DNA from: Candidatus Bathyarchaeia archaeon
GTDB taxonomy: Archaea; Thermoproteota; Bathyarchaeia; Bathyarchaeales; Bathycorpusculaceae
Reading direction: 5' to 3'
NCBI GenBank assembly: GCA_049521795.1
Contig: JBEKOM010000005.1
Span: 32,001 to 96,000, forward strand
DNA length: 64,000 bases
Shown: positions 1-64,000 of the stretch, in pieces
Layout of the letters: every line of letters starts with the position of its first letter
Position numbering within the stretch: position 1 is the stretch's first letter
Made by a program: the position numbers and the translations under genes
The notes under the pieces: model-generated
What the model was told of the DNA's origin: nothing
Databases searched by the model: none
The model's input: only the letters and a program-made list of their open reading frames with translations

Positions 1-313
1 CAAAGTTAACGGGGTTTCCTGCGATCAAGAAGGGCAGACATCGAGACGTTCCCTTAACGCGTTTCAGAAGCACTTCTTCAGCCCGCTCCCAGCTGCAATC
101 CAAACCGGCCAGTCCAAACTCTTCAACACGCTCTTTGTCGGCGGGAGAAAAGGCAACTTCTGAAAAAGGATTGAGAACAATAGCCCTCTTTGGGAGGTAC
201 CTTATTTGAAGAACTTCACGGACGAGTCCAAATCGTCTGAGCTTCGACGCACTACATTTTCTTGGATCATCTTGCTTCGCGTTGTAAACGACGATCTTAA
301 CTTGCCTTTGCAC
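1..313 (-). CDS. tsr3: 16S rRNA aminocarboxypropyltransferase Tsr3 (DUF367), runs off the window start
   Basis: Manual translation from GTG at 313: MQRQVKIVVYNAKQDDPRKCSASKLRRFGL...VLNPFSEVAFSPADK...GLDCSWE...RCLPFLIAGNPVNF, with Tsr3 motifs DP.KCS..KL, LDCSW and LP.L.A.NPVN. Not in the ORF track because it is partial. Confidence 0.9.
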   Translation of the reverse strand, partial: MQRQVKIVVYNAKQDDPRKCSASKLRRFGLVREVLQIRYLPKRAIVLNPFSEVAFSPADKERVEEFGLAGLDCSWERAEEVLLKRVKGTSRCLPFLIAGNPVNF

Positions 314-1832
314 GTGCTTCCTGCACCCTTGCATGATCCATCGGGTTATTCAGAACGTACGGAATCCAGTCGAGAAGGTCTGATGCGACCATGTGGGGTC
401 CAATTTCTTGGAAGACGAAGTCTCCGGCAGCTCCGTTAACGAACGCGCCTGCGACAGCCGCCTCAAACGGGTCGACTTTTTGAGCGAGGAAAGCTCCAAC
501 GATTCCTGAGAGCACGTCTCCTGTGCCGCCGACTGTCATACCAGGGTTGCCTGTAAAGTTGAGTTTCAAACGGTCTCCGTCAGAGATTAAGTCAACGTGC
601 CCCTTCAACAGTATGACCGCGTTGAGCTTTGCCGCTGTCTTTAGCACTTCCGTGACTTTCTGAGAAAACGCGTCTGGCAGTTTTCTCCCCGTCAGTATAG
701 CGTACTCTCCAGCGTGCGGAGTTAAGATCAGGGGCACTTTGAGCTTTCTCTTGAAACCCGCGAAAGCCTTCAAACCGTCTGCGTCCAAGAGCAACGGCTT
801 TCCAGCATGTTCGACGGTGTCAACGATCGCCTTAACGGCCTCACTGGTTTCATCGTGCAAGCCGAGACCTGGACCCAAGACGACGGCGTTACAAGTCTCC
901 ACGTGTTCTTTCAACTCTGAAACGTTGCTCAGGTTCAAGTGACTTCCCGCAAGCTTTATCGTTATCAAGTCTGGCGACAGTGACGAGATGGCGACGGCGG
1001 TCTTCTCCGGGGCAGCAAGATAGGCTAGGTCAGCGCCAGTGCGCAGAGCGGCCTGTGCCACAAACGTGGGAGCACCTGAGAAAACTTCGCTTCCACCGAT
1101 AACCAGTAAACGTCCAAAATCGCCCTTGTGCGACTCTGATGGCCTTGGCTTCACGACTGCCAGAACGTCGCCTGGACCCGCGTAACTCTCAAACTCTTTA
1201 GGCAAACCTATGCGCTTCACGACCAGTTCGCCGACGAACTTCTTGGCTTTCTCAAGTCCCTTCTTCGACCTGTGAAAAGTTATCGTCAAATCAGCCTTCA
1301 CGGCTGCTCCGAGAACTTCTCCAGTGTCCGAGTCGATCCCGGTTGGCACGTCAACGGCAACTCGGAAAGCATCCACCGCGTTGATCTTCTTGACCAGCTG
1401 TAGAACCGGCGGCCTCAGGCTTCCTTTAGTGCCCGTTCCAAGCAGCGCGTCAACCACCACGTCCGCGTCTACTTCCGGTATCAGCGTGCTGTCGTAGACT
1501 TCATGCAAGACTATTGTGTCTTGCAGAACCTGCAGTGCTTTATGATTTTGTAGAGCTTCCTTGTCCAAGATGTCCTTGCTCTTGCCCGCAAGAATTACCG
1601 TGACTTTGAAGCCCATAGAAGAGAGGTGTCTCGCGGCGACGAATCCGTCCCCGCCGTTTCCGCCCAACCCGCAGAAGATCGCAACAGACTTTCCCGGTTT
1701 GAAGCGTGAAGCAACCTGGCAGGCGACGCAGTGCCCAGCGTTCTCCATCAACAGAAGCCTAGGGACACCGAAGTACTCAGAGTTAACTTCCAGAACGCGC
1801 ATTTCTCGGCTGGTCAATGCATCTTTCAACAA
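297..1832 (-). CDS. nnr: Bifunctional NAD(P)H-hydrate epimerase/dehydratase (YjeF/Nnr)
   Basis: LMENAG, GNGGDG and DALLGTG (epimerase); SHKGDFG, GPGLG, TPHAGE and GGTGDVLSG (dehydratase). Confidence 0.95.
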   Translation of the reverse strand: MLKDALTSREMRVLEVNSEYFGVPRLLLMENAGHCVACQVASRFKPGKSVAIFCGLGGNGGDGFVAARHLSSMGFKVTVILAGKSKDILDKEALQNHKALQVLQDTIVLHEVYDSTLIPEVDADVVVDALLGTGTKGSLRPPVLQLVKKINAVDAFRVAVDVPTGIDSDTGEVLGAAVKADLTITFHRSKKGLEKAKKFVGELVVKRIGLPKEFESYAGPGDVLAVVKPRPSESHKGDFGRLLVIGGSEVFSGAPTFVAQAALRTGADLAYLAAPEKTAVAISSLSPDLITIKLAGSHLNLSNVSELKEHVETCNAVVLGPGLGLHDETSEAVKAIVDTVEHAGKPLLLDADGLKAFAGFKRKLKVPLILTPHAGEYAILTGRKLPDAFSQKVTEVLKTAAKLNAVILLKGHVDLISDGDRLKLNFTGNPGMTVGGTGDVLSGIVGAFLAQKVDPFEAAVAGAFVNGAAGDFVFQEIGPHMVASDLLDWIPYVLNNPMDHARVQEARAKAS

Positions 1833-1990
1833 GCCTGGAGCCCCAGTAGCCTAGTGCTTTGAAACTGAAGATAAGCATATCCGTTAGTCCTGATACGCAA
1901 CATTTCCTGAAATATGCCGTAGTAAGGCCAGCAGGGCTCGCAGCAAAACATTTTAATGCAGAGAGCCAAACAATAGAGGCGGAGATGCAA

Positions 1991-2233
1991 ATGCCAACGG
2001 CATTCGTGTTGATAAATACAGAAATCGGTTCAGAAGCAGACGTGCTGAAAGACCTGAAGAAGGTAGAGGGAGTTGAAGAAGCAAACGCTGTCTACGGAGT
2101 CTACGACATAATAGCAAGAGTGAAGGCAGACACGATGGACAGACTGAAAGAGATCGTGACGTGGAAGGTCAGGAGACTCGACAAGGTCAGGTCAACGCTG
2201 ACCATGATCGTCGTTGAAGAAGGAGCAAAATAG
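1991..2233 (+). CDS. Lrp/AsnC ligand-binding-domain protein
   Basis: MPTAFVLINTEIG...VYGVYDIIARV...VRSTLTMIV, a stand-alone AsnC C-terminal domain; start placed at ATG 1991. Confidence 0.9.
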   Translation: MPTAFVLINTEIGSEADVLKDLKKVEGVEEANAVYGVYDIIARVKADTMDRLKEIVTWKVRRLDKVRSTLTMIVVEEGAK

Positions 2234-2320
2234 CAAGCACTCCCCCTTTTTATCGAAGACAAACAATCCCTTTATTTACGTTCTATTCTGACTTATTCGA
2301 AAGAGAACAGGCTGCTCTGA

Positions 2321-3658
2321 ATGAAGAAAACGATGCACATTGGACTCGACGATACGGACTCGACCAGAAGGGGGTGCACAACTTACGTCGCAGCTCTCCT
2401 CGTGGAGAAACTGCTAAAGCTGGACGCCGATTTCATCGACTATCCTAACTTGATCAGGCTGAACCCTAACGTTCCCTGGAAAACGAGGGGAAACGGCGCA
2501 CTGTGCCTCAGAATTCAGCTTGATGAAGGTGTTGCGGACAAAGTCAAGGAAACAGTGATCTCGACAGTTGAGAATCAAGCGGACATGGAATGCAGAGGCA
2601 CAGACCCAGGCATAGTGGTTTTTCAGTCACCCACGATTCCGAGGGAACTCGGCACTTTTGCAAGAAAGACCATAACAGGAGTAGTAAACCTGCAAGATGC
2701 AACGAGGCTCCTAAAGAAGTTTAAAGGTGAGGCAATCGGATTCAAGAGTGGCAGAGGAGTCATCGGCGCGTTGGCAGCTGTTGGAGAGAACCTGCAAGCA
2801 GACCACACGTACGAAATCATCGCGTACCGGACTCCGGAAAACATTGGGTCAAAGCGAATGGTAGATGAGGCTTCAGTCTTTGAGATGGACGCGGCAACGA
2901 GGCCATACACGTTCAACAACGTCGATGCGGAGAAGAGAAGGGTCATAATCACTCCTCGAGGACCAGACCCGATTCTTTTCGGCATACGAGGCGAAAGCGC
3001 AAAAATCGTGAAAAATGCTTTTCAAATGCTCAAGGTTCTTGAACCCATCGAGAGATGGGTCATCTTTCGCACGAATCAAGGAACGGACGCACATCTCAAA
3101 CGAGTTGAGAAGCTAAGCGGGATAACGCCCTACAGTCCACTCATCGCGAGGGGAACAGTCTCGGCTGGCCCTAGGATGATTCGGGGAAGACACGTGATCT
3201 TCTCGATTAAAGACGAGAGCTGTGAAGTGGATTGCGCAGCCTACGAACCCACGGGAGCTCTTCGCGCCGTGGTAAAGAAACTGATCGTTGGGGATCAAGT
3301 GGAAGTCTACGGTGGTGTCCGTTCCCCTTTGCCGAGCACGCCTCTGACCATAAACCTTGAGAAAATCCGATTGCTGAAGCTTGCATCACAAATCGTCTTT
3401 CACAACCCGCTGTGTTCAAGATGCGGGAAACGACTCAAGTCAATGGGAAAGGAAAAGGGTTTCAGATGCGACAGGTGCGACGCGAGATACCCTTCTCTCA
3501 CAAAGGTTGAGGCTAAAGTGAAACGGGAAGTAAGAAGAGGCCTTTACATAACTTCGACCCGGTCTCAGAGACACTTGACTAAGCCTTTTGTCCGTTATGG
3601 GATGGAGAAGCGCCATGAACAGGTTGAAGAATTGTCGAGCGAATGGCACTTCCCCTGA
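2321..3658 (+). CDS. tiaS: tRNA(Ile2) agmatidine (2-agmatinylcytidine) synthetase
   Basis: IGLDDTDS..GCTTY, LIRLNPNVPWKTRGNGA, TNQGTDAHL, AYEPT and a C-terminal Zn ribbon. Confidence 0.95.
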   Translation: MKKTMHIGLDDTDSTRRGCTTYVAALLVEKLLKLDADFIDYPNLIRLNPNVPWKTRGNGALCLRIQLDEGVADKVKETVISTVENQADMECRGTDPGIVVFQSPTIPRELGTFARKTITGVVNLQDATRLLKKFKGEAIGFKSGRGVIGALAAVGENLQADHTYEIIAYRTPENIGSKRMVDEASVFEMDAATRPYTFNNVDAEKRRVIITPRGPDPILFGIRGESAKIVKNAFQMLKVLEPIERWVIFRTNQGTDAHLKRVEKLSGITPYSPLIARGTVSAGPRMIRGRHVIFSIKDESCEVDCAAYEPTGALRAVVKKLIVGDQVEVYGGVRSPLPSTPLTINLEKIRLLKLASQIVFHNPLCSRCGKRLKSMGKEKGFRCDRCDARYPSLTKVEAKVKREVRRGLYITSTRSQRHLTKPFVRYGMEKRHEQVEELSSEWHFP

Positions 3659-3660
3659 GG

Positions 3661-3912
3661 CTATTTTTGATCTACCTTGAAGATCTCTTGCAGCATCTCG
3701 TACAGCTCGTCGCCCCCCTCAACCTTTGAGAAGAGGTCTTTTTCCGCTTTAAGCAGTCTTCCCATAGTCGAGTATGTTTGTCGCCACTCCAGCTCCTTCC
3801 ACATTAAGCGGTAATTCTTCAGTTCAAGCCATGCGCGGAAAACGAGGACTGCGAACATGCCGAGCGTCGCCAACAGATTCAGTATGTATATGTCCAGTAT
3901 TTCGTCTGCCAT
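3661..3912 (-). CDS. Small membrane-anchored hypothetical protein
   Basis: 83-aa ORF with N-terminal hydrophobic helix; GGAGGTG upstream. Confidence 0.7.
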   Translation of the reverse strand: MADEILDIYILNLLATLGMFAVLVFRAWLELKNYRLMWKELEWRQTYSTMGRLLKAEKDLFSKVEGGDELYEMLQEIFKVDQK

Positions 3913-4005
3913 CGTCCACCTCCTCCTTGCTCTTTAGCCCTAATTTATCGGCAAAACGCATTTAAATCAGACTCTGACTAGCTTGAAACAGAGAGAAGGC
4001 TCGGC

Positions 4006-4314
4006 TTGAGCGAGGTTGTCTCGCCACTTGTTTTCCAGTTGGGCGTCGGCGGGGTAGGCGGCTTCATCGTCGGGTTTGCCCTCAAGAAGCTCAGCAAGCT
4101 CGTACCCGTTCTGATAGGTGTTTTCATACTGGCGCTTATCTACTTGAGCACGCGAGGCATAATTAACATAAACTATGATGTCCTCTGAACCGCACTGACA
4201 GGTTTGCTCGGCTCAGCTGGCTCAGCGTTCTCACGGCTGATCGGCGTCATATCAATACTGCCTTTCGCGGGAAGTTTCATCACGGGCTTCCTCATAAGGC
4301 TCAAACTTGGATGA
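4006..4314 (+). pseudogene. FUN14-family membrane protein interrupted by an in-frame TGA (4186-4188)
   Basis: QLGVGGVGGFIVGFALKKLSK...GIININYDVL*TALTGLLG...LPFAGSFITGF.....G*; the FUN14-like sequence continues in frame past the stop. Confidence 0.75.
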
Positions 4315-4463
4315 GGATCGCTTCGAAGCCGGGACTTGCGAAAGTGAAGACGCGAGGAGGGCCTATGAGCGTCAGCGAAGACGTTCAGCGAAATAGTTTA
4401 AATGTCCGTTTCTTGTTAATTCTTTGAAAAATCTGGTTCCTTAGTTCGTCGGAGCGACTGAAG

Positions 4464-7256
4464 TTGAAGAGATTTCCAGCTGAGGAGTACGATCTTCCGT
4501 TTTTCCATGAACAAGGGTTCGTTAGAAAGCTGTGCCCCAAGTGCGATACGTACTTTTGGACTCAGAACCCGCAGCAAGAAACTTGTGGCGAAGCAACGTC
4601 AGAAGGCTGCGCTTCATACACTTTTTTGAATAATCCTCCGACAAAGAAAAGCTACAACCTGCGTGAAATGCGCGAATCCTTCCTCTCATTCTTCGAAAAA
4701 CATGGACACGCACGCATAAAACCCTACCCGGTTGTAGCAAGATGGAGAGAAGACCTCTACCTGACACACGCAAGCATAATCGACTTCCAACCGTACGTGA
4801 CCGACGGGCTTGCACCGCCTCCGGCGAACCCCCTGGTCATTTCTCAACCCTGCATCCGACTCGTCGACATTGACAACACCGGACCCACCTTTGGCAGACA
4901 TCTGACAATCTTTGAGATGGGCGGCGCACACGCGTTCAACTACCCAGACAAGGAGGTCTACTGGAAAGACCAGACGGTGCGTTATCAGCACGAATGGGTC
5001 ACGAAAGACCTTGGCGTGAAGTCTCACGAGATAACGTATAAGGAAGCGGTCTGGGTAGGCGGCGGAAACGCGGGTCCTTGCGTCGAATCGATTATCCGAG
5101 GCCTCGAGGTTGACACGCTCGTTTTCATGCAGTACAAGGTCACAAAAAGCGAGTTCGTTAAGCTGCCGATCCGAACGGTAGACACGGGCTACGGCATAGA
5201 CCGTTACGCGTGGGTTTCTCAAGGTGCGCCAAGCGGGTTTCACGCGATCTACGGTGAACTTCTTGCTAGAATATTCAAGATGGCCGGGTTAACAAAAATC
5301 GACAACGAGATGCTCGTGAAAGTGGCAAGGGTCTCGGGCTTGGTGAGCCTGGACAAAGCAGCAAGCAGGCTGGAAACAAGAAAGAAGGAGGCTGAGCTTG
5401 TCGGGATGAAAGCAAGCGAACTGGACAGGTTCGTCGGTCCAATTGAGAATGCCTTCGCAGTGGCCGACCACACGAAATGCTTGAGTTTCATACTTTCTGA
5501 AGGTGTCGTCCCTTCGAACATTCAGGAAGGATACTTGGCCAGACTCGTCTTCCGAAGAATTTACCGACTGCTGAAAGCGCTCGACATTCCGGACAAACTG
5601 TACGACATCATGGACATGCAAGTTGACCTATGGCGTGAAGACTTTCCACGTCTTAGGGAGATGCGTGACGAGATTATGGAGATGGTGAAGGTCGAAGAGA
5701 AGAAGTTCGAGGAAACGATCAAGCGCGGCGAGGGAATGGTTAAGCGCATCTCTGCAGAATTGAAAGAAAAGGGCAGGAAAGAGGTGCCTGCAGAAACGTT
5801 GACGGAGCTTTACGACTCTCACGGGCTACCACCTGAGATCGTCAAACAGGCAGCGGAGAAAGAAGGCCTCAAAGTGGAGGTTCCGGACAACTTCTACAAT
5901 CTGATCGCTGAGAGACACTTGCAGGTGTCTAAACCAGTCGAAGAAGAAGCCACGTCCAAAGAGTGGCTAGAAAAAGCTGTTGCAGACCTTCCGCGAACAG
6001 AACAGCTCTACTACGAGGATCAATACTTGAAGGAGTTTGACGCAAAGGTTCTGAAAGTGGTCCAAAACGAGTTTATAGTGTTTGACAGAACCTGCTTCTT
6101 CCCAGAGGGCGGAGGTCAACCGCCAGACACGGGCCACATCAGGTTTGACGGAAAAACAGCAGAGATAACTGACGTCCAAAAAGTTGGCACCGTCATAGTT
6201 CACAGGATAAAGGGCGACGCTCCTGAAGAAGGCCAGAAAGTGAAGGGCACTATCGCCTGGGATAAGCGTTACAGTCTCATGAAGAATCACACGGCAACAC
6301 ACGTCATCGGCGGGGCAGCGAAACGAGTGCTCGGACAGCACGTTTGGCAGTACGGAACACAGAAGGGCATAGAGTCCTCAAGGCTTGACATCTCCCATTA
6401 TCGCAGGTTGACGCTGGATGAAGTTCAGAAGATAGAGACTTTGGCAAACGAAGCAGTCCTAAGAAACATTCACGTTGACGTCACGTGGATGCCCAGAAAC
6501 GAAGCTGAAAGCCGGTATGGTTTTCGACTTTATCAGGGCGGAGCGGTTCCCGGCAAGGAGATCCGCGTCGTGAGAGCCGGAGACTGGGACGTCGAAGCCT
6601 GCGCGGGAACCCATCTGAACAGCACAGGGGAAATCGGCTTCATCAAAATAGTGCACTCAGAAAGAGTCCAGGACGGCGTTGAAAGACTCGAATACTCCGT
6701 GGGAATTCCAGCGGTCAAGGCCGTTCAAGCGAACGAGAGACTTCTCGTCAAGCTTTCAGAAACGTTGAACGCACCGTTTGAGAAGCTGAACCAAACGGCT
6801 GAAAAAACGGTCAAAGAATTGAAAGAAGCAAACGTCGAAAGGCGGAAGCTCATCAAGGAGCTGGCAACGCGGGAAAGCACAGATGTGAACCCAGAAACGG
6901 CCGCCAAAGGTAAAGAAGTAGGCGGCATAAACATCGTGCTCCGCGATTTTCAGGGATCGGTTGACGTTGACCGCATGGTTCAAACAGCGACTGAAATGAT
7001 CAAGAGGAACGAGGCAACTGTAACGATATTCTATGGTGCAGATGAGAAGAACGCTAGGATAATGGTCATGGCAGGAAAAACCGCGCTTGAAAAAGGCGTG
7101 AACGCAGGCGAAATAGTGAGAGAGGCTTCAAAACTCATAGGCGGCGGAGGAGGAGGAAGACCCAACTTCGCCCAAGGCGGCGGAACACAAGTTGAAAACG
7201 TGCAAGAAGCCGCCAAAAAAGCGGAGGAAGCCTTGAAAAAACAGTTGAAACCTTGA
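4464..7256 (+). CDS. alaS: Alanine--tRNA ligase (archaeal type)
   Basis: ASIIDFQP, DTGYGIDR, ADHTK, editing HTATH...CAGTH, C-terminal GGGGGRPNFAQGGG. Confidence 0.98.
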   Translation: MKRFPAEEYDLPFFHEQGFVRKLCPKCDTYFWTQNPQQETCGEATSEGCASYTFLNNPPTKKSYNLREMRESFLSFFEKHGHARIKPYPVVARWREDLYLTHASIIDFQPYVTDGLAPPPANPLVISQPCIRLVDIDNTGPTFGRHLTIFEMGGAHAFNYPDKEVYWKDQTVRYQHEWVTKDLGVKSHEITYKEAVWVGGGNAGPCVESIIRGLEVDTLVFMQYKVTKSEFVKLPIRTVDTGYGIDRYAWVSQGAPSGFHAIYGELLARIFKMAGLTKIDNEMLVKVARVSGLVSLDKAASRLETRKKEAELVGMKASELDRFVGPIENAFAVADHTKCLSFILSEGVVPSNIQEGYLARLVFRRIYRLLKALDIPDKLYDIMDMQVDLWREDFPRLREMRDEIMEMVKVEEKKFEETIKRGEGMVKRISAELKEKGRKEVPAETLTELYDSHGLPPEIVKQAAEKEGLKVEVPDNFYNLIAERHLQVSKPVEEEATSKEWLEKAVADLPRTEQLYYEDQYLKEFDAKVLKVVQNEFIVFDRTCFFPEGGGQPPDTGHIRFDGKTAEITDVQKVGTVIVHRIKGDAPEEGQKVKGTIAWDKRYSLMKNHTATHVIGGAAKRVLGQHVWQYGTQKGIESSRLDISHYRRLTLDEVQKIETLANEAVLRNIHVDVTWMPRNEAESRYGFRLYQGGAVPGKEIRVVRAGDWDVEACAGTHLNSTGEIGFIKIVHSERVQDGVERLEYSVGIPAVKAVQANERLLVKLSETLNAPFEKLNQTAEKTVKELKEANVERRKLIKELATRESTDVNPETAAKGKEVGGINIVLRDFQGSVDVDRMVQTATEMIKRNEATVTIFYGADEKNARIMVMAGKTALEKGVNAGEIVREASKLIGGGGGGRPNFAQGGGTQVENVQEAAKKAEEALKKQLKP

Positions 7257-7311
7257 AGTGAAGTTTTTAGGAGACATTCCATCTCAATACACCATGCTTT
7301 GAGGAGTACGG

Positions 7312-8460
7312 ATGAAGTATAGAAGCTTTGGAAAACTAAAATGGAAAGTTTCAGCTCTCGGGTTCGGCGCGATGAGACTGCCGATCCTTGGAAATGACGC
7401 TGCAAAAATCGACGAGCCTGAAGCTATCCGCATGATAAGGCACGCGATCGATAATGGCGTGAACTACTTGGACACTGCGTATCCGTATCACCGGGGAAAT
7501 GCGGAGACTTTGGTTGGAAAAGCGCTACAGAACGGGTACAGGGAGAAGATCAAGCTGGCCACAAAGATGCCAACGTGGCTCATCAAATCCGAACAGGACA
7601 TGGACAAGTATCTGGAAGAACAGCTAGGCAGGCTCTGCGTGAAGCAGGTCGATTTCTACCTTCTGCACGGACTGACCGGCGAGCGTTGGCAGAAGCTCAC
7701 GGAACTGAACGTGTTGAAATGGCTTGAGAAGAAAACAGACGTTGGAAAGATCAGCGGTTTTGGCTTCAGTTTTCACGACGAATACGAGGTGTTCAAGAAG
7801 ATCGTAGACAGCTCTGACGGGTGGACCCTGTGCCAGATCCAGTACAACTATATGGACTCGAACTATCAAGCTGGTACAAGAGGGCTGAAGTATGCCGCGT
7901 CGCAAGGTCTCGCGGTCGTAGTTATGGAGCCGATCGCCGGCGGAAGACTGGGTGTTAAGCCGCCAGCTGAGATCGAGGCTGCTTGGGATGAAGCAGACTT
8001 CAAAAGAACCCCAGCGGAGTGGGCCCTGCAGTGGGTTTGGAACCAGCCTGAAGTGTCCGTGGCGCTCAGCGGTATGAGCACGATGGAGCAGGTTGAGGAG
8101 AACCTTCGAAGCGCAGACCGTTCGGGCCCAGGAACTCTGACCGAAAGGGAACTTCAACTTATCGACCGAGTCAAGGCGAAGTACACGCAGTTCGGTTTCG
8201 TCGGGTGTACAGGCTGCAGATACTGCCTACCGTGTCCTGAAGGAGTGAACATCCCAGAGATAATCTCGCTTTACAATGAGTACTATATGAAGGACAAGGA
8301 CGATGAGATAAAGAAAAAGTACTGGGAGCACATCACAAAAGAAAGCCAAGCGAAAAGATGCGCCAGATGCGGAACGTGCGAGGAGCTCTGCCCACAGAAG
8401 CTCACGGTAAGAGACATCCTCAACAGAGCGGCATGGATATTCGAACAAGACACTGGTTAG
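7312..8460 (+). CDS. Aldo/keto reductase with C-terminal 4Fe-4S domain
   Basis: LGFGAMRLP, YLDTAYPYH, CTGCRYCLPCP, CARCGTCEELCPQ. Confidence 0.92.
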   Translation: MKYRSFGKLKWKVSALGFGAMRLPILGNDAAKIDEPEAIRMIRHAIDNGVNYLDTAYPYHRGNAETLVGKALQNGYREKIKLATKMPTWLIKSEQDMDKYLEEQLGRLCVKQVDFYLLHGLTGERWQKLTELNVLKWLEKKTDVGKISGFGFSFHDEYEVFKKIVDSSDGWTLCQIQYNYMDSNYQAGTRGLKYAASQGLAVVVMEPIAGGRLGVKPPAEIEAAWDEADFKRTPAEWALQWVWNQPEVSVALSGMSTMEQVEENLRSADRSGPGTLTERELQLIDRVKAKYTQFGFVGCTGCRYCLPCPEGVNIPEIISLYNEYYMKDKDDEIKKKYWEHITKESQAKRCARCGTCEELCPQKLTVRDILNRAAWIFEQDTG

Positions 8461-8485
8461 GCTAAGTTTGTTGTTCGGTGTCTCG

Positions 8486-9130
8486 ATGATTAAAGCCGTA
8501 CTGTTTGACATGGACGGAGTGATAGCAGAAACTGAACACGTTCACGTCGAAGCGGAGAAGAAGACCTTGCTGAAGTACGGCGTTCAAATCACTGAGGATG
8601 AACTGCACCGATACACAGGGACGACGGCCAAGCAGATGTTCATGGAACTGATCGCAAAATACAAGCTTGACACGACGTTCGAGAAAATATTCAACGAGAA
8701 AGAAGAGATCATGTTCAAACTGCTCGAAATGGACACTCAGCCAGTAAAGGGAGTCATTGAGTTAATCTGTAAGCTGAAAGAAGAGCATGTGAAGTTAGCA
8801 GTGGCTTCGAGTTCGCATAGGAGATTGGTTCAGTACGTCTTGAGAAAGCTGGAGATTACCGAGCTTTTTGATTCAATAATCACCGCGGAAGACGTTGCAC
8901 ACGGCAAACCGGACCCAGAGATATTCTTGATGTCCGCAAAGAGGTTGAAGGTCAGTCCGGCTGAATGTTTGGTGGTTGAGGATGCAAAGTTGGGCGTAGA
9001 AGCCGCGAAAAAGGCGGGGATGAAATGCCTAGGTTACAGAAATCCGCACAGTGGAAATCAAGACTTGTCAAAGGCGGACATCGTGACGGATGACTTCTCC
9101 AGCCTAGACGTTCAGAAACTGCTTTCGTGA
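8486..9130 (+). CDS. HAD-family phosphatase (beta-phosphoglucomutase-like)
   Basis: FDMDGV, ASSS, GKPDPEIF, VVEDA. Confidence 0.9.
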   Translation: MIKAVLFDMDGVIAETEHVHVEAEKKTLLKYGVQITEDELHRYTGTTAKQMFMELIAKYKLDTTFEKIFNEKEEIMFKLLEMDTQPVKGVIELICKLKEEHVKLAVASSSHRRLVQYVLRKLEITELFDSIITAEDVAHGKPDPEIFLMSAKRLKVSPAECLVVEDAKLGVEAAKKAGMKCLGYRNPHSGNQDLSKADIVTDDFSSLDVQKLLS

Positions 9131-9154
9131 ACACGCGATTGGAGCCAGAAGCAA

Positions 9155-10021
9155 ATGACAGAAAGACTCACAAAGGTTGAGTTTAGCAACTTGGAGAAGG
9201 TCCTGTATCCTGAACTGAAGGTCACGAAAGCGCAGGTCATCGAATACTACATCAAGGTAGCTCCGAAAATGCTGAATCTGCTGACTGACAGACCGATAGT
9301 CATGACGAGGTTTCCCAACGGCATAGATAAGGAGGGATTCTATGAGAAAGACGCTCCGCAGGGCACGCCGGCTTGGGTGAAAACGTTCAGAAGATACTCT
9401 GAGACCGCAGAGCGAGAGATAAACTACGTACTCTGCAATAATCTTGACACGCTTCTATGGTTGGCAAACCTTGCCTCCTTAGAAATTCACATGACACTTT
9501 CGAAAGCAGACTCTTTTGAAAACCCAGACCTCGTCGTGTTTGACCTAGACCCGAAACCTCCAGCGGATTATGACGACGTCGTCGAGGTTGCTCTCATGAT
9601 AAAAGAGAGACTGGACGACCTGAGCTTGACGTCTTACGTCAAAACTTCCGGAAAAAAGGGGCTCCACATCATCCTGCCCATCGTTAAGGGCTACACTTTC
9701 CAGCAGACCAGAGAATTCGTCCAAAAGATCGCGGCATACGTGGGAAAACAGACTGAGAAAGTCGTTGCACAGCGTTCTAAGTCAGACACGCCTGGAAAAG
9801 TCTACTTAGACTACGTGCAGAACTCGCATGGAAGGACGATGGTTTGTCCGTACAGCACGAGAGCTACACCGCGAGCCACGGTGTCAACGCCGCTTGAATG
9901 GAGCGACGTTAAGAAAGGATTAAACCCAGAAGAATTCAATCTGTTCAGCGTGGTTAAGGTCTCCAAGAGTCCTTGGGAAGGATTGTTGGAGAACATGCAG
10001 AAGTTGGAGGCGAATGGATAA
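9155..10021 (+). CDS. ligD: LigD-type primase-polymerase (NHEJ Pol domain, stand-alone)
   Basis: SNLEKVLYP, RFPNGI...FYEK, DLVVFDLDP (DxD), KTSGKKGLH, YLDYVQN...TMVCPYSTRA..ATVSTPLEW. Confidence 0.93.
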   Translation: MTERLTKVEFSNLEKVLYPELKVTKAQVIEYYIKVAPKMLNLLTDRPIVMTRFPNGIDKEGFYEKDAPQGTPAWVKTFRRYSETAEREINYVLCNNLDTLLWLANLASLEIHMTLSKADSFENPDLVVFDLDPKPPADYDDVVEVALMIKERLDDLSLTSYVKTSGKKGLHIILPIVKGYTFQQTREFVQKIAAYVGKQTEKVVAQRSKSDTPGKVYLDYVQNSHGRTMVCPYSTRATPRATVSTPLEWSDVKKGLNPEEFNLFSVVKVSKSPWEGLLENMQKLEANG

Positions 10022-10818
10022 TGACTGATGTAGAGAAAACCCGAGTGCGCAGAACGTCCATCTGGAGTGGCACGGTAACGATAGGGCTAGTCAACGTGCC
10101 CGTTAGGTTGCAGGCCATGATTTTTGACAAGAGCGTTACCTTCAAGTTCCTTCACAAGACCGATAATTCCCCCCTGAAGTACGAGAAAGTCTGCATCAAA
10201 GAAGACAAGGTCGTGCCCTGGCAAGATGTCGTCAAAGGGTACGAGGTCAGAAAGGGCGAATTCGTTGTATTCACCAACGATGAGCTGAAGGCGGCCAGGC
10301 CGGAGTCTGACCAGAGGATTCGCATCGACAAATTCATCGATTACTTTTCAATTGACCCTGTTTACTTTGACAGGTCATACATCCTGACCCCTGACAAGAG
10401 CAACGATGCTTACAGCCTGCTGCTAACGGCTCTGGAAAAGATGGGCAAAGCGGGAGTTGGCAGAATAACGCTGAGGACAAAGGAGTACCCAGTCCTGGTG
10501 CACCCCTACAAGGATGCCCTAGTTTTGACCACTCTGCGCTACGCGTTCGAGGTTGCTGACCCAGCAAAACTAGAAGAGATCGGCAAACTCCAGGAACCCA
10601 AGAAAGAAGAGCTCGACCTCGCAAAGAAAATAGTCACCGATCTGTCAGGAGAGTTTGACATAACCGAGTACAGAGACACGTTCAAAGAGAAGATCGATGA
10701 ACTGGTTCAGAAGAAGACGAAAGGTGAAACCATCACCGTTGAGAAGCCCGTGAAAGAGGAAGCCAAAGAACTGATGGTCGCGCTGCAAGAGACGCTTAAA
10801 CAGCTGAAAAAGAAATGA
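10021..10818 (+). CDS. ku: NHEJ DNA end-binding protein Ku
   Basis: R.IWSGTVTIGLVNVPVRL, VKGYE, IDPVYFDRSYIL, YSLL..AL, YRDTF; ATG overlaps the upstream TAA. Confidence 0.95.
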   Translation: MTDVEKTRVRRTSIWSGTVTIGLVNVPVRLQAMIFDKSVTFKFLHKTDNSPLKYEKVCIKEDKVVPWQDVVKGYEVRKGEFVVFTNDELKAARPESDQRIRIDKFIDYFSIDPVYFDRSYILTPDKSNDAYSLLLTALEKMGKAGVGRITLRTKEYPVLVHPYKDALVLTTLRYAFEVADPAKLEEIGKLQEPKKEELDLAKKIVTDLSGEFDITEYRDTFKEKIDELVQKKTKGETITVEKPVKEEAKELMVALQETLKQLKKK

Positions 10819-12209
10819 ACAGGCACTACAAGCCGATGCTTGCACAGTCCGCAGAAGCCCCGTTTAACTCAAAGGACTGGATCTTCGAAGTAAAATGGGA
10901 CGGAATCAGAGCAATCAGCTACGTCGACGACGATCTGAGCATCAGGAGCCGCAATGATAAGGAATTGAGGTACAACTTTCCCGAGTTGGAAGAGCTCAAA
11001 AACCTTGCAACCAACGCCGTGCTCGACGGCGAAATCATCGTCATGAAAGCAGGCAGCACAGACTTTCAAAAACTCATAGAAAGGAGCAAGGTGAATTCCC
11101 AGCGGGACATCGAGTACATGTCACGCGAATTCCCAGCAACTTACGTTGTTTTCGACATACTAGAAACCCATGGCAAACCTCTCATCAACCTTCCCCTAAT
11201 CGAGAGAAAAAGCATTCTCAAGGAAAACTTGAGGGAAGGAAAACACGTTACCACATCTTTGTTCGTTGAGGAAGAAGGCGAGATTTACTACCAGGAAGCC
11301 CTCAAAAAAGGCGTAGAAGGGATAATGGCAAAGAAAAAGGACAGCCCATACACGCCTGGAATGCGCAGCGACAACTGGCTGAAGATAAAGAAGCTGCTCT
11401 CCTGCGATTGCGTGATTTTCGGGTACACTGCAGGAGAAGGAAACAGAGAAGAAACATTTGGAGCACTTGTCCTGGGACTGTATGAAAGGGACAAACCAGC
11501 GTACGTTGGCAAGGTTGGAACGGGCTTCTCACTGACTAGCATGAAGCATCTGATGGAACTCTTCCGAAGATTGGAGACACAGGAGAAGACGCTTGAAGGA
11601 GTCGATGCTTCTGAAAAGGTCACTTGGCTCAAACCGGAGCTCGTGTGTGAAATTGTCTATCAGACTGTGACGAAGGATAACAGGCTACGCATGCCCAGAT
11701 TTCACGTTCTCAGACCTGACAAGTCTCCGCTCGAATGTACCTTAGACCAGATAAGGCAGAATAGCCTCCCTGAATACACCGCAAAAAGAGACTTCACAGT
11801 CACGCCTGAACCAAAGGTAGGCGCGAAGGCAACGGAAGGACAGGTCTTCGTCGTGCAGGAACATCATGCTAGAAGATTGCATTATGACCTTCGCTTGGAA
11901 AAGGAAGGTGTCCTGAAGAGCTGGGCGGTGCCGAAGGGCATTCCTGAGAAGGCTGGCGACAAGAGGCTCGCTGTTCACACGGAGGATCACCCGTTGGAAT
12001 ACGCCAACTTTGAGGGAACGATACCTGCGGGGCAGTACGGAGCTGGAACAGTGAAGATTTGGGACAGAGGGACTTTCGATGTGAAACTCTGGAAAGAGGA
12101 CATGGTCGAGTTCACTCTGAAGGGAGACAGGCTTCGCGGAAAATACGTTCTGACAAAGTTCAAGAAAGCAGGGGACAATGATTGGCTTCTGCTGAGGATG
12201 AAAGACTGA
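10815..12209 (+). CDS. ligD: ATP-dependent NHEJ DNA ligase fused to a C-terminal LigD 3'-phosphoesterase (PE) domain
   Basis: FEVKWDGIRA (motif I), LDGEII, VFDIL, EGIMAKK, WLKIK; then EY.AKRDF..TPEP, VVQEHHARRLHYDLRLE, SWAVPKG, TEDHPLEY, GQYGAG. Confidence 0.95.
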   Translation: MNRHYKPMLAQSAEAPFNSKDWIFEVKWDGIRAISYVDDDLSIRSRNDKELRYNFPELEELKNLATNAVLDGEIIVMKAGSTDFQKLIERSKVNSQRDIEYMSREFPATYVVFDILETHGKPLINLPLIERKSILKENLREGKHVTTSLFVEEEGEIYYQEALKKGVEGIMAKKKDSPYTPGMRSDNWLKIKKLLSCDCVIFGYTAGEGNREETFGALVLGLYERDKPAYVGKVGTGFSLTSMKHLMELFRRLETQEKTLEGVDASEKVTWLKPELVCEIVYQTVTKDNRLRMPRFHVLRPDKSPLECTLDQIRQNSLPEYTAKRDFTVTPEPKVGAKATEGQVFVVQEHHARRLHYDLRLEKEGVLKSWAVPKGIPEKAGDKRLAVHTEDHPLEYANFEGTIPAGQYGAGTVKIWDRGTFDVKLWKEDMVEFTLKGDRLRGKYVLTKFKKAGDNDWLLLRMKD

Positions 12210-12210
12210 C

Positions 12211-12957
12211 ATGAAAAACGTTCACGTTGGAACTATGGGCTGGAGCTACGGCTTCTGGGTTGGAAACTTCTATCCTAGAGGCCTTAGGCCGAGCGAGTTT
12301 TTGGCCCAGTACTCGAAGCATTTTGGAACGGTGGAAGTGAACAACACGTTCTACAGAGTTCCCAGCGAAAGCACTCTCTTGAAATGGAGGGAACAGACGC
12401 CCGAAGGTTTTCTGTTCTCCGCGAAGTTCCCCCAAGTCATAACGCACAGGAAAATGCTGAAAAACTGCGAGTCTGAAACGCAGTTTTTCATCGAAAGAAT
12501 CTCCGTTCTACAAGAAAAGGTTGGGGCCCTTCTTTTACAGTTTCCACCCGCGTTTGGACCGAAAGAAGCCACTCTTCTGGGAGATTTTCTAACCATGCTG
12601 CCGAAGAAGTACAGGTACGCCGTGGAAGTAAGAAACAAGAAATTGCTTGGCGACAAGCTCTTCTCTCTTCTGAAAGAGAACGGAGTCGCCCTCGCCATAA
12701 ATCCTCTCATGCCCGAGACAGAGCAGATCACAACTGACTTTGCCTACATAAGATGGGAAGGAGACAGGAGAAAAGTGAACGGCGCACTTGGAAAGCTAGA
12801 GGTCGATAGGACAGACGACATCAAAAAGTGGGCAACGAGGATCAGCAAATTCCTCGGCGAAACAAAAGAAGTATTTGGATATTTCAGTAAATACTATTCG
12901 GGTCATCCTCCTACAGACGCAAGACAATTCGTCGAATTGCTCGGCCTAGTCAGCTGA
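12211..12957 (+). CDS. DUF72 (YecE) family protein
   Basis: VGTMGWSY..W...FYP, VEVNNTFYR.P, FSAKFPQ.ITH, LLQFPP, AVEVR. Confidence 0.92.
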   Translation: MKNVHVGTMGWSYGFWVGNFYPRGLRPSEFLAQYSKHFGTVEVNNTFYRVPSESTLLKWREQTPEGFLFSAKFPQVITHRKMLKNCESETQFFIERISVLQEKVGALLLQFPPAFGPKEATLLGDFLTMLPKKYRYAVEVRNKKLLGDKLFSLLKENGVALAINPLMPETEQITTDFAYIRWEGDRRKVNGALGKLEVDRTDDIKKWATRISKFLGETKEVFGYFSKYYSGHPPTDARQFVELLGLVS

Positions 12958-13030
12958 AAATGAAGGGATTCGCGTATCCAAAGTGCTTTATAATGCAGCA
13001 GAACCATTCTAGCCCCAAGGAGGTTGATGC

Positions 13031-13393
13031 ATGCCAAGAGTTATCCACTTTGAAATTAATGCAGACGACCCAAAGAGAGCCGTAGAGTTCTACGAAAAGG
13101 TGTTCGGCTGGAAGATTAACAAATGGGAAGGACCCGCCGAGTATTGGCTTGTCAGCACTGGCGATGAGAAAGAGCCCGGCATCGGCGGAGCAATCATGGA
13201 ACGGATGGACAAAGCAACGACGGTCAACACGATAGACGTACCGTCAGTCGACGAGTACGTTAAGAAGGTCGTGAAGGCTGGTGGAAAACAGGTGAGCAAG
13301 AAGAACACGATTCCGGGCATCGGCTATTTTGCATACTGCGCGGACACCGAGGGAAACGTCTTCGGAGTTATGGAACCAAACCCCAGAGCATAG
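13031..13393 (+). CDS. VOC/glyoxalase family protein
   Basis: VIHFEI.ADD..RA..FYEKVFGW...DTEGNVFG. Confidence 0.9.
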   Translation: MPRVIHFEINADDPKRAVEFYEKVFGWKINKWEGPAEYWLVSTGDEKEPGIGGAIMERMDKATTVNTIDVPSVDEYVKKVVKAGGKQVSKKNTIPGIGYFAYCADTEGNVFGVMEPNPRA

Positions 13394-13574
13394 ACTCAAT
13401 TTTAGTTTTAGGGATGCAGTTTACCCCAAATCCAATGGACGACCAAAGTAACGGTGGGTTGCCAGACCGTTTACTCTTCATCAACTCGCGCGTGCTGTCC
13501 AATCACCTAACGTCGTCAGCTTTAAATCTGTCAGGACTTGACTGCTACGTGAGTTCTGATATGCCGAGAAGGTC

Positions 13575-14342
13575 GTGACATTTGTTATGCCAAAGAGAGA
13601 CCATGTTATGAAACAGTGGGACGACGCAGCCGAATCATGGGTTGACTTTGTAAGGAAAGGTAAGGACTATTACAGAGACGAACTTAACAACCCTGCAGCT
13701 TTCAGATTAATAGGAAACGTGAAAGGTCAAATGGTGCTGGACCTAGCCAGCGGCGAGGGATACAACGCTCGAATACTAGCTAGAAAAGGCGCCAAAGTGA
13801 CTGGAGCAGATTTTTCGGCAAAATTAGTCGAGCTTGCCAGAATCGAGGAAGCAAGAGAGAAGCTGGGCATAGACTATCATATTGCGGATGCTACTGACCT
13901 CTCAAGGTTTCCGAGCCATTATTTTGATCTCGTGACTTGTTTTATGGCTTTACAGGACATCAAGAACTACAAGAGAGCAGTGTTTGAAGTGGCAAGGGTC
14001 CTGAAAAACAGAGGCCGGCTCGTGTTTTCAATTCCTCACCCGTGTTTTGAAATGGTAGTTGACAAGAAAGGAAATAGAATAAGCGCAACAACGAGATATT
14101 TTGAAGCTGCTGAGGACCATATTCAATGGAAAATGGACAGGCTCCTGAAGCCATTCGAGACTACAAGCTTCCACAGAACATTAACTGATTATTTCAACGT
14201 GCTTAGTAAGAATAGACTTCTTGTAAAGAGTCTTGTGGAGCCACAACCCACAAAAGAAGCGATTTCAAAATATCCAACCCTCAAAGAAGTTCTTCTCAGA
14301 CCACAATCAGTGATAATGGAATCAGTTAAGATGCCAATCTGA
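13575..14342 (+). CDS. Class I SAM-dependent methyltransferase
   Basis: VLDLASGEG, FDLVTCFMAL, FSIPHPCF, FHRTL. Confidence 0.9.
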   Translation: MTFVMPKRDHVMKQWDDAAESWVDFVRKGKDYYRDELNNPAAFRLIGNVKGQMVLDLASGEGYNARILARKGAKVTGADFSAKLVELARIEEAREKLGIDYHIADATDLSRFPSHYFDLVTCFMALQDIKNYKRAVFEVARVLKNRGRLVFSIPHPCFEMVVDKKGNRISATTRYFEAAEDHIQWKMDRLLKPFETTSFHRTLTDYFNVLSKNRLLVKSLVEPQPTKEAISKYPTLKEVLLRPQSVIMESVKMPI

Positions 14343-14555
14343 GCAAACATCGTTTCTAGGTTTGGGGACAAGATTTTGCCCTCAAATTCTGTTCTGGGAA
14401 ATTCATGTAGACTTTGAGCTACAAGTCTTCGCGACCAGGTCGGTACTTCACTGATTTCACTTTTTCTGGGCGCAGCAGTGCTGGGACTCATTTTAACACA
14501 GAACTCCAGGATCTACTGCAGAATGATTGACGTGCATTTGCAGGCAATGGATTGA

Positions 14556-14990
14556 TTAGAACTGCTTTGGTTTTTGTCTTGTGTAGACTTCTATCACGTA
14601 GTTATCTGGGTCGCAGAATGACACAGCATTGTATCCTGGCTCGAATTCAGGGTGCTCTTCGCATGGGAACAGGGCTTTAAACCCTTTCTTCTTCATTTCT
14701 CTCTCGATATCAAAAACGGCTTTCTTGTCGGGAAGGAGGATCGCTAGGTGATCAGTTACAACGAACTCTTCCCCAGTCGGAGCTTTGCGCCTAACCCTTG
14801 GTTCCCGTAAGGCACTCACCCAAACTGAGAAATTCTGGTTAGAGAATCCTATCCCTTCTTCAGTGTCCATCATGACGCTGAAGCCTAGCCCTGCCAGCAA
14901 AGCCTCGTAAAACCTCTTGGAACTGCTCAGGTTCGAGACTTCGATTCCAACATGACCAACAACTGCTCGAGTTTGCTTGTCTGAAACCAT
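14556..14990 (-). CDS. VOC/glyoxalase family protein
   Basis: GHVGIEVSNL..SKRFY, DHLAI, FCDPDNYVIEV. Confidence 0.88.
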   Translation of the reverse strand: MVSDKQTRAVVGHVGIEVSNLSSSKRFYEALLAGLGFSVMMDTEEGIGFSNQNFSVWVSALREPRVRRKAPTGEEFVVTDHLAILLPDKKAVFDIEREMKKKGFKALFPCEEHPEFEPGYNAVSFCDPDNYVIEVYTRQKPKQF

Positions 14991-15657
14991 AGTGTCACCC
15001 TATTACACCGATTGATGCGGCTTCTTCACCTCATATAACTTTTATGTCGATGAAGGTTCTATCTGATGATCGCGTCAAGCGTGCGACTTGCGCAGCAATG
15101 AATTCAAGATCTTGGTCGATCTCCAAGATCTAGATACATGCCAAAGAATTTTTCGCTTCCTTGCAGTACGAGCTTTCTGAGTTTTTCTGTGCACTGCTCT
15201 TTCCTTGACTTGTCTTTCCAAGAGCGTTCAGGTTAGTTCCAAAAAGGGAGATTTTTTTGAAAAATGGCAAATAATGAGTCGGGAGAAATGAAGTGTCCTT
15301 AGCAAATCCCCATTTTCCTAATTCATGGGGTCTGATGGGTAAAAAGTCTTAAAACCTTCACCGTCCACTATTGGAATGGCAAATGCTGCGTAGTGGAGAT
15401 TTGTGTATGCCTTCATTGAAGAAGAAGAATGTTGGGAAGAAGAAAAAACACGAGGACAAGATTGGCAAATAGTGGATTTCACGTTTGCCTTTTGTGCTGG
15501 TCTTCGTCGTTCATATGCCATGTCGTTGACGAGGGTTACCTATTCAGAAATATAGTCGTTCGCGCGTCAGCTGCAAATCGCTGTCTACGAGAGTCTCCTT
15601 TTCAGATTTTGCCGCTGGAGATATATTAAAGACACGACAACCATTTGACTAATCCGC

Positions 15658-16038
15658 ATGAATTGCTATGGGGCTGAGTGCACGGAGACCTTAACGATGA
15701 TTATTAGCAGTTCTCCTTACGGAGATGAAAGAATCTGGAATGCCCTGAGGCTGGCGGAAGCGCTGTGTTGCATCGGAGCAAAGATGAAGATCAACATTTT
15801 CCTGATAGGCGACGCCGTAAACGCTGCTAAGAAGGGACAAAAACCTCCTAAAGGCTTCTACAACATCGAGAAAATGCTTGCGGACCTTGTCAAGGCAGGC
15901 GTGAATACCCGCGTTTGCCACACAAGCATGAACTTGAGAGGGCTTACGGAACAAGACTTGGTCAAAGGAACAAAAATGGGTACAATCACAGAACTGTCTA
16001 AGTGGATACATCAATCACAAAAGGTCATATCCTTCTAG
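15658..16038 (+). CDS. DsrE/DsrF-like (YchN) sulfur-relay family protein
   Basis: PYGDERIWNALRLA, IFLIGDAV.AAKKGQ.PP.G.YN, C.T....RGL; start uncertain. Confidence 0.85.
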   Translation: MNCYGAECTETLTMIISSSPYGDERIWNALRLAEALCCIGAKMKINIFLIGDAVNAAKKGQKPPKGFYNIEKMLADLVKAGVNTRVCHTSMNLRGLTEQDLVKGTKMGTITELSKWIHQSQKVISF

Positions 16039-16327
16039 AGCAATAGTGTGCGCCCGTGGTTTTGGAGCCCAGTTCTACCCGAGACAAGTATAGATACCGA
16101 GCAAAAGACGAAATCTAGTTTCGCCTTCCTGGAGTTACTCAAAAGAGGAAGTCAGATAGCCTGGGAAAAATGATCTCTTGCCCTCCGTCCGACTACGGCG
16201 ACGTGAAGTCCGCCCAAGAAAGGACCAAAATCAGAATGCTAGGGACGAAATGTCAGCGAGACATTTACTCAGGTTATGAGAAATCTTATAAGAAAGTAAC
16301 AAAGAAGTTGAAGGAACAGGGAAACAA

Positions 16328-16798
16328 ATGAAACTGAACTATATTGGCATCGTTGGTGCAATAATAGCTTTTGTCAGCATCGCACTTCCATGGTGGACAG
16401 AGTCTGCAGGAGGGTTGAGCTACGACCTGAAGTTATATGACGCAGGAATTCTAGGTGCAACATTGAACTACTGGTACGGCTGGGTGGCCCTCCTGTTTGT
16501 CGTATTAGGCGGAGTACTAGGATTAGCGGGCAGCGTAATGTCAAACGGAAAAAGGATAGTAATGGGAGGCGGCATACTCGCATTGATTGCGATAATAATC
16601 TTTCCAGTAGGCTTTCAAATGGACCTCATGCGTTTGAACGCTACAATCAGCATATTCAATAGCGGCACTGTCTCAGCGTATCTATCCTATGGCTTCTGGT
16701 TGGCGCTCGTTGCAGCAATCATCATGCTCGTAGCCATGCGCTATCCGAAACCCACTGCTCAGGCACCATCCGCGCCACCGCCAACCCCGACAACGTAG
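16328..16798 (+). CDS. Hypothetical 4-TM membrane protein with Pro-rich tail
   Basis: Hydrophobic segments, LPWW motif, APPPTPTT tail. Confidence 0.8.
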   Translation: MKLNYIGIVGAIIAFVSIALPWWTESAGGLSYDLKLYDAGILGATLNYWYGWVALLFVVLGGVLGLAGSVMSNGKRIVMGGGILALIAIIIFPVGFQMDLMRLNATISIFNSGTVSAYLSYGFWLALVAAIIMLVAMRYPKPTAQAPSAPPPTPTT

Positions 16799-17592
16799 AA
16801 ATCCGCAGACATCAACTGACTCGTCACATTTAGTCAACCCCACTTTTTTCATGCACTCAGACGCAGAGGACAAGCTGAACGTGGGGTTTGTTTTGCGGAA
16901 AGTTATTTCTCAAACCTAATCTCGCGATATTTGCTCAACCAGACGAGCCCACAAGAACACAGCTGAACTTCTAACACTTGAGCAAGCCTGCTAATTCATA
17001 ACGCGGACCAACATCAACTTCGCTCACTATTTCTCTTGCCCGCGAAAATTCAAAGATCCTTGGCTTCCAAGGCGATTGTCTCACATTCCGCAGAACCCAC
17101 GCCAACAGTGCAACTCCTTCACAAATCAGCGCTCCGATCTCTCCAATTTTTCTGCCAGTTCTTCACAATTCAACCTTCCTTGAAACGCACTCGTTCAGAC
17201 CTCAGATCAATCAGCATGAGAAAGAAGGGATCAGAGTGAAGCGGCATCAAAAAGTAACTACCCTTGCCCAGGCCTCTGCTGAGTGCTCTGCATGCACTCG
17301 GCTTCAAGCCCGTACAAATCCGCTCGGGCCTTCCGCAAGGTCTACGCGCAGTACTAACATCCTAGGGGGAGGGGGTGAAATAGACAAGGTCAAGACGCGA
17401 ATACAGGGATGTAGCGCATGTTCCCGTTCTCGCCATCGTGAGTTGTGAATTAGCGTTGTTCAAGGAAAGAGAAACAGAAAAGGATTAATGCACGGTTGAA
17501 GAGGTATTATGCGGTGTCTGAAATGAGGAATAGCGTTCTCTGTTCGTAAGAACAAAACCTTTAATACTAAACATCCCAACTCAGACAGTTTC

Positions 17593-20511
17593 ATGGAATT
17601 TTCGAGAAAAATCGAAGAGAAATGGCAGAAGAAATGGGAGAAGGCCAAGATTTTCGAGGCAGACCCAGACCCATCGAAGCCAAAGTACTACGTAACCGTG
17701 GCTTATCCTTACCCCAACAGTCCGCAGCACATCGGCCACGGAAGAACGTACACGCTCGCAGACGTGCACGCGCGGTACAAGCGCATGCGCGGCTACAACG
17801 TCCTTTTGCCCATGGCTTTTCATTACACGGGCACGCCTGTCCTGGCCATGGCTAAGCGGCTTGCAGACAACGACAAGGGTCTCATCAGCGACTTTGTCAA
17901 CGTCTACAAGATCCCCAAGGAAAGGCTGAAAGACCTATCTGACCCGATGGCGATGGCCCGCTACTTCCACCAAGAAATCAAGAGCGGAATGAAAGAGATA
18001 GGCTACTCAATCGACTGGAGACGCGAGTTCACAACCATAGACCCGCACTACAACCGCTTCATCGAGTGGCAGTTCCAAAAACTTCGCCAGGGCGGCTTCA
18101 TAAGCCGCGGGAGCCACCCCGTTGGCTGGTGTCCCAGAGATGGAAACCCAGTGGGCCAGCACGACACGGTCGGCGACGTGGAACCAGAAATAGGCGAATT
18201 CACACTGATAAAGTTCAGACAAGACAACCTGGTCTATCCGGCAGCCACATTGCGTCCCGAAACAGTCTTCGGCGTCACAAACATCTGGCTCAACCCCAGA
18301 AGCACGTACGTGAGAGCCAACGTTGACGGCGAACAGTGGATAATCAGCCAAGAAAGCGTTGAAAAACTCGTTCACCTCAGCCGAAAAGTCAAGGTCATAG
18401 CAACCGTCGAAGGAAAAGAGCTCATAGGAAAGCACGTTGAAAACCCGGCTACGAACACCAGAATCTTGATACTGCCGGCCGACTTCGTCGACCCAAAGAA
18501 CGCCACCGGCGTGGTCATGTCGGTCCCAGCGCACGCGCCATACGACTACGTCGCCCTAGAAAACATCAGAAAGACACCAGACAAGGTCAAAGACTACGGA
18601 ATACCACCCCAAACCATAGACTCAGTAAGACCCATCGGAATGATCGAGGTTCCAGGCTACTCAGAGATACCTGCTGCAGACGCAGTCAGGAAGATGAAGA
18701 TCCAAGAACAGACCGATCCGAAGCTCGAGGACGCAACGAAGGAAGTCTACAGGCACGAGTTTCACAACGGCAGACTGAGACGAAACACCGGCAAATACTG
18801 TGGCACGTCGGTGGCCGAAGCTAAGGACATGGTGAAAAAAGACCTGATCCAAGATGGCAAAGCCACAACCATGTACGAACTGCTGAACAGACCAGTCTTC
18901 TGCCGCTGCAAGACAGAGTGCATAGTCAAAATCTTCGAAGACCAATGGTTCATCGACTACGGAAAACCAGACTGGAAAGCACTGGCGCACATGAACCTCG
19001 ATAAGATGGAGATACTGCCAGAAGAACTGCGTCAAGAGTTCAGCAACGTAATTGACTGGCTGCACGAGAAAGCCTGTGCAAGAAAATCAGGCATGGGCAC
19101 GCGGCTCCCATGGGACAAGGAATGGATAATAGAATCACTATCCGACTCCACCATCTACATGGCATACTACACGATTGTTAAACACATCAAAGCAAACAGG
19201 ATCCAGCCCGACCAACTGACAGTCGAAGTCTTCGACCACATCTTCCTCGGAAAAGGCGAAGCCAAGAAAATAGCCAAAAAAGTCAACCTAGACGCCAAAG
19301 TCTTAGAGCAGATGCGCAGCGAGTTCAAGTACTTCTACCCATTAGACAGCCGCCACTCAGGACGAGACCTAGTTCCTAACCACCTGACCTTCATGATATT
19401 CAACCACACTGCCATATTCCCCGAAGACCTGTGGCCACGCCAGATAGCAACCAACGGCAGCGTGATGATGGAAGGCGCAAAGATGAGCAAATCCTTCGGA
19501 AACATAATCCCACTCAGGGAAGGCCTAAAGAAGTTCGGCGCAGACCCCGTAAGGCTCAGCGTCATGTCAACCGCAGAACTGCTGCAAGACGCCGACTTCA
19601 GCCCCACAATCGCCACATCGATGCGCGACAGGCTGGGACGCCTCTACAAGTTCGTGTCAGAACTCATGAAGACTTCGGGAAAAAGAAAGACCTCAAGCCA
19701 GCCGCTCACAGCCATAGACAAGTGGATGCTGAGCCGACTGCAAGAACACATCAAGAAAGCGACCGAAGCCATGGACAAACTCGCCGTGCGCAAGGCAATA
19801 CACGACGTCATGTACGGGTTGGACCAAGATTTCCAGTGGTACCAAAGACGCACGGCACAACACAACGGAAAGAGAAAACTCGCAATCGCGTTCGTGCACC
19901 GTCAGGTCACAGACGCTCAGGTCAGAATGCTAGCTCCAGTCGCTCCACACGCGTGCGAAGAGCTGTGGGAGATGATGGGCGGCGAAGGCTTCGTTTCACT
20001 CAGTTCATGGCCAATTCCAGACGAGTCAAAAGTGGATATTCGAGCCGAGGAAAATGAGGCTCTAATCACAAGCGTAGTGGAAGACACGCTGAACATCACA
20101 AAAGCAACAGGGGCAACACCGAAGAAAATATTCTACTATGTGGCTGCCCGCTGGAAGTGGCAAACTTGGCTAAAAGCCTTAGAAAAATCCATGTCAGCAA
20201 AGATCGCACAGAAAGACCTCATGAAAGAGCTGATGGCAAACGCTGAAATGAGAGCTAAGGCTGAAAAAGTGTCCAAGTTCACTGCGCAAATCACAGATGA
20301 CTTGAACAGGATGGCAGAGGAGAGAAAGAAGAGACTAGCGCAGATCAACCTAGTGGACGAAGCTCAAGCCTTGAGAGAAGCCAAAGACTTCTTCGAGAAA
20401 GAACTGAACGCTGAAGTAAACATCTATGACGAAGAGGACGCAGAACGCTACGACCCGAGGTCGAGGGCACAGGTCGCCAAGCCAGGTCGCCCAGCAATCT
20501 TCATAGAATAA
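17593..20511 (+). CDS. leuS: Leucine--tRNA ligase (archaeal type)
   Basis: YPYPNSPQHIGH, TLRPET, GVVMSVPAHAPYD, KMSKSFGN, KPGRPAIFIE. Confidence 0.98.
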   Translation: MEFSRKIEEKWQKKWEKAKIFEADPDPSKPKYYVTVAYPYPNSPQHIGHGRTYTLADVHARYKRMRGYNVLLPMAFHYTGTPVLAMAKRLADNDKGLISDFVNVYKIPKERLKDLSDPMAMARYFHQEIKSGMKEIGYSIDWRREFTTIDPHYNRFIEWQFQKLRQGGFISRGSHPVGWCPRDGNPVGQHDTVGDVEPEIGEFTLIKFRQDNLVYPAATLRPETVFGVTNIWLNPRSTYVRANVDGEQWIISQESVEKLVHLSRKVKVIATVEGKELIGKHVENPATNTRILILPADFVDPKNATGVVMSVPAHAPYDYVALENIRKTPDKVKDYGIPPQTIDSVRPIGMIEVPGYSEIPAADAVRKMKIQEQTDPKLEDATKEVYRHEFHNGRLRRNTGKYCGTSVAEAKDMVKKDLIQDGKATTMYELLNRPVFCRCKTECIVKIFEDQWFIDYGKPDWKALAHMNLDKMEILPEELRQEFSNVIDWLHEKACARKSGMGTRLPWDKEWIIESLSDSTIYMAYYTIVKHIKANRIQPDQLTVEVFDHIFLGKGEAKKIAKKVNLDAKVLEQMRSEFKYFYPLDSRHSGRDLVPNHLTFMIFNHTAIFPEDLWPRQIATNGSVMMEGAKMSKSFGNIIPLREGLKKFGADPVRLSVMSTAELLQDADFSPTIATSMRDRLGRLYKFVSELMKTSGKRKTSSQPLTAIDKWMLSRLQEHIKKATEAMDKLAVRKAIHDVMYGLDQDFQWYQRRTAQHNGKRKLAIAFVHRQVTDAQVRMLAPVAPHACEELWEMMGGEGFVSLSSWPIPDESKVDIRAEENEALITSVVEDTLNITKATGATPKKIFYYVAARWKWQTWLKALEKSMSAKIAQKDLMKELMANAEMRAKAEKVSKFTAQITDDLNRMAEERKKRLAQINLVDEAQALREAKDFFEKELNAEVNIYDEEDAERYDPRSRAQVAKPGRPAIFIE

Positions 20512-20549
20512 AATATATCAACCAAGCCCGTCTTTTTAGTTTCGAAAAT

Positions 20550-20660
20550 GGATCCGTAGCGCAGCATGGATGCAGATTACGCCATAAAGCGCGTCGGCCT
20601 TCTAAAGCCGAGGCTGAGGAAAGCCGAAAGTCCTGGGTTCAAATCCCAGCGGATCCGCCA
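20550..20660 (+). tRNA. tRNA-Arg(TCT) with two introns (D-loop 20572-20587; canonical 37/38 20605-20621), CCA encoded
   Basis: GGATCCG/CGGATCC acceptor, GCGC/GCGC D stem, TCGGC/GCCGA anticodon stem, CTGGG-TTCAAAT-CCCAG T arm; both insertions form BHB motifs. Confidence 0.93.
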
Positions 20661-20854
20661 ATGAGAACTCAACGAGTTTTCGCGACAGTTGACGCTTTCT
20701 GTAAAATCACAATTAGATAACATAGTGAAGTTTAGGAACAGGCATGCGTGCTGGCTGTTTTTCCTTGTGAAAGCGGAAATTATAAATCAGTAATGAAATA
20801 ATAGAGTGTAGTTGCTTCAGTATTTGACTCATCTCTGTATAAGGGGGTAGGATT

Positions 20855-21613
20855 ATGAGCACTCATGCAGAAGACTTAAAACTTCGCCTAATGACGATCG
20901 AACTGCTTAGGACCGCAAAGTACAAGAGAAACATCACCTACCGCGAACTGGCCTCAAAAACCGGTTTGCCCGTCACCGTCCTGAGTAGATACGCGAAGGG
21001 GCATGTCCTCCCTAACACCTCGAGGGCAAAGCAGCTGTGGAAGGTTCTCACGAAACTCGTTGGCCTTGAAACCGAGCTTCGCAGCAGAATAAAGTTTGAT
21101 GGTGAAGGATACTTCGACAACACGGAAATCATAGGCGATTTCAACATCCTCCAGCAGGCGGCAAATCACGCGCTGGCCAACTTTGCTGGAAAAAGAGTGA
21201 CAAGAGTTCTCTCTGCAGCCGTGGACGGCATCCCGCTGGCAGCAATGGTTGCCAACGCCCTCGGAGTGAACCTGGTGATCGCGAAGCGAAGCAAGGAGGT
21301 TGGCGTCAAGGCCTTCCTTGAGGAAACATACGTTCTCATGAAAGGATCAGGTATCACGAACACGCTTTACATTCCCAAAGAAGCCATCAGGAAGCGCGAC
21401 AGCGTCCTGATCGTGGACGACATGATCAAGACGGGCGAAACGCAGGCCGCATTGGTGAACCTAGTTCGGAAAGCGAAAGCTGAGATGTCAGGAGTTTTCT
21501 TCCTCATAGCCGTCGGCGACGAGTGGAAGAAGACCCTCAAGCTTTCAGGCGAATGCCCGATAGAAGTGATCACGTACGTCAAGCCGCCGTACGACCAGAG
21601 CACCCGCTACTAG
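20855..21613 (+). CDS. HTH + phosphoribosyltransferase-domain protein (archaeal PurR/Apt-like)
   Basis: TYRELASKTGLPVTVLSRYAKGHVLP HTH; VLIVDDMIKTGET PRPP loop. Confidence 0.88.
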   Translation: MSTHAEDLKLRLMTIELLRTAKYKRNITYRELASKTGLPVTVLSRYAKGHVLPNTSRAKQLWKVLTKLVGLETELRSRIKFDGEGYFDNTEIIGDFNILQQAANHALANFAGKRVTRVLSAAVDGIPLAAMVANALGVNLVIAKRSKEVGVKAFLEETYVLMKGSGITNTLYIPKEAIRKRDSVLIVDDMIKTGETQAALVNLVRKAKAEMSGVFFLIAVGDEWKKTLKLSGECPIEVITYVKPPYDQSTRY

Positions 21614-22303
21614 CTAGAGAAACGCGGGACTTTTCCCCTTTCTAAGATAATCCTTGCCAAGTCTCAGCAGGGCAGTTTCAAAGTTGACGAAAGACTTTCC
21701 GGTGAGCTCGCATCTCGCCCAGAAAACCTTCAGCTGCCTCAAAGCGTCTTCGGCAGTTGCATCTTTCTTCACGATTCCAAGCCGTTTCGCGACCTCCACG
21801 ACCAGTGGCGTCGGCCTGGGATCAGCTTTCTGCCAAACTCCACGCAGTTCTCTCAGGAAAATGCTGACAGTTACGTCACCGATGCCCTTACCCAAGGCTT
21901 TCAGCCTCCTCTCCAAGTCGCGAGCATCAGAGGCCTGAACGTGGATCATGTTTGGGCTTCCCCGGTACGTTTCGGTCAGGTTTCGCATAACCTCTAGCAG
22001 CTTGTCTGCAGTTTTGAAGTCGTAGCGCGTGTAGCTTCCTTCGTCCAGGATCTTGACAAGCCCATCCCAACCTCTGTCAAGTATCTTCTTAGGCGTTAAG
22101 GCGTCACACTTTTCGAAGCACTCGTAGGTCTTGATGACAGAGGATTCCGTTATCGGCGCACCGAAAAGCAAAGACGCTAGGAACCACTTGAAAACCTCTC
22201 CATCGTTCCCCGACGAGAGATTTATGCCTAAGGCTTCGGAGTATTTCTGCCCTAGGCTTTCAACAAGAGCTTTGACACTTTCCTTTTTCAATACGTTCTT
22301 CAC
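21614..22303 (-). CDS. HhH-GPD DNA glycosylase-like protein
   Basis: FKWFLASLLFGAPI, Y.RYD..TA, KGIGDVTVSIFLRELR helix-hairpin-helix. Confidence 0.75.
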   Translation of the reverse strand: MKNVLKKESVKALVESLGQKYSEALGINLSSGNDGEVFKWFLASLLFGAPITESSVIKTYECFEKCDALTPKKILDRGWDGLVKILDEGSYTRYDFKTADKLLEVMRNLTETYRGSPNMIHVQASDARDLERRLKALGKGIGDVTVSIFLRELRGVWQKADPRPTPLVVEVAKRLGIVKKDATAEDALRQLKVFWARCELTGKSFVNFETALLRLGKDYLRKGKSPAFL

Positions 22304-22356
22304 CTACCAACAAGTCTTATACGGTCAAATCATAAACGGTTTACGAGGATGAAACT

Positions 22357-23376
22357 GTGCGGACCATAGAATGGCGCAAAGGAACGGTTGCAACAATAGA
22401 CCAGACAAAGCTTCCAGACGAAGAAACGCGTATCATCATCAAAAACTGCGGCGAAATGGCTGAAGCAATAAGGTCGATGAGAATAAGAGGTGCGCCTCTC
22501 CTAGGCGCTGCAGCCGCTTTTGCACTGGCCTTGACAGCTTTTGACTCGAAAGCAAAGAGTAAGGAGGAATTGATTAGCGAGTTGGAGGAGGCAGCAGACA
22601 CGATCAGACGAACAAGGCCGACTGCTGTCAACCTTTTCTGGGCCCTAGACAGGATCCTGAACAAGGCTAAAGCACTGCCTGGAAACCGAGATGCCCTAGC
22701 CGGCTTCGTGGTGGAAGAAGCAAAGAAGATAGCTGATGAGGACGCGGCGGCAAACCGGGCGATTGGCAAGTACGGCGCTGAGCTCGTTCATGACGGAGAC
22801 GTCATACTGACGCACTGCAACGCTGGGGCTTTGGCCACAGTCGAGTATGGCACTGCTCTCGGCGTTATTCGAGCAGCTTGGGAGCAGGGAAAACGCATCA
22901 AAGTCATCGCGGCTGAGACTCGTCCGCTCTTGCAGGGCGCACGACTGTCAGTTTACGAGCTTAAGAAAGAAGGTATACCGGTCACCTTGATCACCGACAA
23001 CATGGTCGGATACCTGATGTATAAGAAGATGGTCAATAAGGTCTTGGTCGGTGCAGACAGGATAGTCAGAGACGCGGTGATCAACAAGGTTGGAACGTTC
23101 ACAATTGCTGTTCTGGCCAGAGAGCACAAGATTCCTTTTTACGTTGCAGCACCAAGCTCAACGTTCGACCTTGTTCACACTTCAAGACAGGTTGTTATCG
23201 AGGAACGAAAGCCAGAGGAAGTCACCCACATAGGCTCAAAGCGCATCACCGTCGAGGGAGTGGACGTGCTAAACCCAGCCTTCGACATAACTCCATTCAA
23301 GTACGTGACAGCGATAATCAGTGAAAAAGGCGTCTTACCACCGGAATATTTCAGTGAACACAAAGCCAACCGCTAA
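22357..23376 (+). CDS. mtnA: S-methyl-5-thioribose-1-phosphate isomerase (eIF2B-like family)
   Basis: IDQTKLP, MRIRGAP, RPTAVNL, THCNAGALAT..YGTALG, ETRPLLQGARL, NPAFDITP. Confidence 0.92.
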   Translation: MRTIEWRKGTVATIDQTKLPDEETRIIIKNCGEMAEAIRSMRIRGAPLLGAAAAFALALTAFDSKAKSKEELISELEEAADTIRRTRPTAVNLFWALDRILNKAKALPGNRDALAGFVVEEAKKIADEDAAANRAIGKYGAELVHDGDVILTHCNAGALATVEYGTALGVIRAAWEQGKRIKVIAAETRPLLQGARLSVYELKKEGIPVTLITDNMVGYLMYKKMVNKVLVGADRIVRDAVINKVGTFTIAVLAREHKIPFYVAAPSSTFDLVHTSRQVVIEERKPEEVTHIGSKRITVEGVDVLNPAFDITPFKYVTAIISEKGVLPPEYFSEHKANR

Positions 23377-23403
23377 TAGGAAGAAACGATAACTTCATGA
23401 CAG

Positions 23404-23973
23404 TTGTGGAATTGGATGAGCAAGAAAGAAAAGCCGGCCAACAGCGGCTCAGAATTCAAGATTAAGGGCTTACTCGTCGAAAGTGGGGTTCGAGTCACTG
23501 AAAAGGAGTCTGCAGACGAACTCTCGTCAAGAGGTTACGGTGTGGTCGAAGGCAAAGAGCTGCTGCTCACCTTCTACGAGGCTCTCTACCTCTTGGACAA
23601 GCAGATGCTGGAAGCCGAGGATGAACAAGGTAAAAAGGTGAACTTTCAAAGTCTGGTGGAACGCTCCGAGAGCGTCAACGAGAACGCTTGGGCAGGATAC
23701 CTGGTTTATCGAGACCTGAGAAGTCGCGGATACGTGGTCCGAGAAGGATTCGGTTCAAGAGTTGACTTTCGCGTCTACGAACGAGGAGACTACAGCAAAG
23801 CCACAGCGAAATATCTGATCATAAGCGTTCAAGAGGGAAAACCAACCTCGCTCGAAGACCTCACAGGCTCGTTGACGGAAAGCCTGAGTCTGAAGAAGGA
23901 GCTGGTTTTGGCCGTCATCAACCGCAGAGGAGAAACAGTTTATTATTCAGTCTCAGAATTGAACCTAAAATGA
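23404..23973 (+). CDS. endA: tRNA-splicing endonuclease subunit, probably the structural (beta) subunit
   Basis: YEALYL, YLVYRDLRSRGYVV.EGFG..DFRVY, KKELVLAV....G...YY; no catalytic His in the expected H(A/S).Y loop. Confidence 0.85.
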   Translation: MWNWMSKKEKPANSGSEFKIKGLLVESGVRVTEKESADELSSRGYGVVEGKELLLTFYEALYLLDKQMLEAEDEQGKKVNFQSLVERSESVNENAWAGYLVYRDLRSRGYVVREGFGSRVDFRVYERGDYSKATAKYLIISVQEGKPTSLEDLTGSLTESLSLKKELVLAVINRRGETVYYSVSELNLK

Positions 23974-23991
23974 TGCCGAGGAAAATATGGA

Positions 23992-25281
23992 ATGCCTGAG
24001 TTCAAGACCCTCCGCGGAATGAGAGACCTCTTGCCTGAAGATGCCAAGATGATGATATACGTTGAAGACCAAGCTAGAAAAACAGCTCGACTTTACGGGT
24101 ACAAAGAGATCATAACTCCGGTCGTTGAATCGTACGAGCTTCTTGCAGCCAAGGCAGGCGACGAAGTCAGGTCCAGAATGTTTGCATTCAAAGACCTAGG
24201 CGGGCGAGACGTCGCGTTGCGACCAGAGTTCACGGCTTCAATAGCAAGGCTCGTCGCCACGACCATGAGGAACGAGCCTAAGCCCTTCAGACTCTTCTGC
24301 ATGGGCACCGTGTACCGATACGATGAGCCGCAACGCGGGCGGTACAGAGAGATCTGGCAGTCCGACTACGAACTCATCGGTTCAAACAGACCTGAGGCAG
24401 ACGCTGAAGTAATCATGCTGACTGACGGTCTGATGCGGGAAGCAGGCCTCAAGAGGTTCGCTGTGAAAGTCGGTCATATTGGGGTCCTGAGAGGAATACT
24501 GGGCCAAGAAAGAGTGGGCGAAAAAGAGCAAAGCGCAATCATGCAACTAATGGACAAAAAGGAGTATGATAACGCCCTGAAGCTGGTAGAAGATGCCGGC
24601 GTCTCACCCAAATGCTTAGACGTTCTGCGCCGACTGGTCGAATGTAGAGGAACTGACGTTACAGAGGTTGTGAACAAGACAGAAGAGCTTGTTAAAGACT
24701 ACGAGAACTCCGTAATAGCAGCGGAAAACCTGCGGGAAACTCTGAAGCTTGTCTCCGAGAGCGGATGCAAGATCGACGCGACTGTTGACGCAGGCTTCGC
24801 CCGTGGGCTCGAGTACTACACGGGAATGATCTTTGAAGTCTACGTGCCAAGCATTGACGTCGCCCTCGGAGGCGGCGGGAGATATGACAAGCTTGTTGAG
24901 CTGTTCGGAGGAGAACCGACACCGGCCGTGGGAATTGCCCATGGAATTGACCGCATAGTGCTTGCATTGAAGATGCAGAAGACTGTGCTGAGAACGGGAA
25001 ATGAGAAGACTGTCGTTGTCGTTCCAATTAAAGAAGAGTTGAGAGCTGAGGCCTTGAAGATTTCGCGGATGCTCAGAGATGCTGGCATATTGGTTGAGGT
25101 TGAAGTGATGGGACGAAGGATGGCCAAGGCGTTGGAGGATGCTGACAGAAGGAAAATTGATTATGCGATAATCGTTGGAGAAAGAGAGCTAGCTGAAGGA
25201 GCCGTTGTTGTTCGCAACCTGGCTAAAAGACAGCAAAGCACGGTGAAAGTTGAAAAAGTGATAGATTTACTTAAGGGCTGA
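23992..25281 (+). CDS. hisS: Histidine--tRNA ligase
   Basis: RGMRD, LRPEFTAS, YRYDEPQRGRYRE, ARGLEYYTG, GGGRYD. Confidence 0.97.
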   Translation: MPEFKTLRGMRDLLPEDAKMMIYVEDQARKTARLYGYKEIITPVVESYELLAAKAGDEVRSRMFAFKDLGGRDVALRPEFTASIARLVATTMRNEPKPFRLFCMGTVYRYDEPQRGRYREIWQSDYELIGSNRPEADAEVIMLTDGLMREAGLKRFAVKVGHIGVLRGILGQERVGEKEQSAIMQLMDKKEYDNALKLVEDAGVSPKCLDVLRRLVECRGTDVTEVVNKTEELVKDYENSVIAAENLRETLKLVSESGCKIDATVDAGFARGLEYYTGMIFEVYVPSIDVALGGGGRYDKLVELFGGEPTPAVGIAHGIDRIVLALKMQKTVLRTGNEKTVVVVPIKEELRAEALKISRMLRDAGILVEVEVMGRRMAKALEDADRRKIDYAIIVGERELAEGAVVVRNLAKRQQSTVKVEKVIDLLKG

Positions 25282-25758
25282 AGACTTCAGCGTGCGCTCT
25301 TCTCTCCTGAGGAAGTCACCTATGTCCGATATGTTCTTTATGACAACACTGTCCTCTTCCATGCCTAGGTCGGAGACTACTCTGCCGAAGCCCAAGCATT
25401 CATCATAACAGTTTAGCACCAGAACGTGATCGCCTTTCCTCGCTGGGCCGATAGCCTTCACTATTCCTCGTTTGAACACGTCTCTTCCACAGATGAACAA
25501 CCATTCCGTCTTCTTGTTGACGACAACTTCGTTTGCTTTCTTCTCTGCCATCATTCTCAACAGTTCAAAGCCGGGGAAGAATCTCCCATTCTTAACCTTC
25601 CCAAGGTACGTGCCCGCGTAGAAAAAGTCCTTCAAAGCCAACTTCTTCAAACTCGCGCTCAAAAGGAAATATCTGCTGCTCTTCTCCACGATCAGACTCT
25701 CGTCAAGGCTTATGCTTGCTCCAAACAGACTGACAAAATCATCTATTGGCTTTATCAT
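25267..25758 (-). CDS. NIP7-like PUA-domain ribosome biogenesis protein
   Basis: AGTYLGK, EWLFICGRDVF, VLVLN...ECLGFG, DIGDFLRRE; ATGA overlap with the upstream methyltransferase. Confidence 0.85.
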   Translation of the reverse strand: MIKPIDDFVSLFGASISLDESLIVEKSSRYFLLSASLKKLALKDFFYAGTYLGKVKNGRFFPGFELLRMMAEKKANEVVVNKKTEWLFICGRDVFKRGIVKAIGPARKGDHVLVLNCYDECLGFGRVVSDLGMEEDSVVIKNISDIGDFLRREERTLKSSALK

Positions 25759-26645
25759 GCAGATTCGCTCTTCAAGAGTTTGCACACGAAGAAGCCCTGC
25801 GTTTGCCCCGGCCAAATCCTCATGCAATTCCGCACTGAACCGTCCAAATGATTTCCGAAGACTTCTGTCAGTCCTTCCTGTCCGTAACAACTGATTTCTT
25901 CAACTCTCATGTTTAGGCATCTGATTGCCCAGTCGATGTTCAGCTCATTTTCTTCAGGCTCCAAGGAGCATGTGGAATAGATGATTTCTCCATCGTTTTC
26001 CAGCATCTTGACCGTTTCTGTCAATATCTCTCTTTGCAGCGCCGCGTTTCTTTCCACGTCTTTGATCGTTCTTCTTTTGAACCAGTTCCTGTCTGTTGCG
26101 AAGTTTCCTGAGCATGGCATGTCGAGAAGTATTCGGTCAAAGGTTGTTTCCAGCTGTGATACGCGTCGTGCATCCAGCTGGTAGACTATTGTGTTCTTGA
26201 CTTGACATCTTTCCAGCTGGTTTGATAGGGCGGTGAGTCTCTGCCGGTTGATGTCGAGAGCCACTATTGCACCTGTGTTGTGCATGAGGTCTGCTAGCTG
26301 AGTGGTCTTGCCTCCTGGAGCCGCGCAGGCGTCGAGCACTGTCGCGTCCTTCAGTTCTGTGAAAAGCGTGGCTGGGATCTGAGCGGCTGCTTCTTGCATC
26401 GAGTACAAGCCTGACAGATACGCTGTTGTTGCGCCAGCAGAGAAACGAGACTCTTCAACCCAGTAGCCATTTTCGAGAAAGGGAACTTTCGTTAGCACGA
26501 GTCCCTGGTCTTGCAGTCTTCTTGCGAGGTCCAGCGATTTCTTGACGTTGGCAGAGTTGATTCTGATTGTCTTCTTCAGTTCGACAGTGTGGTATTTCCA
26601 GCCCAGTTTTCTGTAGCGGTCTATGAAGAACTCTTTGCTAGACAT
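25755..26645 (-). CDS. RsmB/NOP2/Sun-family RNA m5C methyltransferase
   Basis: QEAAAQIP, VLDACAAPGGKT, ILLDMPCSG, YSTCSLEPEENE; start trimmed to ATG 26645. Confidence 0.93.
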   Translation of the reverse strand: MSSKEFFIDRYRKLGWKYHTVELKKTIRINSANVKKSLDLARRLQDQGLVLTKVPFLENGYWVEESRFSAGATTAYLSGLYSMQEAAAQIPATLFTELKDATVLDACAAPGGKTTQLADLMHNTGAIVALDINRQRLTALSNQLERCQVKNTIVYQLDARRVSQLETTFDRILLDMPCSGNFATDRNWFKRRTIKDVERNAALQREILTETVKMLENDGEIIYSTCSLEPEENELNIDWAIRCLNMRVEEISCYGQEGLTEVFGNHLDGSVRNCMRIWPGQTQGFFVCKLLKSESA

Positions 26646-27185
26646 CAACGGTAGTTTGGAGAACTGCTCATAAAAGCTTGATGTAGGCGAAGCCCGCTGG
26701 CCGGTCGTTAAATTCGCAAAAAGCATATAACCAAAAGTATATACACTTTGCATATACAGTCGACGAGCATTATTGAAAACGGTGAGGCTTTTCAGGTTGG
26801 ATGCGGAGCCACCGAAGAACAGCAGCGTGTAGAAACACGAGCGATCCTGAGAAGGCTTGCAGTTCGGGAGAGACGCGTATCCTTTCAGAGTTCCTCCCCC
26901 GTTTTTATGGTAACGTTTTTGGTAATGTTGTGTGGTAACAAATCTTGAAGCGCGCGCTTCGACAGTCACCTCGTTTTCTGATTTCATCTGCTCTGGCCTT
27001 CAACTTTCTAGGCATGCCCTGAACCTTGCGACCGTCTCTTGCCAATCTTGTCTAAGCGAGATCTGTGATCTCAGGCACTTGGCGGTTTGGTTCTTGTGTT
27101 GCGTTGTTTTTCTGGGCGAGTTAGCGTCTAGTGTGACTGCTGTGCAAGTCTTAAATTATCAGGCAAGGAATAGCCTCGTAGGGGT

Positions 27186-27638
27186 TTGATGAGCGAAAGA
27201 TACGCATTCGTTATGATGGTCATGGAGAAATGGTGGGTTGCGTTTTGCAGGCGTAGCGAAGAAGGAAAGAATGTTCATTCCTTTGTCATCAGGGGGGCGG
27301 CGCCGCCTAAGAGCACTTTGCTCATTCATTTTTACGTGACCAAGCCTGTTAGCGCGATCGCTGGTTACGCTCACTTCATCGAGCGCGTGGTGGGAAACCC
27401 GCAGGAGTTGTGGAGCAGGTTCGGAGGTGAATCGGTTCTCGGTTCCAATGCTCGATATGAGGAATTCGTTGGCAATACGTTGGAAGTGTCTTTTGTCAGG
27501 TTCAAGGATCTGAATGTAGCCGTGAACCCGATATCTCTCAGCCGTCTTCTCATGTTCTTAGGTGTCAAGAGGCTTTCGAGAAAAGGTTTCTACGTGAACA
27601 ACAAATTGTCTGATACGCTTATATCAATGATGGAATAG
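27186..27638 (+). CDS. PUA/ASCH-like (DUF365-like) hypothetical protein
   Basis: FYVTKPVSAIAGYA.....V.GNP.ELW..FG pattern typical of ASCH/EVE-like domains. Confidence 0.55.
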   Translation: MMSERYAFVMMVMEKWWVAFCRRSEEGKNVHSFVIRGAAPPKSTLLIHFYVTKPVSAIAGYAHFIERVVGNPQELWSRFGGESVLGSNARYEEFVGNTLEVSFVRFKDLNVAVNPISLSRLLMFLGVKRLSRKGFYVNNKLSDTLISMME

Positions 27639-27813
27639 ACAGAAACGGTTCCTGTCCGTTCACTGACGTTCCTGCAATCAATGGCAAAAAGTTAATAGGT
27701 CGCCGTTTTTACATGCATTTAGCTCATCTTCAGGCGTGACAATCAAGTATGTTTGTTGAACTCCGTACGAGCTACATCAGCGTTAGGCATTCTTCTCTTA
27801 GGGTAAAGAGGGT

Positions 27814-30036
27814 TTGACGATGGTAAAGTATAGGCAGGTTGAAGAGATTCAGAAGTTGATGAATTATCCAGAAATGATCAGGAACACGAGCATCATCGCC
27901 CACGTGGATCATGGCAAGACCACTCTTTCAGACAGTCTTCTGGCCGCTGCAGGCATAATAAGCGAGCAGAGGGCAGGTCAGCAGCTTGCACTTGACTCGT
28001 GGGAGCTTGAGCAGAAGAGGCAGATGACAGTGTTTGCTTCAAACATCAGCCTAGCTCACACCTACGAGGGAAAAGAGTACCTGATCAACCTGATTGACAC
28101 GCCGGGGCACATTGACTTCAGCGGGGCGGTGACGAGAAGTTTGCGAGCCGTTGACGGGGCGCTGGTCGTTGTGGACGCTGTTGAAGGGCCTATGACTCAG
28201 ACTGAAACGGTTCTGATGCAAGCCTTGCGTGAGAGGGTGAAGCCGATTCTCTTCATAAACAAGGTTGACAGGCTCATTAAGGAGATAAAGCTGACGCCGG
28301 AGGAGATTCAGCGGAAGTTCGCCAAAATAATTACTAGAGTGAACGGCCTCATCGAAAAGTACGCGCCGGTCGAGCACAAGAAGGATTGGCAAGTCAAGGC
28401 TGAGAACGGGTCAGTGGCCTTCGGCTCAGCTCTTCACAAGTGGGGACTAAACCTGCCCCACATGAAGGCGAAAGGCGTAACCTTCAAGGACATCGTTGAC
28501 GCTTACCTCGGAGAAAAGGAAGAGATTGACAGGAAAGTCGACGCTTTAAGCAAGAGGGCACCGCTTGCCGAGCCTATACTGGACATGTTCGTCGAACACC
28601 TGCCCAACCCATTGCAGGCACAAGCGTTCAGACAGGGCCAAATCTGGCCAGGAGACCCGAACAGTCCAGTGGGCATTGGCATGGCCAAAGTGGATCCAAA
28701 GGGGCCCCTCTTGATGTGCATCTCAACTATTGAAGTTGACCCCAACCGCGGAGTCGTTGCCATCGGACGCGTTTTCAGCGGCACGGTTGAGAAGGGCAAA
28801 GTCGTTCAACTCATCACGGCCAGAGCGAAAGGCCCGATTCAACAGGTCTTCATGAGCATGGCTGTTGACAAGGTGATAATAGACAGGGTTCCGGCTGGAA
28901 ACATAGCGGCACTTTCTGGGCTGCCGTCTATGCACGTCGGCGAAACAGTCGCAGAAGACGGTGTGGAAACGCAGGCGTTCGAAGGGTTGAAGTACGTTTC
29001 GGACCCAGTGGTCACTGTCGCCGTGGAGCCTGTCGACGTCACGGAACTACCGCTCTTCGACAAGGTTATGCGCAAGCTGACAACCGAGGACCCGAACTTA
29101 CACTTCCTCATAAACAAGGAGAGCGGAGAGTACCTCCTCAGCGGCATGGGCGAACTGCACCTGGAAATCACGGCCTATCGAATGCAGGAAGCAAACCTCA
29201 AGGTGAAGACCAGCAAACCAATAGTGATTTACCGCGAAACGATCAGCCACGACTACAAGGGACCGGCAGTGATGGGCAAAAGTCCCAACAAACACAACAA
29301 ACTGTGGGTCACAATGGAGAAATTACCCGAAGAAGTGATCGAAGCGATAAAGGCTGGAAAGATATCCGAGATGCAGAGCAAAGACGACAGAGTAAAAATC
29401 CTTAAGGGGTTCGGCTGGGAAACAGACGACGCTAAGGGCGTCGTGGCGATCGAGGGCAACAACATTCTCGTCAACAGGATAAAGGGAAGACAATACGTAG
29501 ATGAAGTGATGGACCACATCAAATCAGGCTTCCGCGAAGCAACGTTCACCTCCGTGCTAGCAAAAGAACCCGCGTACGGGCTGAAGGTCAACCTGGAAGA
29601 CATCACGGTTCACGAGGACCCCGTGCACAGAGGACCAGCACAGATACTGCCCATGACTTGGCGACCAATCTGGTGCACCTTTCTGCTTAGCGACCCGAAG
29701 CTACTAGAACCGCTCATAAGCTTCGAATGCAAGGTTCCAAACCAGTTCGTGAGCAGCATCATCGCAACAGTTCAGAAACGCCGAGGCAAAATCCTAGACA
29801 TGACAAACGAAGAGGACATGATCATCGTCAAAGCAGAGATGCCCGTGTCTGAATCATTCGGTTTGGCCGAAGAGCTGCGCTCATCAACGGAGGGGAGAGC
29901 CTTCTGGGCCACACAGTTCAGCCGATGGGCTCAAGTTCCGGAGCAGATGCAGCCCGAAATAGTGAAGCAGATCCGCGAACGCAGAGGCTTAGCGCCGACT
30001 CCGCCGAGAGCAGAGGAGTTCTTCGAAGAAGCATAA
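27814..30036 (+). CDS. fusA: Translation elongation factor aEF-2 (or its paralog)
   Basis: AHVDHGKT, DTPGH, NKVD, GMGELHL, KSPNKHN, HEDPVHRGPAQ diphthamide loop. Confidence 0.95.
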   Translation: MTMVKYRQVEEIQKLMNYPEMIRNTSIIAHVDHGKTTLSDSLLAAAGIISEQRAGQQLALDSWELEQKRQMTVFASNISLAHTYEGKEYLINLIDTPGHIDFSGAVTRSLRAVDGALVVVDAVEGPMTQTETVLMQALRERVKPILFINKVDRLIKEIKLTPEEIQRKFAKIITRVNGLIEKYAPVEHKKDWQVKAENGSVAFGSALHKWGLNLPHMKAKGVTFKDIVDAYLGEKEEIDRKVDALSKRAPLAEPILDMFVEHLPNPLQAQAFRQGQIWPGDPNSPVGIGMAKVDPKGPLLMCISTIEVDPNRGVVAIGRVFSGTVEKGKVVQLITARAKGPIQQVFMSMAVDKVIIDRVPAGNIAALSGLPSMHVGETVAEDGVETQAFEGLKYVSDPVVTVAVEPVDVTELPLFDKVMRKLTTEDPNLHFLINKESGEYLLSGMGELHLEITAYRMQEANLKVKTSKPIVIYRETISHDYKGPAVMGKSPNKHNKLWVTMEKLPEEVIEAIKAGKISEMQSKDDRVKILKGFGWETDDAKGVVAIEGNNILVNRIKGRQYVDEVMDHIKSGFREATFTSVLAKEPAYGLKVNLEDITVHEDPVHRGPAQILPMTWRPIWCTFLLSDPKLLEPLISFECKVPNQFVSSIIATVQKRRGKILDMTNEEDMIIVKAEMPVSESFGLAEELRSSTEGRAFWATQFSRWAQVPEQMQPEIVKQIRERRGLAPTPPRAEEFFEEA

Positions 30037-30139
30037 AAAAAGACAAACGCCCATTCTCCACTTTTCGTTCGCTATCCCTGTCCACTCGCTTTCAGCAAAC
30101 CTTATTGATTTTGACATGTATACTTCTTGACGAATTACT

Positions 30140-30736
30140 ATGATAGTCGGCATCTGTGGCAGTCCGAGGAAACAGGCAACGGAACACGTGTTAAGGGAAG
30201 CATTAAACATGCTTGAAAAGAAGGGTTTCCAGACAGAATTCTTCACGGTCAGAGGCAAAAACATCGGCTTTTGTCAGCACTGCGACTATTGCATGAGAAG
30301 CAAAGAGTGCAAGCTGAAGGATGACATGTACACGCTTTATCCTTCACTCAGAGATGCTGAAGGACTGGTATTTGCGACGCCCGTCTACAACGGCGGAATA
30401 AGCGCACAGACAAAAGCGGTCATGGACAGATGCAGGGCTCTGTTTGCAGTTGACAAGAACGCTTTCAGGTGCAAGGTTGGGATGGCCATCGCCGTCGGAG
30501 GAGACAGGGCTGGAGGACAGGAGCTGGCGATCCAGCAGATCATAACGTTCTACGTTTTAAACGGGGTCATTCCAATCAGCGGAGGCGCCTTCGGAGCCAA
30601 CCTCGGTGCAACCTTCTGGTCAAAAGACACGTTGAAAGACGTAAAACAGGATGAAGAAGGCTTCCGAAGTCTGAGAAAAACGGTGACAAAGTTCGCAGAG
30701 TTTCTGAGAGAGTCTGAGGAGAGAAAACGAGTTTAG
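30140..30736 (+). CDS. Iron-sulfur flavoprotein (Isf, flavodoxin family)
   Basis: GSPRK, CQHCDYC.....C...DDM, ATPVY, GGDRAGGQE. Confidence 0.9.
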   Translation: MIVGICGSPRKQATEHVLREALNMLEKKGFQTEFFTVRGKNIGFCQHCDYCMRSKECKLKDDMYTLYPSLRDAEGLVFATPVYNGGISAQTKAVMDRCRALFAVDKNAFRCKVGMAIAVGGDRAGGQELAIQQIITFYVLNGVIPISGGAFGANLGATFWSKDTLKDVKQDEEGFRSLRKTVTKFAEFLRESEERKRV

Positions 30737-30759
30737 GGCGTGGAACCACGAGCGCAGAT

Positions 30760-31338
30760 CTGGCGAAAGCAGAAAAGAAGAGAAAAGTAGCTTGGGGAAT
30801 CACAGGCAGCGGCGACAGACTGGCAGAAACACTCAACGTCATGAAGGAATTAAGAGAGCGATACAAGAACGAGGTTGACATAAGAGTTTTTCTTTCAAAG
30901 GCCGGGGAACAGGTCGTCAGATGGTACAAACTGTACGATCAGCTCAAGCAAAACTTCGAAAAGGTTTGGGTTGAGTTCAATTCTAACTCGCCCTTTCTTG
31001 CCGGCGACTTAGAAGTGCGAGAGTACGAGTTCTTGTTGATTGCGCCTTCAACATCCAACACCGTGGCGAAAATCGCAGCCGGAATATCGGACACGCTGCT
31101 TTGCAACTCGGCGATCATGGCGTTGAAAGCCTCCGTTCCCGTGTATATTATGCCGAGCGATTACAAGGAAGGAGCAGTGGTCACAAGGCTTCCGAACGGA
31201 ACAGATTTCACGTTGAGGGTGAGAAGGGAAGACGCAGAAAACACGAGAAAGCTGGCCAGAATGGACTGCGTGTTCGTGCTTGAAAAACCTGAGGATGTCA
31301 ATCAGGTCTTCATGAAGCACTTCGGACCAAGAGAGTAA
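30760..31338 (+). CDS. afpA: Archaeoflavoprotein AfpA (probable CTG start)
   Basis: In-frame upstream KVAWGITGSGD, LSKAGEQVV.WY, NSNSPFLAG.L, APSTSNTVAKIA.GISDTL, LRVR.ED. Confidence 0.88.
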   Translation: MAKAEKKRKVAWGITGSGDRLAETLNVMKELRERYKNEVDIRVFLSKAGEQVVRWYKLYDQLKQNFEKVWVEFNSNSPFLAGDLEVREYEFLLIAPSTSNTVAKIAAGISDTLLCNSAIMALKASVPVYIMPSDYKEGAVVTRLPNGTDFTLRVRREDAENTRKLARMDCVFVLEKPEDVNQVFMKHFGPRE

Positions 31339-31362
31339 ATGAGAAGCCTTGGTGCATGAACA

Positions 31363-31632
31363 GTGGTCAGCTTTGCAGTGCTCGTGCTCCCGTTGATTGC
31401 CGGATTATTCTCCGGCTACTTGCTCCGCGAAAAAAGGAAAGTTAGCCTCGCCAAAGCCACGCTGGGCATCATTTTGATCCTGATCTTCTCACTTGGATTC
31501 ACCATAGGATCAAACAACGAACTGCTCGGTTCAATGTCTAGCGTCGGGCTCAGCGCGCTTCTAATGGCGTTGCTTGCCATCGGATTCAGCGTGCTTTTTG
31601 TAGCCTTGATAAGAAAACGGGTGAGAATATGA
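31363..31632 (+). CDS. LysO (DUF340) family transporter, N-terminal half
   Basis: LIFSLGFTIGSN..LL....VGL.AL. Confidence 0.75.
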   Translation: MVSFAVLVLPLIAGLFSGYLLREKRKVSLAKATLGIILILIFSLGFTIGSNNELLGSMSSVGLSALLMALLAIGFSVLFVALIRKRVRI

Positions 31633-32237
31633 TTAAATTCATTTTAGCAGCCCTTGCGATCGGAGTGGTTGCGGGCTACGTAAACAACAATCTGGCGACC
31701 TTCGTTGCGAGCAGCTGGGTTACCGATTACTTGTTCTACGCTTCTCTTTTGGTGTTGCTTTTCGTGATGGGACTGTCGTTTGGAATTGATAAGGAGGCTG
31801 TAGCCAAGCTGAGGAGCAAGGGCCTCAAGATCCTTGTCGTTCCCGTCGTTGTTGCTTTGGGAAGCATCCTTGGTGGGCTGATCGGCGGGTTGATTCTCAG
31901 ACTAGACATATATGCGTCTATGGCCGTAACCGCCGGGTACGGTTGGTACACCTTGACGGGCCCCTTGATTAAACCGATTCTAGGAACTCAATGGGCCGCT
32001 ATGGGGTTTGCAGTCAACTTCTTGAGAGAACTGCTGACGATAATCACGGTCTCATTGATGGTGAAAGTTGACAAGTATGCGCCGATCGCTTCTGGCGGCG
32101 CAACAACGATGGACACAACGTTGCCTGTGATCGTGCGCTACTGCGGATCTGACGTGTTGATAACGGCTTTTTCAAGCGGTTTCACGCTAACCATGATCGC
32201 ACCTTTCACAGTAGTGGCATTGGCCTCGTTGAAGTAG
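31629..32237 (+). CDS. LysO family lysine exporter, C-terminal half
   Basis: AGYGWYTLTG, N..RE, GGATTMDTTLP. Confidence 0.9.
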   Translation: MIKFILAALAIGVVAGYVNNNLATFVASSWVTDYLFYASLLVLLFVMGLSFGIDKEAVAKLRSKGLKILVVPVVVALGSILGGLIGGLILRLDIYASMAVTAGYGWYTLTGPLIKPILGTQWAAMGFAVNFLRELLTIITVSLMVKVDKYAPIASGGATTMDTTLPVIVRYCGSDVLITAFSSGFTLTMIAPFTVVALASLK

Positions 32238-32352
32238 CACAGCGCCGGTTATTTTCGATTAAGGTACATGACTAGGATACTGTAAAATTGGCGCGAGCTG
32301 ATGAAATAATTAATCTTAAATAGGGTCTGAGAATTTTATGCTTTGAATACTT

Positions 32353-32553
32353 ATGGTGACTGGTATCTTCCCAGCTGTTGGTTTTACGCTTACAGTAATA
32401 GGCTTGATTCTTATATTAAGAGCAACGGGGATGGTTAATAGAAGTAGCCCATTTTTTACGCGCAGAATTAGAATCGGTGGATTCCTGTTGTTTGTGGGCG
32501 TAATAATCATCGTTCTCAGTTTAGCCCTCGATCGATCGTTCTGGGTAACTTGA
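32353..32553 (+). CDS. Small two-TM hypothetical protein
   Basis: Two hydrophobic helices, 66 aa. Confidence 0.5.
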   Translation: MVTGIFPAVGFTLTVIGLILILRATGMVNRSSPFFTRRIRIGGFLLFVGVIIIVLSLALDRSFWVT

Positions 32554-32629
32554 CTTGACAGAACCCACAGCCCCAAATAGTTTTAAGTACATGCTATGAT
32601 TTGACGGAATATCCACGGCGCGTGGCAGT

Positions 32630-33778
32630 ATGAGCTTCGATTTCAAGCGAAGACTGGTCAGCCTTCAAGAAAGGATGGAAGATCTCGACTTAGACCTAGT
32701 TGTGTACGGGTCATGCCAGAATTTCCAATATTTGACAGGACTCTTGTTCGACTGGCGTCATGGAACAGACCTTGCAAGCCAAGCAAACAACATCTTTGTA
32801 CCTAGAAAGGGGCAACCGATTCTCACACTTGGCGAGGAATGGTCAGAACAAGCTGCTCAGACCTGGGTAAAAGAAGTCAGGTCGCTGGAAGAGAAAGACA
32901 GTTTTGAGAAACTGGTTCGAAAAGTCATATCAGACTTAGAATCGAACGTGAAGAAAGTTGGAATTGGAGACCACGTCTGGGGGTCAACAGTCATAGAAAT
33001 CGCGAAAGCGGTGAAAAGCAGGGTTTTCTTCAAGGCCGAACATCTCATGGACCATGTTAGGATGATCAAGGATTCTGGAGAAGTCTCCAGGCTGAGGAAG
33101 GTCGCGGAGCTGACTGACAGAGCGGTCGAGGCAGTCACGCAGAAGATTAAGGAAGGTGTGACTCAGCGACAGATGCAGCTCGATGTCGAGTTTGAGGGCA
33201 GACGTTTTGGGGCGTCAGACGTTTCCTTCCCCGCTACGGTTGGATTCGTCAAGTCTGGGTCAGAGATTTCGCCCGACCCTTTTACTTACCCGAAAGAGAA
33301 GGGTTTGGTGCTGGGCACTTCGATAGCTTTTGACGTGGGGTTCGTGTTTGACGGGTACTGCTCCGACTTTGGGAGAAGCTTCTACTTTGGACCTGCTGGC
33401 AGAGAGGTGAAGAAAGGATACGAAGCTTTGCAACAGTCAGTTGTCGAAACGGTGGAAAAAATGAAGAAAGGAAGCATGCGTGTCTGCGATGTCTTCCCAG
33501 CAATAGAAAAGACTCTGGACAGGTTGGGTTACGGTGATTACTTGCGCGCTCGTTTACAGACGAAATCAGTCGGACACAACATTGGTGTTGAAGTGCATGA
33601 GCCCCCATGGCTTAGCCCTGAGTATGGCGAAAGACTGCAATCGAACATGGTAATGGCCTTAGAGCCTAAGATCTGGCACAAAGGCGAATACTATCTTCGA
33701 GTAGAAGATATGGTACTAGTGGGACCACGAAAGATCGAATTCTTGACGAACTTCGACAGAAAACTCTTCCAGTTGTAA
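32630..33778 (+). CDS. Xaa-Pro peptidase (M24 family)
   Basis: RMIKD..E, DVG....GYCSDFGR, GHNIGVEVHEPP, LEP, RVEDMV. Confidence 0.92.
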   Translation: MSFDFKRRLVSLQERMEDLDLDLVVYGSCQNFQYLTGLLFDWRHGTDLASQANNIFVPRKGQPILTLGEEWSEQAAQTWVKEVRSLEEKDSFEKLVRKVISDLESNVKKVGIGDHVWGSTVIEIAKAVKSRVFFKAEHLMDHVRMIKDSGEVSRLRKVAELTDRAVEAVTQKIKEGVTQRQMQLDVEFEGRRFGASDVSFPATVGFVKSGSEISPDPFTYPKEKGLVLGTSIAFDVGFVFDGYCSDFGRSFYFGPAGREVKKGYEALQQSVVETVEKMKKGSMRVCDVFPAIEKTLDRLGYGDYLRARLQTKSVGHNIGVEVHEPPWLSPEYGERLQSNMVMALEPKIWHKGEYYLRVEDMVLVGPRKIEFLTNFDRKLFQL

Positions 33779-33819
33779 CGCGGCCGTTCTAGACGCGTGA
33801 AGAGGAGAGGTGAGTCGAA

Positions 33820-34413
33820 ATGACTGAGGAAAAAGGAAATCTAGAAGAAGAGTTGAAACCATTTAGGGATCTGATTCCGAGCGACGTGGAGAAAGAACTG
33901 AAAAAGGCGATAAGAGAGAATGACGGAGACAAAATCAAGACTTTGCTTGAAGAAAAAATCAACCCTATACTTGACAGCTACGCAGCGAAAATCAAGAACC
34001 CTGACCTCAATGAGGGAGAACAAACCTTGTGGGTTCACGAAGTCACAAGAGGAATTTTTCACAAAGAGACAGTTGAAAAGTGGACCATTACAAATTTGAG
34101 AGCTATGAAGTATTATCCGGTGACTGAAGAAAACCCGACACAGCGTTTAGACTCCGTCGGCCTCGCCGTCTGTGAAACAGTAATCATGAATCAGCGTAGG
34201 GTCTCCAAGGGACAGCGTGTTGGCAACTTCACAGGAGTGTCCAGCGGCGTTCTTGTAGGCACAAGCGTGGGCTCCAGCACAAGTACAAGCACAACTTACG
34301 GAGATCTGGTTTTCTTTGTCAAGGGCACAGAAAAGCTTTGTTTTCCACGTATCAGTGATCCCCATGGCGTTCAACATATGATTCAAACCATCAAAAAGCA
34401 AAGCAAGCGTTAA
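33820..34413 (+). CDS. Hypothetical protein (possible PH-like C-terminal domain)
   Basis: 197-aa ORF with GGTGA RBS; ITN.R ... GDLVF ... I.DP pattern. Confidence 0.7.
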   Translation: MTEEKGNLEEELKPFRDLIPSDVEKELKKAIRENDGDKIKTLLEEKINPILDSYAAKIKNPDLNEGEQTLWVHEVTRGIFHKETVEKWTITNLRAMKYYPVTEENPTQRLDSVGLAVCETVIMNQRRVSKGQRVGNFTGVSSGVLVGTSVGSSTSTSTTYGDLVFFVKGTEKLCFPRISDPHGVQHMIQTIKKQSKR

Positions 34414-34799
34414 GCCTCGACCCTGACCTTTCCTGCTTTGGTCTCTTGCACCAGTTCTTTCAGCGATTCCAAATCCTTCTCACTGATGCCAAATATCCCA
34501 GTTTCAGCAGGGTTGGTTCAGCGCGGGCACGAGACCTGCGTTTCCGAGCTGTGCATGCCCAAGCCTTGTTGAGTTACAAGAAGAGAAAGGCATCTTAACA
34601 CAAGCAGAATATGAAAAACGAATCATGGAAAAAGTCAAAATCAAATAGTCAAAGACGTTAAAAGCAAAGGATTAAAATTAGGTGGAAATGCTTGAGCAGA
34701 AAAATGATGTGTTCCTTCTAGGAGTTGCGGGTGACGGGGAAACCCACAACAAAAGGCGGCGTAAAAAATGGGAAGTTCTTTTTCATTACCTCGCACGTG

Positions 34800-35192
34800 C
34801 TACTTCTTGGCAGCCTTGCTAACGTATGCGCCTATTTGTTCTGTCTCTTTAGCGAAGGTCTCGTAGGAGTAGTTTTGGGCGTGAATCATGGCGCTCCACC
34901 TAGAAGTGTAGCTGGCCAAAAATGCAATCTCTGCAAATTCCTCCTTCGTGGCACCGTACATTTTGGCTACGCTCATGTGGAAGAGCTGGCAGTACGGGCA
35001 TTTTATGTTGGCTGCAACTGCTAATCCCATCAGCTCCCTGTACTTCGCGGGTATCTTACTCTCCCCCAAGGTGTACTTTTTGAAAAGAGGCCAGTCATGT
35101 ACAAGGACATCCTTTGGTAGAGCTTCCATGAAGCCCGGAACAATACCGAGGCTTTTCTTAATGTCACTCAGCGTATCTTCATATTCTCCCAT
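34800..35192 (-). CDS. Carboxymuconolactone decarboxylase/AhpD family protein
   Basis: KYRELMGLAVAANIKCPYCQLFH...A...GAT.EE. Confidence 0.9.
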   Translation of the reverse strand: MGEYEDTLSDIKKSLGIVPGFMEALPKDVLVHDWPLFKKYTLGESKIPAKYRELMGLAVAANIKCPYCQLFHMSVAKMYGATKEEFAEIAFLASYTSRWSAMIHAQNYSYETFAKETEQIGAYVSKAAKK

Positions 35193-35393
35193 TGTGTCTC
35201 ACCTCCGATTTTGAGTGATTTACATCCGATAACTCACTTTTAAACGCCTATCGGTCAGGAACTACAGTACCGAAATGCATATAGCACGATCGGATAACCC
35301 GCGCTTGCGAAAGAAGGAACGCAGACTATCATGTTGGGTAACTTAACTTAGCAGTACCCTCATGCCCAAAGGCTTATTAGCGGATGTATTTCC

Positions 35394-36518
35394 GTGGTAT
35401 CCATGGAATCTGCTAACATTGTGATCATAGGAGCAGGCGTCGTAGGTCTGGCTGTTGCAGCCAGCGTTTCTGAGCATAGTGACGGCGTGTATGTTTTTGA
35501 GAAGAACGCGCGGTACGGCCAAGAGACAAGCAGCCACAACAGTGCCGTCATCCATTCGGGCATTCATTACCGTAACAATTCTTTGAAAGCGAAGCTGTGC
35601 GTGAAAGGAAACAGGATGCTGTACGAGCTTTGCGAGAAATATCAGATTCCCTTCAAGAGGCTGGGCAAGCTGACCGTGGCCATTGGGGAAGAAGAGGTAG
35701 ACGAGCTTGACAAGCTGATGAGGATGGGCACGGACAACGGTGCGCAAGGCTTAAGGTTCTTGGACGGAGAAGATGTTAAGAAGTTGGAATCGAACGTTGA
35801 GGTTGAGAAGGCTCTTCTCTCACCATCAACCGGCATAATTGAGCCAGATGAGCTGATGAATCATTTCTATGCGCGCATGCGCAAGAACAACGCGGTCTTG
35901 TCAACGGAGACTGAGCTTCAAAGCTTGAAGAAGGTCAACGATGGTTACGAACTGGGGGGAGTGAGCATGGGTGAGAAGTTTCACGTTACCGCCAAGACCG
36001 TGGTGAACTGTGCTGGGCTGTATTCCGACAGAGTTGCAGCCATGGCAGGGCTGGACGTGGACAAGATTGGCTACAGGCTTTACCCGTGTAAGGGAGACTA
36101 TTTCAGAGTGGCTGGAAAACCTCTCGTCAAGATGCTTGTTTATCCAGTTCCGAAAGGGCCCGGCCTAGGCATCCATCTGACGCCCGACCTAGGCGGGTCG
36201 ATTAGGCTGGGACCGAACGCTTACTACGTTGACAAGATTGACTACACCGTCGAGTCCAACGAGAAAGAGTTTCGAGAAGACGTGACACGGTTTGTGCCGA
36301 AGATCCGCGATTATCAGATTCATGAGGATTCTTCTGGCATAAGACCGAAGCTTGAGGGGCCAAACGACGGTTTTAAGGATTTTGTCATAAGACACGAGGC
36401 TGACCGAGGCCTTTTCGGTTTCATCAACCTAGTCGGAATAGAGTCCCCAGGACTGACAGCCGCTCCGGCAATAGGCGAGCTTGTCGCTGATTTAATAGAG
36501 AGCGAAATCAAGAAATAA
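35394..36518 (+). CDS. FAD-dependent oxidoreductase (L-2-hydroxyglutarate oxidase LhgO-like)
   Basis: IIGAGVVG, ETSSHNS.VIHSG, NCAGLYSD, LGIHLT, GIRPKL, GIESPGLT. Confidence 0.9.
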   Translation: MVSMESANIVIIGAGVVGLAVAASVSEHSDGVYVFEKNARYGQETSSHNSAVIHSGIHYRNNSLKAKLCVKGNRMLYELCEKYQIPFKRLGKLTVAIGEEEVDELDKLMRMGTDNGAQGLRFLDGEDVKKLESNVEVEKALLSPSTGIIEPDELMNHFYARMRKNNAVLSTETELQSLKKVNDGYELGGVSMGEKFHVTAKTVVNCAGLYSDRVAAMAGLDVDKIGYRLYPCKGDYFRVAGKPLVKMLVYPVPKGPGLGIHLTPDLGGSIRLGPNAYYVDKIDYTVESNEKEFREDVTRFVPKIRDYQIHEDSSGIRPKLEGPNDGFKDFVIRHEADRGLFGFINLVGIESPGLTAAPAIGELVADLIESEIKK

Positions 36519-36561
36519 GGCCCCAATTGGCACTGACATCCGGAGCGAAAGTGGGATAATG

Positions 36562-36966
36562 CTAATCAAATGTGCGCGCGTTTGCCCTGCCAAAGATTAA
36601 AAAGGCGATGCTGGAGTAAATCGGGTAGAACCATTCGACTGCAATCCAGTAGCCTTTCGACATAGTTATTTGCAGGTTTAAGACAAGGGCAACATCATCC
36701 AGGCTGATTAATACGAGAGCGAAAAGATACGAAAGAAACACCAGCGTCGTAACTACGTTGAATCTTAAGCCACCCTTTACTTTGCCATAGAGCATGAAAA
36801 CCACGATTGAGGCAAGCGCGTACAGGACATCAAGGGGCTTCCAGAAGGCATGTCCAAAAATCATATCCAGATTTCCAACTGAGCCTACTAAATGTGCATC
36901 TCCAAAAGTAAGTAAAATTAGAAGTATGCCAAAAGTAAGCGCTATAATTTCGCTTTTCAAACCCAT
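36562..36966 (-). CDS. Hypothetical 4-TM membrane protein
   Basis: Four hydrophobic segments. Confidence 0.7.
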   Translation of the reverse strand: MGLKSEIIALTFGILLILLTFGDAHLVGSVGNLDMIFGHAFWKPLDVLYALASIVVFMLYGKVKGGLRFNVVTTLVFLSYLFALVLISLDDVALVLNLQITMSKGYWIAVEWFYPIYSSIAFLIFGRANARTFD

Positions 36967-36969
36967 ATT

Positions 36970-37194
36970 TCAATAACCCGAGCGTAAAAGCAACACAGCA
37001 ATACTGTTAAGTCTTTTGCGATGCTCTGCCAAAAATAAGCCGCGATGCTTGAGTTCTACCTCAAGAGTTATCTGAAGTTTCTTCATCCTTTTCCATACAG
37101 CTTTTCTCTCTCCATTGAAAAGTTCATTCTCTATTTTGGAATCTGTAAAAGCAGCAAAATCGCTCTGCGAAAAACCAGTAAATGAATCGCCCAT
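36970..37194 (-). pseudogene. Short ORF, probably a truncated N-terminal fragment (FTGF...DF.AF start)
   Basis: 74 aa; the protein-like N-terminus degenerates quickly. Confidence 0.35.
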
Positions 37195-37297
37195 CAGATA
37201 TCCTTACCGCTAATTGTTCTGTATCGATAATTTGATTCTTAAGACTTTAGCTCACAATTGGACTCAAAGAAATATTGAAGAAACAAACGTTGCCAAA

Positions 37298-38218
37298 TCA
37301 TCGGATAGAATCAAGTAGCAAGGAGGTGAAATGATCGTTAACCTTAGAAAAGAAATGGTTCATCTTAGAATATAGAATGGGTATGTCCGGAAAATCTCTC
37401 CCGTAGGTTTTTCTGATTTGTTTCACCCTTTCAGACTCATGTGGTTCCATTTTGATAACCTTCTTTTCAAAAAGGGACAACAGCCCAAAAAAACTCTTTT
37501 CGTTAGCTAAACCTAGATAAATCGGAGCATATTTGTCTCGCAGTGCATACAGCTCATCCTTAGTTTTTTCGGAGTACCTGAACCTGCTAATTTTCAGTTT
37601 ACTCGAAGAACTGGAGTATCCCCAAAATCGTGCGACGATTTCATGTTGGATCAAGTCGTCTCGAACATCTTTCAAATCAGGAATGTACCACGATGTAGCC
37701 TCTGTAAGTATTTTGCAGTATCCATCGTCATCAATGTTGGTGTTTTCAGGATTCAAAAAGAAGTTAATGTGATCATGGAAGCTTCTGAAGGGAATATTTC
37801 TCGTATGCTTTACGCTTTCTTCATCCTTAGAGGTCAGAATTAGAAGTTCCCTTGCAAGTTTGGAAAATTTTTCCATCAAAATATGACCATGCAGGAACCA
37901 ATCCTCCATATCCAAGTTTAGGAGGCACCATTGCTGACTGTATCTTTCAAGAATCTGTGTTTCTTCGGAAGTTGGCGACCGTCTTTCTGCTGCTGGATCA
38001 AGCAACTCTGCCTGAATTTTCCAGTATTGATTCTGAAGTTCGGCATCCTCGAGAATGCGAGTCCATATTTTGGGTAAGAAAACATGGGTCATGCCAAAAG
38101 ACCTGTGAGACATAGTCAAAGTCGCAGTCTTTTCACGACCTAACTGTTTGTAGAGTACTCGAACGATTTCTGATAGTGAATTTTTCTCGTTCAATTCCTC
38201 AAGTTCTTTGGGAAACAA
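37298..38218 (-). CDS. Hypothetical protein with HEPN-like R-x5-H motif
   Basis: DLKDVRDDLIQHE in an all-helical context; AT-rich. Confidence 0.65.
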   Translation of the reverse strand: MFPKELEELNEKNSLSEIVRVLYKQLGREKTATLTMSHRSFGMTHVFLPKIWTRILEDAELQNQYWKIQAELLDPAAERRSPTSEETQILERYSQQWCLLNLDMEDWFLHGHILMEKFSKLARELLILTSKDEESVKHTRNIPFRSFHDHINFFLNPENTNIDDDGYCKILTEATSWYIPDLKDVRDDLIQHEIVARFWGYSSSSSKLKISRFRYSEKTKDELYALRDKYAPIYLGLANEKSFFGLLSLFEKKVIKMEPHESERVKQIRKTYGRDFPDIPILYSKMNHFFSKVNDHFTSLLLDSIR

Positions 38219-38386
38219 ATAACGCCCTAGAACTAAGTACCTCTTTCAATATATAGAACATTACCATTTCCATTTTTTCCAAATGAGTAAGTTAAAATCG
38301 AGAGCTAAAGTTACTTTCAAAATTGTGCAGTTGGGCGGGTTTTTTTTCCAGTTTTAATATTAGATTAAGAAGACTAATTCGTTGTC

Positions 38387-38587
38387 TTGGCGACAAAAAT
38401 GGAAGAAAAGCGAACTGATAAGCAAGCAAGTCCTATACTCGATGTGCCAACACCGAACGATCAGAGGTCCATCGTGTTTAATTCAACAAGTCCAGCGTTC
38501 AAAGCAGCTCTTGACAATCGCAGCACACAACTTAACCCCAACAGTCAGGCCTACCGCTCTTCACGGGGAGGTGGCCGCAAGAAGTAG
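38387..38587 (+). CDS. Small protein with DNRS.QLNPN...Y.SSR motif
   Basis: 66 aa; TTTAATA TATA-like box upstream and a terminator directly downstream. Confidence 0.7.
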   Translation: MATKMEEKRTDKQASPILDVPTPNDQRSIVFNSTSPAFKAALDNRSTQLNPNSQAYRSSRGGGRKK

Positions 38588-38591
38588 GCAT

Positions 38592-38616
38592 AGGAGGCAA
38601 AAAGCCTCCTTTTTTT
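38592..38616 (+). terminator. Hairpin plus U-tract terminator
   Basis: AGGAGGC-AAAAA-GCCTCCT followed by TTTTTT, just after the small ORF stop. Confidence 0.75.
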
Positions 38617-38619
38617 CTA

Positions 38620-40137
38620 TTGTTAGAGGAATCGCTATTGGAAGATGTTAACAAAACTGAACGGAAGGAGATAATGCTTGCAATTATTGAGGCTTTCGAC
38701 AAATACGCAAAAAGATATAATGAAAGGTTTAACAAAGAGTTGGAGTCAAAGACAGCTGAAGAAAAACGTCAGCTGCAAGAAATGTATAAAAAAGTTGATA
38801 TGCTTCTCTCCAAAAGAGCCTTCATTCCAGGTTTTTCCAGATATGTTTTGAGGAACGCTATGAACAATCGAAGGCTGATTCGGCATCGTAAGGTGCTTGT
38901 CAACGCATTTATGATTTCCATGATAAACCGGGAAGGCTTCATGATTAAGGATATCAAAGAAAGAACAGAAGAAAAAACGAGTCTAATGAAAGTGGGTGAA
39001 CCGAACAAAGCTTATACCCGGAGAACTGACCAGCAAATTCTTAATGAACGCTGGCAAGATGCCATCTTCAAACGAGAAAAATCATCGAAGGAAAGCGCAA
39101 TGGACGATAGGTTCAGACCCTCATCAAGTGTTTTTGCCACCGCCAAACCACCTTCTACTCCACAGTCCTACTTAGCTGATGAACAATACGAGGCACTCTT
39201 CAACTACTCTCTTTCAAATGAATATGTTATGGAGTGGTTGACTTACTCAGCCACAATGCAGACAGTTATGCCTGAAGTCTTAACGGATCAGCTTTTGCTT
39301 AGGGAAGAAAGTCTTAAGGTCATAGTGCATGAATTGCAGAGAACCGCCCAAGAGCTAAGGAAAGTCCGAAAAGAATACCGGAAAGAAAAGCTAAGGGAGC
39401 GTGAAAAGCGCGCGAAGTTTTTCCAGTCGGAAGTTGACAATTTTTCGCCGATTTTCTTGGAGTTCTATTTTCACTTTGCCTCCTTGTTGGCGTGGGAATG
39501 GTTCCGTAGTCGTCGACCCGAAAACGTGAAGTCACTACTTGCCCGAGGTTTTCCGCTTCGATTTACATCTACAGATATCGTTAATGCACGAAAGTTGTTG
39601 TTGAGGCAGACCCACTCTGAAGATCATGCTGACTCAATATTGAGAGCAGCATTGCGTGAATATGCTTTTGCCGAAAAATCATTTGCGCGATTTAAGCAGT
39701 GCTTAGAAGCAAGTGGATTGCACGAATTAGATTGTGGGATAGTTCTCGAGAACATAGCGACCGTTCACCGTGACAACAAGAACTACAAACTCATGCGTAT
39801 CTGCTTGAAGACCGCTCTTCAACATTATGAGAAATCTGGAGAGTCCTATCGAGTTTGCGTAGCACTAAAGAATATGGGTGAAGCAGAGTGGTACATGGGT
39901 TACAAGAACAAAGCTCTAAGATACTTTACACAATCAGAAAACAGAAGTAATGCTCTGAACGATCCCATTCAGCATTTCAAGGTCTTAGGAAATTTGGCGG
40001 CCGCTTCCAAGAGAATAGGTGATTTGAAACTTGAACGTAAGTACCTAATGAAATATTTAGCAGCGTGTCCGCAGGAAGATACAGAAACGATGCTTCAAAT
40101 AGAAAACCGGTTGGAACAGCTAGACAAGTACTTCTAA
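38620..40137 (+). CDS. Hypothetical protein with C-terminal TPR repeats
   Basis: VLENIATVHR, ALKNMGEAEW.MG...KAL.YF and VLGNLAAAS..IGD are TPR-like helices. Confidence 0.75.
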   Translation: MLEESLLEDVNKTERKEIMLAIIEAFDKYAKRYNERFNKELESKTAEEKRQLQEMYKKVDMLLSKRAFIPGFSRYVLRNAMNNRRLIRHRKVLVNAFMISMINREGFMIKDIKERTEEKTSLMKVGEPNKAYTRRTDQQILNERWQDAIFKREKSSKESAMDDRFRPSSSVFATAKPPSTPQSYLADEQYEALFNYSLSNEYVMEWLTYSATMQTVMPEVLTDQLLLREESLKVIVHELQRTAQELRKVRKEYRKEKLREREKRAKFFQSEVDNFSPIFLEFYFHFASLLAWEWFRSRRPENVKSLLARGFPLRFTSTDIVNARKLLLRQTHSEDHADSILRAALREYAFAEKSFARFKQCLEASGLHELDCGIVLENIATVHRDNKNYKLMRICLKTALQHYEKSGESYRVCVALKNMGEAEWYMGYKNKALRYFTQSENRSNALNDPIQHFKVLGNLAAASKRIGDLKLERKYLMKYLAACPQEDTETMLQIENRLEQLDKYF

Positions 40138-40346
40138 TTTTGTGTAAACCATAAGAAATCGACTCCGAAGCCGCTTTAGTGACGACAGTTTTTTTTGCTG
40201 CCCCGGTCCATTGAATTAGTTCTAATTCCGATTTTCTGAGAACCGAGAATTAGTGGGTTGCGCACTTTCATGCGGAAGAAACAAATTCACAATCCAGCAC
40301 TAGAACTACTATATGAAAACATTGGTTGATCGTGAGGGGCACGAAA

Positions 40347-43146
40347 ATGGTCAAGTGTACATTGTGTCCCAATAGATTTAATGAAGGAAAAATGTGTCTG
40401 ACATGTGGCAAAACATATTGTAAAAATGAAAACGTTTCAATCTGTCCTTTCGGATGCCAAGGGGAACTTTCTGAATTTAAGGTCTCCGAAGAGAAGCTAG
40501 GCGGATACAAAATAGAATGGCTAACCATTGCAGGCTCAAGAATAGGTCTTATGGATTTCGACGAGGTTCCCTCGTTGTTGCCTGCCGTAATAAAATCATT
40601 GAACGTTGAAATCCCTCGGAAATACAGCTTGCTCTTATTTCCAAATAGGGAAAGCGCCTGCAAAATCATCAATTATTTGCGAAAGAAATCTGGACTTGAA
40701 GACATTGGCTACGATAAGTCTTTTGACAAATCCAGGTATACTCTAATGGAAGATTTTGAAACAAATAAGCAATACATACTTTTGAACCTTGAAGCAACAA
40801 ATCCTCAGCACATGAAATTTCTGATAACATTCTTGGCAACTGCCTTCGCAAAAATTGATGTTTACAGAAAGACAAAACACAAAAAAATGACGGAAGCAAT
40901 ATGCAAGGGTGTTTTCGATTATCAACGAAGACTTGGAATACCCTTCGTTTTATTGGATAAAGAACTTGAGGAAAGAATGAAGTATCTGTCAAATTCTCTG
41001 CCAGGATTTTACTCTGAATATGAGGCATCTATAGGAATGGCGAAATCTTTCCCACAAGAGATTCCAGATTTTCTTCGACAAAAAATGGACCTATTAAATG
41101 CGGCGCTCAATCCGGATTATATCGGGTGGCTTTATGCCTTTTTTGATTTTGTTGGAGCACAAATTCAAATCGCGAGTATCCTGGCTGCATCAGTAGAAGA
41201 AACACATCTTAACTCATACATAAGTCAGCACTTTAACGATTTAGCCGATGAAAACAAACGAAGCCTGACGGGTTTTCAAGACTTATCAAAATGTGCGGAC
41301 ATCATTGTCAAAGATCTATCACAAAAAATGATCTATAGCTCGTATGAAATATACGAAGAAAAAGTATCTCATACCTTTGTTAAGGCATTTGAAGTGATAG
41401 TACCAAGGACTCTGAGAACCTCTGAAATAGACAAGCTATTCGAGGTTAGCCAGACATATGAAGATATGATAGAAAGAAACCTGCCACCCATAGCGCCTCA
41501 TTTAGGAACATTTGCAGAATTCAATACTTTTCTACTTCGGATGTTTCAAAGGGACACCCTTTTTCCTGAAATGAGAATTATCGTGGGACAAATCCTGCAA
41601 GGTAATCTTGTTTTCAAGATATGGAAGCAAAATGATTACGTAGCCTATGTGCAAGGACTCAGTCTAACAAAAAACCTTGCAAACCTAATCGTGGAAAAAC
41701 TTCCGGAAATTAAGAAACGGTTTGGTAAACATGCATCTCATAGCACACTAGGTTATCATGATGCTTGTTTGGCATTGCTTACGTTTGCGCAGTTTGCTTC
41801 AATTATGAATGATGACGAAAACGCAAAGCAATTAATCGAAGAAGCAAAGAGAATAGCTGACCGATATAATGCTTCCTCAGTGAAAATAGTTCACAATTGG
41901 TCGGATTTTACTAAAACACATGATTACTCTAAATTGTTGGAATCGTACAGGTCCTATTCTGCTACAGATATTGCTGAACACTCTTACTTGGAGCCACAAG
42001 CAAAGACAATAATGAATGTTGCGAAGGCGATTTTTGAGATCAAGAATTTTGATTATAATCTTGAAGCGGCGGAAAAGAGCGCCCTTGGTATTGCAACACC
42101 GCACCCTCCCAGAAATATGTCCTTCAGCTATTTTGAAAAAAGCGTTCTTGACAGTTTGGTCTTTTGTCACTTGGTTCGGGTTTTCAAAGGTTTGATGAGT
42201 GCATGTATTGTACAGGGACCGAATGCGGGATTGCCGCTTAAGGAAGCCTTCTTGAATGCTGAAGCTATGTCTACCTATATTTCGACCAAAGACCCTCTGT
42301 TTAGTTTTGTTTACAAAACAGAAGCGGTTTTTTTCCTATTTTCAGAAGACATCGAAAAAACTCGCCGTGTAGGTTCAAAACTACTTGAAATAGCTCATGA
42401 TGCACCGCTACTTGTACATTTTGTTGATAGAATCGAAGAGTGGCTTAAGGAATCCGCAAAACTGAAGTCGAAACGATTCCTTGCAGTGCAAAAGATAGAA
42501 ACAAATGAGTATGACCCATGGGAAAGAATGCTCTCGAAGTTAATTGCTGAAAGAAAAAACGAAGACCTTGAAAAGAGCATTGCTTCGGCAAAGGCTTTTG
42601 TTTTTGTGGAAGGTAAGTGTGACGTTGCAGTACTTGAGCAGTTCACCACGAAACTTTTTCCAGGGCAGCTAATATTTTTCATGGAAATTGAGGGGTATTC
42701 GAATATGTCGAATTACGCTCAAGCAAAAATAGCTATGCGGCTTTCAGTTCCTGTGTACATGATGTTCGACGGAGATTTGTTGAAAGATAATAAGAAGAAG
42801 CGAGCCGTTGAGGAACTAATCAAAAAAGTCGGTTTACCACAAAATCGCATTTTCTATTTGGAAGAAAACAGCATTGAGAATTATTTGCTGATTCCTCATG
42901 CAATAAAGAGTGCATTTCCTCAAAGCGTTATGTCTGAGGAAGACATTGCCGTATTCATAAAAAAGGAACCAGAACAAACGCGACAAGAAACAGGTTTTAA
43001 ACAATCTTTTCTGCAAAATGCAAATAGGTTCATACAAATACAAAAAGGCAGCCCTTATTGCGAGCAAAATCGAAGCAACTGAGGTCAACCAAGAAATAAG
43101 AAACATTCTTCTTAAGACTATATCGGGGAGAGTTAATAGCGATTGA
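40347..43146 (+). CDS. Large Zn-finger/helical protein with C-terminal OLD-type TOPRIM domain; apparent +1 frameshift in the A6 run at 42959-42964
   Basis: N-terminal CxxC..CxxC..C..CxxxC; FVEGKCD, MFDGD (DxD) and SIENYLL; the shifted frame continues KKQVLNNLF...AALIASKI...EIRNIL to TGA 43146. Confidence 0.75.
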
Positions 43147-43452
43147 GGCATATCCATGACTGACGAGACAGTGGCTGCGATCGTTTCTTCAAGAATAAGA
43201 TGTAACGAAGCGGCAAGATTTCAAGGAAAAGACCCAATATTCAGTCCTGTGCTAGAGAATGAGCTTTAGTAATTGAATTTTCAACGTTTCATTGCTATTC
43301 GCGCGCGCGGACTGGCTACAGTTTTTCTGTTCTACGCTTTTGACATATTCCTTATATGTCGCTGTCATCACATTGTTTTTTTGGCGATATGATATGTCAA
43401 TCCGAAATCCTACCAAAAGTAGGGTCTTCGGGAGATATCCCGCTTTTTCGAC

Positions 43453-43560
43453 TAGGCTTGCTATTCTTGGAACCCATGTTTCCCGTTCATCCCTCAGAAA
43501 CTTTGCAAACAAGTAAGCTTCTACGTTAAACAACGTGTCAATGGTTTGCTCGCTGCCGCG
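43453..43560 (-). pseudogene. C-terminal remnant resembling solo/casposon-type Cas1
   Basis: RGSEQTIDTLFNVEAYLFAKFLRDERETWVPRIASL resembles, from memory, the QT.ETL.NEEA.L.AK.LR.E...W.PRI tail of archaeal solo Cas1 proteins. Confidence 0.5.
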
Positions 43561-43597
43561 CGGGCGAGCACCATTTCGTGTGTGTGAACGTGAATGT

Positions 43598-43733
43598 GAA
43601 TCTCTCCTGGGCTACCATGAAACCCAAGTCAGGGTATTGTTCAAACTCTCGGTTCAGTAATTGTGTGGGGGTGGGATCCCCCAAGTTTACCGGAGAAAAA
43701 GCATACTTAATATGTTTGGTGAGAGTTCGAATC
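43598..43733 (+). mobile_element. 136-bp element bounded by GAATC direct repeats; ends are permuted halves of a tRNA-Gln 3' end (attP-like)
   Basis: Left end GAATCTCTCCTGGGCTACCA, right end GAGAGTTCGAATC; circularisation restores GAGAG-TTCGAAT-CTCTC-CTGGGCT-ACCA. Confidence 0.6.
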
Positions 43734-43870
43734 CGCGTGCGGGCCAGAGGCTGTGCCTATAAGAATCTTTTGCGCCCTTTTTCGAGCAATTTGCTGGCAT
43801 TTTGGTAGAATCTAAAAAACGAAGATGTGCGCATGCAAAAAACTTTTATCCAATCAAACACTCTTGAAAA

Positions 43871-44317
43871 GTGATGCCGACAGTTAAGGATTTCATGACG
43901 AAGAATGTTATAACTATTGACGCTAGCAAAACTGTTTTTGAAGCCGTAGACCTAATGTCGCAAAACAACGTAGGCGATTTGGTGGTTATGGATAAAGATA
44001 CGCCTGTAGGGATCGTCACTGAACGGGATTTCGTGAGAAGAGTCTTGGCGGAGAGAAAATCGCCAAACATCAAAGTTTCAGAGGTAATGACCACACCCCT
44101 CAGAGTAATCGATCCAGAAGCTCCACTTAAAGAAGCTGCTAGAAGAATGGTCAGCAAAGGAATCCGACGACTTCCTGTAATAAAGGATAACAAGCTGGTT
44201 GGAATAATAACCGCTACCGACTTCGCTAGACACCTGAGCAAGAAAACCCTCACCGATGGCATACTTGAAGCAATAGGCCGTAGCGACTACCCCGTTCCAG
44301 AAGTTTTCGAAAAATAG
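43871..44317 (+). CDS. CBS-domain pair protein
   Basis: VKDFMT, VGIVTERD, VSEVMTTP, IRRLPV, GIITATD. Confidence 0.92.
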   Translation: MMPTVKDFMTKNVITIDASKTVFEAVDLMSQNNVGDLVVMDKDTPVGIVTERDFVRRVLAERKSPNIKVSEVMTTPLRVIDPEAPLKEAARRMVSKGIRRLPVIKDNKLVGIITATDFARHLSKKTLTDGILEAIGRSDYPVPEVFEK

Positions 44318-44498
44318 CAGAAGCCGTGGGGCAAACAAACCCGAAATACAGTAAACCTTCTAGGGTAGAAGCTCAATTCTCGCTCATCACCCCAAAATAC
44401 CATCATCCACGGCTAATGGACAGAGTACGCACATACTGTAAAATGAAATCTTGGCAAGTCTTCTCTGATCTTCGCCATTGTGGCTAGGCTAAGTATGT

Positions 44499-46478
44499 TC
44501 AAGCCCGAATCAGTACTGGGAGCAGAAGCAGAGCGGTCATGCCCAGAAGCTTCATGAATATGAGAACGGAGGGGCCTGCAACGTCCTTCAGCGGGTCTCC
44601 TACAGTATCACCAATTATTGTTGCCTTATGAGTATCCGATTTCTTGCCCCCATACAGCCCACTTTCGACCAACTTCTTGGCATTGTCCAGCAGGGCGCCT
44701 GTATTGTTAAAGAAGAAGCCTAGCATGGCGGCGGAAGCCGTAGCCCCGATGAGCAGCATTCCTAACTCGGTCGGACCAAATAACAGACCCACAGCGATTG
44801 GAGTTGCTATGGCAATGAGCCCCGGCAGCACCATTTTGCTGAGCGCATTCTTGGTTGCGATATCAATACATCTGGCATAATCAGGAGCAACTTTCCCCTC
44901 TTTGAGCCCTATGATCTCCTTGAACTGCCGCCTCACTTCATCAACCATTTTGAAAGCCCCATCGGAAGTCGCCCTTATCGTCAGAGAGGCCAATGGCAAA
45001 GGCAAGACTACACCTAGGAACAGTGCAGCGATGGGGTATGGCGTTCCAAGCGAAATGACAGAGATTTTAGCCGTTGCGAAATACGTTGCGAAAATCAAAA
45101 AAGACGTAACCGTGCCTGATGCCATGGCATAGCCCTTGGTTGCAGCCTTCATAGTGTTTCCGACAGCATCCAGAGAATTTAACGTCTCAGATGCTTGCCC
45201 TGAGATTCCAGACATTTCGGCTATTCCCGCAGCATTATCGGTTATTGGACCGAACGTATCAGAAGCCATAATAAACGCGATAGCGAAGTCCGTGCCAATG
45301 TTTGTTATGACTAGCCCGTAGAGAGATTGACCAGTTACCATGAAAGATAGCACTACGGCAGCCAAAACTGCAATCATCGGGAACAATGGAGTTGCCAGTC
45401 CAGTCGATATGCCAGTTATCAGGTTTATTGCGGGGCCTGCTTGCGAGGATTCAGCGACATGATGTACAGGTCCACGCTCCAGACCGGTGTAGTATAGTGT
45501 ACCTAGGACACAAACGAGCACGGCTGCAAACCCAAGCAAACCCGCAAAGAATAGTGATACATCATTCATAAACAGCGTAGACAAAAAGAACAAGCCAATC
45601 GAGCTAAGAACTGTCGTAACCATGAGACCGACAACCAAAGATCCTGTTGCGCTAATCCGCTTCCAACGTCTAACCAGCGATATCCCAAACATGGAGGCCA
45701 GAACACCGACAGCTTCGAGTATAAATGGAAACACTACACCGTTTGTGCCGTATCTCGAAATGAAGAGAACGCCCATCAACATACCAGTTATTATGTCATC
45801 ACTGAAAGTCTGGAACAAATCTGAACCTCGCCCTGCACAATCGCCCACGTTGTCGCCAACCAAATCGGCGACCACAGCCGGATTTCTTGGGTCGTCCTCA
45901 GGGATCTCCATTTCGATCTTACCCACCAAATCGGCCCCAATGTCAGCTGACTTTGTATATATGCCACCTCCGATTTGCGCAAACAATGCCGCTAGGCTTG
46001 CTCCAAATCCAAATCCAACAAGCGCTGGAATATCATTCAAGGCTACTCGCAATAGGAACAACGAAACCAGACTTATCCCTGGAACTGCCAGACCCATAAC
46101 TGCACCTCCCAAAAAGCCTGTTCTCAGAGTTGCCCCAGGTGAACGCGTAGCGGCACTTGCGGTTCTTACGTTGGCTCTAACGGCGACGTTCATGCCAACG
46201 TACCCCGCGAATAGGGAGAGAAGGACTCCGCACAAGAAAGCCAATGAAGTAGTCCAATTGAAAAGAAAGAGAATTATTAAGGCCAGCCAGGGAATGACAA
46301 GAATGATTGTCCCCAATTGTCTCTTGATGTAAGCGCTTGTTCCTATCACAATATACCTGCTCACCTCTTGCATACGAGCGGTACCAGAATCACGTTTGAG
46401 AATCCAACGAGTGATATACGACGCCACCAAAATGGCAATCATCCCAACCACGAAAGCAAACAGAAGTGGATCTGCCAT
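44499..46478 (-). CDS. hppA: Membrane H+-translocating pyrophosphatase, K+-independent type
   Basis: GGIYTKSADIGADLVGK, IPEDDPRNP, GDNVGD, GPITDNAAG, GNTMKA, GDTVGDPLKD. Confidence 0.95.
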   Translation of the reverse strand: MADPLLFAFVVGMIAILVASYITRWILKRDSGTARMQEVSRYIVIGTSAYIKRQLGTIILVIPWLALIILFLFNWTTSLAFLCGVLLSLFAGYVGMNVAVRANVRTASAATRSPGATLRTGFLGGAVMGLAVPGISLVSLFLLRVALNDIPALVGFGFGASLAALFAQIGGGIYTKSADIGADLVGKIEMEIPEDDPRNPAVVADLVGDNVGDCAGRGSDLFQTFSDDIITGMLMGVLFISRYGTNGVVFPFILEAVGVLASMFGISLVRRWKRISATGSLVVGLMVTTVLSSIGLFFLSTLFMNDVSLFFAGLLGFAAVLVCVLGTLYYTGLERGPVHHVAESSQAGPAINLITGISTGLATPLFPMIAVLAAVVLSFMVTGQSLYGLVITNIGTDFAIAFIMASDTFGPITDNAAGIAEMSGISGQASETLNSLDAVGNTMKAATKGYAMASGTVTSFLIFATYFATAKISVISLGTPYPIAALFLGVVLPLPLASLTIRATSDGAFKMVDEVRRQFKEIIGLKEGKVAPDYARCIDIATKNALSKMVLPGLIAIATPIAVGLLFGPTELGMLLIGATASAAMLGFFFNNTGALLDNAKKLVESGLYGGKKSDTHKATIIGDTVGDPLKDVAGPSVLIFMKLLGMTALLLLPVLIRA

Positions 46479-46822
46479 AGCAATTCCTCACACTTTCTCG
46501 TTTTGCACCTTAATGATGTCTGGCATAACAGTTGGTCGCGTCTTCTTTCCGTTTCATACGGTAGCCTTGCCCCTTGCCTAGGAACAGGAGCTTCTTACTT
46601 GATAAGGCTGACCCTGAATCGACCGTACAACATGTTGACCCTTTGGATCATTTTTGACCTAGTGACTTTTTTTGAAGAATGCTTCGGCCCTTTGGGTGTA
46701 TCCAGATTGTAGGGGCTTTCATTCTAAGTTCATCACTGGTTCTGTTCATATGAAGAGTACGCGTGCCACCACGAGGTCTAGACTTTTGCCAGCATAAGTG
46801 ACTTATGGTTGGACCAAAAATT

Positions 46823-46901
46823 TGGTGCGGTCGCCGGGATTTGAACCCGGGATCACAAGCTTGGAGGGCTTGTGTCCTAAACCAGACTAGACCACGACCG
46901 C
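46823..46901 (-). tRNA. tRNA-Gly(TCC), CCA encoded, atypical C33
   Basis: GCGGTCG...CGACCGC-ACCA; CAAGC-CCTCCAA-GCTTG anticodon arm; CCGGG-TTCAAAT-CCCGG T arm. Confidence 0.93.
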
Positions 46902-46951
46902 TCTGTTTTTGTGCAGTACATTAGCGTCGGTGGGCTAGATAAGATTTCTTT

Positions 46952-47617
46952 TCATTCCCTGCGCGGCTTTTCATCTGGTTTGAACAGTTTTTTCTCGTAC
47001 TTGGGTCTCGGCTTGAAACTTCCATGAAGGGCAGGCATGGATGTTCGTTGCCTTTCGAGATTCTTGATTCGAGCGTACAGCTTCGAAACCTTAGTCTTGG
47101 AAGGTATCTTGGACCGGGGAATCTTCACGTGAACCGGGGTGAATGGTTTCTTGATTTCAGCGAATGCACGTTTCCTTCTGGTCTGCACTTCTTTCACTTT
47201 TCTGAAGAGAACGTAACCCTCTTTCAGATTGACTTCCCGGACTTCCCATCCGGCGTCTAGCCAACCGTGAGCGTGGGGACTGCTCTGCGAGTTGTCCCAC
47301 CATTTCTCGGTGCGGTACGCGCTCATCGGCAGGTTCTCGCCAATTGTGCCGTCAATTCGTGCAAAACTGAGCTTGACGCTTCCGGTGAAGGATCCTCTGA
47401 ACCGCAGGTAGCCCGTAAGACCAGCATACTTGGAAGCGGTCGTTCGCGAGACAACTCTTCTTGCACAGTTCAGACAGAACAATCTGGTTGGGTCACCTGT
47501 CACGACGTCAGGGATCATGCAGTCCCTGCAGTAAAGCCGTCCGCACCTCTCGCACCGCCTGAGATAGCTTGTTCGAAGCACTCTCTTGCAGATTCCGCAT
47601 TCGTCCCTCAACGGCAT
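46952..47617 (-). CDS. Zn-finger protein with KY..L..YL/WW.N domain and basic tail
   Basis: Four CxxC pairs, then KYAGLTGYL...LSF..I...IG..LP.SAY....WWDN....HA.GWLDAGWEV. Confidence 0.75.
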   Translation of the reverse strand: MPLRDECGICKRVLRTSYLRRCERCGRLYCRDCMIPDVVTGDPTRLFCLNCARRVVSRTTASKYAGLTGYLRFRGSFTGSVKLSFARIDGTIGENLPMSAYRTEKWWDNSQSSPHAHGWLDAGWEVREVNLKEGYVLFRKVKEVQTRRKRAFAEIKKPFTPVHVKIPRSKIPSKTKVSKLYARIKNLERQRTSMPALHGSFKPRPKYEKKLFKPDEKPRRE

Positions 47618-47756
47618 CTAGGCCTCCCACATATGCTAGGTGACGCTATGTGACTATGGACAGGCTGTTGATATAAATCTCCTCTTCTTTGAAAGTGTAG
47701 TTGAAATTCATAACGGAATTAAGGGCAAGTTGCACCAATGTGTGTAGTGAAAGAGC

Positions 47757-48158
47757 TTGCTCTTCAGTGAGTACCTTCACGAGAAAGCCGAGGAATCAAG
47801 GCACAACGAGACCCTCGGCTATCTCATAGTCATAATCGGGTCCTTGTTCTTCATCGGAGGGCTTCTCGTGACGGTAGTAACGGTTGCGAACCCAGAATGG
47901 TTCCTGATGATACCTTATCTTCTGACGCCAAACCCGTACAGTCTTCTCAGTTTGTCCATGGTTTCTGTCGGCTTCACTCTCCTCATAGTTGGAATAGCCT
48001 TAGGGATACACTATGCCAGAGAAAGGTCATGGTACATGCGAGAATTGCACAAGGCGCATTCGATGGAGGAACAGAAACTGAAAGAGGAGAGAAAGAGCCT
48101 GACAAAAACAGTGTGGGCAGAACTGGCTGAAAACAAAGTGGAGAGCCCAGATCAATAG
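47757..48158 (+). CDS. Hypothetical membrane protein
   Basis: FSEYLHEKAEESRHNE followed by two TM helices. Confidence 0.75.
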   Translation: MLFSEYLHEKAEESRHNETLGYLIVIIGSLFFIGGLLVTVVTVANPEWFLMIPYLLTPNPYSLLSLSMVSVGFTLLIVGIALGIHYARERSWYMRELHKAHSMEEQKLKEERKSLTKTVWAELAENKVESPDQ

Positions 48159-48159
48159 T

Positions 48160-49647
48160 TTAGCCTTTCACCACTGCTATCGGGACGAATCTCGCAACCT
48201 TCGTGGCTATGCCAACCTTGTCGCTAACGTCGACAACCACGTCAACATTCTTGTAGGCCGGATCAGCCTCTTCGGCAAGAACCTCGGCGCTCGCAGAGCG
48301 CACATAGATGCCGCGCTTCTCCAAGGCTTTCTTGACGTCGCCACCCCAGAAATTACGTTTTGCAGCGCTTCGACTCATCCTGCGACCAGCACCATGAGCA
48401 GTCGAACCGAACGTTACCTGCATAGCCTTCTCTGTACCAACAAGAAGCCAAGAGCTGGTTCCCATGCTTCCAGGAATGAGCACAGGCTGCCCTGCGGAAC
48501 GATAGGCTACTGGGATCTCTGCGTGACCCGGCGGAAACGCCCGGGTCGCACCTTTTCTGTGAACCCAGACCTTCTTCTGAACTCCATCGATGCTGTGAGT
48601 CTCTATCTTCGCAATGTTGTGCGCAACGTCGTATACGAGTTGCAACCCGAACTTCGCAGGGTCCTCATTGAAAACCTGCCGAAAACTCTCGCGAACCCAG
48701 TGCAGGATTGTCTGCCTATTGACGAACGCGTAGTTGACCGCGCACGCCATAGCCTGATAGTAGTCCTGTGCCTCCTGACTCTTTCCAGGCGCACACGCAA
48801 GCTCTCTATCGGGCAACAACAGCTTGTATTTCTCAACCGCTCTTTCCATCACTCGCAGGTAATCCGAGCATACTTGATGACCAAGGCCCCTTGAACCGCA
48901 ATGAATCATCAGCGTGACCTGCCCTTCACGCTCGATCCCAAAGGTCTTAGCCGTCTTAGCGTCAACGATCTTGTCAACCCTTTGGATTTCCAAGAAATGG
49001 TTTCCAGAACCAAGCGTGCCGATCTGCGTCAGACCTCTGTTCTTCGCGTTCGATGACACCTTGTCAGGGTCAGCGTTTTTCATGCAGCCGCTTTCCTCAC
49101 AGTGTTCGGCGTCTTCAGGCCAACCCAGTCCATGGTCAATAGCCCAGTTGACACCTTCTGTTGCAAGTCTGTCCAAATCGTGCAGCGACACTTTGAAATC
49201 TTTTCTTCGGCTTCCAAGTCCACACGGAACGTTGTCAAAGATCGCGTTTGTGAGTTGACCAAGCTTCGGCCTCACGTCTTGTTCTGACATGTTTGTCGTG
49301 ACGAGGCGAACTCCGCAGTTAATGTCATAACCTACTCCGCCGGGGCTGATCACGCCTTCTTCGTAGTCCGTTGCCGCAACGCCGCCGATTGGAAAACCAT
49401 AACCCTCGTGACCGTCAGGCAAGGTTATAGCATGTTTATAGATCCCGGGCAGATGGGCCACGTTTGCGCATTGCTGAAGAGTTCGGTCTGTCTGCATCTT
49501 CTCCAGCAAGTCTCTGTTAGCGTACACTATGCCCGGAACCCGCATGCCCGACTTGTACTTGGGAATGCTCCACGAGTAATCGTCTATTTTCTCAAGCGGA
49601 ACCCTTTCCTTAGGGGCCCGTCCTTCCCCCTCTTCCATTTCTTTCAC
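48160..49647 (-). CDS. rtcB: tRNA-splicing ligase RtcB
   Basis: LPDGHEGYGFPIGG, GYDINCG, GTLGSGNHFLE, HCGSRG, VHRKGAT, HGAGR. Confidence 0.97.
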   Translation of the reverse strand: MKEMEEGEGRAPKERVPLEKIDDYSWSIPKYKSGMRVPGIVYANRDLLEKMQTDRTLQQCANVAHLPGIYKHAITLPDGHEGYGFPIGGVAATDYEEGVISPGGVGYDINCGVRLVTTNMSEQDVRPKLGQLTNAIFDNVPCGLGSRRKDFKVSLHDLDRLATEGVNWAIDHGLGWPEDAEHCEESGCMKNADPDKVSSNAKNRGLTQIGTLGSGNHFLEIQRVDKIVDAKTAKTFGIEREGQVTLMIHCGSRGLGHQVCSDYLRVMERAVEKYKLLLPDRELACAPGKSQEAQDYYQAMACAVNYAFVNRQTILHWVRESFRQVFNEDPAKFGLQLVYDVAHNIAKIETHSIDGVQKKVWVHRKGATRAFPPGHAEIPVAYRSAGQPVLIPGSMGTSSWLLVGTEKAMQVTFGSTAHGAGRRMSRSAAKRNFWGGDVKKALEKRGIYVRSASAEVLAEEADPAYKNVDVVVDVSDKVGIATKVARFVPIAVVKG

Positions 49648-49712
49648 CTACTGCTACAGAAAGGTGATAAAGCGGAAATATAAACGATCTTGAAAGGCTA
49701 GACTGATACGAG

Positions 49713-50657
49713 CTACTTTGCGGAAACATTGCCGTATTTTTCCGCAAACTTCAACGCGCCCTGCACACTGTGGTCAAAAACCACTCCGCCTAGAACCGGA
49801 TGTGCTTTAACATACTTCACGGCTTTGCGCAAAGATTCGTCGCTCTCAAGAATCTTGTCGCGAACTGCTTCAAAGCCTTGCTTGTTCCGAAGTCCTTGTT
49901 CTGCGATGGACACCCAGAGCTTCAGTTGGTTCGCGTACGCTCGCAGCTTCTCAACCGCGCTAGTTGCCTTGCCAAAATGACTGTAGTACAGAGCTTTTGG
50001 ATTGAGACCTATCAGTTTTTCTAAAGAAGCGAGTGAGGCGTCCAAGCGGAAAGGCGGAGGTATGGTGGGAACGACAACGTTGATGTCTTTTAGGTAAATG
50101 CCCGCAGCGTCTCCTGGGAAGATTCCGCCGCTGAATGTTTCGTAATAGCTCTGGTGGTGAGAAGCGTGGCCGAGGGTTTCCACAACTCTGAGTCTAACGT
50201 TGTTTCCAACGTCAACGGTCATGCCGTCTGGTGCTGCGATGATTCGCTCGGCCGGAACAGGCTCAGGCGCACCGTACAGTTCTGTTATTTCCTTTCCGAG
50301 AACTTCACTTGACTGTTGCCAGAGTTTTTCGGGGTTCACGAGGTGAGCTGCGGCTGCAGGATGTACTATCACCTTTGCTTTCGGCAAGTTCTTCACGAGG
50401 GTTCCGACGCCTCCGCCATGGTCCAAGTGGATATGCGTGACGGCAACATAGGCAACATCTTTCAGTCTGACGTTAAGTTTCTCTAACCCAGAAAGCAGTT
50501 TGGGCACCGAGGACGTAGGACCGGTTTCAACAATCGCCACCTGCTTCCCTTTCAGAACATAGCTGGCGATGAAATTCTCAAGTCCGCCTGGCGAAACGTC
50601 GACCAGAAATATGTGTTCCTCAAGTCTTGTAACGTTCATTCGAACATGAACCGCCAA
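49713..50657 (-). CDS. MBL-fold metallo-hydrolase
   Basis: THIHLDHGGG, GHASHH, GDAAG, SHFG. Confidence 0.92.
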   Translation of the reverse strand: MAVHVRMNVTRLEEHIFLVDVSPGGLENFIASYVLKGKQVAIVETGPTSSVPKLLSGLEKLNVRLKDVAYVAVTHIHLDHGGGVGTLVKNLPKAKVIVHPAAAAHLVNPEKLWQQSSEVLGKEITELYGAPEPVPAERIIAAPDGMTVDVGNNVRLRVVETLGHASHHQSYYETFSGGIFPGDAAGIYLKDINVVVPTIPPPFRLDASLASLEKLIGLNPKALYYSHFGKATSAVEKLRAYANQLKLWVSIAEQGLRNKQGFEAVRDKILESDESLRKAVKYVKAHPVLGGVVFDHSVQGALKFAEKYGNVSAK

Positions 50658-50740
50658 GTGCTGGTGAAGTCTTAGCTGCCGCTAACGGTTTAAACATTTT
50701 CCCAGAGGCAGAAAACCTGCAGATTCGAATCTGACCTTTG

Positions 50741-50968
50741 CTATCTGCGCAGCTGCTTCTTCTTCTCTCCCGGATCGGGCTCAGGCTCACCTGCGCCAAG
50801 AAGCACTCTGAGCGACCTAACTTCTTCTCTCAGCATGCTGACCTCACTCTCTAGGGCTCTAGCCTTAGAGTCGGCCATCTTCTTAAGCTCTTCAATCTCC
50901 AGCAGAAGATTCTTGCGCTCATTTTCCAAAGTCCTGAGATGCTCTACCATGCTCTTAAGATTGCTCAT
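50741..50968 (-). CDS. Small coiled-coil hypothetical protein
   Basis: Heptad pattern LRTLENERKNLLLEIEELKK...LESEVSMLREEV. Confidence 0.75.
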   Translation of the reverse strand: MSNLKSMVEHLRTLENERKNLLLEIEELKKMADSKARALESEVSMLREEVRSLRVLLGAGEPEPDPGEKKKQLRR

Positions 50969-51055
50969 GAACTTGACTCCTTGTTCTCCCCGCTCGATAC
51001 AAACTGACATGACAAATTTAAAGATTCTTGCAGAAGCCACGTTGGTGGAAGCGTT

Positions 51056-51505
51056 CTATATGTCAAGTATGAACCTCAGCGTGACCCCCATGGGGTGCTT
51101 GATGATTTCCATACGGTGATAAGTCACAGCCTTAACACCCACCTTCTGTAGGTGTTTGCTTGCGTCGAATTCTTCTCCCCATATTCTCGCATTAAGCACG
51201 AACCGATCCTGAATTTGACCTAGATGCCAGACTTCGAATTTTGAGTAGAGCATCCCGCTTACGTCAAACTTCACAAGCAAAGCTTCAAGCCAGTTGTAGA
51301 GCAAAGCGAACTCGTCTTGACCTGTCACTTCTACACTGTCTTCAACGTTGGGACTTACCTTTTCAACTTCTGTCATGACGTCAAACATGGCAGCCGCAGC
51401 GTTTTCAAAAGCTTCAGGCAGGTCCTTTCCGTAAGCGGCTATGTAGGCATCTGCCGTGTGTTCTAGAAATTCGAAGCCTTTCTTCTTACCCATTTCTTCA
51501 TCCAC
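51056..51505 (-). CDS. Archease
   Basis: FEFLEHTAD...AYG....EAFENAA, VKAVTYH, LDI C-terminus. Confidence 0.95.
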   Translation of the reverse strand: MDEEMGKKKGFEFLEHTADAYIAAYGKDLPEAFENAAAAMFDVMTEVEKVSPNVEDSVEVTGQDEFALLYNWLEALLVKFDVSGMLYSKFEVWHLGQIQDRFVLNARIWGEEFDASKHLQKVGVKAVTYHRMEIIKHPMGVTLRFILDI

Positions 51506-51680
51506 GAAAATATTGAATGAGTTAATCTAAAAACAGTTTTGCTCACAGCTGAACGTGATCTATCCCCGGACCTACTGGGAACAGCTTAAACACTGGTCAG
51601 AACCTTTTCTTCGTTCCTCCTTCACGCACTACTGCTCTTGCCAAATTTTTCTTCAAACACTTCATAGAGAGGCTCAGTGG

Positions 51681-52151
51681 CTAGCAAGAGCTTTGAGTAA
51701 GCTTCAGAAGAATTTCGACAGCATTCTTAACGAAAACCGTGCACTTTTCCTCGAAGACATTTGCCTTAGCCGCTTTGTCCCGCTGCTCGGGAACCGACAG
51801 ATCAAATCCGATGAGTTCTTTACACAAGACGCTTCCGTTCTGGGCCTCAAATTGTTTGTAGAATTTCTGAACGGTCTCGTACGCCTTCAATCGCTCCTTC
51901 ATCAAAGGCTCATTTGTTCCGCATTTTATGCTTATGGCCATCACGCCGCCCGTTAAAGCTCCGCAGACAGATCCGCATCTTCCTATTCCTCCTCCGAAAC
52001 CCGTGGCAATCTTGGGAACTAACTCATTCCTCACATGCCAGTGCTCCAACATCGTCAGGAGGACACTCTGAGCACAGTTGTAGCCTCGTTTGAAATGTTC
52101 TGCGGCTCTTTCACCGAGCCCGCTGCTATGATCCAAAGGTTCGATGCTCAC
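51681..52151 (-). CDS. C-GCAxxG-C-C family putative redox protein
   Basis: GYNCAQSV, GFGGGIG.CGSVCGALTGG, GSVLCKEL, C. Confidence 0.9.
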   Translation of the reverse strand: MSIEPLDHSSGLGERAAEHFKRGYNCAQSVLLTMLEHWHVRNELVPKIATGFGGGIGRCGSVCGALTGGVMAISIKCGTNEPLMKERLKAYETVQKFYKQFEAQNGSVLCKELIGFDLSVPEQRDKAAKANVFEEKCTVFVKNAVEILLKLTQSSC

Positions 52152-52156
52152 CCTGG

Positions 52157-53200
52157 CTAGAAGTATTTCGGAACCTTCTTGACAGCGGCGACACAGAGCT
52201 TAACAACGTTCTCTGAGTCAGTTAGGCTGAGCAGCGATGTTGGGCTGTGAATGTAGCGCGTTGGAACGGATATGGCACCACTTGGAACTCCTTCCTTCGC
52301 CAAAGATATGCGGCTTGCGTCTGTCCCGCCTGGCAATCCTGCCTCGAGCTGGTATGGAATTTTGCTTTCTTCCGCCGCGTCGACCAGCAGTCTCAACACT
52401 TTGGTATGAGTTATAAGCCCATAGTCTGCAACACAGAGCGACGGCCCCTTGCCAAGCTTCATGGGTGCGTCAGCTTCTTTAACACCGGGCATGTCTCCGG
52501 CTATTGTCACGTCAAGCGCGATACCGACATCAGGGTATATTCCGTAAGCGGACGCTGTTGCTCCTCTGCAGCCGACTTCTTCTTGCACCGTTCCGACAGC
52601 ATACACCGTGCATTCTGTTTTTTCAAGACGCTTCATCACTTCAACCAAGACGGCGCAACCTATCCGGTCATCGAAGGCCTTGCCGATCACGATGTCTTTT
52701 CCAATCTGCGCGAATTTTACGTCAAACTCAACGGGGTCTCCGACTCTTACCCCCATTTTCCAAGCTTCTTCTTGGCTTCTTGCCCCGATGTCAATGAACA
52801 GTTCATCGCTGGGAATGATTCTCTTACGTTCGTCTTCTTTCTGAATGTGCGGCGGCTTAGACCCTATTATGCCATGCAGAGGCCCCTTCTCAGCGTGGAC
52901 CACGACCTTTTGAGCAAGCAGAACGCGGTCGTCTATCCCGCCTATCTTCATGAACTGCAGAAAGCCCTCTTTCGAAATCGTCTTAACAAGGAGACCTATT
53001 TCGTCCATGTGGCCGGCAAGCATCACTCTCGGACCGTTCTTCTTTCCTTCCTTTACCGCTATCACATTCCCAAGCTTATCCTCTTTGATTTCGTCAACGT
53101 AGGGTTTCAAGAACTTCTGAATCAAACTTCTAACTTCTTCCTCTCTGCCCGAGACTCCACAAGCGTTCGACAACTTCTCCAACGTTTCAGAAAGCGTCAT
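52157..53200 (-). CDS. M42 family (TET) aminopeptidase
   Basis: GVSGREEE, GHMDEIG, KAFDDRIG, VQEEVG, GGTDA, RYIHSP. Confidence 0.95.
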   Translation of the reverse strand: MTLSETLEKLSNACGVSGREEEVRSLIQKFLKPYVDEIKEDKLGNVIAVKEGKKNGPRVMLAGHMDEIGLLVKTISKEGFLQFMKIGGIDDRVLLAQKVVVHAEKGPLHGIIGSKPPHIQKEDERKRIIPSDELFIDIGARSQEEAWKMGVRVGDPVEFDVKFAQIGKDIVIGKAFDDRIGCAVLVEVMKRLEKTECTVYAVGTVQEEVGCRGATASAYGIYPDVGIALDVTIAGDMPGVKEADAPMKLGKGPSLCVADYGLITHTKVLRLLVDAAEESKIPYQLEAGLPGGTDASRISLAKEGVPSGAISVPTRYIHSPTSLLSLTDSENVVKLCVAAVKKVPKYF

Positions 53201-53481
53201 TGCAAATCCTCTTCAAGAGCAATCAATCTCTTGTGTTTCATATTAAACAATTGCGGTGACTCTTGCCTTCGAAAAGAAAAAAGTCAAACAGAAGCAGCTC
53301 AAGAAGATTGCATGACGAAAATTCCTCCATCGATTCTGACATCTAGAATTGTCGTTTAACGCCGCCCCTCGACTGAAAAGATGACCAGTGCATTTTCTTT
53401 GTGCTATAAGGTCCACAAACGTAGAAGAGAAAGGCAATTCTTAAACCTCACTTGATTTAACAACTACGTCAAGGTGTTGCT

Positions 53482-54444
53482 TTGCCGGAGTCGCAGTTCA
53501 AGAAGGTGTTCATCTTTTTTGACACTGATAAACATGCAAGCCCCTTTGACATACTGACAACCGTGGATATTTTCCCTGAAGCTGAAATTCTGAAGTACGA
53601 AAGCGTTACCGTTGAGGACGCTGAAAGAATAGTCTATGACACGATTTTTCCACGAGGGCCTGAAGGCGCAAAGCACACGAAAATCTTCATAAATGGACGC
53701 GATTTCAGAATAGCAAACGAGATCCTGGCGAAGATTGAGAAGTGCATGTTTCCTCCGTTTGAAGTCGCAGTCATAATCGACCCTAGAGGCGCGTACACCA
53801 CAGCAACCGCAGCGGTCGCAAAAACATTGGAACTCTCTCTCGCAAAAGGTCTCGGAGACTTTGACAAAAAAAAGATCACGGTGCTGGCTGGAACAGGACC
53901 AGTCGGGCAGACAGCCGCAAGACTCTACGCGACTGAAAGAGCCGAGGTGATCGTGACTTCTCGCGCCCTCCAGAAGGCCTGTTCTGTGGCGACCAAGATA
54001 AACGAGGAACTTGAAGCTGAGAGAGTCCGAGGGGTAGAAGCGCAGACCCCAGAAGACGTGGGAAAAGCCATTGAAAACGCTGACATGGTTCTCTCAGCAG
54101 GAGCTGCAGGAACAGAACTTCTTCCTCTAGAAGTGCTCAAAAAACGTGGAAAGAAATGCAGCATCGTCGCGGACATCAACGCCATTCCACCCCTGGGGGT
54201 AGAAGGACTCAATCCTAACGCTGATGGAAAGGAGATTTTGCCAAACGTTTTCGGAATCGGCGCGCTGGCAATTGGAAAACTCAAGAACAAGGTTGAAGCG
54301 GCACTCATCAGAAAGGCGGCCGAAGAACCGAAAGGAATCTTCGATTACAGAACAGCCTACGAAATAGCCAAGAGCACTGTAGCCGCCAAGAAAGAAGAAA
54401 AGAAGCGACTAGAACCGGAAACGCCGAAACACTGGCTTCCTTGA
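53482..54444 (+). CDS. mtd: NAD(P)-dependent methylene-tetrahydromethanopterin dehydrogenase (MtdA/MtdB family)
   Basis: DTDKHASPFD, IFPRGP, PPFEV...DP.GAYTTA.AAV, GTGPVG, DINAIPPLGVEG, GIGALAIG.LK. Confidence 0.88.
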   Translation: MPESQFKKVFIFFDTDKHASPFDILTTVDIFPEAEILKYESVTVEDAERIVYDTIFPRGPEGAKHTKIFINGRDFRIANEILAKIEKCMFPPFEVAVIIDPRGAYTTATAAVAKTLELSLAKGLGDFDKKKITVLAGTGPVGQTAARLYATERAEVIVTSRALQKACSVATKINEELEAERVRGVEAQTPEDVGKAIENADMVLSAGAAGTELLPLEVLKKRGKKCSIVADINAIPPLGVEGLNPNADGKEILPNVFGIGALAIGKLKNKVEAALIRKAAEEPKGIFDYRTAYEIAKSTVAAKKEEKKRLEPETPKHWLP

Positions 54445-54464
54445 CGCATGTCATTCGCACGCGT

Positions 54465-55823
54465 TCAACGGCTACCCTTTCCAACCGCTCTGTACGTAAG
54501 CCCAGCTTGCTTTGCTACCTCCAGCGTGAAGGCATTCCTACCATCGACTAAGACTGGCGTTGCCATTTTCTCCCTTAGCTTCTTGAGGTCCAGCTTCATG
54601 TACTCATTATGCTTGGTTGAAAGTACAACTGCGTCGGCGCCCTCTAAGGCTTTGTTGAGGTCATTCGTGAAAGGAAGGTCAAAGTCTCGCACAATTGGGT
54701 CGTGGAGAAGAGGTTTAGCCCCGCGCTTCTCCAATTCCCGGTACAGTGTGGCTGACGGTGTGTTCCTAGTGTCATCAGAATTCTCTAGGAACGCCACGCC
54801 TAAGATGGCGATCCTTGCGCCCTTCAGTTTCTTTCCATGTTCGGCCAGTGCATCCTCGATCAAGTCGGCCACGTGCAGCGGCATGTTGTCGTTTGTCTCT
54901 CGGCTGTCAACCAGGATCTTCGGAAAGAATTTGAATTTGCCATAGGTGTCAAGGCCATACTTTAGGAGCCACGGGTCTTTCGGAAGGCAGTGGCCTCCCG
55001 TGCCTGCGCCAGGGAAGTGCATGTTTCTAACCGGGTTAGAGGCCGGGTTCTTCGGGTCGTTGGGCAGGGTGTTTACGAGCTCACGCACTTTGAAGACGTC
55101 TACTCCGAGGCTTTCGCATATCAACGCTATCTCATTCGCAAAGGCGATGTTCACGTCCCTGTAGGTGTTCTCGACGACCTTAGCCACCTCAGCGGTGAGA
55201 ATGTCCGTGGGGCACAGCTTCGCCTTCACGATATGCGCATAAAGTTCCATCGCGCGCTTTGTGCTCTCCTGGTCGAGTCCGCCCACTATCCGCGGAAGCT
55301 CCACGATGTTCTTGATCAAGCGGCCAACCATAACCCGTTCGTAGCAGAACGCCAAGCTGAAATCCTTCCCAGCCCTCATGCCTGAGGCCTTTTCAAGTAT
55401 TGGCTTTACAACGTTCTCAGTTGTGCCCGGCGCGACTGTCGATTCGACTACGATCAACGTGCTCGGCTTGATAAACTCACCAACTTCGGCACTGACTTCT
55501 TTGAGAGATTCATAATTCGGAACTCTGCTGGCATCCGTCGGGGTCTGCACGTCTATCAAAACCGCCTCAGCGTCCCTGCACGTCGAGAGGTCCTCCACGA
55601 CTTTGAACGTACCTTTCCTGACGACCCGCGCGATCAACGCTGACAGACCTGGCTCCTCGCCGCCGATCGGATTTTTTCCCTCGTTCAACCAGTCAATCTT
55701 CCAGCCTGATCGCTTTGACCTGCGCTGCACGCCTACAACTGTGAAGCCTGGAACATCCGCGAACAACGCTGCCACAGGTATTCCAACGTAGCCCATGCCT
55801 ACGACTACGACTTTTCTTTCCAT
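54465..55823 (-). CDS. Nucleotide-sugar dehydrogenase (UDP-ManNAc/UDP-GlcNAc 6-dehydrogenase family)
   Basis: GMGYVG, ESTVAPGTT, KVVENTYRDVNIAFANE, GGHCLPKDP, DDTRNTP. Confidence 0.92.
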   Translation of the reverse strand: MERKVVVVGMGYVGIPVAALFADVPGFTVVGVQRRSKRSGWKIDWLNEGKNPIGGEEPGLSALIARVVRKGTFKVVEDLSTCRDAEAVLIDVQTPTDASRVPNYESLKEVSAEVGEFIKPSTLIVVESTVAPGTTENVVKPILEKASGMRAGKDFSLAFCYERVMVGRLIKNIVELPRIVGGLDQESTKRAMELYAHIVKAKLCPTDILTAEVAKVVENTYRDVNIAFANEIALICESLGVDVFKVRELVNTLPNDPKNPASNPVRNMHFPGAGTGGHCLPKDPWLLKYGLDTYGKFKFFPKILVDSRETNDNMPLHVADLIEDALAEHGKKLKGARIAILGVAFLENSDDTRNTPSATLYRELEKRGAKPLLHDPIVRDFDLPFTNDLNKALEGADAVVLSTKHNEYMKLDLKKLREKMATPVLVDGRNAFTLEVAKQAGLTYRAVGKGSR

Positions 55824-55906
55824 GGGACTAGCCAAACCCTCGGCAAGTATATCTTGCTTTCGCCAGAGCCCAAACGCTTTCCGACGCAAAAGTTTAAGCG
55901 TGTACA

Positions 55907-56200
55907 CTATTTGTTAAATCGTTCAAGAGCGTGTTCAAGAGCATCAACCCACACCAAAAGCCCGGGTTTATTCTCGACGGCAACGATCTTACCCTTACGG
56001 TCAACAATCATTTCAACAACGTTCTTCAAGATGACCATCGGCTTCTCAGTAACCCTTCCATCCTCCTTGCGGGTAGCGTTAATGAATTCTGCGCTATCAG
56101 CCTTGACAAAAGTGTTCCTGTCTAAGAAGAAACCGTTTATATAGCAATTCTTGAGCTTCTCCCTCAAACGGCGCAACTCGCTCATGCGCAATGCCTTCAT
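55907..56200 (-). CDS. Hypothetical protein
   Basis: 97-aa ORF with plausible composition. Confidence 0.6.
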   Translation of the reverse strand: MKALRMSELRRLREKLKNCYINGFFLDRNTFVKADSAEFINATRKEDGRVTEKPMVILKNVVEMIVDRKGKIVAVENKPGLLVWVDALEHALERFNK

Positions 56201-56359
56201 CTGGGTTGATAGTAGAAGAGACTTTTAAGGCTTGATAATTGAACTGAGCAAAAGCTCAGGGTCCAAACGCCCCGTTTTTTGGTCTTTGTCTAACCAATTG
56301 ATAAATCTCAAGACCGCCTGGAAGAAATGAACTGAAGAACCAACAAGAGGCTTTTCCCT

Positions 56360-56680
56360 ATGAGCATAGAAAGGCAGATCCTTTCATACCTGACGAAGTA
56401 TGGAAACACAAGAGAAACTGACCTGATAAATTATGGTGTGCAGAATTTTGCCCGATCTCCTGAAGAAATGAAGAAGATAATAGACCGAATGGCTGTAAAG
56501 GGCAAGATTCACCGCATCGTGCACTGCAAGCTCAAGCCACCCGAAGTGTACATAGCCCTAGAAGAGTCTCCTCCCATTTACACGATGATAGAGGACCAAA
56601 TCGCCAACGATGAAGCTAGGAGGATTCTTGAAGAAGCAGCTTCAGTGGCGAAGCATACAAGTGAAGATGGGCGTTCATAG
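56360..56680 (+). CDS. Hypothetical winged-helix-like protein
   Basis: IERQILSYLTKYG...E.DLI...KIIDRM...GKI pattern. Confidence 0.6.
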   Translation: MSIERQILSYLTKYGNTRETDLINYGVQNFARSPEEMKKIIDRMAVKGKIHRIVHCKLKPPEVYIALEESPPIYTMIEDQIANDEARRILEEAASVAKHTSEDGRS

Positions 56681-56843
56681 AGTTTGACGCCTGCATTATG
56701 GCGTTGCTGATTCTGCTTCAGAACCAGTCAGTTTCGAAAAAATAGTGATCGCCAACAGGGAACCACGTGAGTCTCGACACTTATGCCTAGATGTTCACTT
56801 TGATAGCGACACACCTATAGCGCCTCTTTTTCGAGCTGGTCTT

Positions 56844-57041
56844 TCAAGTAGGGTGCCGACGTAGGACCAGAAGAAATGTTGCCGCTCCGGAAATGCATGC
56901 GCACCATGCAAGCCAATAGTTCGAACCGATGTGATCAAAAGCATCTATAGTGGTTTCGTTGACACCTAGAATTATGGTTGCAAGGCCTATTGCCAACAGG
57001 AAGATGTGCAATGTTTGACGGAGTCTATGATCAAACTTCAA
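56844..57041 (-). CDS. Small two-TM hypothetical protein
   Basis: Two hydrophobic helices. Confidence 0.45.
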   Translation of the reverse strand: MKFDHRLRQTLHIFLLAIGLATIILGVNETTIDAFDHIGSNYWLAWCACISGAATFLLVLRRHPT

Positions 57042-57292
57042 TGCCTACACTCTCCTTGATAATAGTGCGCCTGTGCCAGTTATAAAACACTGCTGTTGAA
57101 TGCGTGTTACAAGGCTTGACTCGCATAAACTTTGTCTCAAAGAGATTTCCGAAGACCATCTCTTTCAAAGCCCAGCGCGCTAGATAACAAAAAGCGGTTT
57201 TTGATGGACTTTGTAACAAGAAACCGTAACAAATGTGTAACAAATCGGATTTTCCTAGTAGCGTGCGCTGACAAGAGCAAACACATGACCGC

Positions 57293-58024
57293 GTGTCAAC
57301 GAAGCGCTCGCGAAAGTCAGAGCTCAAATCCTTAAAAGGCCCTTGCCTACGTAACTATTGTCTGCTTCAGCTATTGGTGGTTGAAAGCGTGTCTCGGGCG
57401 AAGAACACACGTGAGTTTGATTTTCTCAGAACTCTGGCTTTGAATCTTGGAGCCACAGAGGCAAAAATAATCCCTGCAGGTGCGGTGGTTGTTGAAAACA
57501 GGGTTGTTCTCAAATGCAGATTTGGATGCGACGACTATGGAAAGAAGCTGACCTGCCCACCATTCACTGTAAAGGTTGACGAATTTCGAAAAATGTTGAA
57601 AGACTACAAATACGCTTTGATCGTCAAGTTCAAGTCTCCAGCGGAGGCTGACAAGAATGTTTCGAGAAGCCTGCTGAGAAGTCAATATGACTCTACCATG
57701 AGTAGAGACTTGCGGGAAAAAGCATCAAAATTCTGGTCTAACTGGAAGAACGACAAGAAGAGGATCCTAATGTCCGTTCTTGAACTTGAGAAGGCTGCTT
57801 TCAACAAAGGATACACGTTTGCAGTTGGATTCACTTCAGGTTCGTGTGGCTTATGCGAAAAATGCAATGTGGAAGCTGGCATCTGCCTCCACCCGACGAT
57901 GGCCCGTTGTCCAGAACACGCCGTCGGGGTGAACATGAAAAAGACAGCTGAAAACGCAGGCATGCCCATAACCTTTCCAATCAAGGGAAAACCCGAACCC
58001 ACAGCGCTGCTGTTGATAGACTGA
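57293..58024 (+). CDS. DUF2284 predicted metal-binding protein (true start probably downstream)
   Basis: RVVLKCRFGC..YGK.LTCPP, LEKAAF..GY..A.G...GSC.LC..C, C.HP..AR...A.G. Confidence 0.88.
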   Translation: MSTKRSRKSELKSLKGPCLRNYCLLQLLVVESVSRAKNTREFDFLRTLALNLGATEAKIIPAGAVVVENRVVLKCRFGCDDYGKKLTCPPFTVKVDEFRKMLKDYKYALIVKFKSPAEADKNVSRSLLRSQYDSTMSRDLREKASKFWSNWKNDKKRILMSVLELEKAAFNKGYTFAVGFTSGSCGLCEKCNVEAGICLHPTMARCPEHAVGVNMKKTAENAGMPITFPIKGKPEPTALLLID

Positions 58025-58217
58025 GCATTCGTTTTCACCCGTCTGACGATGAGTTATTCAACGCGCGAACACAGTTGTAACAAATCGAAATGCCCGTGCC
58101 AACAGGAACTCGATTCACACAGCGCTTAGCCCACTTCTTGAAAGACCTAGTCCTCCGTAGCTGGAGGCCTTTTAAAGAGACAAGTACATACCGCAACCGC
58201 TAAAAGTCTCAAGGAAG

Positions 58218-59246
58218 ATGAAGAAGTACTCAAAGCTGGGTTTGAGCATGTCACAGAACGCAATGGAGTCCAGGTCTACCGCAAGCGAAAATGAGCTAGA
58301 AGTCGTGGAACGCGGAGAAGGCTGGTTTAAGGTTAAGCATCGCCGGACAGGAAACATTTGCACTATAATGGACACATTCGCCGAAATGTTTCCGATGTGG
58401 GTTGGAAGAGTCTTGATAACAGGCGACACTGAGAAGTGGGCTTTGGCGGCTGCCACCAGCGCAACTGGCCTGGCGACGAGTGTCATCATGTCTCCAGCAG
58501 AGGCAGGGATAGAGGGAACGGTTCCTTCAGACAAGACTCCCGACAATCGGGCAGCCGTATTGATGCAGGTGTACCACAATAACAGGTTTCAGCTGAAAGC
58601 GCAATTGCTACTGCGGGTAGGTCAGTGCGTGATGACGTGCCCAACGGTCTCGGCTTTCGACGCATTGCCAGACGCTAAGAGGAGGCTGAAGGTAGGCCGA
58701 AGCTTAAGGTTGTTCGGCGATGGATTCCAAAGAAAAGGCATGGTCGGCGAAAGAAAGGTCTGGAGAATTCCAGTGATGGAGGGGGACTTCATCGTTGAAG
58801 ACAAGTTTGGAGTTGCACAGGCAACAGCGGGCGGCAACTTTCTAATAATGTCAAGAGACAAGTCCTCAGGACTTAAGGCTGCGGAAGAAGCAGTGAAAGC
58901 CATTAAGGCAAGGCCAAACGAGGTGATCTTGCCTTTCCCTGGCGGAATCTGCCGCTCAGGTTCCAAAGCCGGCTCGCTCAAGTACAAGCTTAAGGCATCG
59001 ACAAACCATCCCTTCTGCCCAAAGTTGAGGACACTTATCGCTGATTCGCAGGTGCCTGAAGACGTGAACTGCGTGTACGAGATCGTCATTAACGGTTTAA
59101 CGTTGGAAGCTGTTAAGAAAGCCATGGGAGACGGCGTTAAAGCCGCTGCAAGCGTGCCGGGCGTTGTGAAGATCTCAGCGGGCAACTACGGAGGCAAGCT
59201 TGGCCCGTACAAGGCGTTCTTGAAAGAAGTTCTAGAAGTGGCCTGA
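58218..59246 (+). CDS. ftr: Formylmethanofuran--tetrahydromethanopterin N-formyltransferase
   Basis: DTFAEMF, TSVIMSPAEAGIE, TPDNR, RVGQCVMTCPT, FGDGFQ, GGNF, ASTNHPFCP, EIVING, SAGNYGGKLG. Confidence 0.95.
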   Translation: MKKYSKLGLSMSQNAMESRSTASENELEVVERGEGWFKVKHRRTGNICTIMDTFAEMFPMWVGRVLITGDTEKWALAAATSATGLATSVIMSPAEAGIEGTVPSDKTPDNRAAVLMQVYHNNRFQLKAQLLLRVGQCVMTCPTVSAFDALPDAKRRLKVGRSLRLFGDGFQRKGMVGERKVWRIPVMEGDFIVEDKFGVAQATAGGNFLIMSRDKSSGLKAAEEAVKAIKARPNEVILPFPGGICRSGSKAGSLKYKLKASTNHPFCPKLRTLIADSQVPEDVNCVYEIVINGLTLEAVKKAMGDGVKAAASVPGVVKISAGNYGGKLGPYKAFLKEVLEVA

Positions 59247-59317
59247 ACACTGCTCCCAAAATCTTATCTGATGCATCGTAATGTAGGTTTAAGACAAAAA
59301 ACGATTTGTGAGAACAG

Positions 59318-60583
59318 TTGAGTACTTCCAAGAAGACTTCTCTGGAGCTGTTCAGGCTGAAAAGGACACTGATGACGCTGGCCGACAAGGAGGGGCGGGG
59401 AACCGAACTCGTATCACTCTACGTCCCGCATGGAAAGCAGATAAGCGATGTCCTAACCACTCTCAGAGACGAGTACGGAACTGCATCGAACATAAAGTCG
59501 ACGACCACGCGCAAGAACGTAATGGAGGCCATCGTGAAGGTTCAACAGCGCCTTAAGCTTTTCAAAGAGCCACCTGAAAACGGACTCGTGATATTCTGCG
59601 GAGCAATCCCACAGAACGGCGCGGGCAGCGAGCGGATAGAGACTTACGTGATCGTGCCTCCGGAGGCGATACACGTGTACCTCTACAGGTGCGATGCAAG
59701 ATTCCACACTGAATACCTGCAGGAAATGCTGAGAGAAAAGGAAACGTACGGCATCCTCCTCATAGATTCCGCGGGTGCCACGCTTGCCACGCTACAGGGC
59801 AGAAGGCTTGAAATTATCAGGGAATTGACGTCCGGTGTACCGGGAAAAACTCGAGCCGGAGGACAGTCAGCCAGAAGGTACGAAAGACTGCGAGAGATGA
59901 GGCTTCAAGAGTATTTTACGCGGGTAGGCGAACACGCTAACGAGTCGTTTCTGCCCATTGAAAACTTGAAAGGACTGATAATCGGGGGCCCTGGACCCAC
60001 GAAATACGACTTCGAAAAGGGAGAATACCTGAACTATATGCTGAAAAACAAGGTCTTAGACACGATCGACACTGCTTATGTTGAGGAGCAGGGAGTAAAA
60101 GAAGTTGTTGAAAAAGCTCCTGAAGTGATGCGCAAGGTCCGTTACATCGAGGAGAAGAAGGTGGTCCAACAGTTCCTCTACGAGGTCGGCCACGACACTG
60201 GAAAAATAACGTACGGGGAAGAAGACGTCAGAAGGGCGCTGGAAACCGGTGCTGTTCACACTTTGCTGTTGTCCGAGGGACTTGACATGACACGGGTCAC
60301 GTTGAAATGCAGTGCGTGCAGCTACCAAGAGCAGCACACGGTGAAGAACAAGGCTTTTGCAGAGTTTGAACAGGGTCTGATCGGCAAACCCTGCCCAAAA
60401 TGCAAAGCTCCTGCCCTGAACATAGTTGACAGACAAGACCTCATAGACGATTTTGCCAAGCTTGCAGAATACACGAACGCGACGGTGGAGATAATATCCA
60501 CAGAGACAGAAGAAGGCCAAATGCTCAAAAACTCTTTCGGCGGAGTTGCCGCAATACTTCGATTTAAGCTTCACGAACAATGA
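59318..60583 (+). CDS. prf1: Peptide chain release factor aRF1
   Basis: GRGTELVSLY, ASNIKS, YRCDARF, GGQSARR, Zn ribbon, FGG.AAILRF. Confidence 0.97.
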   Translation: MSTSKKTSLELFRLKRTLMTLADKEGRGTELVSLYVPHGKQISDVLTTLRDEYGTASNIKSTTTRKNVMEAIVKVQQRLKLFKEPPENGLVIFCGAIPQNGAGSERIETYVIVPPEAIHVYLYRCDARFHTEYLQEMLREKETYGILLIDSAGATLATLQGRRLEIIRELTSGVPGKTRAGGQSARRYERLREMRLQEYFTRVGEHANESFLPIENLKGLIIGGPGPTKYDFEKGEYLNYMLKNKVLDTIDTAYVEEQGVKEVVEKAPEVMRKVRYIEEKKVVQQFLYEVGHDTGKITYGEEDVRRALETGAVHTLLLSEGLDMTRVTLKCSACSYQEQHTVKNKAFAEFEQGLIGKPCPKCKAPALNIVDRQDLIDDFAKLAEYTNATVEIISTETEEGQMLKNSFGGVAAILRFKLHEQ

Positions 60584-60639
60584 TAGCAAGGAACGCATTC
60601 GTCTACAGTCTCGTTCTAACGGGCCCAAAAAGAACATAA

Positions 60640-61803
60640 GTGTTGAACAGGGTCTACAGCTTGAAGGGAAATGCGTTGAAACATCCGTCACTGTACCTGG
60701 ACTGGTACATCCATGTGCCCAACGTTAAGTACGATTTCCGCTCAAGCGGCATAGCATACTTCAAGCACACTCTGAACTTAGGCGAAGTTGATTTAAGCGT
60801 AAACTACACACACGGCAACCCTGAAGCCGTCAACCAGATAGCCCACTTGTACCGCGTAAGACCCGAAAACGTGTTCATCTCAGGAGAAGGAGCCTCAGGC
60901 CAGAACGCACGAATAGTCAGATACCTTGCAGAAAGAAACTCTGAGAAGAGAGAAGCAATAGTGGAGTACCCAACTTATGAACCTCTGCTGAGGACGGTTC
61001 AAGAACACTTCTCTCGCGTCAAAAGACTGGACAGACAGGAAAAAGACGCGTACGCACTTGACGCAGACAGGCTTCGCAAAGTCGTCTCGGCGAAAACGGG
61101 GTTGCTCGTCATGACAAATCCTCACGCTCCAAGCGGAGCAGTGTCCGGTTTGAGTGAGCTCAGAGAAGTGATGAACGTTGCTCGAGAACACGGTTTTCAC
61201 GTGTTGTGCGATGAGATCTACGGCGAATTTGACCGAAAGGCTGTCCCCACACTCTTCTCGGTTGACCCAAAGCTTGGTGTAGTGACGACGAGTTTCTCGA
61301 AGGCTTACGGCCTTGGAGGCCTGAAGCTTGGCGTGGCATTGGCCGAAAAGCAGCTGGTTGATGAACTCTACACAGACGTGTTGAACACTGTGGGAAATGC
61401 TCCGAACATCGTGCAGCTTGTCGGTGCAGAACTTCTAGCCACAGGGAAGGAAAAGCTTCAAAGACACAAACAAGAATGGGATCAGTTAAAGGAAGAGACT
61501 GAAAAGTGGCTTGGAGAAATGGGTCTGAAGTATTTCCCAAGCAGAGTCGGTGTGACTTACTGGGTAAAACTGCCAATCAAGGACACGTACAAGTGGGTTA
61601 CTGAACAGACAATACCGAAGTACAGCTTGGCCCCCGTGCCAGGCGCGTTCTTTCTCTTCAGAAACGGCTACAAGCTCGTAAGGTCAAACATGGTAAGGTT
61701 GGGCCTCGGAGGCATAAACCCGAAGAACTCGAACCTGAGCCAGGCGCTTGAGGCATTGGAGAAGGCTATTAAAGAACGCAAATCTGACACCACGGAGAGA
61801 TAG
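60640..61803 (+). CDS. PLP-dependent aminotransferase class I/II
   Basis: PTYEP, TNPHAPSG, DEIY, SFSKAYGL.GL. Confidence 0.9.
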   Translation: MLNRVYSLKGNALKHPSLYLDWYIHVPNVKYDFRSSGIAYFKHTLNLGEVDLSVNYTHGNPEAVNQIAHLYRVRPENVFISGEGASGQNARIVRYLAERNSEKREAIVEYPTYEPLLRTVQEHFSRVKRLDRQEKDAYALDADRLRKVVSAKTGLLVMTNPHAPSGAVSGLSELREVMNVAREHGFHVLCDEIYGEFDRKAVPTLFSVDPKLGVVTTSFSKAYGLGGLKLGVALAEKQLVDELYTDVLNTVGNAPNIVQLVGAELLATGKEKLQRHKQEWDQLKEETEKWLGEMGLKYFPSRVGVTYWVKLPIKDTYKWVTEQTIPKYSLAPVPGAFFLFRNGYKLVRSNMVRLGLGGINPKNSNLSQALEALEKAIKERKSDTTER

Positions 61804-61930
61804 CGATACCGTTTGGACTGGTCAGATTCTGCGCGTTTGCAACCTTCCGATCTTTGTCTTTCGCAGGTTTCACCGTCTGAGTGTCGGAAAAGTCTATTAA
61901 AGTAGGAAATAGTAGGTTTCATGATACAAA

Positions 61931-62620
61931 TTGGCAGACGAGGACACGAAGGGCGTCCGTTGCCCGTTCTGCGGCGCACCATACAGAAAGCTCATTCCGA
62001 CCGATGCCCTGCAGCTCAAATGCGACTATTGCGGAGCAACCTTCAGGACGCCTCCCAGCATCGGAGTTGAAATCCCAGAATGCGCCAATCACCCTGAAAG
62101 GTACGCAACGGGCGTTTGCAACGATTGCGGACAAAACTTCTGCAGAGAATGTCTGCACCCTTACAATCTGAACACGAAGAGTGACAGGGCTGTGCTGTAC
62201 TTGTGCCCGGACTGTTACAAGAAAAGGTATCTCGACAGAGCCAACGGCCACGTCCTATCAGGCATGCTAATAATCGCGATGGGAGCCTTCTTCACGTTTC
62301 TGGCGCTACCGTTCGTATTCGTCGCCGTGATAGGTTTAATCCAGGTTTTCTACGGTGTTTCACAGAGAAGTGAAGCATCACAGGAACTCGGAACTGGTCA
62401 GCAAGGGGCCGAGACAGAAAAGGCGGCAGAACCTTCAGGCACGGAAGAAGCTGATGCTGAAACACTCTATAATGAACTCTTGACCAAGTACGCAGAGCAC
62501 TGGGGAGTCCAGAGTGGAGCAGAGCTCCTTAACAATGAAATAAGGGCCTACACGTGGGCCGGAGTGAGCTTTAGCGAAGCCGTGAACAAGGTCTATGAGC
62601 GCCAGCAAAAGAAGCCTTAG
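61931..62620 (+). CDS. Zn-ribbon/B-box-like membrane protein
   Basis: CPFCGA...CDYCG, CANHP...C..C...C..C, two TM helices. Confidence 0.75.
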   Translation: MADEDTKGVRCPFCGAPYRKLIPTDALQLKCDYCGATFRTPPSIGVEIPECANHPERYATGVCNDCGQNFCRECLHPYNLNTKSDRAVLYLCPDCYKKRYLDRANGHVLSGMLIIAMGAFFTFLALPFVFVAVIGLIQVFYGVSQRSEASQELGTGQQGAETEKAAEPSGTEEADAETLYNELLTKYAEHWGVQSGAELLNNEIRAYTWAGVSFSEAVNKVYERQQKKP

Positions 62621-62709
62621 CAGCCTTCTCAAGGAACCATACTTCGAGGGAAAGCAGCATCTACTGACATGCCGCGGTTGGAAGATTGTTCCGCAAATGA
62701 TTTAGACTT

Positions 62710-62967
62710 GTGATGCGCAACAGAGAATTGGAGGAGCACAAATTGCAGACGAGTAGGTTCTTCACTGTCGACTTAGCGAGGATCAAGGGAAAAGGCGATT
62801 TCAGCTGTCCGAAATGCGGAACAAAGATTTCTCCAGATGACAGAAGCGAGAAGACCTACAAGATCTTAGACGCCCACATGAGAGGAGACGAGTTGGACAG
62901 CATAATGCTACAGTGCAACAAATGCGAGAGCCAGATACACCTGACTGGATTCCACGCGTTGAGTTGA
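62710..62967 (+). CDS. Small Zn-ribbon protein
   Basis: G.GDFSCPKCG..ISPDD...QCNKC.S.I.LTGF. Confidence 0.75.
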   Translation: MMRNRELEEHKLQTSRFFTVDLARIKGKGDFSCPKCGTKISPDDRSEKTYKILDAHMRGDELDSIMLQCNKCESQIHLTGFHALS

Positions 62968-63107
62968 CAACGTGACGGTCGTGCCGGTTCAAGACTGATG
63001 GTTGAATGATGCTTCATTAGCAGAGGCCCCTAAGAACACCAGACGGCTCGAAGAGCTCGCTACTTTTATTTGGGGTCGAACCATCTACCTATCACATGTG
63101 ATTTGAG

Positions 63108-63599
63108 ATGAGTAAGAGTAACCAGCGATACGGAATGTGTGGTGTTTATTGCGGTCAGTGTCCGAATGGCAATGGAAGAGTAAAGATGATGGCTGGGGAG
63201 TTGAAGAGGCTTGTTGACACGACTCGCTATGACTGGGTTAGAGATGCAGTGAAGTCATTCAGCTTTGACGAGTTCAGAAAGGGCCTAGAATGGTTTTCTG
63301 ACTCGCAGTGTCCCATGTGTCAGAACGGTGGGGGCGCGCCTTGCGAGAACAGAAAATGTGCTCCCAAGAGAGGCCTTCAAAGCTGCCTCTTATGTGGGGA
63401 CTATCTGACGTGCAAGAACACCGAGTATCAGAGAGACGCGTACCCCATCGTCGTCGAGAATTACAGTCGCGTCAAACAAGTGGGCTTCGAGAAGCATCTT
63501 GAAGAGGAAGACGAAAGAGCAAGAGCAGGCGTGGACTTGATGGGTCATCTGGAAAGAAAATACTGCAAGGTCGTCAAACTAGAGGACAAAGGCAAATAA
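63108..63599 (+). CDS. DUF3795 Cys-rich protein
   Basis: CGVYCGQCP, CPMC.......C....C.......C..C. Confidence 0.8.
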   Translation: MSKSNQRYGMCGVYCGQCPNGNGRVKMMAGELKRLVDTTRYDWVRDAVKSFSFDEFRKGLEWFSDSQCPMCQNGGGAPCENRKCAPKRGLQSCLLCGDYLTCKNTEYQRDAYPIVVENYSRVKQVGFEKHLEEEDERARAGVDLMGHLERKYCKVVKLEDKGK

Positions 63600-63753
63600 C
63601 GCGCACGAAAAGCTCGTCGCTTGAATTTCTCTGATATCGTGCCGATGTTCAATTTCTCTAGGCCTTCAGCCTGTTTAGGGTTCAAAACTTAATACTCTGA
63701 TTCTGACAGATCACTCTTCGGTCAAACGACAAAGGCGGTCTGTTGAATTGAGT

Positions 63754-64000
63754 TTGAAGAAAAGGACTAAGACATGTCTGGTGCCACTGCCCGAGCTCAT
63801 CTCCCTCAAGAAAAGGAAAGCACTGATCACCGGCGCAGGAGCAGGCATCGGCAGAGCCATAGCTTACAGGTTTGCTGAAGCAGGTGCAGACCTGGAACTT
63901 GTTGACATCAACGAAGAAAGCCTCAACATGGTGAAACGAGAGCTCGAGCAGTTCAACGTTGAAATCAACGTTCACAGGGTCAATCTAGCTAAGAAAGAAG
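63754..64000 (+). CDS. SDR-family oxidoreductase, runs off the window end
   Basis: LISLKKRKALITGAGAGIGRAIAYRFAEAGADLELVDIN (TGxxxGIG). Confidence 0.9.
   Translation, partial: MKKRTKTCLVPLPELISLKKRKALITGAGAGIGRAIAYRFAEAGADLELVDINEESLNMVKRELEQFNVEINVHRVNLAKKE

Follow-up and report, generated by a model that had tools for sequence, protein, structure and literature searches.

The 64,000-nucleotide stretch of archaeal DNA analysed here (hereafter the window) carries on its forward strand a gene (gene B; 40347–43146) that, in the interpretation we favour with moderate confidence, belongs, in frameshifted form, to a rare protein family in which a zinc finger, an alpha/beta domain, a TPR-like solenoid and a nuclease are combined without an ATPase. 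We consider this family a candidate for a role in defence, and we judge the TPR gene located upstream (gene A) to be unrelated to it. The homolog search recommended with the original prediction returned approximately 31 full-length representatives of the same architecture, which are metagenomic (peat and wetland samples) and unnamed. Their proteins are single chains of ~900–950 aa with four modules, of which the nuclease is C-terminal. The family was found in none of 40 relatives and none of 400 genomes of the phylum, and searches of plasmids, phage records and viral contigs likewise gave no member. Its architecture is absent from Pfam, NCBIfam, PADLOC 2.0 and PHROGs and was not encountered in full-text searches of the published literature, and the family is apparently undescribed.

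Gene B begins with the ATG at 40347, and its homologs open with M[VI]KC at the same position. Frame 0 (40347–43082) runs to a stop at 43082 and encodes 911 aa that end in an unrelated tail; intact homologs are 921–940 aa long. The conserved tail of ~60 residues is present out of frame, in the +1 frame at 42961–43146, where it is 85% identical to residues 880–940 of P0004 (E 3e-33), the closest homolog of gene B with 82% identity (the next-closest has 57%). This tail corresponds to a helical subdomain that includes a conserved Lys (column K885). Comparison with P0004 places the frameshift in an A6 homopolymer (42959–42964, forward strand) that carries one extra A, and deletion of one A from the run gives FIKRNQNKRD versus FIKENQNKRD of P0004. 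Given that the extra A puts the last ~60 conserved residues in the +1 frame, this one-base insertion probably costs gene B its conserved C-terminal helical subdomain, and the copy in the window is probably an inactive or crippled pseudogene. The proposal that gene B encodes one protein of ~930 aa had silently read through this site and must be abandoned for the window copy. A Logan contig of run X1, the probable source run, is identical across the A6 site, and the independent runs X2 and X3 lack coverage there. Since the probable source run alone covers the site, the frameshift may be a sequencing or assembly error.

The C-terminal module of gene B is an OLD-type TOPRIM core (residues 750–872; 42594–42962, forward strand), as originally proposed. 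The Pfam OLD-like_TOPRIM model PF20469 matches residues 755–817 above its cut-off (E 2.7e-5, 25.0 versus 23.2 bits), and the motifs VEGKCD (754–759), DGD (808–810) and NSIENY (841–846) are all present. The catalytic codons are those of E755 (42609–42611), D808 and D810 (42768–42776) and the S842-x-E844 pair, which ends at 42876–42878. Among 38 aligned family members with a TOPRIM domain, E755, D808 and E844 are conserved in all 38 and D810 in 36, and column 759 holds D in 34 and E in 4; in addition, G756 occurs in 38/38 and K885 in 32/38. In Bp OLD, E400, E404, D455, D457, T506-x-E508 and K562 bind two Mg2+ ions and support cleavage, according to the available part of a published study (PMC6755086). 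Residues E755, D759, D808, D810, E844 and K885 of the gene B family match these by order and spacing only, and on this basis most members appear to hold the full two-metal set of E, D/E, DxD and SxE plus the downstream Lys. Profile searches also match gene B weakly to the C-terminal regions of class 2 OLD proteins (6njv and 6nk8), and PADLOC matches to gene B are confined to the TOPRIM part of its AriB/AriAB models.

Between residues 153 and 745 (~590 residues; 40803–42581, forward strand), gene B is predicted to form an all-alpha TPR-like solenoid. The AlphaFold2 (AF2) model of the protein (pLDDT 85.6, pTM 0.74) is entirely helical over this region, and the top Foldseek rows for it are TPR or solenoid proteins, none of which reaches E<=1e-3. 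In VIA-align, the solenoid matches the LGN TPR (Z 13.1), and residues ~360–745 match NprR (4gpk, Z 12.3), Rap (6t3h, Z 12.3) and MalT domain III (1hz4, Z 11.1), values that fall within the Z 10–13 range that VIA-align calls common for helical-repeat arrangements. The solenoid is presumed to be the sensor or regulatory module. Thus, of the ~650 aa described earlier as helical and partly TPR-like, the portion from residue 153 is as expected, and residues 48–150 instead form an alpha/beta domain.

Whether this middle region might conceal a divergent ABC ATPase, which would make gene B an ordinary OLD nuclease, deserves attention given that the nearest relatives of its TOPRIM belong to OLD proteins with an ATPase. 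The gene B profile matches proteins of ~570–640 aa (E 1e-54 to 1e-17), of which 10/10 scanned carry the ABC ATPase domains AAA_15/AAA_21 and 7/7 scanned match GajA/Old/AriA models. However, these classical relatives align with gene B over their C-terminal ~180 residues only, and a Walker A motif ([AG]xxxxGK[ST]) occurs in 0/44 family members, as had been noted for gene B by eye. Likewise, Pfam, NCBIfam and PADLOC give no ATPase or NTPase family in gene B, and the confident all-alpha model matches solely TPR/solenoid chains among the matches listed, which is the outcome of the AlphaFold and Foldseek parsing that had been suggested. We therefore regard a hidden ATPase as extremely improbable, and the earlier view that a zinc finger and a TPR-like region occupy the place of the ABC ATPase is upheld. 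Furthermore, AAA_15/AAA_21 was found in none of 25 window ORFs scanned.

The cysteine pattern and structure comparison assign residues 1–47 (40347–40487, forward strand) to a cross-brace RING/ZZ-like zinc finger, in agreement with the Cys-rich N-terminal finger first proposed. Seven Cys are present (4, 7, 17, 20, 25, 33 and 37), of which Cys 17, 20, 25, 33 and 37 are invariant wherever their columns are occupied, namely in 30–31 of the 38 TOPRIM-bearing sequences (the remaining 7–8 are N-truncated and have gaps) and in 6/6 sequences with the alternative C-terminus described below. The modelled finger resembles the ZZ domains of Nbr1 (7dd9; Z 5.5, rmsd 2.0, 45 aligned) and p62 (5yp8; Z 4.5) in VIA-align, and RING fingers match the N-terminus weakly in profile searches (E 0.07–0.95). 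The finger is followed by a conserved alpha/beta domain (residues 48–150; 40488–40796, forward strand), which is recognized from sequence conservation (W58, G67, S129-R-Y131 and N147) and from an AF2 model of residues 1–200 with a pLDDT of 91.7. Its best structural matches (residues 44–178) are M30, lethal-factor-like, collagenase and M1 peptidase domains with Z 7.5–5, which is in the noise range. We rejected a zincin-like metallopeptidase, because HExxH is absent from residues 1–200 and the conserved columns include no His or Glu.

The C-terminal module is not the same in all members. Six of the 150 representatives listed keep profile positions ~2–735 and carry a different C-terminus of ~170 aa, and these six form one clade within a tree of the N-terminal region. 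An invariant D...DVK motif is present in 4/4 aligned members of the six, and the other two exhibit, by eye only, a D...E-I-K pattern. One of four members scanned yields matches to NERD (E 6.7e-4), DUF234 (0.0087) and UPF0102 (0.043), all under the cut-off, and the Atlas gives NERD/Mrr_cat leads (0.91/0.88). These sub-threshold matches and the motif hint that the alternative C-terminus is a PD-(D/E)xK-like nuclease, and we regard replacement of the TOPRIM by this putative domain as effector swapping. Two gene B loci can be read as DNA (L001 and L002). In L002, the homolog is flanked on one side by an ApeA HEPN gene and on the other by a STAND ATPase-TPR gene along with HmaB/HmaC, such that the defence context rests on this one locus; in L001, two unannotated ORFs are located upstream of the homolog. 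The apparent swap of the nuclease domain and the defence island in L002 fit a sensor-fused effector, and a virus defence role for the family is probable.

To our knowledge, in all four recognised OLD nuclease classes (P2 Old, GajA, retron-associated OLD and AriA/AriB) the TOPRIM is accompanied by an ABC ATPase, which is thought to sense infection and to gate the nuclease. The gene B family shares with these classes a TOPRIM followed by a helical subdomain, and its E, D/E, DxD, (S/T)xE and downstream Lys residues appear to correspond to theirs. Unlike these classes, gene B has no ABC ATPase in cis or among the neighbouring ORFs scanned, and its place is taken by the ~745 residues that make up the zinc finger, alpha/beta domain and solenoid. 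Among the systems represented in PADLOC, the best match is AriB, the DUF4435 TOPRIM effector of PARIS (E 1.6e-5 for gene B, 1.2e-10 for P0004 and 1.3e-8 for P0029), which is likewise an ATPase-less chain with an OLD-type TOPRIM. AriB is kept inactive by a sensor and freed upon infection, as described in the available parts of two reports (PMC11464382, PMC10802264). However, AriB is a ~35 kDa protein that needs the separate AriA ATPase scaffold, whereas the presumed sensor of gene B is fused to the nuclease and is not an ATPase. PARIS itself was rejected as an assignment, in that the AriB match of the window's gene B spans model positions 2–108 of 236 and the neighbouring genes scanned include none like AriA. 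Gabija was also set aside, since a helicase or ATPase is absent from gene B and from the neighbouring ORFs scanned; the sole GajA match is to the TOPRIM of one distant homolog (E 5.8e-4).

A second comparison is offered by Retron-Eco2, in which an RT-Toprim fusion places a Toprim effector on a non-ATPase sensing or regulatory module, as outlined in the available part of its description (PMC12405507). Gene B similarly has its Toprim fused directly to a non-ATPase module, but unlike Retron-Eco2, with its reverse transcriptase and msDNA, it gives no RT signal with Pfam and no ncRNA signal with Rfam. Judging from these partial sources, AriB and the Retron-Eco2 fusion are precedents for ATPase-less OLD-type TOPRIM effectors. 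The earlier description of gene B as a sensor-fused TOPRIM effector of undescribed architecture consequently requires some adjustment: the complete arrangement matches no library or paper searched, but an OLD-type TOPRIM effector without its own ATPase is not new.

Avs/STAND-type sensors and helical-repeat single-protein sensors such as DSR2 couple a repeat or solenoid sensor to an effector domain that varies between members. The solenoid and apparently swapped nucleases of the gene B family resemble these in logic only, with no homology detected. Gene B lacks a STAND NTPase or SIR2 domain, and its zinc finger and alpha/beta domain are not known from those families. An assignment as a STAND/Avs-type NTPase sensor was rejected on the grounds that gene B has no P-loop and no NTPase family match. 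The TPR sensors of the Rap-NprR group and MalT domain III bind peptides or other ligands within the solenoid. Although the gene B solenoid resembles those of RRNPP proteins and MalT in the structural comparisons above, whose Z values are common for helical repeats, it shares no sequence similarity with them and is not linked to an HTH or phosphatase output domain.

These characteristics suggest how an intact family member might operate. The zinc finger and solenoid would keep the nuclease inactive until they bind a virus-derived protein or peptide, and this binding could free or oligomerise the nuclease, which would then cleave DNA or tRNA and thereby stop the infected cell or the virus. The whole would act as a one-protein, NTP-independent sensor-effector immune protein. 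More tentatively, and at somewhat less than even odds, we propose that the family is a class of immune sensors not recognised before, each a single NTP-independent polypeptide whose RING/ZZ-like zinc finger, novel alpha/beta domain and TPR-like solenoid recognise a viral protein or peptide directly and unleash an interchangeable TOPRIM or PD-(D/E)xK nuclease. The family is of interest because its OLD catalytic core would be gated by the finger and solenoid instead of an ABC ATPase. With this gate also attached to what appears to be an unrelated second nuclease, nature would have provided a clean experiment on the control of OLD-type nucleases. If the proposal is true, control of an OLD TOPRIM effector does not require an ABC ATPase, and the still-thin list of archaeal defence systems would gain one compact single-gene candidate. 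Given that the family is small and metagenomic and that the window copy is broken, the practical value lies with intact homologs rather than with the window locus.

Gene A was originally proposed to form a two-gene system with gene B, which would have it sense for or regulate the nuclease. It is indeed a TPR protein, as predicted: Pfam TPR_12 matches residues 374–441 above its cut-off (E 1.6e-8, 35.1 versus 30.1 bits), and its neighbours in the Atlas are TPR clusters (scores <=0.83, a lead only). The N-terminal ~370 aa match no family, and the TPRs are confined to the C-terminus. Translation more likely begins at the ATG at 38674, which is preceded by a GGAGG-like site (487 aa; 38674–40137, forward strand), than at the TTG at 38620 (505 aa). 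Genes A and B are co-oriented neighbours in one low-GC island with 209 bp between them and have homologs of parallel identity (83–84% and 58% for A; 82% and 57% for the two closest of B), and in L002 the second gene downstream of B encodes a protein with TPRs. Because of these similar identities, related organisms may carry both genes. However, the TPR protein of L002 is the STAND ATPase and is unrelated to gene A, and no gene A relative is evident in L001 or L002, whichever frame is read (best tblastn E 1.8), the loci at which linkage was read on DNA, as distinct from the two closest gene B homologs. With contigs matched by size, none was common to the 14 gene A homologs, whose contigs include some of 9.9, 11, 11.5, 50 and 233 kb, and the 6 close and 17 further B-family entries. 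The intergenic gap also contains a T8 tract (40189–40196, forward strand), which may act as an archaeal oligo-T terminator, in which case A and B would be transcribed separately. The proposed co-occurrence is thus not borne out at the loci and contigs compared; we consider a two-gene system quite improbable and gene A to be an unrelated accessory TPR neighbour rather than a regular partner.

Gene B might instead belong to a larger multi-gene system with varying partners, such as the small PD-ExK-like ORF of L002 (P0024, 192 aa), which follows the gene B homolog after a 4-bp gap. Many OLD-type TOPRIM effectors do use separate partners (AriA, GajB, retron RT). We nonetheless view this option as unlikely, since gene B in the window is followed by short ORFs only, with no P0024 counterpart, and, in this comparison of two loci, the two ORFs upstream of the homolog in L001 are unlike the genes adjoining it in L002. 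A non-immune function, in which a repair, processing, cell-cycle or mobile-element nuclease docks on a cellular partner through its TPR scaffold, is also unlikely. TPR scaffolds have many functions, and PADLOC found no known defence gene in the 5 ORFs neighbouring gene B in the window's island. Moreover, the archaeal OLD-family protein Cran1 is reported, in the available part of one study, to act in cell-cycle progression and not in defence (PMC12796447). Against such a function, the distribution among relatives and across the phylum is too sporadic for a housekeeping gene, a frameshifted copy is tolerated here, and the TOPRIM appears to be swapped for another nuclease fold in a manner typical of conflict systems; the island in L002 and the failure to find the family in the viral, phage and plasmid sequences searched also weigh against it. 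We therefore retain the single-protein defence candidate as the preferred reading.

Both genes reside in a variable region (37030–46818) delimited by blastn comparison with two same-genus genomes. One of these (G002) joins window position 36523 to 46819 over ~660 bp, and the other (G001) joins 37029 to 46819 over 8.5 kb of other genes. In G001 this hotspot is occupied by surface-protein genes, and it is therefore not in itself a defence island. A tRNA-Gly(TCC) gene (46823–46901, reverse strand) forms the right border of the region, and the G+C content of its 38–44 kb part is 0.39–0.42, compared with ~0.49 in the flanks.

Two co-oriented ORFs were called at positions 38620-43146 of the forward strand. 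The upstream one, gene A (38620-40137), encodes a TPR protein of 505 aa when read from a TTG, but translation more probably begins at the ATG at 38674, which has a GGAGG-like site before it (487 aa). Its sole family match in Pfam is TPR_12, located at residues 374-441 and over the cut-off (E 1.6e-8). Gene B begins at an ATG at 40347, and the M[VI]KC sequence at its start also opens all close homologs.

The protein encoded by gene B matches the Pfam family OLD-like_TOPRIM (PF20469) at residues 755-817 (25.0 bits; cut-off 23.2), and PADLOC returns AriB/AriAB matches that are partial only. NCBIfam has no match for this protein, and PHROGs yields nothing meaningful. A confident AlphaFold2 model (pLDDT 85.6, pTM 0.74), built from a 44-sequence alignment of the B family, consists of a beta-rich part (residues 1-69), an alpha/beta unit extending to residue ~150, uninterrupted helices (residues 153-745), and a beta-alpha-beta TOPRIM domain from residue 750 onward. 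When PDB chains were searched with Foldseek, no row reached E<=1e-3 for either the whole model or an N-terminal model, and the best rows for the whole model were TPR/solenoid proteins, SPY, OGT and MalT domain III among them. VIA-align, run against 48,161 chains, places the helical region from residue ~190 or ~360 to 745 on the TPR domains of LGN (4wng, Z 13.1), NprR (4gpk, Z 12.3), Rap (6t3h, Z 12.3) and MalT (1hz4, Z 11.1), in a range of Z that is, by the tool's own warning, common for helical repeats generally. There is no ATPase among the VIA-align rows listed, and the Walker A pattern occurs in 0 of 44 members of the family.

Modelled separately, residues 1-200 reach a pLDDT of 91.7. In VIA-align, residues 1-46 align to the ZZ zinc fingers of p62 (5yp8; Z 4.5) and, better, of Nbr1 (7dd9; Z 5.5, 45 residues aligned with an rmsd of 2.0 Å). 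Cysteines 17, 20, 25, 33 and 37 are invariant in every row occupying the column. A profile made from the 44 sequences gives weak matches in the PDB to RING fingers (E 0.07-0.95) and to the C-terminal regions of class 2 OLD proteins (E 0.01-0.05), and a 7-sequence profile gave nothing relevant there. Residues 44-178 resemble zincin-like peptidase domains, but with Z values of at most 7.5 and no HExxH, and we therefore assign no fold to them. The original prediction of a zinc finger, a long helical region (here residues 153-745) and an OLD-type TOPRIM without a Walker A motif holds for this protein, but the prediction missed a frameshift near the end of the gene.

The residues expected of an OLD nuclease are strongly conserved in the 38 TOPRIM-bearing rows of the same alignment. 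E755, G756, D808 and E844 are present in 38/38 rows, D810 in 36 and K885 in 32, and the D759 column holds D in 34 rows and E in the remaining 4. Judging from the order and spacing of the motifs, we infer that these columns correspond to E400, E404, D455, D457, T506-x-E508 and K562 of the Burkholderia pseudomallei OLD protein. As reported for that enzyme (PMC6755086), the acidic residues bind two Mg2+ ions, processive cleavage requires the lysine, and a truncated helical subdomain leaves both activities, nicking and cleavage, impaired.

A word-indexed protein search with B recovered 7 proteins, including the window's own, and an exhaustive profile search recovered 350 representatives at E<=1e-3, with 97 of them at E<=1e-30. 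Three groups of relatives were defined among the best 150 of these 350. At least ~31 of the 150 are full-length members of 855-950 aa that cover the profile from below position 100 to beyond 890. A second group, also drawn from the best 150, includes many proteins of ~570-640 aa whose match is confined to profile positions ~742-922 (E 1e-54 to 1e-17). AAA_15/AAA_21 domains were found by Pfam in 10/10 of this second group scanned and PF20469 in 8/10, and PADLOC models for GajA, Old, AriA or AriAB match 7/7 scanned. Because its C-terminal relatives carry these features, the TOPRIM domain of B groups with those of classical ATPase-bearing OLD nucleases. The third group, again among the best 150, comprises six proteins of 889-962 aa (P0072, P0123, P0143, P0145, P0158 and P0169) that match only profile positions ~2-735 and continue into a different C-terminal domain of ~170 residues. 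This alternative C-terminus shows an invariant D together with a DVK motif in the four of the six that were aligned, and one of these four has sub-threshold matches to PD-(D/E)xK families (NERD at 6.7e-4, DUF234 and UPF0102). Atlas leads for the same domain are NERD/Mrr (0.91/0.88). In a midpoint-rooted FastTree phylogeny built on 735 reference columns of the N-terminal part, these six appear as a single clade, with branches that bear a TOPRIM around it. The 44-sequence alignment was drawn from the 150 proteins listed and holds the longer near-full-length sequences and the six, with fragments excluded. Among the representatives listed there are also proteins of 700-741 aa with the N-terminal module only (P0058, P0060 and P0074) and proteins of 190-216 aa with the TOPRIM module only (P0085, P0089, P0090 and P0104), which may be natural split forms or genes merely cut at contig ends. 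Members of the B family are named 'hypothetical protein' or are nameless in their source databases.

It had been proposed that genes A and B form a two-gene system, and the distribution of their homologs does not support this proposal. Two metagenome loci carry B homologs, L001 (49% identity) and L002 (38%), and neither has a relative of A when upstream ORFs are compared by BLASTP or all frames by tblastn; the best tblastn value (E = 1.8) falls on the TPRs of a STAND protein. The A family has 14 members, and their contigs (2.1-233 kb) are never of the same size as those of 6 close and 17 further B homologs. One A homolog with 73% identity lies on a 50-kb contig, and no B homolog was found on a contig of that size, where it would have been within reach of the word-indexed search. 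Gene A is itself rare, since a survey of 400 genomes from the class turned up no more than two weak matches, and a T8 tract at 40189-40196, in the gap between A and B, is plausibly an archaeal terminator. The two closest B homologs reside on contigs of 7.0 and 6.6 kb, outside the two loci read as DNA, and A homologs exist at similar identities, so A and B may yet be linked in close relatives alone. A divergent 306-aa ORF at 37298-38218 was likewise rejected as a partner of either gene (0/30 homologs on a contig matching in size), and on this evidence appears to be a third independent family. The reading of B as a single-protein sensor-nuclease is the one supported here.

Locus L002 is, by its gene content, a defence island. 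Its order is an ApeA HEPN protein (PDC-S58, E 3.6e-137), a transposase fragment, the B homolog, a 192-aa ORF, a STAND ATPase-TPR protein, HmaC and HmaB, the last two matched at E 1e-150 or better. The 192-aa ORF (P0024; 12767-13345, + strand of L002) is separated from the end of the B homolog by 4 bp, has no family match and no counterpart in the window, and shows by eye a PD-(D/E)xK-like pattern (...HADL...IEIK...). The 856-aa STAND/Avs-like protein (13460-16030, +) is encoded by the second gene downstream from the B homolog, next to HmaC/HmaB; it combines an N-terminal P-loop (GERASGKTS) ATPase with ~8 C-terminal TPRs. Locus L001 has two unannotated ORFs upstream and ends inside B.

For the B family, our data show the order of the domains, the conserved catalytic residues of OLD proteins, the lack of an ATPase, a C-terminal nuclease that is exchanged between members, and an accessory distribution, and we consider it reasonably probable that the family serves as an immune sensor-nuclease. 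In a more tentative scheme, which we hold to be somewhat doubtful, the zinc finger, alpha/beta domain and solenoid would together form a sensor that holds the nuclease off, and binding of a virus-derived protein or peptide would free it to act. The freed nuclease might cut DNA, as described for GajA (PMC8136825), or tRNA, as described for AriB (PMC11464382) and P2 Old (10.64898/2026.07.10.737580). OLD classes 1-4 have a defining ATPase, whereas the B family has none. The family shares with PARIS, Gabija and retrons the use of an OLD-type TOPRIM as effector, but does not belong to these systems because it has no AriA, GajB or RT partner. Precedents for control of a TOPRIM domain that lacks its own ATPase are AriB and the RT-Toprim fusion of Retron-Eco2 (PMC12405507). 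Full-text literature searches, supplementary candidate lists aside, returned no description of a zinc-finger/TPR/TOPRIM protein, and none is described in the passages of 10.1101/2024.01.29.577857 that deal with TOPRIM candidates. Supplementary lists, such as the 145 untested candidates of that study, might already include the family, for which PADLOC 2.0 has no full-length model.

The copy of gene B in the window is itself probably dead. The protein had been described as about 930 aa long with an end at 43146, and its conserved tail does reach this position, but a frameshift had been overlooked and frame 0 stops at 43082. The resulting 911-aa product ends in ~40 residues that resemble nothing, and a 61-residue stretch in the +1 frame (42961-43146) matches residues 880-940 of P0004, an 82%-identical homolog, with 85% identity (E 3e-33). 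Because this tail matches P0004, and because six aligned B homologs of 921-940 aa are all continuous across the same point, the A6 run at 42959-42964 of the window appears to be one A too long. A Logan contig from sequencing run X1, possibly the source sample, is identical across the site at a depth of ~25. Contigs from run X2 stop at 42787 and restart at 43021, and a contig from run X3 stops at 42945. Since the independent runs X2-X4 miss positions 42959-42964, leaving X1 as the one run in support, we grade the frameshift only as likely to be real. Programmed frameshifting was considered and is unlikely, because A AAA AAG is a slippery pattern of the -1 type while reading the tail would take a shift of +1, and because transcriptional slippage usually calls for runs longer than six A's. 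The frameshift falls at about residue 873. Because it takes away the lysine of the K885 column and the helical subdomain, the window copy is predicted to be badly impaired.

The host organism is archaeal; genes in the window include those for aEF-2, archease, RtcB and a dehydrogenase of the Mpt_N type. Its genome measures 2.44 Mb (completeness 98.75%), and the runs containing window DNA are labelled as peat or wetland metagenomes. No copy of gene B was detected among 40 relatives, of which 10 share its genus, 14 its family and 16 its order; the sole matches there were three short ones (39-76 positions, E ~1e-4). With a threshold of E<=1e-15, a set of 400 genomes from the phylum was likewise negative. 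A pattern scan of a species-representative genome collection recovered only the window's own genome. Viral contigs yielded no relative of A or B, and plasmid and phage records give no tblastn match to residues 1-738 of B.

Genes A and B sit in a variable hotspot adjoining a tRNA gene, as is evident from where synteny with two genomes of the same genus breaks off and resumes. By blastn, synteny with G002 extends to 36523 and with G001 to 37029, and both resume at 46819, directly beside tRNA-Gly(TCC) at 46823-46901. The DNA between these flanks amounts to ~660 bp in G002; in G001 it spans 8.5 kb and includes genes with NosD and PKD domains. The G+C content of windows covering 38-44 kb is 0.385-0.417, compared with ~0.49 in the flanks. 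Neither an integrase nor att-like direct repeats were found near the island, where the repeats seen were short and no more than expected by chance, and neither ARAGORN nor Rfam called a suspected tRNA-like stretch at about 43.7 kb. The segment missing from both same-genus genomes also contains genes for a CBS-domain protein and a membrane H+-pyrophosphatase (43871-46478). Pieces of them occur at contig ends elsewhere in G002, and G001 has only ~70% identical pieces, ~0.8 Mb from the DAO gene; therefore, either rearrangement has affected the region or the cargo of the hotspot extends to housekeeping-like genes. Directly past the tRNA gene, a 221-aa DUF7662 protein (46952-47617, -) marks the conserved edge of the hotspot.

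Two short ORFs flank the gene pair. Upstream of gene A, a 62-aa ORF (38400-38588, +) with the C-terminal end ...NPNSQAYRSSRGGGRKK has no match in Pfam, PADLOC or PHROGs and is followed by a GC hairpin and T-run (~38590-38618). Just downstream of B, a short ORF at 43252-43611 (-) has an N-terminal motif, approximately ...TI(D/E)TL.NxEAYLFAKFLRxERETWVPRI..., in common with four other genomic places (C4:111094-111219, C11:103186-103404, C10:62006-62122 and C7:65550-65645 in G000 coordinates), three of which contain stop codons. This ORF is a small repeated gene family or a degenerate element. In run X1, the contigs that carry a 35-nt piece of it (43321-43355) have a depth of ~170x, compared with ~25x for the surrounding DNA.
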